DNA of 64,000 nucleotides from Camelus ferus. Lineage: Eukaryota. The translations under genes were made by a program, and so were the position numbers. Below, piece after piece: positions 1 through 64,000 of this stretch (positions within the stretch are counted from its first letter, which is position 1; the number at the start of each line of letters is the position of its first letter). Under the pieces are notes generated by a model. The model had not been told where the DNA came from and made no database searches. It saw only the letters and a program-made list of their open reading frames with translations. Location of the stretch: contig NC_045696.1 of NCBI RefSeq assembly GCF_009834535.1, positions 1,924,001 to 1,988,000 on the forward strand, written 5' to 3'.

Positions 1-60
1 TGGGCTGCTGCATAGAGAACGTGCTGCTGCACCAGAACCTGACCGTCAGCAGCTGGACAG
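1..60 (+). CDS. ICOSLG: ICOS ligand, 3' end of IgC-domain exon (partial; exon starts upstream of window)
   Basis: Frame from nt 3 reads GCCIENVLLHQNLTVSSWT, matching recalled human ICOSLG GCCIENVLLQQNLTVGSQT. Includes an NLT sequon. Phase-1 donor AG|gtaggg at 61. Confidence 0.93.
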
Positions 61-259
61 GTAGGGTCCCCCGGGTCTGCACGCTGACCCCTGCCCGAGG
101 CTGTGGGCTGGGAATGGCTTGGGGGGCTCTCCCCAGGCAGAAGACAAAAGCCCTCGCAGGCTGGCTCGGTGGCAGCAAGAGAAAGGGGGCTTGAAATGGG
201 GAGGAGGTGGGAGGCAGGCGTTACCGCGGCGACTGAGGGCAGGAAACTGTTGGGCACTC

Positions 260-362
260 AGGGCACTTAATCCTCACTCTCGGGGCTCAGTTTTGGTGAC
301 CCATCTCACAGGTGAGGGACTGAGGCTCTGAAAGGTCATGTATCATTTCAGAAGTCACAGAA
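260..362 (-). mobile_element. MIR SINE core fragment
   Basis: cccatctcacaggtgagggactgaggctc...gtcacag resembles the MIR core cccattttacagatgaggaaactgaggc. Confidence 0.6.
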
Positions 363-1299
363 CGAGGCAGGAACAGCATCAGGGTGGAAGCCACCCCCTG
401 CACAGCCCCCCGCTCCAAAGAACCTGGGACCCCCCACCCCCGTGTTGGGGTCCGGCTGGGCCTGACTGCTGGCCCAGGCCTCCCCATGGAAGGGTGCAGG
501 CGGGTGACTCCCTCGGAGAAGCCACAGGCTCTCAGTGTGTCCCTGTCACCAGTGTTGAGTTGATGGGGGCGGGGTTCCAGGAAGAGCAGAAGAGCTGCAG
601 GATGGGGCCCATGGGCCTGCCTCCTGCAGGAGGAAGACAGGGAGCTATCAGGACCTGCCACAAACCTGCAGGGCCCAGTGCAGCATGGAAAGACACACAG
701 AAATCCTTGTCCAGAAACTGTCAGAATTCACGGTGGTGATGGCATCGCATCTCACCAAGTGCAGCCCCGCAGCCTACCCACGGCACATGCCAGGACGCAC
801 CCCAGCTGCCGGCAACTCCTGCAGCCAGGCACTCTCTTTCCTGGAATGTGGGTGCAGCCCTGTGGCTCAGCAGTCACGGTCTTTGGGCTGCACCAAAGCC
901 CGCCTCTGACCTCTGCCTCCCAGCGGAGCAGCCAGGCGGCAAGGGAAGGGGACCGGGAGGCTCTTCTGGGGCTGTGGTCTTGGCCCCGCTGCTCTGTGGG
1001 ATAACTGGGAAGCCTGTCAACCCACCCCTGGGCCCAGAGCCTCTGAATCGGCACCTCTGGGCTGTCTGGGCATCAGGACACGTGGAGAAGCTTCTAGATG
1101 GTTCTAAAGTGCCTGGAAGGCCTAGCCACTGTCTGGCTCGTGGCTTCTCCAGGTTTGGAGAAACACGGGGCATTTGAAACAAGCTGCCTGAGGAAGCTGT
1201 TGCTTGTCTGCCCGTGAGAACCACGCTCCAAGGGGCCAAGTACTCGGACATTAGGACAGGAGGACTGGCTCCCTCGTGCGCTGCCAGAGAGACGTGAGA

Positions 1300-1887
1300 C
1301 AGCACAGCGCTGTGGGAAACTGCTGATTCCTTAGAAAGCTAAGCAGAGGTAGCACGTGGCCCAGCAATCTCACTCCTAAGTGTGAACCCAAGAGCACTGG
1401 AAACGAGACTCAGACAAATGCTTGTACATGAATGCTCACTGAAGCTTGTTCTCAGTAACCAAAAGGTGGGAACAACGCGAGTGTCCAGGGATGGATGAAG
1501 GGATGGACACAGCGTGTCCACCCACACAGTGGAGTCTAAGCCACGAAAAGGTGTGAGGCACAGGCCACATAGCAGGGTGGACAAACCATGAAAACGTGAT
1601 ACTCAGTGAGAGAAGCCAGACACAAAAGGCCACACGGTGTGTGATTCCATTTCTGTGAAATGTCCAAAACAGGGAAATCCAAACAGGCAGAAAGTAGCTT
1701 GGAGTCCCCGGGGGAGGGGGAGGGGCTGCTGGCGGGCAGGGGCTTTCCCTTTGGGGCGGTGAAAAAGTTCCAGAGTTAGATAATGGTATGGCCACGCGAC
1801 CTCATGAGTGTACTAAATGCCACCCAACTGTTCACTTTTAAATGGTTAATTTTATGTTCTGTGAATTTCACTGTGATTTTTTTAAAG
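1300..1887 (+). mobile_element. Old LINE-1 (L1MB-like) 3' UTR fragment in an ICOSLG intron
   Basis: Typical L1M 3' motifs: cccagcaatctcactccta, gagaagccagacacaaaaggccac, tgttcacttttaaatggttaattttatg. Confidence 0.85.
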
Positions 1888-2222
1888 CCAGCGATTAAGC
1901 GAGAAAAAAATTAATTAATTTGATTACATTTAGGAAGCCAGGAAGGCTCCGCTTCCTGCCATGCCCCTCCCCAGGTGTGGGGCTTTAGGTGGTCTCCAAA
2001 TACAGGTCACACAGGTAGGGGAGGAGGGTGACACCCCAGGGAGAGACGAGGGCCCGTCGGAGAGAGAAAGCCCTTCTCTCCATCAGCCTCGTAGCTTAAG
2101 AGTCACAGAACGCCAGCAGGAAGCCCGCTAGGTCAGCACTCCCCTTAGCGCTGGCTTCTTCAGGTGGAGACACCCCCTTTTCCTGGTGGCCCTAAGTCGG
2201 GGGTTACTCTCCTTTCTTGTAG

Positions 2223-2387
2223 GAATGTTCACCGGAACCAAGGACAGCTTCACGGAGAACCCAGCCGATGGCACCCGCGAGTGGGGAGGCGGGGCGGTTC
2301 CCAGCATCCTGGCCGTGCTGGCCGTGGTCGTGGCTGTGGCCACTGGCTGGCTGTGCAGGAGCAGGTGCCCCAGCCGGAGCTACGCAG
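2223..2387 (+). CDS. ICOSLG: ICOS ligand stalk and transmembrane exon
   Basis: Acceptor ctcctttcttgtag. 165 nt, phase 1 to 1. Encodes (G)MFTGTKDSFTENPADGTREWGGGAVPSILAVLAVVVAVATGWLCRSRCPSRSYA; human has ITENP...SILAVLCLLVVVAVAIGWVCRDRCLQHSYA. Donor gtatcc at 2388. Confidence 0.93.
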
Positions 2388-3305
2388 GTATCCGAGGGGC
2401 CTGCGCTGTAGGCGGCGAGCATTTATTTCGTCGGGGTAGGGGCGGCCCTTTTCCAGGACCTGCTCAAGCTCTGCAAGGCGTTCTTTCACGGGAGGCATGG
2501 TTTCCCTGTGGTACCGCGCGTGCGCGCGGCCACACCGACGCTTCTGGGTGTGCGTCCCCAGTCCCCACGACCCTGGCTCGGCGGGCAGGCGCCCAGGTTT
2601 GGGGAGGGTACGCGGCCCCTGAGTACAGAGATCAGGACCCAGGGCATCTGTGGACACTGAGCCGCTGGGATCCCTTCAAGGCGGTCTGTTGGATTCTGGC
2701 CAAACACAAAGACGGATCCAGAAAGTATGGGTACTGACCATGCTAAACAAGGAAGCAGAGCTCATGGTGGGGAGCAGAAAAATCCAGAACGTGGACCCTG
2801 GGACCACCCAGATGTCAACAAGAGGGCCTGCCGTGCTGGCCCGGGCCCGGCCCGGGCCTGTTGGGGGAATGGCGGGGCCCAGCGCAGTCTCCCCAGGCCA
2901 GCCTGGCGGTGGAGGTCAGCAGGCGTCCCCAGAGGTCCTGTCACTGAAGCTGGTCGCCTCCTGGACCCCCGGCAGTGGAGGACGGGGAGCTCAGCTGGAC
3001 TAAGGAGTCATAGCACAGCGGGATGGGGCTTCTCCGTGCTGCCCTGCAGTTTCGGCTTGGCTGCTAATTCCATCATCCCAGCAACACTTCCCACCGCCCA
3101 CAGCCCCATTGCCAACGCTGCCAGGCCGCTGAAGGTGCCCTGAGCATCTTGAAGTGCTTCTCACGCTTGCCTCTTGCCGTCCTGCCTGAGCAGGGAGCCG
3201 CTGGAGACGGCGGGGTGGGGAGGGCTGCTGGGCAGAGGCCCCTGCGGTCTTCAGTGCATTCCTTCTTCACTGCCCACCCTGAGCGTTTCTGGTTTGTTCC
3301 AACAG

Positions 3306-3341
3306 GTGCCCAGGCTTCGAGGCCAGAGGTGGAAGTCACCG
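3306..3341 (+). CDS. ICOSLG: ICOS ligand 36-nt cytoplasmic-tail exon
   Basis: Acceptor tttgttccaacag and donor gtgagt. Encodes (G)AQASRPEVEVT; human GAWAVSPETELT. Confidence 0.9.
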
Positions 3342-4224
3342 GTGAGTTTGCCAAGAGGGAAGGAGGCCTGTGGAGGAGGTGCGGGGGGCCGGGGGGTCTG
3401 GGGGCCCGGGCAGGCTGGGCTGGCGGCTCTCCCCGTGTCCGCCTTTCAGCACGAGTGACACTCGATGGGCAGGAAGTAGGTACTTCCAGGTCCAGAGACA
3501 CAGTGGAACCCAGGGGGAGGCGTGGCCCACTGGCCCTCCTGGCGTGTGGTCCTGTCTCTGGTGTACTTGCTGATGTGTGCCACGGGATTTTCCTGGACCA
3601 CAACCCCAGGCGCCCCCCACCTTCTCCGTCCTCCCACCATCGTGTCCCCACCCCGGCCCACTGTGGGTTCTCCTGCGAGTCCACACCCTTTGTGCAGGCG
3701 AGCACCTCACAGTCCCGGAGCAAAGACCAGTGAGACGCCCGCCCCAATTTGGGAAAATATTCACACACAGGGTCTTCAGTTTGGGCTTCCCACCAGCACA
3801 TGCCGTGGGCTGTGAGGGTCTCCGTAGTCCGACTGGCGGGCTCCACACCTTAGACAAGTGGCCGCACCTCCCAGAGCCCTGCTTCCCCACCTGTGAGAAG
3901 GGCCGTCAGGGGAGGGTGGGCCCAGGGCGCACACAGCCCAGCCAGTGGCACCTGCACACCTGTTCACCCAGGTGAGTCCGAGTCACATGGCCGCCTGGTG
4001 CCGCAGCAGATTCACTTGTCCCTGCAGCCAGTTTCAGACAACCCCGGAACACAGCTTACCAAAAAATTAGGGCCTGCCTGACCTTAGAGTCACAGGAAGC
4101 GCTTTGTGTGCAGGCGTCTCCAGTCCCTCTGTTTTCACCAACCTGAGTCCTGAGATCAGCCTCTGCCTCCAAAGTGAAAGTGAGCTGACTTGCCACCCAC
4201 GCCCTCTCCCTCTTTCCTCCCAAG

Positions 4225-4235
4225 AGCACGTGTGA
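4225..4235 (+). CDS. ICOSLG: ICOS ligand terminal coding segment (E-H-V-stop)
   Basis: Pyrimidine tract ctctccctctttcctcccaag, then (G)AG CAC GTG TGA = EHV*; human GHV*. Branch-like ctgac at ~4185. Confidence 0.88.
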
Positions 4236-5744
4236 CAAGAGTGGAGCCCCAGGCCTGGACAGGGCCCCGGGAGAGGCCCAGCAGGGACGTCGGACGGCAG
4301 CTTGGGAAGTGACTCTGGCCGGCTGGGCAGAGGGGACTGTCTGCGCCGTTAGCACTGGGATGCACGGACGTGGAGCCCCCCGGCTTTGGGGGGACAGGCA
4401 GGGCTTTCCCTGGAAGGACCACACGGACCCCAGGAGCACGTGTTGCGCGCTTCCCTGATCCCAGCGGGCGGCCTTTTCCCAAGGCCAGCAGCTCTGGGTA
4501 CGCGGACCCCCGAGTAAGTGGGCTCCCTCCTTCACTGCCAAACCGAATGAGAAGGGCTGTGACGGCTCCTTCCCACCCTCGGCCCCCCAGAGCCCGCAGC
4601 TCTTCTCAACACCCTGGACTCGCGCTGTGGGACCAGTGTCCGAGGCCGGAGGAAGGGCATCTGGTTCAGAAAGAGGCAAGAGGACGCCTGCCCTCATCTG
4701 GGGTGACCTCGGCTGGGCTGGTCAGTCCTGCTGCAGTGGCCTGCGCGCTGGCTCCGCTGTTCAGGCTCGTGCCCCACCTCCGCCTTGAAGGCACAGGGCC
4801 CTGGAGTCTGTCACGTGGGACCTAAAGCAGGAAGTGGTGGACACTGAAGACTGCCCGGAATCCATGTTCTTCTAGGGCATTTGCACCGGGAAGAAAACCC
4901 GACCTCTTTTGTTTTGGTCAAAAGCTAGGTTTTCCTCCTCAAAAGCACAACGAAATTTTTCAATGTCTGTGCTGGGCTGTGCAGCCATCTGTGCTGGGGA
5001 CGTCCCGGGGGGACGCACCTGGAGAGGCAGGAGCCCAGCCTGGGCGGGGCTGAGGCTCGTGTTTCCAGCGGACACTGGCCTGGACAGGTGGTCATCGTGG
5101 TCCTTCAGAATGGGGCTGTTCTCCTGGCACTTGGCAGCCTTCCAAATGCAGCAGAAACTCCCTCGAAGTGTGCTGGGCGGCCTCTGCCCCCGGCCCTGTG
5201 GCCCACAGCCCCTTGCTGATCTCCCATGAGGACCTGCACAGTCTCAAGGCAAAACCTCGTCTCAAACCTTGGGCTCCTGGGAGCCCACCAGGTCCCCCCA
5301 GTGACTGGAGTGGAGCAGTGGCTACGGGGGCGTGCAGCCGGGGCCTGGACCCCACCCAGACGGTTTCCATGTTGGTTCCTGGATTGAATCTAGCAGTTTG
5401 TTGTTTTTGGAAGGCTCCACAAAGGAGGCGCACCCCCCAGGAAAACAAGCCTGTTTTGCCCCTGGTCGCTCAGCACCGAAGGGCAGGGTGTGGGAGGCCT
5501 GCACTTCCCAGACTCGCGGCAAACTTGGCGAGGCCGGCTCAGTGTAGAGCCTGAGCCAAGATGTGTTTCTGGGAACCCTTCATGAGTTTCTGCACCACAA
5601 GGCCCTCACACGGCTTTTCCACAAATGTGATGAGGACTCTACTCAGACTTTTAACATGAAAGCATTACAAGACATGCATTGTTTTCAAAAGAGTCCCAGA
5701 AAGCTGACTCACTGGCCTCTAGAGCAAGAAGCCCAGGGGCCCTC

Positions 5745-5974
5745 GTGGGGCGCGGGCAGGTGGGCGCGGGCAGGTGGGGCGCGGGCAGGTGGGCGCGGGC
5801 AGGTGGGCGCGGGCAGGTGGGGCGCGGGCAGGTGGGCGCGGGCAGGTGGGGCGCGGGCAGGTGGGCGCGGGCAGGTGGGGTGCGGGCAGGTGGGGTGCGG
5901 GCAGGTGGGCGCGGGCAGGTGGGGTGCGGGCAGGTGGGCGCGGGCAGGTGGGCGCGGGCAGGTGGGGTGCGGGC
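5745..5974 (+). repeat. G-rich minisatellite, 15-16 bp unit GTGGG(G)YGCGGGCAG, about 15 copies
   Basis: Directly visible tandem array. Confidence 0.95.
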
Positions 5975-8900
5975 CCCTCTGTCCACTGTGATGTGACGCC
6001 AGGTGCACCGAGGGGCCCGTTCCACCATCCTGCCCAGGCCTGGCCTGCGGCCTCAGCAGACCCTCAGGGCCCCTGCAGATACTGGGGCTGGGTTCTCTGT
6101 CCAGCAGGATGGGGCAGCTGCAGGGAGACTTTCCGCTTTCCTATCAGGAGCGGTTTCCAAGTTGGGGAAGCAGCGGGGCCGGTGCTCCTGCTTCTGCCCC
6201 ATTACGCCCGGGCCCGGGAGGCCGCCCAGGGGCTCTCCCACCCCGCGTTTGTGGTTTCTGCCTGGACTGGGGCTCCCAGCCAAGGCCACGCCCTCCAGGT
6301 CCCGTGCCCCGAGTTATCGTGTCCCCACTGGCTCCCAGCAGACCCTTGCTTCTCCCTCTGGGCCTCGGGGGCTGACACTGCTCTCTGCCTACCCGGCTCC
6401 CTCGGGTCACCCTCGCCCTCTCAGCCTGGGGACGGCTGCCTGCTTCCCATGCTGTGTTGCAGACAGCATGTGAATGCCATGTTTTGATGTTTCCGGAAGC
6501 CTGATTTCTGAGAATCCAAGTTACCAGCCTGCCTTTGTCCAGTCACCTTGGTCAGCACGCAGGCAAGCTGGTCCACTCAGCTTGCAGTCAGCGACCCAGC
6601 CCTGCCCCATCGGTTCTCCCCCAGGGTGGCCCTGTCCCCCAGGGGGTGCTGGGCAAGGTATGAAGACATTTGGTGGTCAGTCTTGGGGGTTGCTGTGTCT
6701 TCTAGTGGGTGGGAGGCAAGATTCTGCTCAACGTCCCCCAGCACCCAGGACAGCCACCGCAGACGGGCATCCTGCCCAAAGGTCAGTGGTCCCAGGGATC
6801 CCTGCAGCCACCTTCCTGAGGGAGGGCAGGGTCAGCAGAGCCACTGTCCCCGTCCCCATCTGCACTGGGCACAGGGGAGGAGACAGAGTTCTGGGCCAGC
6901 CCCAGGGAATGGCGTAGGTCAGGGGATGGCTGGGTACAAGAATCCGGGGTGCTGGCACTGCTCTGGGGTGGGGCCCCTGGCCACTCTGGCCGCTGGAGTC
7001 CTGGTCTCTGGGTGCTGTGGCTCCTGCCCCTGCTGCACGTCCTGAGCACAGTAGGTGTGCACTCAACACCCGTCAGAGAGGGAGAGCCCAGGCTGGCAGG
7101 TGGGAGGTTCGTCACCAGGGCAGGGGACAGAAGGAAGCAGCAGCCGTGTGCTTGGAGCGCCTCAGTTCTCCCTCCTGCAAGGTGAGGCGGCTGGAACCAG
7201 GTGCCTCCTCCGACCCCCACAGCTCACACACACCCCGTGACCACAGGCACCACAGCCATCCTGGGGAGGGAGGCTGTGGCTTTAGAGAACCCCCGCCTGC
7301 CCCAGCCCCAGTGCCGTGCTGCTGGGCACTGGCCAGGGCAGAGGGCCCAGGGGCTCCAGGCGGTGCTGGAGGCGCGGCAGGCACATCCCACCCGAACCTC
7401 CCTGCGAGCCCGGCTTTTCAGAAGGAGGACGTTTTCAGGGAGAAGGCAGCTTACCTGTCTGGGCTGGCTCTGCCCTTGGGGACTGACTCCCCCTCCCCCA
7501 CAGCCCAGGGAAGCAGCGGCGTCCTCCTGGCCCACAGCAGTCCCACCGCCCTGACGTCAATCCCGCCAGCACCCTCCCCCTGCCCGCCCCACGGGGCCGC
7601 AGTCTGACCACAGCCTGCTGCGTCCTGAGTGGCTCCTGGGTCCCCTGAGGAGAGAGGCTCCTCTGTCGCTAGTGAACGCTTCCCCCTTTCCTTGAATCTG
7701 GGTTGATGCTGCCACGACCAGGGAGGGGCGGCCAGCTGGGGCTTCTGTGATGGCGCGGGGGTGGAGCAGCTCCATGGTGGCAGGATGGGACCTTGTCCCG
7801 GGGCCACGGGGCTTAGTGTCCGGAGTCCCGGGTGTCTCCACCACCAGAGGGTGGCCCGCCGGGGGTGGGGGCCTTGAGCCCCTGCAAGACCAATATGAAC
7901 AAGCTCCAACACCCAGGAGCTGTGCAGTCAGCCGCCCGAGTCAGGACCAGAACTGGGGCCACACCAGGATCAGCTCCTGAAGACCTTGATCTGGGTCTTG
8001 TGGGAGGGGGAGGTGACCAAGGAGTATCCAGGCCAAGAACTGAGTGGGATCCTTCACCCTCCCCCACCACCTCCCTCCCCCATCTCCTTCCTGCCCCCAC
8101 TGTCCTCCCTCCCCCACCTCCTTCCCTCCCCAGCGCCCTCCTTCCTTATCATCCTCCCTGGCCCAACCCCCTGCACCAGCCTTGTGGTCTGAGCACAGGC
8201 CCTGCCCTTCCCCTGGGAGTGATTCATTGCTCCTCTCTCAGTGTTCTCTGGGCCTCCTGTCCCCGAGATTGCAGGTGTCCAAGTCTGCTGTGAGCAGGCC
8301 GCCCAGGAAGGGGGAGGGCACTGTCACTTCAGAGTTGGGGTTTCCCCGGCAGGGACAGGATGGGCTGTGAGGAGGGAGTGGTCCCCCAGAAGGCCCAGGT
8401 CTGTTCTCTGAGAGGCAGCTGGGTGAGTCAGGGCGCTGCTGGTTTAATGGAAGGAAGGTTGCTCAGAGAGCCTGGTTGTACACATGTGGTTCGCAATGTC
8501 CCAGATGCACTGACCCAGGGGCAGGAGAGGTGACACCTGCTCCCAGCAGATCCAGAGCAAGTTCCCCAGTCACCTGAGCCCAGAAAATGACACCAGGGAG
8601 CAAATACCATGATTCAGCTAAAATGCAGCCTGAGAGGTGCTGGGCCCAGGAGATGGAGAAACGGGGAGGGGACAGAGGCAGGTTCCTAGGGGGCAGAGGG
8701 GAGGTCCCGGCTGGGACCCAGGGTGCCAGCCTGCAGCCTGGCTGAGGTGCGGACCCCAGACACGGTCTGGCAGCTGCAGGCTCTCTGCCCCATGTGACGG
8801 CCCCATTCACACCTCCACCAAAGGGAGCACCTGCCAGGAGCTGGGCCCAGTGAGAGAGCCCCCACTCCCACCCCAATTGGGTTGGGGTCCTGCCCCACAG

Positions 8901-10122
8901 GAGCATCCAATGGGGCACCACAGCGGAGACCGCGACTCCCTTGTCTAGGGTGCGGGCCCTGACACCCGCATCGTCCTCTTCGTGGTCCCCGCTCCTAGCA
9001 GCTGGGCCTGGGGTTGGGCTGCCGGCAACACTGGGGCCCACCAGGGCAGCTGAGAGGAGGCAGGCTCTCCCCCCTAGAGCCTGGGGAGGGCGGACCCCAC
9101 CTTGTACTGAGCCTTCCCTGGGACCCACGCTCTCTGCCCGCTGGCTCAGAGCCCTTCAGGTGCCTGGGCGGCGCCGCCCCCCATCCCTGGACACGCGCTC
9201 TGGACGCGGCCCCGCTGGAGGGGCGCTGGGAATGGAGTTCTTGGTCTCGGGAGGCTGCACCCGTGGACCGGGCAGGGGTGGGGAAGTCGAGGGTGGAGGA
9301 CAGGGCCGGGCGGGGAGTCCTTCGAAGGAGAAGCACTGACCAGAGGTGTGACGGGGAAGGTGCCCCACGGGGCCGCCGGGGCCATGCGGGTGCCGGGGCT
9401 TGGGCTCTGGGGAACGAGGTCCAGCAAGTCCTGTCTCAGCCGATCATCCAGGCCCGGGTCCCTGCGCGCCAGCCACCCCTGTGGAGGCCGGCCTCTGCCC
9501 TCGCCCAAACATCACCATCGGGAACCCACCCCAGACCTCCAGACTCCAAAATCAAGAAGCTTCAGGGCCACACTTCAGTTTTTAGTGAGGAAAGTTACTT
9601 AATTAAAAAAAAAAAAGCACTTCTCAAAAAGTGGGGTGGGTATAAATTGCAGTGCCTGCACCCTAAGCGAGTCCTCACTTAACTGGGTCAAGCCCAGCAG
9701 GGCGAGGCGGGGCACGGCGCTGTCCCCGGGAGCAGCCTGCCTGTGCCGACCTGGGAGGTGCAGCAGCTTCTGCGCTAGAGTGACACCCCGGGGCTCGGCC
9801 ACAGCTTCCGAGAGCTGGAGGGCCGCGCCCTGCGGAGACTGTGTCCCGTGAGTGTGACATGCCGGCCGGAGCGCTGCGGTGGCCGTGGCACCGGAAGGCA
9901 TGAGCTCTCCGATGGCCCGGGCCACCTGGGAGCCGGCACCTGGGGTTGTTGGGGACTTTCCACACCTGCCCTCAACCGCTGGACACGCCCGGGCTGTGTG
10001 CACGGAGGCATTTAGCACCTGCCTTGCAGAGAAGCTTTCCGTTTATACCCGCGTCTGCAGTCATAATCTTGGAACCTTCTACTTTTGTTTTGTTAACTGA
10101 TTGGGTTCTCTATTCAGCTTCC

Positions 10123-10128
10123 AATAAA
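10123..10128 (+). terminator. Polyadenylation signal (ICOSLG distal)
   Basis: AATAAA preceded by U-rich acttttgttttgtt. Confidence 0.65.
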
Positions 10129-12483
10129 ACCTCCAAATTTGAAAAAGAAAGCCACTTCCTGGGACTCCAAGTAGACCATTTGGGGAGAAAGAGAGTTCAG
10201 TCACCGTGTGGATTCAGCATGTCCTCTCTGGGGGCAGGTGGGAACGGGGCGGGGAAGGCGGGGAGAGGGTTGGGCCAGCCAGGACCAGGGGCTGAGGACG
10301 GGGAAATCTGCACCTTGTGCCTCGGAGGACAGCGACATCCACCAACTGGGGAGAGGTGGTTTATAAGCCGTCACCTAATGATGGAATAAACCCAAGAACC
10401 CCTCAGCGTCTCTGACAAAATAAAGCATCAAGCAAAAACTAGTGGAAACGTATTACAACAAAGGGCGCTGGAGGAGCCGTTAACCCCCCAGATCTGGGAA
10501 AGGCCACTGGCTGTAGATGAGAGACCCACAGTCAAGGGACCCCGTGGTCAGAGGGGGACCTTATGGGCAGAGGGGGACCCGCCGTGCACTGAGGAAGGGA
10601 TTATCCTGGACTGTTTTTCAGTAGGAAGAGTCAGGACACTGAATCAGAATGAGTGACTTTGGCACTCAAGAGGCATTCCTGGAGGGACTTCCTTGAGGTG
10701 GCTGCTGGCTTGCATCCTGGCCTGGCAGTGGACTTGCGCCACCCTTCTCGGGGACCGTGGCCTCTCCACGGAGGGAGTGGGTGCTGTGTGGGCATATGCT
10801 CTGGGCAGGGTCTGGGCTTCGGGGTCGACAGACGGGGGGTCATGGGGGGAGGGTGCCTGAACCAGGCTTTGACCATCACACACACCCACGTGGGCCAGAG
10901 GCGTCCCTGACAACCGGCGGCCCACAGTCCTAGAGAATCAGAATAAAACTCAGCCCCAGGGGAGGCCAAGAAACAGACTTAATTACCTACCTCCCGGACT
11001 TCCTGTCTGCCTTTGACGCCTAACAAGGGAAGTGCCACTTTCACAGTCAAGAAGCCACGTCGGAAAGGATCCTCTGACGCATGCAGGCTTCCCAGAGCTA
11101 ACCTGGCTCTCCTTCCAGAACCCGGAGAATTGGGGGTGCTCCCTGGTTCCCGAGAGGAGTGAGGGCAGCTCACACTGGGGGCCAGGGCCTGAGACGGGCG
11201 GCCAGTTCTCTCCACCAGGGGCAGAGCCACACTCCGCCCGCCCGCCTGCCCTGTGAGGGTTCAGTGAGGACAAATGACAAAAAACATACAATGCTCAGGA
11301 AATAACAGGATGCTGCTAGGGTGTCAGGTCTGCAGTTGTGACCGTGCGGTCCTCCTCCCCTCCAGGGGCCAGGCCAGCAGTCTGTAGGGGCAGCACCGTC
11401 ACACAGTGGAACGCGCTTCCCTGGGGAAGGGGTACGTATCAGGAGCCTGTCGTCCCCAGTGTCCCGCTGGCCTTGGGCTGGGCTATGACAGCCCCACCCT
11501 GGGGTAGAGGCAGGTGAGGAGGGACCTCCAGGCCCAGCTCCAGAGGCAGATCCTCTGGTCAGGGCTGGGGGGCGGCCAGCCTGCCAGCTGGGCTCACTCC
11601 ACGCGTGCAGCTCAGATCCTGTGCCCGGCTTGCCAGTTCCAGCTCTGTGCCATCTCGACTGTGCTCCAGAGAGGCTGCAGAGTGTCTGACCAGCCAGTGG
11701 GAACGTCACATCCGTCCCGGAACTGGGCCTGGGGCTGTCCCCTGGGGCTGCACCCTGGGCCTGGCCTGAGGGGCAGCCTGTCGGGAGTGCAGCCTGGGCG
11801 CTCCATGGTCCATCCCTCAGGCCACAGGGCCCCCGAAGCCCCGAGCCGGTCAGCAGGTAAGGATTACCAGACCACCTGCCGACGCGCGCCCCGTGGCAGG
11901 TGGGTCAGGGAGGCACACGCAGGCGCAAGGCAGACACAGAGGTTCAGGTTTAGACAGAAACCACAGCTGACCGAAGGGTGTGATTAGCTGTGGACACAAA
12001 CTAGTTTTTAAACTGCTTCTATCAAACTCCAGAACACCTGCAGTTTTTTCTGAAACAATTCCAGAATAGCCAGACTCACTCCACTGACTCTCCAGCCAGC
12101 CTCCTGATCGCATGCCATGCGGAAGCCTCCGGGCTCCTTTATTCGGACAAGAGCGCGTAGGGGGGCCTTGGGTCCCCGGGCCCCGCCCCCTTCCTCCATC
12201 GGGACTCAGCCAGTGGGGGTGGTGGGAGGGGCAGGGAGGAGAGGGACCGGCATCTCCCCCACTCCCTTCGAGAGGAGCGTCTGGCTGTGTCCTGGTCCAG
12301 ACCTTGATGAGGTGGTGGCCCTGCTGCAGGTGCTCAGCCGCTGGGCTGAGCCGCTCACGTCTGTCTCAGTGAGCGCAGATCCCGGACCTTGAAACCCGAG
12401 CGCTCCTGCGTTCCACCCTGTGTGTCTTCCTGGAGCCTCACGGTGACTAGGGAGCATTTGCAGGGCAGCTTCCTAATAACATG

Positions 12484-12578
12484 TCACGCAAGTGGGACAC
12501 GCGTGATGGCTGCTTCCCAGGGAGGAAGCCATCACGCAAGTGGGACTCGCGTGATGGCTGCTTCCCAGGGAGGAAGCC
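12484..12578. repeat. 48-bp tandem duplication with internal inverted repeats
   Basis: tcacgcaagtgggacWcgcgtgatggctgcttcccagggaggaagcc starts at 12484 and 12532. Confidence 0.92.
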
Positions 12579-15083
12579 GAGCGCCACCCCCGCCTCCATT
12601 GCACCGCTGACGGCGGATCCTTCCGGTCCCATATCCCAGCCCCTTCCTCCGTGCCCAAGAGGTCCCCGCTGCACCACCGGGGCTCCTGGGTGACCCCCAG
12701 TGGGTTTGATGACAGACACACACCTCAGGTCACCTTGGGACTTTCTGGGAACTTTCAGCAAAGCTCCTCACCAGGCCCATTGTGTCCAAAGGCCTGGGAT
12801 GGGCCCCCGCTGAGCATCCCTGCTGCTAGTGCCTCTGAGATTGGGGAGCTGGCCAATCAGAGCTGCAGAACCAGGTCTTGCCTCCTGATTTTACTGAAAG
12901 AAGACCAGCCCCAGGGGCTTTGCGACCAAGGCAGTGACTGAGCCGGGCCCACGGGCAGGGCTGCGCCCAGCAAAGACCAGCAGGACACCTGGATGCAAAG
13001 TTGAAGGTGGGCTCAACCCATGGGCTGAGGCCCTGCCTTCCCCCTGCAGCTGGGCTCTCTGGGCACCACCAGACCCTGGGAAGTGGGAAACAGTGGTTAA
13101 ATATTCAGGAATTTTGCAGCCAGCTGTGAGAGCTGTCAACTGCCGTGGGAAAGACAGGGCGTTCACTCGTCAGGGCTGGGGGCAGGTAAGCTCCCTGCTC
13201 TCTCTTGCCCGCTCCTAGCACAGGACCTTCCCTGAATTATTTAATCTGTTCTTGCATTTTCTGTCCTAATGTCCTACCTGGCAAAGTGCTGTTCTGTCCA
13301 AAAAAATCCCCAGTACAAATTGGCCCAGGGTACTTTCTCTAAATAACCACCCTCCACCTGGGGCCCAACGTTTCTTTGCCAAATCCAGGAACATTGTCAG
13401 TGTCTTTTTCTTCTTCTTAATGACCGTTGAGTGACTGCTTTCCACCGGACCGCCTGAGCGCTGCCCTGGGGACAGCCGCAGCCCCTCGCTCACAGCTCCT
13501 CCCGGGGACATCCCCACAGGTGGCATCATCTGCTCGAGAAATGGTCCTTGACTCCTGGACACGTCACTTTTGTGGCTTGATCTGCAGCAGCTCCTTTTGA
13601 TAAAGGGGGTTTCCATCAGTTTGTTAAAAAAGTTTTGTTTTTAACGGCCTCTATTTTTGACACAGTTTTATCAGCTGAGGCCCCAAGTTCTTCTTGGGAG
13701 GTCCGTGATCCAGGACCTTCCTCTGCTCCTGCGGTGTTCCACTGCAGCCTCTGGGCGCCACGCAGGTGCTGGTTCTGCTCACTCATCCAGCATTCACTCC
13801 TTGAACGCTGGCTTCCGCCTCTGAGAGGGGACCGTGTTCCCTAAGTGCCCAGTCGGGGCGGGAACTGCTCCCGGCACCCAGGACGTGGGTGAGCGGCACA
13901 GGAGCCAGGCAGAGAGGGTGATGTCAGAGAGATGAGGGTCTGGAAGAGCATGAAGGAGGGGTGGGGTCGAGGGGCCTGTCTGTGTCCCACAGAGGCTTCT
14001 GAGGTGGTGATGTGTGTCCAGACCTTCCTCCGTGTATCCCCCACTCCCTCACTCACTCACTCATCCATTCTGGGCACCTGGACGCCCACGCAACCACAGA
14101 GGAGCAGTGACTGCTGAGAGGTGACACCGGTTGAGTCATCCATCATCTCCTGAAGGAGTGCCCTGGGCCAGCGCCGGGGCTGACTGCTGGCCGCGAAGCC
14201 AGGAATGTTCCTCCCATGGTGATCTGGGAGGCCTGCAGAGGCGCGGGCTTTGGAGAGGAGGGTGACTGCGGAGGGCCTGGCCTTGCCCAGTAGTGAGCTG
14301 GGGGCCCCACTGACCCACAGCCCAATATAAGGGGTGGCCCAGCTTGTCTTGAGGTTGGCGGACTTCTTTGGAGCCATCAGGACATGCTCACTCACTGAAG
14401 TGGTGACTGTCCCTGGTTCCCTCCAGTGTTCCCGTCCTCTGTCGTTTTGCCAGAATCCTCAGCCCACTGCTCAAGGAGGGCTCTTCCTGCCAGGAGGTCC
14501 TGGGTCACCCAGCGCCAGGCGGAGTGCTTCCTGGTGCCCAACCATCTCCGGGGAAGGGGTGTTGCCTCCCACAGCACAACCTGTCTGTACAGGCTCCAGG
14601 TCCCTGGGGTGTTCTGGCACTGGCAGTCGGGCGAGGGCGGCATGTGGTTGGGTCGGAGGGCACTGCCAAGGCAAGCAGGGTGGGAGGTGCCCACCCTCTC
14701 CTGACCCCCTCACCAGCTGTTGGAAAGGTCTCAAATCTCAGGTTCTTAGCATCGGAAAGGCCTGCCTGCCCGGAGGGCTGGGGTTAACCGCTGTTGGTGG
14801 GCGGGGGTGGGGGTGTTAGGGCAGCTCTGAGTCTATGGTCTGGTTTCCCCTGGTGGGTGGAGGGAAGAGGGAGGAGGGAGCCCTGAGCCTCTCCCAGGCT
14901 GCACAGGAGCCTGAGAAACCTTCCAGAATCTGCTCCCAGACCATGACTCCTGATGTGATCTGACGTAATCTGATGTAGCCAGTGCCCTGGGCTTCAGCTA
15001 CAGAAAGGCCTGGAAATGACCTGTCAGTGACCTTGGCTCTCAGAGGTCCCAGGAACCACATTAGTTGACCACGTGCAAGTGGT

Positions 15084-15352
15084 GGGGTCCTGCTCTGTCG
15101 TCCTGACCCCCGCCCCCGGGGCCCGTCTCTGTGGTCCTGACCCCCACAAGAAATCTGCTCTGCGGTTTTGACCCCTTGGGGCCCTGATCTGTAGTTCTGA
15201 CCACCCCCAGGGGCCCGTCTCTGTGGTCCTGACTGCCCCCTCGGGGCCTGTATCTGTGGTCCTGACTGCCCCCGGGGCCCGTCTCTGTGGTCCAGCCCCT
15301 TTTCAGGGCCTGTCTCTGTGGTCCTGACCCCCCTTCAGGCCTATCTCCGTGG
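15084..15352. repeat. Degenerate minisatellite, ~31-34 bp unit gggcccgtctctgtggtcctgacccc, about 9 copies
   Basis: Directly visible imperfect tandem repeats. Confidence 0.85.
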
Positions 15353-17784
15353 TGATGGAAGAAGTTTTTTTCTGACCTGGAGACGTGTAAGAAAGCAAGA
15401 TTTAGAATCCTGTGCCTGGGCCCAAGGCATTTGCACCTGTGTGAACAGGAAGAGGGCCCAGGACAACCTCTGGGCCAACCCCCCGTGGCTGGGCCTTTAT
15501 CCTGGCCGCCCTGGTCCATCCTCACACACCTTCCAGCAACACAGCTGTGCTATGGGCTCCCACCTCAAACCTGCTGGTCTCTGGGCCACCTGCAGAACGA
15601 GCCGGACTCTCGGGCCCCCTGCACCCCCTCTGCAGGGGCTCAGGCCGTCCCTGGCCCCCACCAGCGCCTGGTCCCACCTACCCCAGGCTTCCCACCAAGG
15701 TGTCCCTTCCCTGTCCTGCCTCTCATCCCCTCCTGTGCCTGCCCGGCTCCAAAGCCCCGTCGTCCAGACAGAGCCTGCCCCGCCGCTCCAGTGGGGACTG
15801 ATGTGATGATCCCATCTCCTCCGCAGGAGGCACAATGACAGTTTGGGCCCCGCGGGTCACCCAGGCCTGGCATTCCCCGTGGGACTCTGACTGAGCCGGG
15901 CTGCACCCAGTGAAGTGGGCACTGACAGCATTGCCCGCTGTGGTCCCCTCAGAGGCTGTGCGTGCCAGGAAGGAGGGAGGGAAGCCCCCCAGCAGGGCCG
16001 GGAGCAGCTTGTCCAGGGGAGGGGTGCAGAGGGACCACACAGAGGCAGACGCGGACGGCAGGCCCCCCGGGCAGGGCTGGGAAGAGAGAACAGTGGGGTA
16101 GTGGGGGATGTGCTGCAGAGGCTGGTCATAGCCCGGGGCGGGGGGTGGGGGGAGTGGGAGCGGCCACTTCACAGACTGAACGGCAGACACCAGTGATGTC
16201 AGCAAGCCCAGCCCAGCCCGAGGAAGTCAGCACAGCTCTGTCCAGAGCGGGACCCCCCACTCAGCACCATGGACGCTTGGGGCCCAGTCACTCTGATACT
16301 TCCCGGCCCCGCCCACTGTTTGGTGACAGCATCTGCCACAGGAATGACAACCCAGAAATGTCTGCAGACGTCGCAGGTCAAAACCGCAGCAGGTGAGAAC
16401 TCGGATGTTGGCCAAGCCGCGTCCCCACACAACAGCCTTGTCCGGGCTGCCTGCCCTCGAGGGTCTGGGTCACCAGGCGGGCCACCGGTGGGGGTGATGC
16501 TGTTTACGCTCTGCGCGGAGCAGACACACCTGCCCTTCAAGACAGCTTCGGGGCGAAGCCCCTACCAATGAACAAGTGAGAGAAAGGGGAGCACGAGCAG
16601 GAGGCATCGCCCGGCCCTCTGCCTCCCTGGCCCCGAGGTGAGGTCGCGCCCAACCTTGGAAAACCCCTCCAGAAAGCCTAGGGCAAGAGCAGGTGTGAGT
16701 TCACGCCCGGGAAGAACCAGAAGCAGCGGTGACGCATCAACGCCTGGGCAGCCACCTGGAACACCGGGAACGAGCCCTGCGCAGGTGGGGGCTGGGCGCA
16801 GAGCAGGGACGCGGGGCTGGGCCCCTGTGACCGGGGCCCCGCGCTGGCCCAGCACAGGGCCAGCCCCAGGAGAGGGCAAAGGTCACAAGTGGCCTCCGGC
16901 CCCGAGTGACCCTGAGCCCCGCCTACCACCGAGGCCCGCAGGAGTTACTAGTGCTGCTCTTGCTGATGGCAGCGGCCTGGGCCGCAGGAGCCGGCGGCTG
17001 AGTGCTGGGGGACGGGGTGGGGGAGGGGGAGGGGTGCAGCAAGAGAGGGCAGCTGGTGGCGGCTTGGCGCCCAGCTGTAGTGCGCTCGGCCCGGGCTGAC
17101 CAGATGCCCCAGCTGATGTCCCCACATTGCCACCAGGGACACAGACCTGCCGGCGGCCCTCAGTGCTGCCCTGGGGCCAATGATGCACCCCCTCCTGCCA
17201 GGCTGCCACATTAGGAGGCCAGCCCCTTCCCACTGAGCCGGCCCCTGACCCCTGTCCCCCACAGCCGTTTCCTGAGGCTCCCGTGTGTGTCTCCTCCTCG
17301 GGGGCCGAGGTCCGGGGCCTCAGCAAACCTAAGCAGACCTGCTGGGGTTATTTCCTTCTGGTTCCAGAGCTGACGTGCCTTGCAGGGTTAAAGCCACTCT
17401 GACTTAGTTTTCCTTTTCTTAAATCACGAATCAAGGGTGGAGCAGGTGCTCAGATCAGCAGCTAAGAGATGCATCTTACATCCAGAAGCTTCTGTCTGGC
17501 CATCTCTCAATCATCCACGTTAAAAGACAGCCTTCAAAAAGAGGCCAAATCATGGCTCTGAAGCAGACAGACAATAAATGCATATTGACGATTTTATTAA
17601 ACTCGTATTTAGTGGGGGAGCTGGTAAGATGTTCCAGCCAGGTCAAAAGAGAGTGAAAAAGCATAAATTTACAGGGAGAAAAGGAATAGATGGAGCTGGC
17701 TGGTCCACGGTTGGGCAGAGGGAAGTCAGCCTTGCTCCCGCCCCCACTCTCCAGCAGAATTCATCTACATCCCAGCCAGTCTCC

Positions 17785-18190
17785 TGAGACACAGACTGGG
17801 AGGCTTAAAGCAGCAGAGATTTCCCCTCCCACAGTTCCCGAGACCAGAGTCCTCTCCAGGTGTCCCAGGTTTGATTCCTTCTGGAGGCTCCGGAGAGGCT
17901 CCTTCCTTACCAGCAGTCCTGGGGCTGCTCGTCTCGTAAATCCATCACTCCACTCGCTGCCTCCTTCTTCCCATGGCTTCTCCTCTGTCCAGGTGCCTCA
18001 CATCTCCTCTCCTTTCTCTTACGAACACACCAGTCACTGGCTTCAGGGTCCACCCTAAATCTAGGGTGCTCTTACCCAAAAAGCCTTACCTTGATGACAT
18101 CTGCAGAGACCTGTCTCATTAGGTCACATGCATGGGAACCAGGCGTGAGCACCTGGACGTGTCTCTGGGGGCACCATTCAACCCACTGTC
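17785..18190 (-). mobile_element. MaLR LTR fragment (MLT1 family)
   Basis: cacagactgggaggcttaaagcagcagagattt...caccagtcactggcttcagggtccaccctaaat...accattcaacccact. Confidence 0.8.
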
Positions 18191-19901
18191 CATAAATAAG
18201 ACTTACCTGGATTGCTATCGTTTACCTAACATTTACAGAGTGTAAACGTGCAAGAGAGTAGACTCGAAAGCCCCAGGAGGAGCTGGGGACGGCCCCTCGT
18301 CTTTGAATCGTTGCTGCTTGCTCCGGATTGCCTTACACTCAGTCCTCAAAATTGTGTCTAGGCTCTCAGAATGACAGACATGTCTTTTTATGCCCATTGG
18401 CCACTGGGTGCTGTAGGCACTGGACCTGGTGGAACTGGGGGACCTAGGGGACCTGGTAAGCTGTGCTGTGGACAGGGGATCTGCGGCCCATGGGGCCCAC
18501 CTGGAAAGCCCAAACCACCACCACACAACCCCAATCTTCTGCCCTCTCCTCCTTGCCTCCCGCAGTTCCTTCTGCTACCAGAGGGCCTGCCTGCCTCAGG
18601 GCCTTTGCGCATGCTGCTCTCCTAATGGGCTCCTCTCCAGGGGTCGGCAGGCACTGCCCCTCTTCAGTTGGTTTCTGTTCAGAGGAGCCCCCTGCACCTG
18701 CTCTCCCAGCCCCACTGCACTCTGCGCCACACGCTGCGAATCTGCCTCAGGCCGTGAGCTCTGGACTCCGTCCTCTCTACCCTGCATCCCCAGCACCCAG
18801 AACTGCACCTGCCCTATAGCCATCACTGCCAGCACCTGTCCAAGGATGAGGGCCTGCCCTCGCTGCCGGCCTGGGAGGAAAGTGGCTCCCTCCTGGCCTC
18901 CCCCGACCCCCGCCCAGCTCCATCTCCTCATACTTGGTCTGCGCCGGCCCAGGTGGAATGGTACCTGGGTCCCCTCTACCTCCTGGCTCGGAACACAGAG
19001 CCCGGCAGGGGGCTGCCTCCCTTTCACGGCCAGGGCTGAAGGATGGGGTGAAGGAGGGAATGACCACCTATTTACAGGGAACAAGGAACCAGGCTGGACG
19101 GGAGGCGTCGGGTGGGCGGAGCAGGCCCCCAGGGAGGGAGGCAGTGGGCTCACAGAGAAGGACGACAGGCGCCTTCTGTCCCGCAGGGGCTGCGGAGTCA
19201 GAGCCCACTGCCCACGCTGTGCTCAGGCCCCAGGGCGGGATGCGGGCCCCGGGGCAGGAGGGAATCGGGTGGTCCTGGCCTGTCCCTGGGGGCCACCTGG
19301 AGCCCTGCTTCTGTGGGAGCCGTGCCTGAAGCCTCTTCCACGGTCCAGGTGGGACGGGCACTCCGTCAGTGCAGGCTCAGGGAGGGCCATGGACAGAAGC
19401 AGACTGGGGTCCCCAGGGACATTCCAGGTGCTTTCAGGAGACCCATCCACGTTTCTCTGCCCCCTACACGCACAGGGACTCAGAAAGCCCCACAGACGGG
19501 GTCACGGGGGTTGCTTTCCAGAGAAGCAGGTCCCAAGTCTACACTTGGACCATGTCCCTCCAAATACATGGCTCCCGGCAAAGCAAACAGAGCCAGACCA
19601 GGCGCTGCAGCATGTCCTCTGTCCTCCGGCCCGACTCGAGCCCTTGCAACCGACTCGCCCTGGTGGGCAAATGCCTGTCCTCCCGCCCCTCCGCGCATTT
19701 TCAGTTGGGGGGCCTTCCCCGCCTGGCCCGGGGACGCAGTGGGCAGGGGGACCCCGCCCCTGTCCCCTGGCAGCCCACCACCCCTCCTCCTCCAGGAAAG
19801 CCCCTCAGCCTACAGGTGCCCTAACACGGGGCATCAGGTCACCTGCTAGGCCTCAGCCAGAGGGAGGGGGTTGGGCCCCTATTTTCAAGAACTGCTGCGC
19901 A

Positions 19902-20032
19902 GGGAGCAGTATAGCTCAAGCGGCAGAACACATGCTTAGTGTTCATGAGGCCCTGGGTTCAGCCCCCGGTACCTCCTCTAAAATAAATAAATAAGCCTAA
20001 TTACCTCCCCTCAACAACAAAAGAAAAAAAAA
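19902..20032 (+). mobile_element. tRNA-derived SINE (camelid Vic-1-like)
   Basis: A-box tatagctcaagcgg, B-box gggttcagccccc, A-rich tail. Degenerate TSD aactgctgcgcagg / aattgctgtgcagg. Confidence 0.88.
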
Positions 20033-20399
20033 TTGCTGTGCAGGAACCCAAGGGGCCTGGGAGGGGGACTGTGGCTCTGAGACCCCGGGATGGGAGGGGA
20101 GAGCTCAGGAGGATGGGGGGCGGCTCTGCAGGGCACTCGGGAAACACGGGGGCCCAGTCCCTGGCAAGCAGGCAGGTGCAGGTGTATTTGCAGCCCAAGG
20201 AGTAAGGCCACCACACTGAGGAGTGAGGAGGCAGAGGAGGCCCTAAATGGGGTGCGCCCACACTCGGAGGCAGGGAGGAGCATCAGCAGGGGTCTGCGCC
20301 GGGCGGCCCATCTGGGTGGCTCTGAGAGCGGGACCCTCTCTTCGCTGTGCTCGGTGTGTTTCCGGGAGGCCACCTCCTGGCCACAAGGATCCACTTAAG

Positions 20400-21700
20400 T
20401 GCCCCCCAAAATGAACAACAATAATAACAGCCCCCACTAGATGCATTACTGTGAACTTCAGAATATCAAGGGGGGAAAGGAGGTCCTGAAAGATCTTTGA
20501 GGAACAAAATACCTGTCACCCACGGAGGAGTGAGGACTGACTGTCTGCAGCTGGAGGTGCAGGGGTCGGCAGAGTGGTCCATCCAGATGCTGCTGGGGGT
20601 TACTTTTGCTGAGAATTCACTCACTGACCAAACGGTCGGTCAAGTGCGAAAGTGGCTAAGGCTGTTTTCAGACACGTAAAAGCCCAGAAAACACACTGCC
20701 CACACACCCTTTCTTAGGACACTACTTTAGCAAAATGAGGAGATTAAACCAAGAAAGAAAAAGACGTGGGTCCCTGAAGCAGTCTCTCCAGCTCATGGGG
20801 ACAGTGTTGGGAAAGCCAGGACAGTCCCTCTGAGCAGGTGTGGAGAGCAGCCAGTTCAACGCGGAGCAGGAGGATGGAGGGCTCTGGAAGGAAGTCCCTG
20901 GGGATGGGAAAGGATCCCTGATACTGTGGGTTGAGTTGTGTCCTCCAGGGAGAAATGTGCAAGCCCTGCCCCCGGTAGCGTGAAGGTGACTGTATTTGGA
21001 AATAGCGTCTTTGCAGATGTGATCCAATTAAGGGGCGGCAACACAGGGCCAGAGCGGGCCCTCACCCGGTATGACCGGTGTCCTTATAAGAAGAGGAGAG
21101 ACAAACAGACAGAGAGAGATGACCATGTGACGAGGAAGGCAGAGATCGAGCTGATGTGGCTTCCAGCCAAGGAAATCCAAGGACTGCTGGCAACTGTCAG
21201 AAACTGCAAAAAACAAGGAAGGATCCTCCCTCAGCATTGTTGCAAAGAGAGCACGGCCCTGCTGGCACCTTGATGTTGGACTTCCTGCCCCCTGAACTGT
21301 GAAAGAATAAATTTCTGTTGTTTTAAGCCATGCCACTTTGTGGCCCTTGAGTACATAGCCAGAGGAAACCAATGCACCTGACGTGAGGGAGAGTTGGGGG
21401 AAAATGAGGGTATGATTAAAACAGTGTAAGGGAAAAAAACAAAGGCATGTGGAAAGGCCAGGAAAAACATAAAGCAGTATCGGGAAAGATGTGTGACAGC
21501 GTACACCACTGGCCTTTGCTATAAGCAATATTTCTTCAATCAAAATAACACAAACATTGTTTATAAATTAAAAATCATGATATTGAGAGGATGGGGAGGA
21601 GAAATTAGGATGCAAAAGAGCTAAAATCCAATCATTCATAGCAAGAAGCCAGCAAATAAGGTCTAAAAACAGTAAACCAAGAAGTAGCCACATGAACCTG
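20400..21700 (+). mobile_element. Ancient L1M fragments interrupted by an MLT1 LTR
   Basis: A-rich, purine-biased decayed sequence resembling L1 ORF1/inter-ORF on both sides of the LTR. Confidence 0.45.
20925..21378 (+). mobile_element. MaLR solo LTR (MLT1C-like)
   Basis: tgtgggttgagttgtgtcc...gtgactgtatttggaaatagcgtctttgcagatgt...gaataaatttctgttgttttaagcca...ggaaaccaatgca. Confidence 0.88.
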
Positions 21701-22519
21701 GGTTTCCCTCTCTGTGGTGGCCACCCCTCCCCTGCTGCCCTCCCTCCCCATCCTGTTGACTGGCGGTGTGGGCTACGCCATGGCTGACCCTCGGGGGTCC
21801 CTGTCGTCAAAAAGTCATACCATGAAAAGAAAAAATGACATTGACTGTCTCAGACCACAAATAAGGTGTTTATACTGCTTCTCAGTGAATGGGCCAGGAG
21901 CACATGGCAGCTGTATTTCCATTTGGCCAGTAAGAGAATCAGTTCCGTCCAAGTTTGTACATGGATTCTTCCTGGCAGAGATATTTCATAGAAAAGAATA
22001 AAAGATGGTTAGATGATTGCCGTTAGACTAAATTTTAGGTAAATATATACATAAAAGCCTCCCAGAAGGTCGGGGGGGCCTTCCGTTCCAGAGTAGGCCA
22101 GTGGTTTGGATGTGAGAATTTTTTTTGGTTTTAAGTAGGAGAAGGAACTGCAGCAAGAAAGGAGGACGCCCGAGCTCTTTCCCAAGGCAGTGTCTCCTCT
22201 GCAAGATTGCAGTATTTGTCTTAGAAACCATCCTGGGTTAATTTTTGTTTTCTTGTAAGAAGCAGCAGGAATGGTAACAATTAGACCCCATCACCACAAA
22301 GAACAGCATTCCAAGGGAATTTCACATTTTGGGGAAAAAAAAGTGGAACTTTGGTTTACTTTGCTCCGTCCTGTAAACAGTCTCAGGCCTTGGTGCTGAG
22401 TACAGGGCCCACAGCTGTGAGTGGGACGCTGGCCCACCTGGGGTAGCACCGTGAAGAATGGGGATCCCGAGAGGTTTAGAGAGAATGGGCATGTTCCAGG
22501 CCTGAGTGCCTCTTCGAGG

Positions 22520-22845
22520 TGCCACGCCCGGCAGCTCCTCGGAGTTCAGACTCAGGGTGCAGAGCAGCCTGCGTCGTGCTGGTTTCGCTGGGGGCTCCCT
22601 GAAGCCCAGTGACGTGGGGGCAGAAGGGGAGGCAAGCGGGGCTGCTCCTTCCCCTGACCCCCCGCCCCGCCGCGAGCCGACGCCCAGGGCCCGGGTCCCC
22701 TCCCGCAGGGACCGCGCCGCCACAGCGGGAGCCAGCCGGAGCCCGTTCTCCTGGGACACTCGGGGCCGGCGGCCGGGTTCGGATGGCTGTGCTCACAGCC
22801 ACCAGCTAGAGCGGGCGCCGGAGCCTCCTTAACCACACGGCTCGA
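22520..22845. promoter_or_regulatory. Small intergenic CpG-rich patch
   Basis: High CpG density with GC boxes (ccccgccccgcc) and no associated coding exon. Confidence 0.5.
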
Positions 22846-23087
22846 ATGAAAGTCCTCTTACTCTTCCAAGTGGCAAAATAAACATGCGTGTCAAGGTTCT
22901 GGACCAAGGCCACCCGTCTGTTAAGACGGATTTGCAGCTGTTTGTTGCTACTTATGAAATAATTGCGTCTTGTTTTGAATGTGGCTTTTCTTAAATGCGG
23001 TCTTGTTATGTGAGTTTTTGCAGCCGCTCCACGGATGTCTCCAGTCTCACGCTGCTTAAACGTGTTTTATGGTTATTTGGAGAACAG

Positions 23088-23460
23088 TTGTGCATGAGTT
23101 TGCTAGTAAGTGACCACAACCGAGCGGCTTAAAACTACGCCAATCTATTATCTTGGAGTTAGGAGGTCAGAAGCCCTAAATCGAGCTCGGTGTGCGGCCA
23201 GGGCTGCTTTCTCTCTGGCGGCCTCCTCGGCTTCCTCCTCCGCCTTTCAAGGGCGGCACCACGTCTCCTGCCCCCTCTGGCCTCTGCTTCCATGGCCACT
23301 TCTCTCTCCGACCTTTCTGCCTTCTGAGGATAACCTCCCTTCTCAAGACCTTTACTTTAATCCCATCTGCAAAGTCCCTTTCACCCTCTCAGATGACATA
23401 ATCCCAGATCCCAGAGATGAAGGTGCGAATCCCTGGGGACTGATGTTTGGCTTCCACAAC
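23088..23460 (-). mobile_element. MaLR LTR fragment (MLT1)
   Basis: accacaaccgagcggcttaaaac...aggaggtcagaagccc...aatcccatctgcaaagtccctt. Confidence 0.75.
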
Positions 23461-24719
23461 GGGACCTGATGGAGTCTGCAGAGCTTCCAGTTACCTGGGA
23501 AAGGGTTTGAAGACCGACACGGACAAAGGCTACCAGAGACGACCCTCGGATGAGAGCTCTCGGTGGTCACCTCGGCGGGCCAGCCTGAGGCGGGAGGAGA
23601 AGGTACACAAAGTGTCTTTTACATTCTTCGGATTTGTTTGTTTTATTAAGTGCAGTTATTATAAAATAATATTTCTTCAATTACAAAAAGAAAGAATGCT
23701 ATGTTCCCATTCCCAGGATGCTGGTCATCGGAGGAGGTGCACCTGTGTATAAGGTGCTGCCAGCCGGTGCTCGTGCAGTGGAGAAGTTTGTACCAAGGGC
23801 CAGGTGAGCCCGGGGGGCCGGGGGGCCAGAAAAGAGGGGCCTCTCTAGGCCAGTGGCCTTCAAACTGGGGACGCAGCAATGCCTAGCACTTCCTGAGGGC
23901 ACAGGGAGGGGCCCCTATGTTCTCTTCCAGTGTCCCTGGTGGCCTGCAAGTGTCCCCAGGACTCTGGGGCTTCCGGGTGCTTTGAGTCTCCCAAGGCACA
24001 GTGTGGGGGGCCAGGAGGGGAGGTGATGCTCTGCGGTCAGGGAGCCAGACCCTAGGGAGACCCCAACCCTAACTTCCCACCTTCTCAGCTGCTGCCAGTG
24101 CCCCTCCCGGGGGTGTGACACCACGGGAGGAAAAGCGCCCGGTCAGCCAACGGTCCAGGCTGAGGCTCTGACCCCGCAAGTGGGTGGGACAACGTCCTGC
24201 AGGCCACGTGGGCAAGCCGCCCTGGACAGAAGTCACATCCACTCGTGCTGCCGACAGAAACAAGCTGCCCTCCACCCGGGGTCCCAACCGGCCGTCGTGA
24301 CACTCAGATCCCCTCGTCCCCTGACCGCACGGGAAGCCGGGCCTCTGAGCTGATGGCAGCAGCGGTGTTAACTGCTTCCTGCTGGACTCGTATTTATCAC
24401 TGGTGAGCACGGAGCCTCACCCACGGCGCACACACGCGCACGCACTTGCACGCTCACTCCTGGGCTCACACACCTGAACCCAACACTGCCTCACACACAC
24501 TCACCAGGGACACCAGCCTGGGCGGCCCCCCTTAGCCAACAGCGTCCCCTTCAGCCGCGCGGACTTCACGTTGCTGAAACACGGGGACAAGACGAAGAGC
24601 GATGACTTTCTGTGTTCACGGTGTAGTGAGCGGGCAGGTTGCCTCCACACGACTCCGCCTCCCTCCCGGCGCTCGCAGCACACGCGGCAGTACGCTGAAA
24701 AGAGTGACTTCACGGTCGC

Positions 24720-24847
24720 TTTTTTTTATTTTTAAATTTCTATTATTTTTCGGGGGGGGAGCTAAGTTTATTTTTAATGGAGGCACTGGGGAATGAACCC
24801 CTCCTGCGTGCTGACTACGCATGCGCTCTACCGCTGAGCCGGCCCCC
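24720..24847 (-). mobile_element. tRNA-derived SINE (Vic-1-like), reverse orientation
   Basis: T-rich tail, then ggaggcactggggaatgaacccc...gcatgcgctctaccgctgagc; reverse complement of the family at 19902. Confidence 0.85.
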
Positions 24848-27489
24848 AACCACCAGTTACCTCTTACATCTTGACGTGACTGCTTAAACTTAGGATGAGA
24901 AATTTTGGCCGTGGGAGACTGCATGTACACACGGGAGTGGCCAGATCACGTGAAAATGAGACTCTGACTCAGCCTTCAGCAACCTGCCCAGGTGGCCGAC
25001 CCGCCGCCTCCAGGACCAGCCGGGGTGGCCGTGTGAGTCACCCTGGCTCCAGGCCAGACCGCTGCCTCCTGAGACCATCCCGGAAGCAAAAACAGTCGGC
25101 CCAGAACCGACAGAGCTTGGCCCGTGACCGCCCGCCGGCCTCCCTAAGTTTGTCGCCGATTCCAGCTCAGGACCTACAGGAGGGAGCCAGGTGTACACCC
25201 TGAACAGTCACAGGGGACGCGCTTCTGGTCCACCCCCACCTCCCCGCTGCCCCACGCAGCTCTTCCCGCCTCCAGGCTGCCCGGAACACTGAATAAAGAG
25301 CCTTTGACTTGGGTGGTCTTTGTTACCTCCGCTGTTGTTAGGCTGGGCAGGGGCCCGGCAGATGGGAGGGGGCACTGGAGACTGGGGGCTGGTGAGCGGC
25401 AGCCTCAACACCCAAATGTCATCCCATGGGCCACTGGGGACCGCCAAGGAGCTCGCTGAGGGAGGTGGCACCATCCATCAGTGTGGGCAGGGGAGCACAC
25501 TGGCAGCGGGGGCTGTGGGTGCTGAACGGACCTGGAGACACGGGAGGTGGGGGGAGGTGCGCACCTCAGTCTTCCCCGACCCCCCCGGCTCATCCGACGG
25601 GGCAGAGGCTCGTCCCTGTCCCCGGGGGAACTGGAGAAGGCGCCTGTGCTTTAACCCCAGACAAGTCTGCACCCTACCTGGTCAGAGTCCATTCCAGGAC
25701 GCCTCCCCCGTGCGGCCCCTCAGGGACCAGGCGCCTTCCCTCTGTGGCTCTGCCCTGCTCTCACCTAGGTGGGGACCAGGAGGAGTTTGGAGGCCCAGGT
25801 GTGGGAGGGCGGCAGGAGGGGCTCCTGGCCACGGGGCTGGCGTGAAATGCAGCCTGGGCTCCTGGGCTGAGGGGCAGGTGAGGATGAGGACGCAGTGACC
25901 CCACCACTCCCTCCCTGCTCCTACTTTCTTCCTTTGAAAAATGAGCAGAGATGGCTGAGAGGGTCAGTGCGGTGTTGCCATGGTGTCACACACACAGGGT
26001 CAGAGCACAGCCAGCCGGCTTGGTGCTCCCGGGTGTCAGCGAGTGTCCCCACTCTAACCACACCCAGACGACTGGGGTCCCCTGCCCAGGCCCCTCACAT
26101 AGCCACCTGGGACCCAGGGTCCGGGCTCTTCATCCACTCATGTGACATCACTGACTGGGAAGCCATCACACCGAAGTGTCACAGACATGCTTAGGGAGGT
26201 GTCTTTCAGCCCTGGGTCCAGGAAGGGAGGAGGTCCTCCCATCACAGAGGCCTAAGGCCCTCTCCCCAGCCCCCAGGCCGCAGAAGGGCCCAGCTTCCCA
26301 GACAGAGCTCGAGCCCAGAGCACACAGACCAGAGACGCCAGCTGTGCGTTGTGCAGGTGTCCCGGGTAACAAACGAGACCAATGGCGACCTGCCATCAAG
26401 AGTGAGCTTGGTCAGCAGACCAGGCAGCCCAGCAGGAACCCAGCCTAGCTGTGTGGAGGAGGGAGACGGGTCAGCAGGTCCAGGGGCCTGGCTGGTGTGT
26501 TTGGTGGTGAGGGGGCAATCCAAGTCCTTGAGAGGAAGAGGAACCAGAAGCATCGTTCAGAAGCCACCACTGGCCTTTCTGGATCCTCACACCTCGGCCA
26601 TACCTGGACTGTGAGCTGCACGGGGCTCCCAGCTTTTAAAACAATGCCAGTTCCCACACCTGTCATCCTCCTGAAGCCCTGAAGCCCACCTTTCTTTGCA
26701 TGGGGACTGCAGGCGTCCAGGCGGGCAGTCAGCATGCAGGCGCCCAGTGTGGGCAGGGCTCGCCTCGCCCTGGGCGTGCATGGTCTACACCAGCCCCACC
26801 CGGACACAGCCGAGGAGCCGCCTGGCCAGCAGGGCGAAGGGGAGGGAGCACAACTGGGAGTGGCCGCGCATCACAACCACACACGGGGCACAGACGCCCC
26901 GCACGTGTGACGAGCAGACTGAGCAGGACCGGGTCAGTGAACAGACAGAGGTTCCCAAGGCCACCTGGAGGGGCGGAGGGCGGCCACGGTGGGAGGCTGG
27001 GGTGGGCAGCGCTGCTGGCTCCAAGGAAAGACGGGGTGGGGGAGGCGGGGGCTGGGCCGGAGGCGAAGCCTCTGGACAGCAGGGACGGGGTGCAGCCCGC
27101 CCGAGCACCTGCTAGAACCCTCGCACTCACCCCGCCTCCCACGGCCCGGCCCAGAGCACGCTGGGCCCTGGGACAGCGGCAGCCAGTGAGACCGCTTACG
27201 TTGTCTGACTTCCATCTGTATGTGCGTGTTTACTGTTTTTAGCTGAGTGTTCTGGGATGTCTGGGTCCGTCTCTGTGTTTACTCACAAATCCAAGCCAAG
27301 GTTAAGTAACTGGTCTTCATCAAACATTCACTCTATCCCAGAGCCAGAACCGGCCAGAAGAAGGACTAGAACAGAGGGAAATGTCCAGGGGAAAGCATGG
27401 GGAATGAGGCGGGAAGCCCCATAAAAAGACTAGCAGGACCCGCAGGCACGGCCACTACTCTCCTGCCAGCACCATCCCGTTCCCTGGCC

Positions 27490-27875
27490 CAGAGGCTCTA
27501 TCTCACTTTTTGCTTCTGAAACGGCTTACTTACCCCTAAAATTCTATTGGTTCCCTGAGCTCACTTCTGATTGGTTATTTCCTTCACTCCTGATTGGTTA
27601 TTTCTCTCACTCTTGATTGGTCCATTTCTACAAAGCTTGTTCCTAATTAGTCAACTTTTGTTATACCTTATTTGCATATGATGTTACAAAGTGTAAACTG
27701 GCAGCCTGTAAAAGCCGGTGTAAACCGACAGACGGGTCCTGAGCTTGGAGTGTTATCTCCTCTGGGCCCACTGGTGTAATAAACCTGAGTTTTCTCCAAC
27801 TCTCCGAGTGCTGCTTGGTCTCTTGCCCGGATCCAGGCTGCTGTCACAACTGAGCTGGAACACTGAGCTGTAACA
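27490..27875 (+). mobile_element. Endogenous retrovirus LTR (5' boundary uncertain)
   Basis: Repeated ATTGG boxes, TATA-like tgtaaaa at ~27705, AATAAA at 27778, terminal TGTAACA. Confidence 0.8.
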
Positions 27876-27919
27876 CATTTTTTTCTACAACGTTTCCACA
27901 TCTTCTTAAAGACACCCAC

Positions 27920-29343
27920 CCACATGTCCACGTGCTGAAGAATGAAGTAGGACCCTCACCTCACACCTCACACAAAAATGAACTCAAACTGGACCGGAGG
28001 CAAAACTGCAGGAGCTACAACAGTAAAACTCTCACATGAAAACAGAGGACAAGCTTCACGACGTTGGGTTGGGCAGCGGTTTCTTGGATCTGACACCAGG
28101 AGCACAAGCAACAAAAGAAAAACTAGATAAATTTGATTTACATCAAAATTAAAACTCTTGTGCATCAAAGTATACTATCAACAGAGTGAAAAGACAAACC
28201 ACAGAATGAGGGGAAATATTTGCGTGTCATCTAAGGGGCTAGTGCCCAGAATATACAAGGAACTCCTAGAACTCAACAGCAGAAAACAAATGGCCCTGAT
28301 TTTTAAAATGGGTAAAGGACTTGAATAGACATCTTTCCAAAGGAGATAAAAAGAATTGGAAATAAGCACCTGGGAAGATGCTCAATATGGCTGATCAGGA
28401 GCAAATGCAAATCAAAACCACACAAGGAGGGAGGGTACAGCGAGCTCAGGGGTAGAGTGTGCACTTCACATGTACCAGGGCCTGGGTTCAATCCCCAGTA
28501 CCTCCATTTTTAAAAAATTAAGTAAATAAACCCAATTACCCTCTCCCCCCAAAAAAAGAGTTTTGAAAAAATGCAGTGAACATTAAAAAAAGCAAACACA
28601 AAAGAGGTGTCACTTCACCCCCATTAGGCCGGCTATTATTAAAACAACAATACCATCAAACGGTAGAAAACAAAACCAAAGTGCAGGCGAGGATGTGGAG
28701 AAATCGGAAACTTTGCGCACTACTGGTGAGGATGTAAAATGGTGCAGCTGCAGCGGAAAACAGGATGGTGCTTCCTCAAAAGAATTAAACATACAGTCAC
28801 CATACCCTCCATCTGGGTCTATACCCAAGGGAAGTGAGAGCAGGGACTTCAGCAGATAATTGCACACCCATGTTCACAGCACATTCACAGCAGCCAAAAG
28901 GTGGAAGGAAAAGAACTCGCACATCGTCCATCAGCAGACGGTGGATAAACAAAGTGTGGTCCATCCACACCACGAACAGCATTCAGCCTTAAAGAGGAAG
29001 CAAATTCTGGCACCTGCTACCAGGTGGATGAACCCGGAGGACGTTATGCTGAGTGAAATGAACCAGACGCCAAGGGGACAAATACTGTGTGACTCCACTT
29101 ACTTGAGTTCCCTAGAGCAGTGGAATCCCAGCAGAGAGCCGGCGGCTGCCAGGGCCAGGGCGCCTGTCTAACGGGCGTGGTGTGTCAGTTCTGCGACGTG
29201 AGGCAGTCCTGGAGGTAGACGGTGGGGGCGGTTCCACAGTGGTGTGGGTGTACGCGATGCGGTGAAGTGTGCGCTTAAAAATGGTTAAAATGGTAAATGT
29301 CATGGTGTATATATATATATATATACACTATAATTTTAAAAAA
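27920..29343 (+). mobile_element. LINE-1 (L1MA/MB-like) ORF2 3' end and 3' UTR, decayed
   Basis: cacaaaaatgaactcaaactgga, catcaaaattaaaactcttgtgcatcaaa, aaatgcaaatcaaaaccac, aaaaatggttaaaatggtaaat. Short (TA)n at ~29308-29325. Confidence 0.92.
28429..28593 (+). mobile_element. tRNA-derived SINE (Vic-1-like) nested in L1
   Basis: gagggtacagcgagctcaggggtagag...cctgggttcaatccccagtacctcc and an A-rich tail. The L1 resumes after a degenerate TSD. Confidence 0.85.
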
Positions 29344-31499
29344 CGGGCTACACATAAAAACATAACTATTTTTATCATAAAAAGTTAAGCTTTATAGATC
29401 ATTAACTTCTTTATAGACACAGCAGAGTTAGCATTAAGCTATAATTTAGCCAAACAACAACAAATTTTAGTAGAAAGAATGCACCATTTCAACCTTTTTG
29501 TAGTAGTTATCTTCAAAGGTAAGTTTAGGAATAACGTATGATTTCCATTAGAGTTGCGATTTTACGCTGAGAGTTGTTCAACTATTTAAGCTTGTAAGAC
29601 AGTATCAGAACGGGTGTGTGAACGTGATCTGTTATAAGCTTAATTCATTAGATAAAGAGTAATTGAAGTGTTGAAGAGGATTGGTGTGTTTGTGGTGTAA
29701 ATGTTTCTTGTCAGGTATTTGAAATGCTTAAAAAGAAAAATGGCACATTAAATTATAATAGAACTTAAAGGGAATTTAAACTTAATAAAAAGCTAAAAAG
29801 GCATGAAGCCAGCATTAGGAAGGCCAGGCTTGCTGGGCCCTGAGCTGGATCAACCAGGTGAACTCGTTTTCAAACAAGATAATGTCTGGTGAAGAATACC
29901 CCACAGCGGTGAGGCGGGAGTGGCATCTGCTGATTAAGGCAGCACCCGGGGGACAATGCCCTGTCACCTCTCCCCCCAAAGTATCTGTTGTCACCACTGC
30001 CCTGCAAACCCAACCCACTGTTTGCTTCCCAAGTGAGAACGTCCCCCGTGTAAGCACAGCCACGTGGTACTGAGGCGTAATCCGAAGGGAGGCCTTGGTT
30101 CCAAGCTGGACCCACGGTCCCTGCCCGGCCCCTGCCCAGAGGCACGGCAGGAGGGTGGGCAGGACCCCGGGCTGGGCAGCACATCCTGCCCCAGGACTGT
30201 GGGGGCTGTAACCGAGGGAGTCAGACCCATCCCCAAGGAACACGGAGGGAACGGTTGCTTCTCTAGCAAAACAGACCAAAAAATGACTAAAATGACCAAA
30301 ATCAGTCCTAGAACTGGAACATTTCAAGTCCAGCTTCCAGAGAAGAAATTAGAAAGGTGGCTAAAGCTCTCTCTTTGGCAAAATTCAGCTTTGAAGTTCA
30401 AATTCGGCTAAATTTTATTTACTTTTTAAGTCGATATTTCCATCTTGTGTAAACTTTTCTAGACACAGGAAAAAGATGGAAAGCCTCCTCTAATGTATGA
30501 AAACACAGCTTTCATAACGGTAGCGTGTGAAAATGATGCCATTTCACTTGAGTCCAGAGATGCAAACATTCTGGATAAAACAGTTGCCAAAATGTTCTGC
30601 AGAACTATCAGCCACGGTGCCAAGGTATCCAGTCATCGTGCTCGGCCACCCAGTGGGTTTACGTTAGCAGTGCAAGGACAGTTCAAGGGCAGGACGTCTG
30701 TCAGTATGAAGAAGAAAACTGAGTGAAGAAAGAAGAGGCAGAGAACCCAGGCTAAGCACTCAGAGAACAGAAGCTCCTTGATCGGTCTGCCCCCGGGCGG
30801 CCTGAGGGCGGGCCTCACTGGGGGGCTCATGAAGGCACGGAGAGGTGAAAAATCGGTCCTGCGTCCAGATGGACCGGGAAACCTCTGTGCGACAGAGAAC
30901 TTGAGTGGGGAAAGGGCCTCCTCTTGGTTATGCTTGACCGCACCTCCCAGAACCCAGCTCAGACTGGCAGGTGCAGACGGGAGCGTAGGAGGAGGGGTGG
31001 GAGTCCCAGCCAAGGTCAGGAGCAGTGGGTGGCAGGGATGCCCGCTGCCCGGGCTCTGGTCTCAGCCCTCGTCTCTGCTCCTCGCTGGCGCTGGATGCCG
31101 CCCTCCCTCCCCTCCCCCGGCCACGCGCGAGTCCGCCTGGCGGGGACCTGGACCACTCGCGGTCTGAGAACATTCCGCCCTCAGTCCTGGCGTGCTGGGC
31201 AGGTTGCCGCAGCTCCACACTCCTGAGGAAGGGGTCTGACGGGCCTGCTGGGCCCGGCGCCCACCCGGCTCAGAGGTCAGGGCCAGGCAGGGCAGGGCCT
31301 TGGGCAGGGGACGGGCAGTTCAGAGAGTAGCCCTCTCCTCAACCCCCGAGGAGGCCGCAGACTGCAGGCCAGGGAAGCTGGGCCAAGCACGTCAGCCAAG
31401 GGTACGCGGGGGCCTCCAAGGAGACAGAGTGTTCTGCGTCTGTTTGGTGGTCACAATAACAGCAAAAATGAGCAAACCAGCTCTGAGGCCGCGTGTGCA

Positions 31500-31655
31500 C
31501 AGCACCCTGAGCCCTCCCGCTCAGCTGACGGAGGGCTCCCGTGACCGCCTCTGCTACAGGTGGGGAAACTGAGGCTGGGAACGGCTAGATAGCTTGCCCA
31601 CAGCCAGACAGCTGGTCATCCCGGTGGCCAGGCTCTGGTCTGGGCTCCTGAACCC
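31500..31655 (-). mobile_element. MIR fragment
   Basis: acaggtggggaaactgaggc...cttgcccacagccagacagctgg core. Confidence 0.65.
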
Positions 31656-32564
31656 TCACCTGCCTGCTTACCTGTGACAAGTAAGGACCGTGGAGTGCAT
31701 CTGGGAGAAGCAGCCCTGCCCCCCGGCCCAGGCTCACCGACACACATCCTCAGCAGGTGCAGACTTGCTTTTTCAGAGGAAGAAACATGAACAAACTGAA
31801 CAGAGACAGTAATCAAAGACACAGTAGAAGAAAGTTTCTTGAACTGAAGACCAATCTCAATCTATTTAACAAAAAGTCTTGTTGGTACCAAACAAAATTA
31901 ATGACAATCTGGTGAGAATCTTCAAGTAGAAAACATGAAAGGAAGACACTCAGAGTGGGGCAAAAGAGTTCTGTGCAAACACCAGGAGACTACAGAGGGC
32001 GGCCACAGCGCCACAGCTCCAGACCACGACGTCTGTACCCAGCCAGGTCATTCTGCACATGTACAGGCAGCAGGAAAAAAATTCTCAGATACAGGGGGTT
32101 CAGAAATTGTACTGAGAACATATCCTACCCGAAAAACCAACTCAAATAATTATCTGGGCAAATGAGCAGTGAGTCAAAATGAAGACCCACAAACAGTGAT
32201 GGGCAGACAGGGGAATCAAGGTGATTGACACTAGAATTAAGTTCAAGTAGGTTATGTGAATAAAACATGAATGTTACAAAAGACCTACTGCTAAAGTTAA
32301 ACCTCTTCCACCTTATCAGGAACAATGGCCCTTCAGGGGTCACACTTCATAGCAGACAGGGGTGACATGGCAGGTAAGGCCTGGAAGAGGTGTGGAGGCC
32401 ATCACATCCAGAGCCAGTACCAGACTCTCAGGGTCCCCTGCCCACCCCAGAGCCCTTTGGTGTAGCTTACCTAAGAAAGAGCACTGGTCCCCATCCCACC
32501 CCCATGACCTACCACATCCCTCCACACCTTCCTGTGGATTTGCAGCTTCTTATAACATTCCCTG

Positions 32565-33180
32565 TGTATGAATCAGGGTTCTCCAGGACAAACAGAACCA
32601 ATAAGGGATATATCTCTAGCTATATTGGTATATAGATCTAAGTGGGGGAGGAGATTTATTTTAAGAATCAGCTTGGGCACTTGTGGAGGCTGGCAAGTAC
32701 GAAGTCTGCAGGGCAGGCTGGAGGCCCAGGAAGAGCTGATATTGCAGCTCAAGTCTGAAGGCCGTCTGGAGGCAGAATTCCTTCCTCCTCAAGGGACCTC
32801 AATCTGTTTTCTCTTATGGCCTTCAACTGATTAGACGAGGCCCACCCACCTTTTGGAAGGCAATCTGCTTTACTTGGAGTCCATTGATTTAATTTTTTTT
32901 AACTTGGGGATATCTCATTTTTTTTAATTGAAGTATAGTCAGTTACAGTGTGTCAATTTCTGGTGTACAGCACAATGTCCCAGTCATGCAGATACATGTA
33001 TATATTTGTTCTCATTTGTTTTCATTAAAGGTTATTACAAGATATTGAACATAGTTCCCTGTGTGATTTAATGTTAATCTCATCTTTAAAAAATTTTTAA
33101 TGCAACATCCAAATGTGTTTGACCAAATGTCTGAGTACCGACCATGGCCCAGCCAAGCCAACACATAAAATTAACCATCA
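32565..33180 (-). mobile_element. ERVL LTR (MLT2B-like), interrupted by an L1 fragment
   Basis: tcagggttctccaggacaaacagaaccaata...ggccttcaactgattagacgaggcccaccc...acacataaaattaaccatca. Confidence 0.88.
32894..33063 (-). mobile_element. 5'-truncated lineage-specific L1 3' end with 9-bp TSD
   Basis: aattgaagtatagtcagttac...gttattacaagatattgaacatagttccctgtg, flanked by tgatttaat at 32885-32893 and 33064-33072. Confidence 0.85.
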
Positions 33181-34559
33181 TGCCTTATCAATCTTTTAAA
33201 AATTATATTTTCCAGAAATTGTAAGGAGAGGCAAATATCCTCCTTTCTAAAGAGTGGACCACCTAATCTTACCTCACACACCATGGGTTATTTCTACCAC
33301 TTGAGTCTATACTTGTTATTACATTTCAAAACCATGAAGTTTCATTCTGAATTACACAGTTGGGGCAGGGGAGTGGGACCGCTAACGGCATTAATCTCAC
33401 CCTTACTATTGGCATGTTTTCTTGCTACTTTATTCATGCTGAATAATCGGACGGCAAACCACAGCCCTCATGCCAATCCTCCCTGAAATATTTCTGTTTG
33501 CGTCTCTTAAAAAATACACATATTTTTCCCATAAACAACTTCATAAGCTTAACAAAATCAGGGCAAATTCTTTTGTAATGTCTAATCCTCAGTTCATGTT
33601 CCAATCTCCCAAATGGCCCAAGAACATCTTCTACAGCTGGTCTCTCCTGGAGAGGACTCAACCCAGGCTGCACGTGATCTGTCACAGCCCCGGGTGTGGG
33701 GTCCCTGGAGCACAGGCCGCCCCAGCGGCGCTGACAGGGAGCCAGGCCGGCGTCATGTGGAACGCCCACAGCCAGCGTTGGCCTGGCAGCTGGTTTTCCC
33801 ATCCCTTGTCATCCCTGCGGCTGCAAGTTCACTCTGAAGGCTTCTGGACTCCAGTTTAACTCTGTTTGGCAAGAGTACCCTGTGGCAGACGTTTGCGGAG
33901 TTGAACCATAGCACGAGACACGAAATTCTACTGTCACCCTGTGGTGGGGCCAGCGCAACCTCGGGATTAGCTCCAGGAAACGCCGCCGGCCCACTGAGCG
34001 GGGCAGCGACAGCCCCCGGCTGGCCGCCCTGGTGCCGCAAAGGCAGCTCGCAGCCACTGGCAAGGAATCCAGGGTCAGCCCTGAAACGCGGGGCAGGGTG
34101 CTCAGAAGCGCTGGGCCTGCTCCTGCCCCTCGGCGTCGCGGCCTCCCCGTCTGGGGCGGAGGCCTGTCTCCCGCGGGGGCGCCGCTGCTGGCTGGGCCTC
34201 GGTCCTCAGGCAGGTGAGCAGGTTGATGACTGGATGAGGTGGGGCCCTCGGGGGGGTTGGAGAGCGCCCGTCAGGAGGGGTGACCTCTAGACACACTGCT
34301 CACAGTGGATAGCAGCCTGGGCACCACGGGAGCGTGACCCCAGACCTCCAAGTGGCACCTGCGTTTCGCGGGCCCCTCGTGACTGAAAAGCCCTGGCGTG
34401 GATGGGACTCTGGTGGAAGGGACAGCAGGCCAACCCCAGCACTAGGTCAGCAGGGGACTGGGGGGGTCTCAGCCCGAGGCTGCTCCCGTGATCGCAGGAC
34501 ACTCTGCCAAGGGATCTGAGCACGTGATTCCGCAACTAACCCGCTGACCTGCCGTCGGG

Positions 34560-34935
34560 GAGAGGATCTGGCCGCGGCCTCAGGACACAAGCCCTCTGGG
34601 AGCCTGGAGTCTTCCGTTGCTGGTGCTGGCTGAGGGACAGCGGGACACCAGGGAAGGACTGGGACGCCCTCCAGCCCAGAGAGCAGCCCCTGACTGACAG
34701 CCAACCGGAAAACAGGGCTCTCGGGCCAGTACCTGCAAGGAACTGGGTTCTGCCGACAGCTGCTGTGAGCGTGGAAGGGCCTGTGCTGCACTGAAGCCGT
34801 GGCCTGGCCAGCACGGGTGTCGGCCCCGAGGCCCGGACCAGGCCCAGCCACGTGGGGCCAGGCCTCCCACCTGCAGGCCGAGCTGCCAGTGCCGTGGTTC
34901 TTCCGCGGACTGACTGACTTGTTTCTGTGGCGAAG
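34560..34935 (+). mobile_element. MaLR LTR fragment (MLT1D/E/F-like), GC-shifted
   Basis: cagccaaccggaaaacagggctctcgggccagtacctgcaaggaactgggttctgccgacagc resembles the MLT1 consensus. Confidence 0.6.
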
Positions 34936-36244
34936 TACACGCCACGTGAAATTCGCCGCGTTCCCTGTTTTACTCAGTGGCACTAAGCAATTCGCTGGTT
35001 TGTTCTGGAACCTGCCGTCTACCCAAACACGCTGGCTGGACAGGCCCCGAGTCCAGGTCTTGAGGGCGCACTTGGAGAAAGTGTGGGTCCTGGCCAGAGG
35101 CCACAGGGAAGCCCCAACTGGCTGCTGGGGTGATTTGCTTCCTCCAGGCAAGTCCCGGCTGTGTTTACTTTCTCCGAGCCACCTGCCAGGGAAACTCCAC
35201 ACCCAGAACGTGGAGATTAGCTTCCAGGAGAACATTCCACCAGCGCAAGCCGCGGGCACAGGGAGGAAGTGAGTGGGCCCCCTCCAGGCCCGAAGGCCCC
35301 GAGCCAGGGCTACCTGGCGAGAAGAGCAGGACATCTGGCCGCCCTTGACCTGGGGCACCTAGGCGAGCAGGCCGCCTTCCCTGGGCATTCGAGCACCCGG
35401 GCTGCGGGTTCGTCCAGGGGAGGGGCAGGAGGGGCCGGTTAGCACTTGGCGTGTCTCGGGGGGCTGCTGACAGGGCCCCCAGGCACTGCCTCTGGGCCAA
35501 ACCTGCTGGTTCATGACAAGAAACCTGTAGGAAGGCTGCTGTCCAGAACTCCCCCAGCCCCGGTCACCTAGGTCACCTCTGGTCAGCTGGGCCGCATGAC
35601 AGGGCGCCTCCCTCCCGGAGAAGGGTTTCTGCAGAAAGCAGGGTCTCTCTGAGGAGACATGAGTCCGCACACATGAACACAAGTGCAATGCACCCACACG
35701 TAGAGGTGCAGGGGCTCAGAAGTCCGCCCCACACCGTGCCGCCACCGCCATCCCCTCCTGGGACCAGACGGGCGTGGGCATGGGGGGGGGGTGCGTCTTG
35801 GTTCCTCTTTTGGCCACACCAAGACTCTCGTCCTAGAATCTTCTTTCTGCCCATCAAATTGGAATGTGAGTAACTCCCTTTCGAGTCCCCCAGCCTCAGG
35901 TTTCTTATTTAAGTTTTCCCTGTCGCAGGAAGCCCAAGTGAAGGTGGGGCCAGGCCTGCGGGCCTTGCGAGCCTGCCCAGCGCAGGGCCCTGTGTCTGCG
36001 TGTGGCGCAGTGCGGCCTCTCTGTAAGGTTCTAGAGAGGGTCCTGCGAGCCGACAGATGCTGGGCCACTCCGTCAGGGCGCAGGGAACGGCGGCTGCCAG
36101 CCACACGGCCGCAGAAGGGCCCGCGCCCCTGGCGTGGAGTCACGACGGGGGGTGGGGGGAGAGAGCAACACAGCAGAAGCCGGTCCGTGCTCAGGGCACG
36201 TCTTCCTCCCGTGAGACTTGACACACGTTCACATCCTGAGACGT

Positions 36245-36710
36245 AAGGGGGCCCTCTGGCTTGTGCGTGGGCGCCCTTGAACCTGATGCTGACCGAAACA
36301 GCACCTGCGGCCCGTCAAACACGCACCGTCCATCGGCTTCAGTTATCACAGAAAAGGGCACGCTGACCAGAAGGAAAGAAGGTCCGTGTTGAAAACACAG
36401 ATGAAGCGCCCTCCCCGGGCGCCAGTGCCGGGCCTCCTTCGGTGATGAGACCCCACCGGGTGCCGAGGCCGCGCTGACTCGCTGCGTCTGCCTGGCTGCT
36501 CCTTTTTTTGAAACCTTGAAGGGACACATCCCTGACTTGCCGAATGCTCTTTGTTCTGACAAGACGCAAAGCTGTGCTGGGAGCCCTGCTTCTCCGGAGC
36601 GGTTTCTCGGAGGAGGCTGGGAAGCGGGCTTCCGGGCTCGTCCTCAGTTTGGCTCAGATAAAACTCTTCTATTCTAATCATTGCTTGTTTGCTGGTTATT
36701 TTTGTTGACA
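36245..36710 (+). mobile_element. Probable ERV1-class solo LTR
   Basis: U5-like end gtcctcagtttggctcagataaaactcttc...ttatttttgttgaca. 5' boundary approximate. Confidence 0.55.
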
Positions 36711-38573
36711 GACTACACTCCAAACACAGACGTGTGGACTTCAAGACACGCCTTTCCACTGCTGTCAGCATGTGCGATGTTCTTTCTGATGCACTTTGTG
36801 GGGAATTTGGAAAGTACAGAAGAACACAGAGAAGAACCCAAAAACCACCCTCTTTGTGGCCAGCAACCGCCAGCTGTGAGTGTCGCTCCCAAGCTCTAGA
36901 GAGGGGCCAGTTATACTAAAGATCTAACCAAGACGTTGACCGTGTCCATGAGGACAGGAATCCTGCTAAATCCGACCCAGAATCGGCATTCACTTTCTGC
37001 CCTGGGACCTACCCCAGCACCACAAGCTGGGGACAGAGCAGGCGGGGCTGGGGGGTCCCTGACTGAGGAGCAGAGCGGGCTGAGGGTCGCAGTGGGTGGG
37101 GACAGAGGAGGGGATGGGGTGGGGGTGGGTGGTCGGTGGCCCTGTTGGTGGCTGTGTTCCCAGTTGAGGGTGGGGACGGGCTTGGGGTCTGTAGCTTGTG
37201 GTTCAATTGCTTGGTCTATAGGCAGGTGCCCCACCAGGATCCTGGCCCTCCTTCTCCTCGCTGCAGGCTCCTGCTAACCCAGGAGCAGCTCCCTAGACCC
37301 CAGGAGGGAGCTTCAGGCCCCTCGGGTGGGGGCGCATCAGCAAGGAAGGCTCAGCGGTCTCCTACGGGCCTGTCTCCTCCCTAACTGCCCTGAAGCAAGA
37401 ACGGGAAAGCCCTTCCCGGCTCGCACCCTCTTGCCCAGCCCTGGGCGCCAGCAAGGATGGAGACCCCTCGGAAAGGGCTCAGCTCCCCGTCAGACTCCTC
37501 CACCTGCCGGCATGGTCATGCAACACCTCCCTTTGTCAGACAGCGACCCCAGGACTGCACCTGCCCAAAGGGCAGCCCCCCGGAATCCCAGCATCCAGAC
37601 CCCACTCCCCGGCATTTCTGGCTCACAAGACCTTACACCATTTTGCCATTTTTAAACAACATACAATAAAGACATGAGTTTAGGTTTTAAAAAAAGTGAA
37701 TTTCCCACCTGCATCTCATCACAGATGAACTTGATAACATTCAAATATAAAAAAGCCAGTGTCAGCCTCCACTTGTCCTGCGATATACGTTGCTCATGTC
37801 ACTTACACAAGACAACGTATTTCGAAAGTGATGATGTTTTTAACGCACTGCCATGGATTTGATTTGGGGACGAACTTTCTTGGAAACATGGGTGATGCTT
37901 AACTCCGTGTCTCAGTCACGGGCACCAGGCCCACCGTCCTCAGCCGCGAGCGCCACACTGAGAAGTCCCCCGGCCGGTTCCGTCAGGTCCAAGTGCTGCC
38001 TCCAGGTGCAAACATGACCTCCAGCAGGCTCGGGCGCTCTTCTCAGCAGAAAGTGGGGCCGGAGGTCTTCAGGAGAAAGGCACCCGTGGACCATGCCTGG
38101 CCCAGACCCCCCGCCCCGGTGCCGGCTCCCAGGGACAGCCAGGTTCTCAGGGAGAACTCCAACCTTTCCCAGAGACGCCGATCTGCAGAACCACCGAGTT
38201 CCTGTCGATGGCAAGTGAATTTACACCTCTGTCCTCGGTGGATGGTCTCTGTGGAGGAAAAAGGTACAAATGTCTGATGTTTCTCAACAAGTCTGCATGT
38301 GTGTAACACATCTAAACCAGTAAAGCTGTGTGGACACGCATCCCAGGACGGAAGGACAGGAGAGACGTGGGCCCAGTGGAGGGGACAGGCTGGGCAGGTG
38401 GACACGGGTGAGAACGTGACCTCCCGCAGGCTTTTCTGAGCCAGCTTTGGGGCCCACCGAGGCCCCCCAGATCGCCCCAGGTTTAAAGGAATGTCATCTG
38501 TCCAAATCCTTCTCTATGTCAGTCATTTTGCAGAAATCAAGATGATGTTGCCCTAAAAACTAGGCTCCTTTCT

Positions 38574-39075
38574 TGGCCCAGTGGGAACCTGCCTGGGGGA
38601 AGGCTGGGCGCCCGGAGAGGTCACATCCACGTCCCCTGGACACTGGACCCAGCGGGAGCCTGCCTGGGGGAAGGCTGGGCGCCTGGAGAGGCCACATCCA
38701 CGTCCCCTGGACTCTGGACCCAGCGGGAGCCTGCCTGGGGGAAGGCTGGGCGCCCGGAGAGGTCACATCCATGTCCCCTGGACACTGGACCCAGCGGGAG
38801 CCTGCCTTGGGGAAGGCTGGGCGCCCGCAGAGGCCACATCCACGTCCCCTGGACTCTGGACCCAGCGGGAGCCTGCCTGGGGGAAGGCTGGGCGCCCGGA
38901 GAGGCCACATCCACGTCCCCTGGACACTGGACCCAGCGGGAGCCTGCCTGGGGGAAGGCTGGGCGCCCGGAGAGGCCACATCCACGTCCCCTGGACTCTG
39001 GACCCAGCGGGAGCCTGCCTGGGGGAAGGCTGGGCGCCCGGAGAGGTCACATCCATGCCCCCTGGACTCTGGACC
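38574..39075. repeat. Minisatellite, 71-bp unit, 7 copies
   Basis: The unit start ggacc recurs at 38645, 38716, 38787, 38858, 38929, 39000 and 39071; copies are nearly identical. Confidence 0.97.
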
Positions 39076-40574
39076 GACACCCTCCTCACCTGAGACTTGA
39101 GGCTGGTGTGGCGCTGTGGGCCAGCTGCCCTTGGCCCAGGACGCAAGACCGGCTCTCCCTCGGGCCCGTGCACCCAGCCTGTCGGCTCACCTGCCCTCCA
39201 CCCTCCCGGGTGCCAGGGCTACAGGCACGCGTGGGCGCCCTGCTGCTGGGGGTTGGGGGCAGTGGCAGGCCCACCCACAGCAGGAAAGTGCTGGGGGCCC
39301 TGGAGCAGGGGCCCGGGTGGACGGAGCACAGTGGACCTGCTGTCCACCTGAACCGCCCCCCTCACAGTGACCAGCGGCTGCAGGTTCTACTGGAGGAGGC
39401 TGACCCCAGCCATGCGGAGGAGCCAGCCTGCCCGCACGGCCAGGAGCAGGCAAGCTCAGGCTGCTGTTGGGGTTTTGAGCACTTCACTCAGGTGACAGCC
39501 ACCTTCCAGGCCTGCAGGGACACCAGCTTGGCTCCTGCTGGGTGCCAGGGCACACACTTGGCAGGAAAGGCCGCCCCCGCCCTGGCAGTGCCAGCAGCGT
39601 CTCCGCAAGAACAGCTCACTTCCTGCAGCCCGGCCTGCCTCCGGGCCGGCTCCCGCCTGGAGGAACGGAGGACTGTGAGCAGGGCAAGTCCCCCGGCTGC
39701 TTCCCAGGAAAGTCCCAGCAAAGTCCCGCTCCCTCCCGACATTTGCAAGAGGCTTATTTTAGCCCAAGGAGGAAAGGGGATTTCTTTCTCCCGAGTCCAA
39801 GTCTGACAGGCAGCATCGTGCCGGACACGTGTCCCCGGCCCTGCTGACCGTCATCAGCCCGCCCTGCAGCCACAGAGCCCTGCTTCTGCGGGTGGGGCGG
39901 GGTGGGATGAGGCTGCCCCCGCAGGGGAGGTGAGGGGCCCCCAGCCAGGCCGGCTCCCGCCTCACCCCAGGACTAGGGGACTGCCCACTCCCCCAGGCCA
40001 GTGCCCACACCGCCGCAGGACTGGGGGCACCAGACGCTTTCCCCGAGCACCTTGCGTCACACCTTTCTAGGCCTTCATCTGTGCCCGAGCGGAGCGGCGT
40101 TGCGGCCGCCCCTGGCCAGTCGGAGCCTCTTTCCCGGGACCACAAGCACAGAAGCCTTGTGTGTCGGGTGAGAAGAAGGTGAAATTCCAGAGCAGAGGGG
40201 TGTCCTGCAGTCCAGACAGTGGGGCCCCGTGGGACCCTAGCTGGGGGACAGTGGCCTGGAGGAGGTGGACATGTCCTCAGGAGGCGTGCTGAGGTCTTCC
40301 TCCCTTTTATCAGCTGGTGACCTTGACCTCATGGTGTCTCCTCCCCTCAGCTTCCCCACTCCGGCCGCCTGGTCCCAGACCCTAATTCTAGCCTATTAAG
40401 ACCTGGGACCACCCACATGTGCCACGGTCCTGACATCCCTTCCCTTGGAGGTCTGCTCTCCCTCCTCAGCCCCAAGGAGGTCTGTGCTACTGTTCGCTGA
40501 TCTATATCCAAGCCCAGATTGGCATCCACTCTGCTCCAGGCCCCTCTCTGGGCCTGAGGTGAGCATAGCTTGGA

Positions 40575-40700
40575 AGGAGCCCTCCAGGAAGAGGAACAGC
40601 CAGTGCAAAGGCCCTGGGGCAGAGGTGCCTGGAAGGAGCAGAGCAGCTGAGCTCAGAGGCCAGGGGTCACGCACAGTGGGTCCGGATGCAGCCTGGTGAG
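40575..40700 (+). mobile_element. L2 fragment
   Basis: aagaggaacagccagtgcaaaggccctgggg is a typical L2 3' motif. Confidence 0.6.
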
Positions 40701-42629
40701 ACGGGCCCTCTGCGAGCGTGAGCCGGGAGAGCAGGCTCTGCCTGCCATTCCTCTGACACGGCGGGGCTCCCCCAGGACGCTGGCTTGGCCTGCGCCCTCC
40801 CCTGCCGCCGGCTGACCTGGTGACTCCACTTTCACTGGGGCTTCCCCTGGAGTGTCTCCGTGGCAAGGAGCCTGACCAGGAAAGTCCCAGACCACAATTA
40901 ACAAGAAGTCAGCCCCAGGCCAGGCCGGTGGAGCCCAGCAGGGACTCCTGAGGTCCGGAGCTCAGCTCCTCTGAGAGCCTGGGGCTGCGGGGATGTGGGG
41001 CTGCCGGCCCCTGTGATACCAGAGGGCCCAAGGATGCAGCCTCCACGGGCCTCGCCCTCCCGCCTGGTGCCGGCCTCCGACCTCTGACCTCAGTCCCGCA
41101 GCCACAGTCAGACGTGGGCGTGGTCCACAGACCTGAGGGCCCAAGAGCTGGTCGCCCTCTGAGGAGGGACCGTGATGCCGGGGGTGGGGGGTGGGTGTGG
41201 TGGGCAAGCTGTCTGGAGCATGAGGACCCCCACCTCCGCAACACGTGGGTGTAGGAGGTTCAAGTGCGTGGGGGCTGGGCGGCGAGGAAGGAGGGCTCTG
41301 GCGGTGAGAGCCGGGGAAGCTCAGCAGGGGATGTGATGGAGGAGGTCTGGAGCAGGGGGGGCCCTGCGGGGGGATGGTGGGGACGGGCCCACAGGGGCCA
41401 CACCCAGAGACAGTGACAGTAGAAGGTGCTCTCGTCCTAGACGTCCTGCCCTGCGAGGTCAGAGGTTGAGCACGGGGACAGCGGCTGTCCTGTGATGACA
41501 AGTCCAGCGGCAGATGGAGCGGGGCTTCAGGGATGCAGTGGGGGGGGCACACCCCGAATGCAAACGGGGGTGTCCCTGGGCCTGGGCTGCCTACAGACTC
41601 CGGAGAGCACGTGGCTCCCGCGTGGCTGGGGCTCAGGGCTTCCATTCACTTCCCCTGCAGGCTTCTTGTCACTGGGTGGAGGCCTTGGGCCTGAAGAGAG
41701 GGCGGGGGACCCTGACCTCCCTCTTAAGAACCATCCACCAGGAGACAAGCCCAGGATCGCACTGTCACCCAGGGAAGGCCGTCGTCAGCGTGTCCTCATG
41801 AGCTGCCCACTGCCAGGTCCTCTGCTGGACACCGCCCTTCCTGGCTCTGTCCCTGCCCTGGGGACCAGGATCCCCTCAGACAGGGTCACCGCAGGGCCCA
41901 CATGGACCCCACTAACCAGAGTCCATGCAATGATGGACACTCGCTGGGCCACTCCAGTCTCAACATCCTCTCCCTCCCCCCCCAACAGTTGGGGTCCTGT
42001 CTGACCCCCAGCCCTGGCGCCTTGAGGGTCTGCGCCCCTCCCCCACAGCAGCCTGCTGCCCCTTCTCCAGAGAAAACTCCAAAATCCGTGTCTACAAACG
42101 CCCTGATGTCATCTCAGGGGTCCCTTGGCGAGGACCCAGCCCCCATCTCCCCCAGAGCCCAGACTTCCGCAGGTCAGCCTCCTCGGCTCCGCTGACCTCA
42201 GCTGGGCCACCCCACCCAGGCCCCTCCGTGGGCAGCGAGGTGACTCTCTAGACGCCACTTCACTGTGTCCTTCCCTGCTCTGAGCCCACGTGGTGCCCCA
42301 GGGGCACCGGATAGACCCCTGGCCCTCCTGTGCTCGCACCTGGACACGGACTCCCTCCCGGCCCCATCAGCCGCCTGCCTGGCTCCCTCTCGCCTGTGCC
42401 TCAGCTCCGTCCCCCTCCCAGTGGGCACACCGTTGGCCTAGGGCTGGTGTCCTCTCACAGGCAGTGGTGGTGGATCCCTGCACATTTGGACGTGAGCAAA
42501 TCCTGTCTGGTCCCATGGAGTCCACTTTCTCACGGCCCGGTCACGTCCTCCCATGCCAGGGTCCCCAGCTGGCTGCTTCCACGTCCCCTGCCTGCAGCGC
42601 CCACCTGACTCCCCTGAAATGCCTCAAAA

Positions 42630-42725
42630 AGCTGCTTCCTTATTCTCCCTGCTTCACAGGTGGGGAGGTTGAGGCCCAGAGAGGTGGACAGCTTGCCCCA
42701 GGCCACACAGCGAGTAGGATGGAGT
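42630..42725 (-). mobile_element. MIR fragment
   Basis: ttcacaggtggggaggttgaggcccagagaggtggacagcttgccccaggccacacagc. Confidence 0.7.
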
Positions 42726-43269
42726 TTCTTCAGAGAGAAGCCAGCCCCACACCAGCCCCACCTCTGTCCTGTGGGGCCTGACTGCCTAATCAGCAGGGGG
42801 GCGCCCCAAGGGGAAGTGTGCAGCGAGTGGGGAGAGATCCCCAGCACCCGCCTGCTCCTGCTGACCAGAAAGCAGAAGGCTGCGCTGCCCAGACGCTGGC
42901 ACTGGGCATGCAGCTGGGGGACCGGGACGCGGGTCAGCACGGGCTGGGGGCCGGGCTGCAGCACCTGGGACAGCCCACCGATCGGAGGAGATGTCGAGAC
43001 AGGGATACGCTCTGGTGACAGTGGGGTCAGGGTCATGGTCACGGGTGAAGGTGCACCAGAGTCACGTGGGAGCCTGAGGCAGCCCACGGAGGGGGCGCTG
43101 TGGGGCCAGTGGGCCTAGTCTGGGGTGGGGGCTGGACAAGGTACCGCATCCTAAAATACTAAAGGAACTTCAAAATACTTCCAAGATTTGAAAGCTGTCT
43201 GTGTGCAAAGCATTACTTTTAGTATTTTGGGGAAACAGGGCTGAATTTCAAATATTCTTCAGATGATGA

Positions 43270-44345
43270 CAGACCCCCTCGGAGAAGAGGAACAGCGAGA
43301 AGCTTCCGGGAGGGGCCGCCGCTGAGCGCGCGGAACCGCAGGGAAACCCGAGCCTTGCCGGGCGCCTGACGTCGAGGCTGAGATTTGCGAAGCCCAGGCT
43401 TTGTGAGGTGAGGCAACTGAGTAATAGCGTGAAGTTCTTAGAAACCGAGAGCTTCTGTGCAAGGAAAAGGTGACACAGGCAGACAAGAGACGCGGTTAAA
43501 AGGCCTCCCAACGGCACACTGCGCGGGCGACGCCGACGTGCTCCTGCCCGGCCGCGGGCCTCCTCACTCCGTGTTCTGTGCTCTAGGCTAGTTCAGTCTT
43601 GCTTGGGCCCCGGTTTCAAAATCCCACTCCCTCCCGAAAGGAACAGGAAGGTGGTGGTCCTGAGCACAAGAGGGGAGCACAGGTGAGGCTGGAAGGAAGG
43701 TGCGAGCCCCCCGGGACGGCCGGGAGGACAGCCCAGCAGCTGCCTGTGGACAGTCTGCGCATCAAGCAGAGGAACAGCTTAATCACAGTCACACTTTCAA
43801 TGAATAAAAATCCACAGACCCAGAGAGATTCAAAATCTACGACAGAATCTAAACAAAGGAAAAGCAAAGGAGACTGGGAGGAAGGGGACCCGGGAGGCTT
43901 TTCTTTACGGAGGAACGTCAGCCACTAAACGCAGAGTTGTCGGCGAGGTCAGCGCGCCACCACAGGCAGCCCGGGTGCGACCGCCGGCCGCTCCTGGGAC
44001 GGGAGGCCGCGGAAGCCACCAGGTGAGGGGGTCCTGGGACCAGGAATCCAGCGGGGCCGGAGCAGGGCGCCCCACGTGACTTAGGATTTGCCGGGGAAAC
44101 GCGCCTGCACCAGGACCGATCACAGGTGCCCCTTGCCCAGGAGGTCGAAGTGGGGGGCGGTGTCCCGCCCTCCTGCCGGTGCGTGAGCACTTGGGGCTCT
44201 TGGTTGGAATGACCTGCCCAGAGGCGTTGGCCCCAGAGCTCGGCAACCTCCAGACCCAGGCCTCCTCCGCAGCGCAGCTGGTACTTGGGGCGGGACACCT
44301 GTGCGCAGTGCGGGCCGCCCTGCACAGTGCAGGCCGTGGAACGGC
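43270..44345. promoter_or_regulatory. Orphan CpG-rich region (candidate enhancer or lncRNA promoter)
   Basis: CpG-dense blocks at 43270-43560 and 43920-44345, a CRE-like tgacgtc at ~43367, and GC boxes. Confidence 0.55.
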
Positions 44346-44859
44346 ACCCCCTCCGGCTTGACAGCCACAAATGTGCCTCCTAGGGGTGAAGTTAAGGTTA
44401 AGGGGCCGTCCTTAACCTTAACAGCCCCTCTAGACCCAACCTCCAGGTCACAGGACACCAGGAAGGGGACAGCTGGAGAGCTGGAGACCATGGGGAGTCA
44501 GTGAGACAGGTGCAGAGCGTGGGACACGGTCCACAGCCAAGGAAGTGTTGTCAAGAAGAGAGTGTGGCCTAGGGGCTGGCTGTGACCCCAGCGCGCACTC
44601 TGGCGGGTGGCTGAGGGGATGGATGCGCTGAGGCGGCAAGGTCGTCGTGGTGACAATCTCCTCATCCCAGAAGCGTGTGACGGATCGATCTAGCGTCCCC
44701 CCGTCCGCAGCCTGCTTGTAATACAGCTGTCAGTATCGTTCTCCTGGGCGAGAGGATGTAGGCATGTGCCCTCCGAGTCTTCAGACTTCCTCGATACCGC
44801 GCAGTTTCCACAAAACACCCCCATGACGATGGCAGCGACGTAAGAACTAAGCAGAAACG

Positions 44860-45520
44860 GAAACACAGCGGCGGTGAGGATGTGGGAAAACTGGAACTGC
44901 TGGTGAAGACGTGAAATGGTGCAGCTACAGTGGAAAACAGTATGGAGTTTCCTCAGAACATTAAAAATAGGACTGCCATATGACCCAGCAGTTCCACTTC
45001 CCAGGTACAGACCCCAAAGGAGTGAAAGCAGGGCCTCACACGGCGGTCTGCACACCCACGTGCACAGCGGGGTTACTCGCGGCGGCCCGGGGTGGGAGCG
45101 GTCCGAGCAGCCGTGGGTGGACAAAGCGGTCCATCCACACAGCGGGACATCGCTCAGCCTTTGAAAGGAGGGGGACCCCGTCACACGCTGCAGCATGGGT
45201 GAATCTTGAGGGCAGCATGCTCAGTGAAATAAGCCAGACACAAAAGGACAAATACTGTGCCATCCATTTGCGTGAGGTCCCTGGAGGAGTCAGACTCCCG
45301 GAGACAGAAAGCAGGGGGTGGGGCCGGGGGCGGGGGAGGGAGGAGCAGTCAGTATTTAAGGGGACAGCGCTTCAGTTTGGAAGATGGGAACTCTGGAGAG
45401 GGATGGTGGCGATGGTTGCACAGCAGTGTGAATGCACTTAATGGCACTGAGCGGTGCACCTAAAAATGAGCAAGACGGTAACTTCTACATTATGCATACT
45501 TAACCACGACTTTTAAAAAG
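44860..45520 (+). mobile_element. LINE-1 (L1MA/MB-like) 3' UTR fragment
   Basis: ggaaaacagtatggagtttcctcagaacattaaaaatagg...ctcagtgaaataagccagacacaaaaggacaaatac. Confidence 0.9.
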
Positions 45521-48029
45521 GAAATACTGGTTCAAAACAAAGCGTTCACAAAGCACTGAAGAAAACTTCAAACTGATGTCTGTCTCGGACACCAGGGTCC
45601 TTTCTGGAGAGAGGTCTCAGCCGCACCATTCCTGTCCCCAAGGCCACGTGTCCCGCCTGTGAAGGGGGGAGGCTCGGGTGAAAGGGGAACAGGGTCCGGC
45701 CGGGCCACCACGGGGGTGGCGTGGGCGCTTCCGCTCTGTCCTCTGAGTCTGAAAGCTGCCTGCTCCGTCATCCTGAAAGTTGGGCCCCACCACCCACCGG
45801 CCCCTAGCACTTCCTCAATATTGCCTGGGACCGCGGCCTCTGAGGCCGGCTCTGAGCGAGGCTGACTTGTGGCCTGCGACGCGCAGGGCCAGCCACCTGC
45901 GGTCCAGAAGTTCCGGGGCTTTCTCTCCACTTCTGTCCAGGGGCAGCAGCCTCCTCGTCCACCCCGTGACCTGCGGCCCTGGCTGTCCATCCTTAGCTCT
46001 ATTACTTAGCTCGTCCCAAACCTGGAGGGGCCTGTGGGGCTGGGCAGATGGCAGTCGTAGGACCAGGACATGGTCGCATCTGCAGCCACCCCTGGGCACC
46101 TGGCAAGGGGGTGTGGTCAAGGGGGCAGACACTCTGATTGGCATCCCTGCCCAGCGGTGGCCTGCGGCTGGGCCTCCCACCCAGCTGTTCCCCTGGCGCA
46201 GGTGGGCCTGGGCCCATCTGGCTCCTCCCAGAAGTGGGCCCTAGCAGGGCGCCCCTGCTGAGGTTGGGGAGAAGGGGGTCCGTGGGACAGCTCACTGAGG
46301 ATCCCCCGCCTGCTTGCCCCGTGGCTCTGTCACCCCACTTTCTGGAGGGATGACTTCTCTCTGGAGGTGACTGGCAGCCCGTCACTCCTGCAGGTGGAGT
46401 GGAGCCAGGCTGGTGCTGGCTGGTGACAAAGGGCCGGGAGCCTGAGGGGCACACAGTGCTGTGCAGGGTGACCAGATGCACAGGGCCCAGGGCGGTGGGC
46501 GCAGGGACAGCAGCTGTTGGAAGTGGCCAACACGGTGCTGGACCTAGGACCTGGGGTCTGAAACATCCCCTCGCCCTCCCCAGGCTTGTGGGGGCCCCAC
46601 TCTGAGCCAGGTGGCCCCAGCCCAGGATCCCACTGCAGGGAGGGCAGGCGTCCCGGGAAGGGTGGTCGCCAGCCTGCGTGGCACAATGGTCTGGTTGTCA
46701 GCTTCCTAGTGAGTCACTGCATGGCTCTGAGGACAGGCTGTCCTCGGTCACTCCACACAGATGGCATTGATGTGACCCCTGGGGTCTGAAATCCTTCAGG
46801 ACGGAGGCATTTCCTCTGCATCTGCCTCTGGGTTTTCCTCCCCATCGCTGTGAGGACGTGGAGAGACCAAGGCTGCTGCCACCCCGTGCTGGAGTCAGGA
46901 CGGTGCAGCCACCGGCTCTGAGCACCAGGGAGAGGGGTGTGCGGGGGTGGGGGGTTGGCGAGGCCTCTTGGCACAGTGGGTGCCCCTCCGTGATGGGTGC
47001 GTCAGAGGCTTGGGCATCGGGTCAGGGAGGCTGCACCGCTCCCTGCGTGGGTTTGGGCGGAGATGAAAGTCTTGTTTCGCAACAGAGGACATTCCTGCTG
47101 TCCAAGTGCAGCAGCTGGGGCAGACGGGAGATCTTGCACTGACGTCAGCCAGAGGAGCCGTCCAGGAGGGGATCCCACCCCGGGTGGCCGCGGGCAAGGC
47201 AAGAGTCTGCCTGTCCCCGCACTCAGCAGTGATCACGCTGCAAACTGCACTGACAGGGACAGGTCCCCATGTGGTGCCCCCAGCCCTCCTCAGGCCTCAC
47301 CTGGCCCAGGACCCTGCAGACCCGTGAACTCCGTGCACAGCCTGTGGGCCCCGTGGGCCCCGGGAGAGGAAACCCGACCAGGGGGCCGCCCATGGCGCCC
47401 ACCTCCTTCGTCTGACCCGCATCCCTCGGCTTTGGGGTCAGGCCCTTGCCCTCCTGTGGCCTCGGCTGTGCTCTAGCTGGGGGTCAAGCTCCTTTGGCTG
47501 GTTCTAGAAGACCCTGGGAGAGGCCCCTCCCTCTGATGACTGCTCACTGCTCCCCTGGGGACACTGCTCTGCAGGTGCAGCTGGGCACCCGCCATCCTCA
47601 GTGTCAGGACTGAGCCCAGCCTGGCTGTGCGGAGGTGACTCCAGGGAGCTGTTGACATCCACTGCCCAGGCCACACCCCGGACAATCCAACCAGGGCAGT
47701 GCAGGTGTGTCCCCAAAGGGTCACTTTGGAAAGCTTCCAGATGAGTCGGAGGTGGGGACAGCTGGGTTCGTTCCCGGCCACTCCTAGTCCAGAGCCCATC
47801 TGCATGGAGACCCCCGGAACCAGTGGGAAATGCAGTCTCAGCCACCCAGACACTGAATCAGCCTGCTTTTCAGGAAGATTCCAGGGATTCTGTGATGAGC
47901 AGCCCCTGGGACGCGCTGCTTTGTAAGAACTGGGGAATTAACACGTGTGAGCGGCCACTTGCAATCTGAAGAGAGGCCAGCCCACGCCCTGGGAGTTTGG
48001 GTCTGTACCTGCTGTGGCATCCGTTCCCC

Positions 48030-48405
48030 GGAGCTGCCAGGACGGCTTAAGACGGCAATCACTCACCCTCCCACATTCAGGAGACCAGAAGCCATCAGGG
48101 CTGGCTCCTTCTGGAGACCCAGGGAGAGCCCGCTCCTCCCCCAGCTCCTGGTGGCCCAGCCTCCTTGGCTTGTGGCCACGTCACCCCACTCTCCGCCTGC
48201 GACAGCGCGTGCCCTCCTCCTCTCCCCGTGCGTTTCTTACAGGGACAACTGCCACTGGGCTTAGGGCTGACCCCAGTAATCCAGGATGATCACATCCCAA
48301 GATCTTTAATCACCTTTGCCAAGACCCTACTTCCAAAAAAAGCTGCATTCTGTGGGTCCAGGTGGGTGTATCTTTGGGAGGGGGTGAAAATTCCACCCTC
48401 TGCAG
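48030..48405 (-). mobile_element. MaLR LTR fragment (MLT1C-like)
   Basis: ggcttagggctgaccccagtaatccaggatgatcacatcccaagatctttaatcacctttgccaagacc. Confidence 0.8.
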
Positions 48406-51339
48406 GGTCTGGGACGAATGTCTCCTCCCACAGAGAAGCAGCCATGTCTGGCTGTGCCCTGCACGGCGGTGTCAGCTGCTCCTTCATGGCCCGTGCTCTG
48501 CAGACCTTTGCGGGGTGCGGGGTAACAGGCAGCACCCGGCAGCGTCACCGACGAGGGGGAGGGCAGTCGGCTGCTGAAGACACCGACACCTTTAGTTCAG
48601 CTTCCAGCACGGAGCTCCCCAAGGCAGGTGGGCGGGCCCTGACCGGCACCGTCCCGGAGGCACCACTTCCACTTACCAGCCCGCGGCCCGAGAATGTTCC
48701 GACCTGACTCCTTTCGGGCTATTTCAGTGAAAGGGGGGCCTCCGCCTAAGAGGCAGCCGACCCCAGTGTGTGACCCACCCTGGCCGGGGGAGTGGACGGG
48801 AAGCGTGCCTCGGGGACTCCGGCCACGGCCACGGCAGAGCAGCCTGGTGTGGGGCTGCCCGGGAGGCAGGCATCTCTGCAGAAGCCCCAGGCAAGGCCCT
48901 GGGACCCTCTTGCCCAGTCTGAAGACACCCAGCCCCGCAGGGCACCAGCAGGCCGGGTCCTGGCCCATCACGCTGGAGTCATCCACAGAAGAGTGGCTTC
49001 CACCGTGGGAAGCCTTCCACCCTGCGATCCTGCAACCCCCTTTCTGAGAAAATGCCCTGAGGGAAAGGTCTTCAGGACCAACATGTTCTTCCTAACGTGA
49101 TTTCAATCAGGAAAACTGCAGACAACCCTGCTGTCAGTAACGGGGTTGGGTGGGAACTTTACGCAAATGCCCCTTGAGAAAGCACCAAGGGGCGCCCGAG
49201 GGTCACGAGCCCGAAGTCCCGGCAGGAACGTGGGAAAGGCTGGGAGGGCCAGGGCCACACAGCCTGCGTGCCCTGAGACGCGTCCGCACGGCGTGTGGCC
49301 ACTTCAGGTGGCCGTGCCGCGCTCGTCCTCAACCTCCGGGAGCTTGGCCGTGCCCCTCCCACAGTGGCGGGCTTGGACCCAGGAAGTGTGGGCAGCTCGG
49401 CTGTCGAAGGAGCCCCGGGCCTGCTGCCCTCGACTCCCTGTGCAGCCGTCACCCCTGGGCTCTTCCCTGTTGGGACCTTTTCCCGGGGGAGGACCGTCTC
49501 CATGTCCATCAGGGCAGCACGGCCAGCACCGCTGTTCTGGGCGGGTGCCCTCCTCGGCGAGGGCAATGCTCCCCACTGCCCACCTCACAGCCTGAAGTCC
49601 TTCCTCACCCAGCTCAGCCTCTGGGGAGGCCCGCGGGGGCCGGGCAGCCCCACCCAGCGGGGCGTGGGGCTGAGCCCTGATGTCCTGGGACCTGGCCAGC
49701 GAGGGGGTCGCTCCAAGTCTGGGCCGAGGGCTCCACGTGGTCCTGCCATCTGTTTGCTGGGGTTGCTGAGGAAGAGGGCAGAAACCCCACTGACTCAGAT
49801 GCTGTGAGGACACAGCCTCAGACACCCCCAGAAACACTGTTTAATCTGGGTGCCCCAGGGCACAGCTGACACACAAAATGACCCGTCACAGACGGGCACC
49901 TGCCTGCGGTATGTGGGGCTGGGCTGGGGAGGCCTTGCCCTCTGCCCTCCCTCGGGGAGCCTGGTGTGGCTGGGTCCCCACAAGGCACAGCCAGGGACCC
50001 AAGATACTGGGGCAGTGTCTCCCTCTCTGAGCTCCGAGGCGACTCACTTGACAGAGGACCAACCTTCCAGAGCCATCTAGCACCTTCACGAACGCTGGTG
50101 CCTGGCTGGAAATCCCCCACAACACCCCCGACAGGGCTCCAGAAACCAGCTTCCTCGGCCAGAGAGCCACGACTGTGACACTGGCTGTCACCTGCCTGGG
50201 CCCCAGACCCGAGTGCCGGCCCGGCCCTGCAGGAGCCGTGGGGCAGGTGAGGAGACCAGGAGGTCCCAGCCGGGGACATGTGGGCCCAGGGCTGCTGGGG
50301 GGTGACGCTCTCACAGATGCCCTCCCAGCTCCTCCGTCTTTCTGTGCCACACCCCAACCCACCCATCCCGAGGATGCTCCAGGAGCCAGCACTGTGGCTC
50401 CCGTCTGGGCAAAGAGGCATCTGGGAACCTGTGTCCCAGACTGGTGGACAGGGTAGGGGTGAGGAATCCTGAGGCTAAGTCAGCCTCCAGAGCCCGGGAT
50501 CCAGCGAACACCTCAAACCTGCCATGCTTGGCGCCCCTCCTCCTTACGTCACTGGACCCCGTCTCAGGTGGCTTCTGCAGGGCCAGTCTTTACAGCCAGT
50601 GGGAGCTCCAGCTCCGACGTGGGGACCCCCTGCAGGCACCGTGGGTCATGCCCAGCCCTGGCCGGCTCTAGGGAGCGCGTGGCCGTCAGGCAGTGCCCCC
50701 GCCGCCAGGCGTCACCACCCTCCTAAGTGCCAGGCGCCGCTGCCGGGCTCACAGACGGGTGGGGAGAGGCCGGACGTGCTCCGGGCGCTGGCCGAGGCCC
50801 CGCAGCGGTCAGCGCAGAGCTGGGACCCGACAGCCGGCCAGGCGGCCTCTCTCTTGGTTTTTGCTCTGTGCACCAGCTTCGGAGGGGTTTCCAGGATCCA
50901 AAACCCATGTCTGCCCAGAGTCAAAAAGTCCTCTGGGCAGGCAGGCAGCTGCTGGGCGGTGTGGCAGTGTCTGGGGCAATGAGGAGTCCTGGAACTGACC
51001 CTGCTGGTGGCTGCAGGGCAATGGACTGTCCTCGTCACCACCGAACCGTGTTTAAAAATGGCTAAAAGGGTAACTCAATGAAACGCAATCACCATCTGTG
51101 CGTCCCCTGGAAACCCATGGGGCCTGGGGAAAGCCGAAGCTTTCGCGGCCACACCTCCCGGGCTGTGCCAGGGCCAGCTGTGGGCGGGGGGCCCGCGGGC
51201 TGTCAAGAAGGGTCCCAGACGGCGGCCTCACGGGCCCACCCAGAACGAGCCGTCCCGCGTCAGAGGGGCACTGCCTGACCCGCGGGGGTCTGCAGTGTCA
51301 CCATCAGCCTCTACACTGCTCTTCAAAAAAAAAAAGGTG

Positions 51340-51706
51340 GCTTTATGGGCTGAACTGTGTTCCCAAAACCCACAGGTCAAAGCCCTGGCCCCCAGGACCT
51401 CGGCACGTGACTATATTCGGAGGTGGGGCCTTTAAAGAGGTGACTAAGTTACAATGGGGCCACCAGTGTGGGTGCTAATTCTGACTGGTATCCCCGTGGA
51501 AGGGGGAGATCAGGACACAGAGGCACACGGAGGGACACATGCGAGGCCCCAGGAGGAGACGGCCATCTGCACGCCCAGGAGAGAGGCCTCGGGGGACCCT
51601 GCTGACCCGGGGTCTCAGATTCCAGCCTCCAGACTGTGAGAAAATGAACTTCTGTTCTTTACAGCCCCGTCTGCGGTGCTTGTTACGACAGCCGAGATGA
51701 CTAACA
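51340..51706 (+). mobile_element. MaLR solo LTR (MLT1A-like)
   Basis: tatgggctgaactgtgttccc...ggcctttaaagaggtgactaagtta...ccagcctccagactgtgagaaaatgaacttctgtt...gactaacac. Confidence 0.85.
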
Positions 51707-52605
51707 CGGGCGGGTTCCCACTTTCCTCCAGACTACTGTGAACCCCACGAGCGGCTGGAGCCCTCCCCAGGCTGAGTCCAGTGTCCCCACAGGACCACAG
51801 GCCACATGCGGCACCCACTGTGGACGCAGAGACTTCCGGCGACAAGTCTCAAGGAGCTTCCTGTTTGGGGCCAGCTCGGGCACCATGAGATCCTTGACGA
51901 GAAGTACCTCAGTGCTCCTGCCATCTGCCCTCAGCCCGAAGCAGGAGGCGCAGGGCAGCGTGACGGCGAGGCAGGAAATACCGAGGAGGACCTTTGAGGG
52001 GGAGCCGCGGGTAATGGTACTTGAATCCCATGAATTTCCTCCAAGTCCCGCTGTGTCCCTGCGCCTCCCCCCACCCCGGGGACACCCTTCTGGAGCCAAA
52101 AAGGCAGGCTACCCACGACGGGGGTGGGCGTGGGGGGTGCACAAGACCCGAGGGGCCCTGGAGCAGACAAGCCAGGGCTGCCCGCTGCCTCCAGCGGGCA
52201 AACGGTCGACGGGCTACAGAGCTGGGGTTCCAAACCGGTTGCTCAGAGGCAGAGGTGTGATGCTGGGCCGGGGCCACCGAGGGGCTTCTGAGGGGCCCGG
52301 GCAACTCTGAACGGGACGTGACCCAACAGAAAGCGAGAGTTCTCTGAGGCCTGTGAGGACGAGGGGTGGGCGTCCTCCAGCCCAAGTTCCAGGGGACCCG
52401 AGGGCCTCAAGGGGACGCCCAGAGCCAGGACCAGCCATGGTCCCTGACCGCGCAGACCCAGGAGGGCCAGGAGCCACGTGTGTGCGCCAGGTGGGGCTGC
52501 AGAGGGAGCAGCTGGGTCCCCACCTCTCCTTGTGAGCACGGGGCCTCAGAGGGGACCCCGATCTACACCTCAGTGTCCCTCCTGTGAAGGGGATCCTAGT
52601 GCCCA

Positions 52606-52965
52606 CTGTAAAGGACTTAAGTATCCCCCCAAAATTCATGTTAGCATCCTACCGCCCAGCACCTATGGATCTGACCTTATCTGGAAGCAGGGTCTTTGCA
52701 AACATTATCCAGTGAAAATGAGGTTGTTGGGGTGGACGCTAACCCAACACGACTGTCCTTACAACACGGGGACACCTGGAAGCATACAGGCACGCAGGGA
52801 GACGCCCTGTGACGATGGAGGCAGAGACTGGGGTGATGCTTCTACAAGCCAAGAAGCCCAAAGATGGTCAGCAAAGCCCCAGAAGGTGGGGGAGAGGCTG
52901 GGACAGTGCCTCGGTCTCAGGAGGAACCAGCCCCGTCCACACCCTGGCCCCAGACGCCCACCCTC
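52606..52965 (+). mobile_element. MaLR LTR fragment (MLT1B/C-like)
   Basis: ccccaaaattcatgtt...tgaccttatctggaagcagggtctttgca...gatggaggcagagactggggtgatgcttctacaagccaag. Confidence 0.82.
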
Positions 52966-54121
52966 TGGTAACGTGTTCCAGCGGCCCGAGGGAGCACACG
53001 CGCCTGCTCCAGGAGTCTGAGTGACATTCAGAGAGGAGACACGGACAGTGCCTGGCACGCGGGGGCACACTAGGGCGGACAGGGTGAGAGGAGTGGGGGC
53101 CCCGGGGCCCTGAAGGATGAGGAGGAAGATGCACAGAGGACCCCGAGACTGACCAGTGAGTCACAGAGGGGTCAGGCCCGAGCGCTGGGAGCAGACCTTT
53201 GCGGTCCTGCCCGCAACCGAAGGGTTTCAGTGGCCGCTCCGAGGTCCCTGCTGGGAAATGAAGGACCACGGGGCCAGCGTTTTTGCACGGCACCTAGAGG
53301 ATTTTATAGCTGTCACTGTGCACCCGCACCTGCCCTCAGAACAGCAGAGGGATGCCCTGCACAGGGGCCCGCGGACGGGGCCCACAGACCACCTCCCACC
53401 CGCCACAGGTTCACTGCCGGGGTGCCGACGCCCGGACCGCTCCCGCCCTGCGCCACACCACACAGACCACACGGCAAGCGGACTGTTCTGTCTCCACCTT
53501 GTCCGCCAACCTCTCCTCGGCAGACACTGCTCAGAAAACCCCCTGAAACGGAAGCACCCCTCGCTAGCCACCCCGCACCTCGGGAACCTCAGCTGCCACA
53601 GGGGACGTGGAGCAGTTGTGCCCGTAAGTCAGGGGCCGGGGGGCCCCCGGGCTGGGCCAGGCTCCACCACGGCAGGAGTAAGCCACTGATTCTTGCCTTT
53701 AAAAGCAGCCCCAACCCCAGGTGGGGTCGGCACACCTCTGGGACCGTTTCACACATCCAGCCCCCGCGTTCCCCTCCCCTCCAGCGGGGAGGTGGGGACC
53801 CAGGACCCGCACAGCGAGGGCACCCAGGAGCCAAGGAAGCACTTGCGAGCAGGGGAGGGGGTGGGGGTCCTGGGCTGCTGTTGCCATAGCAACAAAGAAG
53901 CTTCCTCCTAAGGTGGGAAGCAACACCCCACCCTATTCCCGCCTCCTCACGCAAGGTTCTGCTGCACCTGGCAGCCAAGCCCAGCCGCTCAGAGGGCTGG
54001 GCAGCTGCCGCTTCTCCCGTGGCTGCTGCGCTCTTCCGAGCAGGTAACTCATGCTGTGAGATGGTAAGCAAAGACCACTACCGTTTACACAGGGCCTACA
54101 GGCCGGCGCCTCCCCGATGTG

Positions 54122-54300
54122 CAGCACACACACATGCACACCCATAACGTGTGTGATACACACGCGTGCACACACACGCACCAACACACACACAGACCTG
54201 CACGGACACGTCTATATACACATGCACATATACTCTCACACACATACACCCAACCACACACACACACACAGACACACACACACACGCATGCACATACATA
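54122..54300. repeat. Imperfect (CA)n-rich simple repeat
   Basis: Directly visible; explains the His/Thr- and Cys/Val-rich ORFs here. Confidence 0.9.
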
Positions 54301-55149
54301 GCCCAAGTCCTGGCGAGCAGGTGTTGTCACCTGTTTCTTCATGGCCTTGGCGGTCACATGACTCACCTGAGGTCACGCAGCAGAAGGGATCAGGAACTGG
54401 GCCAGACACTGCCGTTGGACCAGTGGGGGGGCAGTGCTGACCGTGGCCACGGGGCAGACGCTCTCACGGTACAGAAACGCCAGCCGCCGTGTCCTCTTCC
54501 CCCAAGCCCACCGTGTCAGCACAGACTGGGGACACCAGTCACAGTGCGTCTGGATCCTTCCAGCACTCAAGCTCTTGCCACAAGTCTCCCCCGTCACCAG
54601 ATGGGAATCTGTCCCCCTCTTGGGACCCAAAACACTCTACCTCAGCTCCCCAGGGACTCACATGGGGCTGCCGGGAGCACAGGTCCAGACCTGGCTGGAG
54701 AGTCCGTGGCTGCCTGCATGGGCATCAGGGAGCTGGGCCTGCCTCGCTGGGAAGCCTGTGGCGCCCAGCCCTGGCAGCTCCCGCCTACACCCGAGGGACC
54801 CCGAGCACACAGAGCACCGTGGCATTTCTCCCCCACAAAGCAGCTCCTTTCCTCTCTTGGACTGGCCATGGCTTCGGATTTTCACCACGTACGTGGTCGC
54901 CTGAAGCCTATCACCACCCCCTTCACACTGGCCGCACAGCTCTGGCTTTGGCAGTGGGGGCTCCCAGCCCGGATGCACCCCTGGGGGAGCCTGGGGGCCA
55001 GGCGACCCCACAGCAACGCAGCCCGAGGTCCGCCCAGGGTCACAGCCGGGGCTCCCAGTCACTTGGTGTCCAGCGCAGTGCACAGGCAGGGACAGCAAAA
55101 CCACTGAGAAATGACCCCTGAGGCCAACAGCAGCTCCTGGGGGAGCCCC

Positions 55150-55820
55150 ACGGCCACCTCGCACGCTCGCGCACAACAGGACGGCGGCTACCTAAAACTG
55201 CGTCAGGCGAGCGCATGCGGAAACTGGAGCTCGCGTGTGCGGCGGGTGGGAACGCAAAGCACAGGCGCTGTGGGTAACAGCATGGTGGCTCCTCAAAAAC
55301 TGAAACAGAATGGCTGTGTGACCCAGCAACTCCAGGTCTGGGGAGAAACCCCAAAGCGCTGAACGCGGACACTTGCACACCGGTGTTTAAGGCAGCATGA
55401 GGCACAAAGCCAAAAGGCATGAGCGACCTGGAGGCCGTTCCCCCTCGCGAGGGGGCGTGAGCCTCAGGAGGACATTCTGACGCCTGCTAAACACGATGAG
55501 CTCTGGGGACATCGTGCTGGTGAGGTAAGCCAGTTCTAAGAGGACAAACACCGCCTGAGTCCTCTCACCTGAGGTCCCCGGGTGAGTCAGACGCAGAGAC
55601 TGAAGGCAGGACGGCGGGGGAGAGGGGCTGGCCGGGGCTGGGGAGCCAGTGTTTAACGGGACAGAGTTTCAGTTTAGGAAGATTTGAAAAAGTTCTGGAG
55701 ATGGACAGCGGTGATGGTTGCTCAACAGTGTGAATGCACTTAAAAATGGTTAAAATGGCAAATCTATGTTATGCATATTCTACCACAATGAAAGAAACTT
55801 AAAAAAAAAAAGTTAAAAAA
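55150..55820 (+). mobile_element. LINE-1 (L1MB-like) 3' UTR fragment with A tail
   Basis: catggtggctcctcaaaaactgaaacagaat...gttctggagatggacagcggtgatggttgc...aaaaatggttaaaatggcaaat...A-run. Confidence 0.88.
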
Positions 55821-56422
55821 ACGCCTGATAAAGACGAGAAGGCAGCCTGGTCTGACGCCGCAGCAGGTGACCCCCAGCACAGTGAGCCCCCGCACAGGGA
55901 GCCCCCACGGCCACCTCACTGTGCAGTCACCAGCAACCCGGCTCGGGGCCCTCTGCCCTGTGGGCCCTCCTCCTGACCCTCAGAGCCCAAGCCTGCCAGG
56001 GAGGGGGCATGCATGTGGCACAGCCGGGGTGCCAGCCACCCGGGGCAGGACAGGGCAAGTCCCACCTGGGCAGGTGTGGTGTTCACCAATGCCACAGGCC
56101 ACCAAAGTGGCTTCTCCTGCACCCCCAAAACAGACAGGCCGTGACCCAGCCACCCACCTGGTTTCTCTCCCTTCGACCACCTGCCTGGAGGTACAGGTGT
56201 CTGGGAGACCGTTCCAGACCCCAACCTCTGTGGCCTGGTCAGACTAGTGGGCAAGTCCCAGGGCGTTGAAGTCACTCACCCCAACACTGGTTCAGAGCAT
56301 CGCTGACACAAGCCTGTGCTGGGGGCTCGGGCTCCATGTGGGGGGAGGGCACAGACCTCATGTCAGGGAGTTAAGTGTGGGCAGCCTGCTGGATGGACCT
56401 CTAGCCCAGCTGGCAGGGTCTG

Positions 56423-56520
56423 TGTATCAGTTACCTCCTGCTGTGTAACAAACACCCCAAAACTTAGTGGCTTAAAACAACTATCCTTCTACTGCTCATG
56501 GTCCTGCAGTTTGGGCGGGT
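56423..56520 (-). mobile_element. MaLR LTR end fragment (old MLT1)
   Basis: tgtatcagttacctcctgctgtgtaacaaacaccccaaaacttagtggcttaaaacaac. Confidence 0.75.
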
Positions 56521-57424
56521 CTCCCCCAGGGCTGCCCACGCTCACCCCACTCAGCTGCTGGTGCAGCTGACAGACTCTGCAGTCAGAAAGATGTGCAGTG
56601 CGCCCACCCCCGCCCCCACTCAGTACAGGACTGTGGGGCTTTGTGCTCAACTCCAGAGCAGCACCAGCCCTGGGCCTGGGCAGGGCTGCAGCACACAGCA
56701 CAGGGAGCACTGCCTCCCCCTGCCCCAACCAAGGCAGCAGTGGCAGCTGTCCAAAGACAGCACGCCCCCCCCCACCGCCAGCGCCCACCCACTCCTTTCT
56801 CACCGGAGCACTTCCAGGCCCAACAAGAAGGGACAGGGCTTCTGACACTGCGCCCGCCGCCTACAGAGGTGCAGCAGGAAGAACCTGGCAGGTAGCATGC
56901 AGGGCCAAGGCCAGCCCAGTTCTGGAACTGTCCACCCAACGTGGGCACAGGGCCTGGGGGCTCAATCCCCAGTCATGGATCCACGCCCAGGGCTGGCACC
57001 AGGATGAAGTGGGCAGATACAGCGCCGACAGGACAGCGTGTTCGCTGTCCCTGTGTTTAGCCACCGCAGCGAGCCATCCTGGACTGGACAATCAGGTACT
57101 TCACACGGAAAAGTCCAGGACAGACGACTGTGAACACGCGACGCCAAGTGACCACATACGCGTTTCTCTGGGGACTTTCTGGTGCGTTCTCCCTTCGCCA
57201 TCTGGTCACCTGCCCTTTGGCTGACTTTCCGCAGGAGAAGTGGTGAAATCCAGCCGGCCTGTCGTGCCCGAGCGCGGCTCTGCTCCTCAGGCACACTGTC
57301 CTACGGCACCTACGACGCCCTGGCCGAGGCCGAGGGGACGACCCCGGGCAAGTGGGGCCCAGGCGGCCTCGCGGTGACGGCTCAAGGGCTGCCGTACCCG
57401 GCTCTGCTCCACCCCACGTCCCCG

Positions 57425-58330
57425 GGCATTTCTAGAAGAGAAGAACCAAACACAGAGCAGAGGGACTCACAGATGTCAGTCCTGGACAAACTGCTGACAG
57501 AGGCAAAACAGCTGTGAACACAGGTGACCGAGGGTAACTGAGGAGAGTGCCCTCACACCTGGGGAGGAAGGGTTCTCCTCCCCAGACGACAACCACCACC
57601 GTGAGGGTGGGAAGCAGGCCCACGTTAGATGAGGGCTGTTTGCTCATCAAGATGCCGCTGAGTGAAAAGACAAGGTGGGTGAATACGTGCGGTCCGTGTG
57701 ACAAAGGACTTGTAACCCAGACACACAAAACTCCAGTCACGAAAGACAGACAACTGACAGGTAAATGGCCTGAGACTCCAACCGGCATTTCACCAGAGGG
57801 TCCCCAAAGGGCCAGGGAACATACAGAGAGGTGGTGGCCCTCAGCGGACACCAGAGAGAGGCAGAGGAAACCACGGAACCGCCATTCACACCCACCAGGG
57901 TGACGAGAGTGAAAAAAGAAAGCCCGACAGACCCCAGGGCCAGACCCGGCGCCCTGCTGGCCAGGGACACAGGCCGAGCGGACGTGCCCGCAGACGCTGC
58001 CCCGCCCTGCCCCGCCCGGCGGAGGCCGTGCCCGTGGGCCGCGACATCTTGCGGCCAGGCCCCCTGTGCTCGGAGCTGGGATGTGCGCCACAGCCTGGCT
58101 TCCTCCCACAGCCGGGGGGGGGGGGGGCTGAGGCTGGTGACGCTGTTTACTCTGGATCCGAGCGGCAGTTCACACCACGAAATCTCACCAAGGTGCGTGA
58201 TTTTGCATTCTACGTGCACACACGTGTGCTTATCTGTAAAGTGTTTCAGCGAACACGTTTCTCGGGAAGGAGTCGCTGACCTCCGACGGGCCATGCAAAG
58301 GAGAGGTCAATGATGGCCAGCGTGGCCGGT
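57425..58330 (+). mobile_element. Ancient L1M fragment, heavily diverged
   Basis: tgacaaaggacttgtaacccaga, ggcatttcaccagagg, gccattcacacccaccagggtgac follow the L1 ORF2-end order. Confidence 0.65.
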
Positions 58331-58876
58331 GCCTGCAGTGGGGCCATGGGGCTCCTGTCCCAGAGGACCCAGCTCCGTGGGAGACAGGCTACGAGAACGG
58401 AGCCCCCATGGAGGAAGGACCAGAAATGTTGGAGGCCGGCTGATGCACGACACCAGGGGAGCTGGGGGGACCGGCGATTGTGGACCCAGGCTCTACTGCC
58501 CCTCCCACGGGCCCTGCTCTGCCCGCGCTCCTCAGACTCCGGGAACCCACCGCAGGCGTGTCCAGCACGTCACCTGATAACGGCAGAGGGAAGGGGTGCA
58601 GCATGGGGGACCTGTGTCTCTGCGCCCCAGCCACATGGCTCAGCGTGAACTAGGCCATACTAAACAGGCTGCAGTGCTGGCCTGAGCAGCTTTATCAAAA
58701 CCAGACAAAAACACAGTCGTACCATGCGTCCAGGGCACTGCACTTCCAGGGCACCATCCCGGGTCACGGAGGACAGACTGGGGGGCTGCGTTGTGATGGA
58801 CGAAGCACCCCACCGTGCTTTCTCCCGGAACAGAAGCCACACACTGAGGAAAGCGCCAGCCAACGAGCTGCCACAC

Positions 58877-58882
58877 TTTATT
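58877..58882 (-). terminator. Polyadenylation signal for GATD3
   Basis: tttatt on + (AATAAA on -), ~575 nt past the stop codon. Confidence 0.7.
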
Positions 58883-59456
58883 GCTCCTCCTGCACCATCT
58901 CCCATCCGCCCAGCTCGGGGCCCGGGGCCAACTGCACTGCCCCACCTGCAGGCCGACACACGGCTGAGTGCCCACCCCTAACATGAGAAGCTTCGTGCAT
59001 ATTACTAGTCGGCCAGTCTCAGGCCTGAAACGGGGCTGCCCGAGTCTATCTGGGGGAGGGGCTCATTCTCACCAGCCAAAGGGCACGCCTGCTCCACAAA
59101 GCCCGACTGTCCTGATCAGCTCGTATCTGCTCCAGATCAGAGCATCTTTAACTAGCGATAATCGTGGTACTTTGGTTTCCTGATTATTAGGGCTGCAGGG
59201 TCACCTCTCTCTACCTGAGGTTCCTGCTGAAAAGCAGACTTGATTTCAATTCTGAGGCTGCCTCTGATCCAGTGGCCACTGCCCGCCACCCTCCCCACCA
59301 GGAGGAAAGGCCTCACGCTGTCTGCCCCTGACCCATGTGGCGCCAGCTCCCTCTTTAGAAAGAAAACACACAGATTTAAGCAGAGAAATAAAGTCCTGCC
59401 CCTCCCAAGCTGAGAGGGGAGCCATCGGCCGGGGGCGAGCTGGCCCGGCGGTGGCC

Positions 59457-59585
59457 TCACTTCCGGGCGAGCTCCAGCACCTCCCTCACCATGGCCCCGG
59501 TCCCGTCGTAGACGTGGTGCAGCGCAGTGTCGCACATGAAGGCCGGCGTGGTGACCACCTTGTTCTTCCGGTCCACGTGAGCTTC
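59457..59585 (-). CDS. GATD3: GATD3 (C21orf33/ES1 homolog) last coding exon
   Basis: 129 nt: [42 protein letters not shown]; recalled human [42 protein letters not shown]. Not called by the ORF track. Confidence 0.95.
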
Positions 59586-60733
59586 GTGCACACGAGTTAG
59601 GGAAACCCATCCTGCAGCGAGAGGGTCTGGCGGAAAGCAGCCCCAGCCACCGCCACAGACGTGTCCCCCGCCCCGCCGTCACCAGGAAGGGTCTTTCTGC
59701 ACCGCCTGCACTACCTCCAGGAGAGCTGGTAACAGGTGTCCCGGCAGCAGGCACAGGGACCAGCACCCCACAGAGCCGGGCCAGGTGCCAGCACTGCCAG
59801 GAGCCCACAACCCTGAAGGTGGAGGCAGCCCCGCATCCTTCAGATCAAGAAGCCACACTTAGCCTGTGTGAGCGCCTGCCACGACCACCATGGGCAGCTC
59901 GACCTGGGACCCACCCTTGACCCCATCAGGCTCCTGCCCCACATCACCCACACCCGGCCTCACCTCCACCCTCAGACCCGCTCCCTGGACTCATGCCAAA
60001 GCCCCCAGGGCTGGCCACCCTACACTGAAGGGAGGTGGACACTTACACCTGAAACCGCCCGCAAGGAGACACACACCCTAGGAGAGCGAGCCCCCTTCGG
60101 ACAGATGCCCTTTGGGACAGACACCCAGAGGGTAACAGGCTGGCCTCCAGGACCTCCTCAGGCAGTGTGCTGCTCTGTCCCGACTTCCGCCACATGGAGA
60201 CCCTCTGCGTCCAGGTGCGGACCAGGACGGTGGTTAGCCTGTGGCCTGAGGCTCTCCAAGCCCACAGATCGCTGCCCCAGTACCCTGGCACCCTCAGTCC
60301 ACCACCTCCCAACACAGAAGACCCACTCACGGGACAGAGGTGATGAGGCTGCCTGGCGCAGCAATCCATCCACATCACCCAGGGAACTTCTCCCAAATAA
60401 AGACAGGAAGCCCCCCATCCCCCAAACTCCTTCCACCCTGCCAAGGGGCACTCCCTCTCCCTCCACCTCCAGGCAGCCCCCCAGCCTCTACACCACAGGG
60501 TCATCCCCCTCAGGCCCAAGGCTGTCTCCTTGCCCAACTGAACGTACTCTGGGCCTGGGGTGTGCTGAGCTCAGCCAGCGTCACTGCGGGGACTTGGGAA
60601 CTCAGCATGAGACGATGGAGGCGTCACCACCTCGGGTACTACGCCCCATCACGCACACGCTCTGGGCACCCCCTGCAGGGCAGCACGGAGGTGCCAGGGG
60701 TCCCCCATGCCGCTCTGGATGCTGGAAGGATAT
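59586..60733 (-). other. GATD3: U12-type (minor spliceosome) AT-AC intron, phase 0, 1148 nt
   Basis: 5' end ATATCCTTC, branch site TTCCCTAAC (59604-59596), 3' end gtgcAC. The join gives in-frame KEVT|EAHV. Confidence 0.93.
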
Positions 60734-60890
60734 GGTCACTTCCTTCACACAGTGCTTGGCGCCCAGGGCTTTGATGGCCTCTGCAGTCCCGGCGTATGGC
60801 CACCTGCCGCCTTCCTCCTGCTCGTGGCCCACGGTGACCTCGACGCCGCTCAGCACTTTGGCCGCGAGGACAGGGGCGATGCAGCACAAG
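60734..60890 (-). CDS. GATD3: GATD3 penultimate coding exon (nucleophile-elbow GLCCIAP)
   Basis: Acceptor ttcacctttcag. 157 nt: (G)[52 protein letters not shown]. Confidence 0.96.
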
Positions 60891-63361
60891 CTGAAAGGTG
60901 AACAGAAGAGTGTCAGCTCAGGCTTGTGCGTGTGGACATCAGGCTGGGGCATGGCAAGGCCACTCGGACAACACGGCTGATCTGGAAAAGGGGCACTACC
61001 CTAGTGCCATGGGGGCGGAGGACAGCTCTGAGGGCTGGAGGCTGACCCCCGACCCCGGGATGCCCGCAGCAGTGGTGATGGTGGAGCTGGGGGAGCCTCT
61101 GGGCACCCGGTGCCGGCGGGGCAGCCATGGAGGGAGGCTAGCTGAGCCCAGCTGCTGGATGCGCACCAGGAACCTGATGTGGTGTCCAGAACGGGGAGGC
61201 TGACTTAAGAGAGGAGGCCACAGATGGCCGAGTTGTCTTTGGCCCCAGTTTGAGGGTCACTGGTCACGTGGAAGCAGAGAAGCACAGCTGTAGGGACTGG
61301 ACGGGGGCGCGAGAGCCCAGGGAGCTCGACCCTGCAGAGCACTGAGCTCTCCCCTCCCCACAGGCAGGCTGTCCCGGGGCCCTGAGCCCTGCAAGTTCAC
61401 ACTGGACGCCTGTCCCCAGGGTTCCTCCGAGGACCTGCTCTTCACCAGGGGGTCTCCAGACCGGAAGATCATGAGACCATCGGTTTAGCCAAAACCAAGG
61501 CCTCCGGGAGCCGAGGGCCCACCAGTGTCCTGTCCCCAAGAGGACACACGGGACATTAGCCACAGCAGCACCAGGCCAGGCTGGCCCGTCATGCACCTGT
61601 CAGGGACGGCCCCCTCCCCAGGGGGGCTGCACCCCTGCCTCCTGGTTCTGGTTCTCTGTATTGCCTTCAAAGGCCCCATGTCCAAACTGCTGTAACGAAC
61701 TGGAATAAAACATCATACAAATGTGTTTACACACTTGCTACACGTCGTGACACCTGAACAACCTCTGCTTAGGAACCTGAGATAAACCTCTTCAGACCCA
61801 AATGGGTGGGACATCACTGGAACTGACACCTTGGGAGCCTGCTGGGTCGTGAGGTTCCATAGGCGCCCAACGGGGGGTGGGCGACCTCCAAAGATGAAGG
61901 CCATACCATGAGCCTCCAGTCTGGCCATTCAGGCTGCCCGGCCGTCTCTGGCTGTGAACACCAACGCTCCCGCGCTGGGGGAGGGACGCACCAGGCAGGT
62001 GGCAGAGCCATGGAACCCCACGCTCCGTCTGTGCGGTGGAGTGGTGGGACGGCTCAGTGCACCTGGCCTGGGAAGGGGGCCTGCCAGAGGCGGGATAATG
62101 CTACTGCTGCTGGAAAGAGAAGGCCGAGCAAAGCGCTGCAGGAGGGGCTGAACAGGGCCCTAACGACACAGGGCGGCGGGTACGCGCAGTGTCCCCATCC
62201 TGCGCCCCACCCAGGGGAGCGGGCTGCTCTCCATCTGTGCAATCGAGTGGGCAGGATGCCCGCAGTGAGGGGGCCAGTCTGCTCAGCATCTGTCCTGTCT
62301 GTCATGTTGCTGAATCCACCACAGAGGGCGGGCACTGGGGCCCTCCCTGGTGCTCGCCTGCATGAACAAGTGCTGCCCCCATGAGGCGTCCCAGGAGGCG
62401 ACCTCCCTCCCTACCTCCCTGGGCACCAGCGCCTCCGTACCCAGGGGGATGGAGAGAGAAGCGGGAGGTGCGCCTGCAGGCTGACCGGGCAGGGCCCCCA
62501 GTGGTGACAGTGGGTCCATGAAGGACGCTGACCCCTGGTGGGGCCCATCCCCTCCAGTCTCTGTGCCCCAGTCAGACTGGTAACCTCGTTCCTTTCCAGT
62601 CGGCTGATAAAAGGCAGCGAGCCACCTGGCGGAGGGCCTGTTCACCACGGTGCTGCTGAGAGGCCTCCCCAGCCAGGGACGACCCCAAGCCTGCAGCCAC
62701 TTGCTCCAGCACCGCCCTGGGACGCTCAAGTCAGAGCGGGACGAGGAGCCCCCGCTGGACGCTGGTGGGAAGGGCCACCGGACCAGCAGGTCTGACAGCG
62801 GAGTCGCCATCACTTGTCTCCGGGGCCTCCGGGTGTGGTTACGGCCGACCTCGCCAGGCCAAGGACAGGGGTCCAGGCGTGGGCTGTGGCTGGGCCTGTG
62901 ATGTGGCCCAGCGTGCGGCCGCCACAGAAGCCAGTCCTGGGGCGGCAGAGAAGGATCGGCCCGTGGCCCCTGGGGAAAGCAACCGAGAGCCACGGGTGTA
63001 GGAGACGATGCCCGCGGCAGCGGTGGCAGAGCACCGACGGGGCAGCAGCTGAGGGGCCGCTCCGAGCCGCATCAGGAAGGCGGCAGCCAGGCGCGGGCCA
63101 GGCAGGGACGGATACTCTGCTGGACGCTGACAGAACTGCCCCCCGCCCCCAACTAGGTCATCAGGAGAAATTACTATAACCACACAACCGCAGGATTTTC
63201 AGGGCTGGAAGGCACCTGTGACAGCGCATGAAACCCCCTGGGTTGTAACGAGGAAAGGGGCTGAGAGTTTCCGAAAGCACACAGCTCAGAGCAGCAGCTC
63301 CCACAGCGTGCCCGGCCGCCGCCCCCGCCCGCCCTGCAGGCCGTGCGGCGCACGCACCCAC

Positions 63362-63454
63362 CCGATGGGCTTCCCGGCCTGGTGGAACTCCTTCAGGACG
63401 CGCTCCACGTCTCGGTCCACCCGGCAGTCTTTCCCGTCCACGGCGAACGTGCTC
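63362..63454 (-). CDS. GATD3: GATD3 internal coding exon (upstream exons lie beyond the window)
   Basis: Acceptor tcttctctcgtggcag and donor gtgggt. 93 nt, phase 2 to 2: [30 protein letters not shown](G). Confidence 0.95.
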
Positions 63455-64000
63455 CTGCCACGAGAGAAGAGGCCTCCTGAGATCTCGGGGCCCCACGCTT
63501 GTGTGGGGAGCCCCCAGCCCACCCCAGGGGCCCTGTGCTCCCTTAACTTCTCAGCAACAGGAATAATTAACACGTGTGTGCAAGTACGTGTATGTGGCCT
63601 TTTATATAATTATATATCTTCCTTTTGTTTTTTAAAATATAAAGCAACATAGAAAAAAAAAGGAGGGGGGGCAGCAGAGGTGAACGGGGAAGCTGCCACA
63701 AGTCGGTGGGGGCTCAGGCCCTGAGCTACGCCCACACGGTCCTTGGGGGTTGATCCATCAATCGCGGAGCAGCAAGATGTGCCACCAGCGATGGATACTG
63801 CACCTCGCAGCAAGGGGAAGAGATGCAGAGTGCACAGGACCCCTCCTCTCTCTCCCGACAGCAAGACACTGAGGTATCTGCAGTGGTCTTCCTCTGGCTG
63901 GCAGACTCGCACCGGTACCACCTCTTGGGAAGATAAATTGCTGAGACTCAGCAAATGTCAAAGACCACACCTGTTTGCCAAGAGCTCCGCTTCCTGTTCT

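Follow-up and report, generated by a model that had tools for sequence, protein, structure and literature searches.

The last intron of the main GATD3 isoform in Camelus ferus is almost certainly a U12-type AT-AC intron orthologous to a catalogued human intron

We analysed a stretch of 64,000 nucleotides of the Camelus ferus genome, hereafter the window, which contains only the last three exons of GATD3; the 5' part of the gene lies beyond it. Features are collected in Table 1, and the exon numbers 5 to 7 follow from human intron 6, from which they were inferred. For the window at large, an Rfam search of positions 1-63000 retrieved no matches, and a Pfam search with 81 of the 223 long open reading frames gave none above the cut-off and one weak match below it. 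Stop-free frames of 525 codons (18417-19994) and 439 codons (38487-39806) lie on the plus strand.

Table 1. Features of the 3' part of GATD3 in the window, in order of transcription
Feature	Position	Strand	Basis
GATD3 upstream coding exon (exon 5, human numbering), 93 nt; AG before, GT after	63362..63454	-	sequence
Ordinary U2-type GT-AG intron (intron 5)	60891..63361	-	sequence; pyrimidine fraction 0.88 at -20..-4
GATD3 exon 6, 157 nt, opens with the LCCI motif	60734..60890	-	sequence and homologues
GATD3 U12-type (minor) AT-AC intron (intron 6), last of the main isoform	59586..60733	-	sequence and human orthologue
U12 5' splice site ATATCCTT, sole copy in the window	60726..60733	-	motif search
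Read-through frame on intron retention: 43 codons beginning with ISF, then stop	60602..60733	-	translation; P0004, P0128
Cryptic GT donor (+91), used in the Camelus GenBank model P0126	60637..60642	-	sequence and model match
Pyrimidine-rich stretch ending CAG, candidate cryptic U2-type acceptor 26 nt upstream of the true 3' end	59612..59632	-	sequence
U12 branch site TTCCCTAAC, As at -13 and -12	59596..59604	-	motif search
3' terminal AC	59586..59587	-	sequence
Exon 7, coding part, 42 residues and stop	59457..59585	-	sequence and homologues
AATAAA, likely polyadenylation signal; sole A[AT]TAAA on the minus strand in 57500-61000	58877..58882	-	motif search

Using the 52 residues of exon 6 as query, we retrieved 332 protein matches among 411 candidates. 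The best 120 of these 332 were GATD3/ES1 proteins where they were named, and exon 6 shared 80-98% identity with these best 120 vertebrate GATD3 matches. The cysteine matching the human catalytic C176, counted on the 268-aa human record P0130, is the second residue of exon 6 and part of its LCCI motif. Of the 274 residues of a camelid GATD3 protein (P0003), 47-272 aligned with structures of bacterial ElbB/SCRP-27A (E 4e-54), an alignment that spans the splice junction and the exon 7 residues up to the C-terminus. Against Pfam DJ-1_PfpI (PF01965), P0003 scored 25.4 bits for a curated cut-off of 26.6 (E 1.4e-5), and the two window exons alone gave no Pfam matches. Judged by its orthology to named GATD3 proteins, the camel protein belongs to the GATD3/ES1/ElbB family and is DJ-1/PfpI-like. 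Mammalian GATD3A is described, in the part of PMC8935817 available, as a mitochondrial matrix deglycase with C176 as catalytic residue; in camel, the part encoding the targeting sequence is outside the window. Camel exon 7 differs from this family by two uncommon residues: a Tyr at a position that is His in 81% of 81 homologues (from the best 120 of 332), and a Thr at one that is Ile in 95%. The His is present in P0129, another camelid record. PMC8935817 also names a possible catalytic His251 in the exon 7 region, a number that does not exactly match the human record.

At the splice-site level, the last GATD3 intron (1148 nt) lies between codons, in phase 0. On the minus strand, exon 6 ends GAA GTG ACC at 60734 and exon 7 starts GAA GCT CAC at 59585; the intron opens with ATATCCTTCC at 60733 and closes with TTTCCCTAAC-TCGTGTGC-AC at 59586. 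The coordinates, exon flanks and intron ends given in an earlier note on this DNA were all exact. Minor (U12) introns have the consensus RTATCCTT at the 5' splice site and TTCCTTRAC at the branch site. The camel donor matches the full octamer, and the branch site agrees at 8 of 9 positions, with C as the mismatch at position 5; the exact TTCCTTRAC had no occurrence in a motif search of the whole window. The earlier note had treated both motifs and the terminal AC as defining the class. This stands in full for the donor and with one mismatch for the branch site, but not for the AC, which is not U12-defining by itself because major-class AT-AC introns exist.

The 8 nt of TCGTGTGC separate the branch 9-mer from the final AC, so that the 9-mer is followed by 10 nt of intron in all, and the branch As fall within the 11-13 nt range typical of U12 introns. 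These 8 bases are mixed and form no distinct pyrimidine tract, in agreement with the same note, which had reported no such tract and a branch A about 12 nt from the 3' end; we add that a pyrimidine-rich stretch ending in CAG lies further upstream (59612). For comparison, the preceding U2 acceptor reaches a pyrimidine fraction of 0.88 at -20..-4, and the same region of intron 6 is 71% pyrimidine, those pyrimidines being the branch site itself. According to the available part of a review, the U11/U12 machinery recognises an extended 5' site together with the branch site, does without a pyrimidine tract, and selects a 3' end some 11-13 nt away from the branch site (PMC3584512). The camel intron shares with U12-type A-type introns, as described in the parts of PMC3584512 and PMC8280824 available, the long 5' site, the 3'-proximal branch site, the lack of a tract and the AT-AC ends; it falls wholly within the described range of the class, with one branch mismatch.

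Some related sequences were also observed. Two ATATCCT heptamers, at 32120 and 33235 on the plus strand, fall short of the full U12 octamer. Repeats in 58700-61000 were short ones only, and one 11-mer alone was tied to splice sites: the sequence spanning the 3' splice site (59580-59590) has an exact copy in the 3' UTR at 58989-58999, a distance of 591 nt downstream, with no branch site preceding it. This copy is probably due to chance, because that 2.3 kb region contains three further exact repeats of 11-12 nt.

Taken singly, each of the two motifs could have arisen by chance. At least one copy of ATATCCTT appeared in 17 of 100 shuffled windows, and the branch site plus AC pattern, which also has one copy in the window, appeared in 35 of 100. 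The donor and the branch/AC pattern within 5 kb on one strand were found together in none of 150 simulated windows, a post hoc figure in that the branch pattern had been loosened, after seeing the site, to admit the observed C. What decides the matter is where the two motifs lie: they coincide exactly with the two ends of the gap that interrupts the protein match.

When exons 6 and 7 were joined at the AT-AC ends, the resulting 94 residues (52+42) showed no differences from camelid RefSeq GATD3 P0003, itself a predicted (XP_) model. Among the best 120 of the 332 homologues, 81 presented the exact AT-AC join; the other 39 comprised 26 that continue into the intron (starting IS), 8 that enter it briefly and then return to exon 7, and 5 otherwise mis-joined. 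By source, 89 of these 120 were gene-model proteins, and the other 31 had been called from assembled contigs, with no gene model involved. Thirteen of the contig-called proteins were spliced upstream, and all 13 had the exact AT-AC join; the remaining 18 were unspliced at both introns, and no alternative junction was found in any of the 31. We regard it as almost certain that this is a real U12-type AT-AC intron, orthologous to the catalogued human GATD3A/C21orf33 intron 6. The stretch also matched sequencing runs (24 listed, 20 containing it, 6 of those recorded as RNA, with shares of 0.73-0.95), which has no bearing on splicing or retention.

An alternative is that the major spliceosome joins these exons at nearby GT-AG sites and that the AT-AC signals are a relic. 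GT and AG sites do surround the junction, and we paired 9 GT donors near the 5' end with 5 of the 7 AG acceptors near the 3' end (those at -107 and -111 were omitted). Although 16 of the 45 pairs stayed in frame, none restored the normal 94 residues, the nearest giving -7 and +8. Each in-frame pair changes the length by at least 7 residues, against a length conserved from mammals to bacterial ElbB. The Camelus GenBank model does use GT 60642 with AG 59612, and two distant homologues (L007 and L008) have non-U12 GT donors at the same intron position; however, such a join occurred in none of the 13 spliced contig-called proteins from the best 120 of 332, and the human tables available in PMC8280824 report no activation of cryptic sites here, the relevant columns containing dashes for this intron. 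Overall, we find splicing at GT-AG sites very improbable, and the AT-AC junction remains our reading.

Gene models, on the other hand, are often wrong here. The earlier note had expected that gene finders limited to GT-AG would mis-model the C-terminus, and the junction indeed deviates in 21 of the 89 gene-model proteins within the best 120 of 332. The prediction is borne out in a close relative, because the GT(60642)-AG(59612) pair adds 39 residues and gives the tail of the Camelus model P0126, of 81 residues instead of 42. Other records vary in their own ways. A primate RefSeq model, P0108, presents ISF in place of EAH at the same length, as if both ends had moved by 9 nt; given the flanks of the human intron, its junction would be CT..AC, that is, GT-AG on the wrong strand, and is likely an aligner artefact. 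Another primate RefSeq model, P0107, reads ISFL and then exon 7 out of frame, which fits a GT at +13 joined to an AG 4 nt inside exon 7; the camel window lacks that GT. Five primate and rodent records (P0012, P0092, P0098, P0109 and P0152) exit exon 7 early to other C-termini. Intron 6 is thus the last intron of the main isoform only, because some records leave exon 7 for other C-termini.

The earlier note had also supposed that the intron was probably already catalogued for the human orthologue, and this was correct: the human intron is tabulated in the supplements of PMC2831892, PMC6800510 and PMC8280824. Among the vertebrate U12 clusters tabulated in 2010, C21orf33 intron 6 appears as AT-AC and as lost in Tetraodon (PMC2831892); chr21:45563244-45564702 (hg19) is classed as U12 (PMC6800510); and GATD3A chr21:44143362-44144820 is classed as AT_AC, with exon flanks as in camel and the branch site TTCCGTAAC (PMC8280824). 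This human branch site is off consensus at position 5 too and scored 0.84 (PMC8280824). The two introns share the gene, codon boundary, phase, first 10 intron bases, AC end, first exon 7 bases, the 12-13 nt distance of the branch As from the intron end and the deviation at branch position 5. They differ in length (1459 nt in human vs. 1148 nt in camel), in the base at branch position 5 (G vs. C), and in the GT at +13, absent from camel.

The human intron responds to defects of the minor spliceosome in the available tables. CENATAC depletion for 48 h raised its retention (PSI) from 0.068 to 0.418 (padj 1.3e-18) and changed GATD3A mRNA by a log2FC of -1.71, roughly a threefold drop; ZRSR2 mutants went from 0.067 to 0.348 (PMC8280824). 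In MVA patient cells, the GATD3A row (0.040 to 0.105) was not significant (padj 0.31), but the GATD3B row, of the same sequence, was (0.0085) (PMC8280824). TALS (RNU4ATAC patient) lymphoblasts shifted from 0.043 to 0.221, whereas TALS fibroblasts shifted only from 0.036 to 0.057 (PMC6800510). At baseline, a few per cent of human transcripts keep the intron, and many more do so under minor-spliceosome impairment (PMC8280824, PMC6800510). For human, published records already cover this intron, the class to which it belongs and how it reacts when the minor spliceosome is defective. Searching main texts for the gene in combination with minor splicing or intron retention, we found no discussion of the intron, which within the literature covered appears in tables. 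A further match for the gene and a U12 term, PMC2654914, is, in the part available, about exon skipping and not GATD3 intron 6.

Another possibility is that retention is a functional outcome in camelids, producing an isoform with a new 43-residue tail. The read-through form is indeed listed as its own isoform in two camelid RefSeq records (P0004 and P0128, with one residue difference each). A retained last intron leaves no downstream exon junction, and junction-dependent decay need not apply. However, the tail displaces 42 conserved residues, and 25 read-through tails from the best 120 of 332, compared without the frameshifted join P0107, have only the donor-encoded ISF in common and range from 9 to 401 aa; set against the 42 conserved residues of exon 7, such tails make a functional retained isoform unlikely. 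Selective retention of the U12 intron was seen in none of the 18 contig-called read-through proteins from the same 120, all of them also unspliced at the upstream intron. In human, mRNA goes down as retention goes up (PMC8280824, available tables). Taken together, we see scarcely any probability that retention serves a function in camelids.

Least probable of all is a U2-type (major) AT-AC intron: 85 major AT-AC introns exist (PMC8280824, part available), the branch site is imperfect and -20..-4 is 71% pyrimidine, but the U12 octamer is complete at the donor, the branch site itself accounts for the pyrimidines, defects of CENATAC, ZRSR2 and U4atac affect the human orthologue (PMC8280824, PMC6800510), and no major AT-AC intron responded to CENATAC depletion in the available part of PMC8280824.

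With the U12-type AT-AC intron as our preferred reading, dependence on the minor spliceosome is published for the human orthologue (CENATAC, ZRSR2, U4atac) and is inferred for camel by analogy. The minor spliceosome would join 60734 to 59585 and yield the 42 C-terminal residues. On failure, the intron would be kept, translation would stop after 43 codons, and a conserved part of the fold would be missing. The retained transcript would mostly be lost rather than used: human mRNA drops with retention, which argues that retained transcripts are lost anyway. It is a speculative and rather doubtful extension that a slow last intron sets the amount of GATD3, that minor-spliceosome activity tunes mitochondrial deglycation, and that GATD3A loss adds to the cell or tissue defects of CENATAC, ZRSR2 and RNU4ATAC disorders.

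Distant homologues also have U12-type signals at this intron position. At the protein level, among 136 further, more distant exon 6 matches, 44 continue with IS[FLCY] and 19 with VS[FLCY], the residues that an unspliced A-type or G-type U12 donor, respectively, would encode; 35 are continuous and 38 unclassified. At the DNA level, we surveyed metagenome loci and kept 80 of 343, several of them near-duplicates, and the 80 are not independent lineages. In 32 of these 80, sequence resembling a donor, beginning with either AT or GT, starts at the codon boundary of the camel intron: [AG]TATCCT exactly at the boundary in 15 (11 AT, 4 GT), GTATCTTT in 13, GTATCCAT in 2 and other GT starts in 2. The rest were continuous (39), had a gap elsewhere (4) or were uninformative (5). 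Seven of the 15 [AG]TATCCT loci also contain exon 7, with branch-like sequence near the intron end, and their introns are AT-AC (L004, L017, L027, L028), AT-AA (L001), AT-AG (L006) and GT-AG (L005). The AT-AG combination is called disfavoured in the available part of the review (PMC3584512). Eight loci (L032, L034, L035, L039, L055, L057, L062 and L068) present the GTATCTTT donor and a U12-like branch about 18-20 nt from a CAG end, vs. the usual 11-13, and are possibly minor-to-major transitional introns.

Four matches (P0271, P0299, P0300 and P0304, compared with P0298) resemble the fish ES1 paralogue and continue with IS[FL] at the intron position. Their similar read-through suggests that the intron is older than that duplication, with both paralogues keeping an A-type intron. 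The available text of PMC8935817 describes the gene as bacterially derived and thought to have been acquired early in eukaryote evolution. We considered whether this gene of bacterial origin had gained its U12 intron recently and rejected the idea, because the gene probably entered early and the donor is common to distant homologues and the fish-ES1-like matches. From these comparisons, GATD3 intron 6 appears to be old.

For annotation, the C-terminus is wrong or unspliced in about a quarter of the sampled gene models, 21 of 89 within the best 120 of 332. Thus, GATD3 records that continue with ISF after exon 6 deserve distrust. For intron evolution, a single position that has AT-AC, AT-AA, AT-AG and GT-AG ends, weakened GT donors or no intron in different homologues compactly illustrates the switching of subtypes and the conversion that the available part of PMC3584512 describes.
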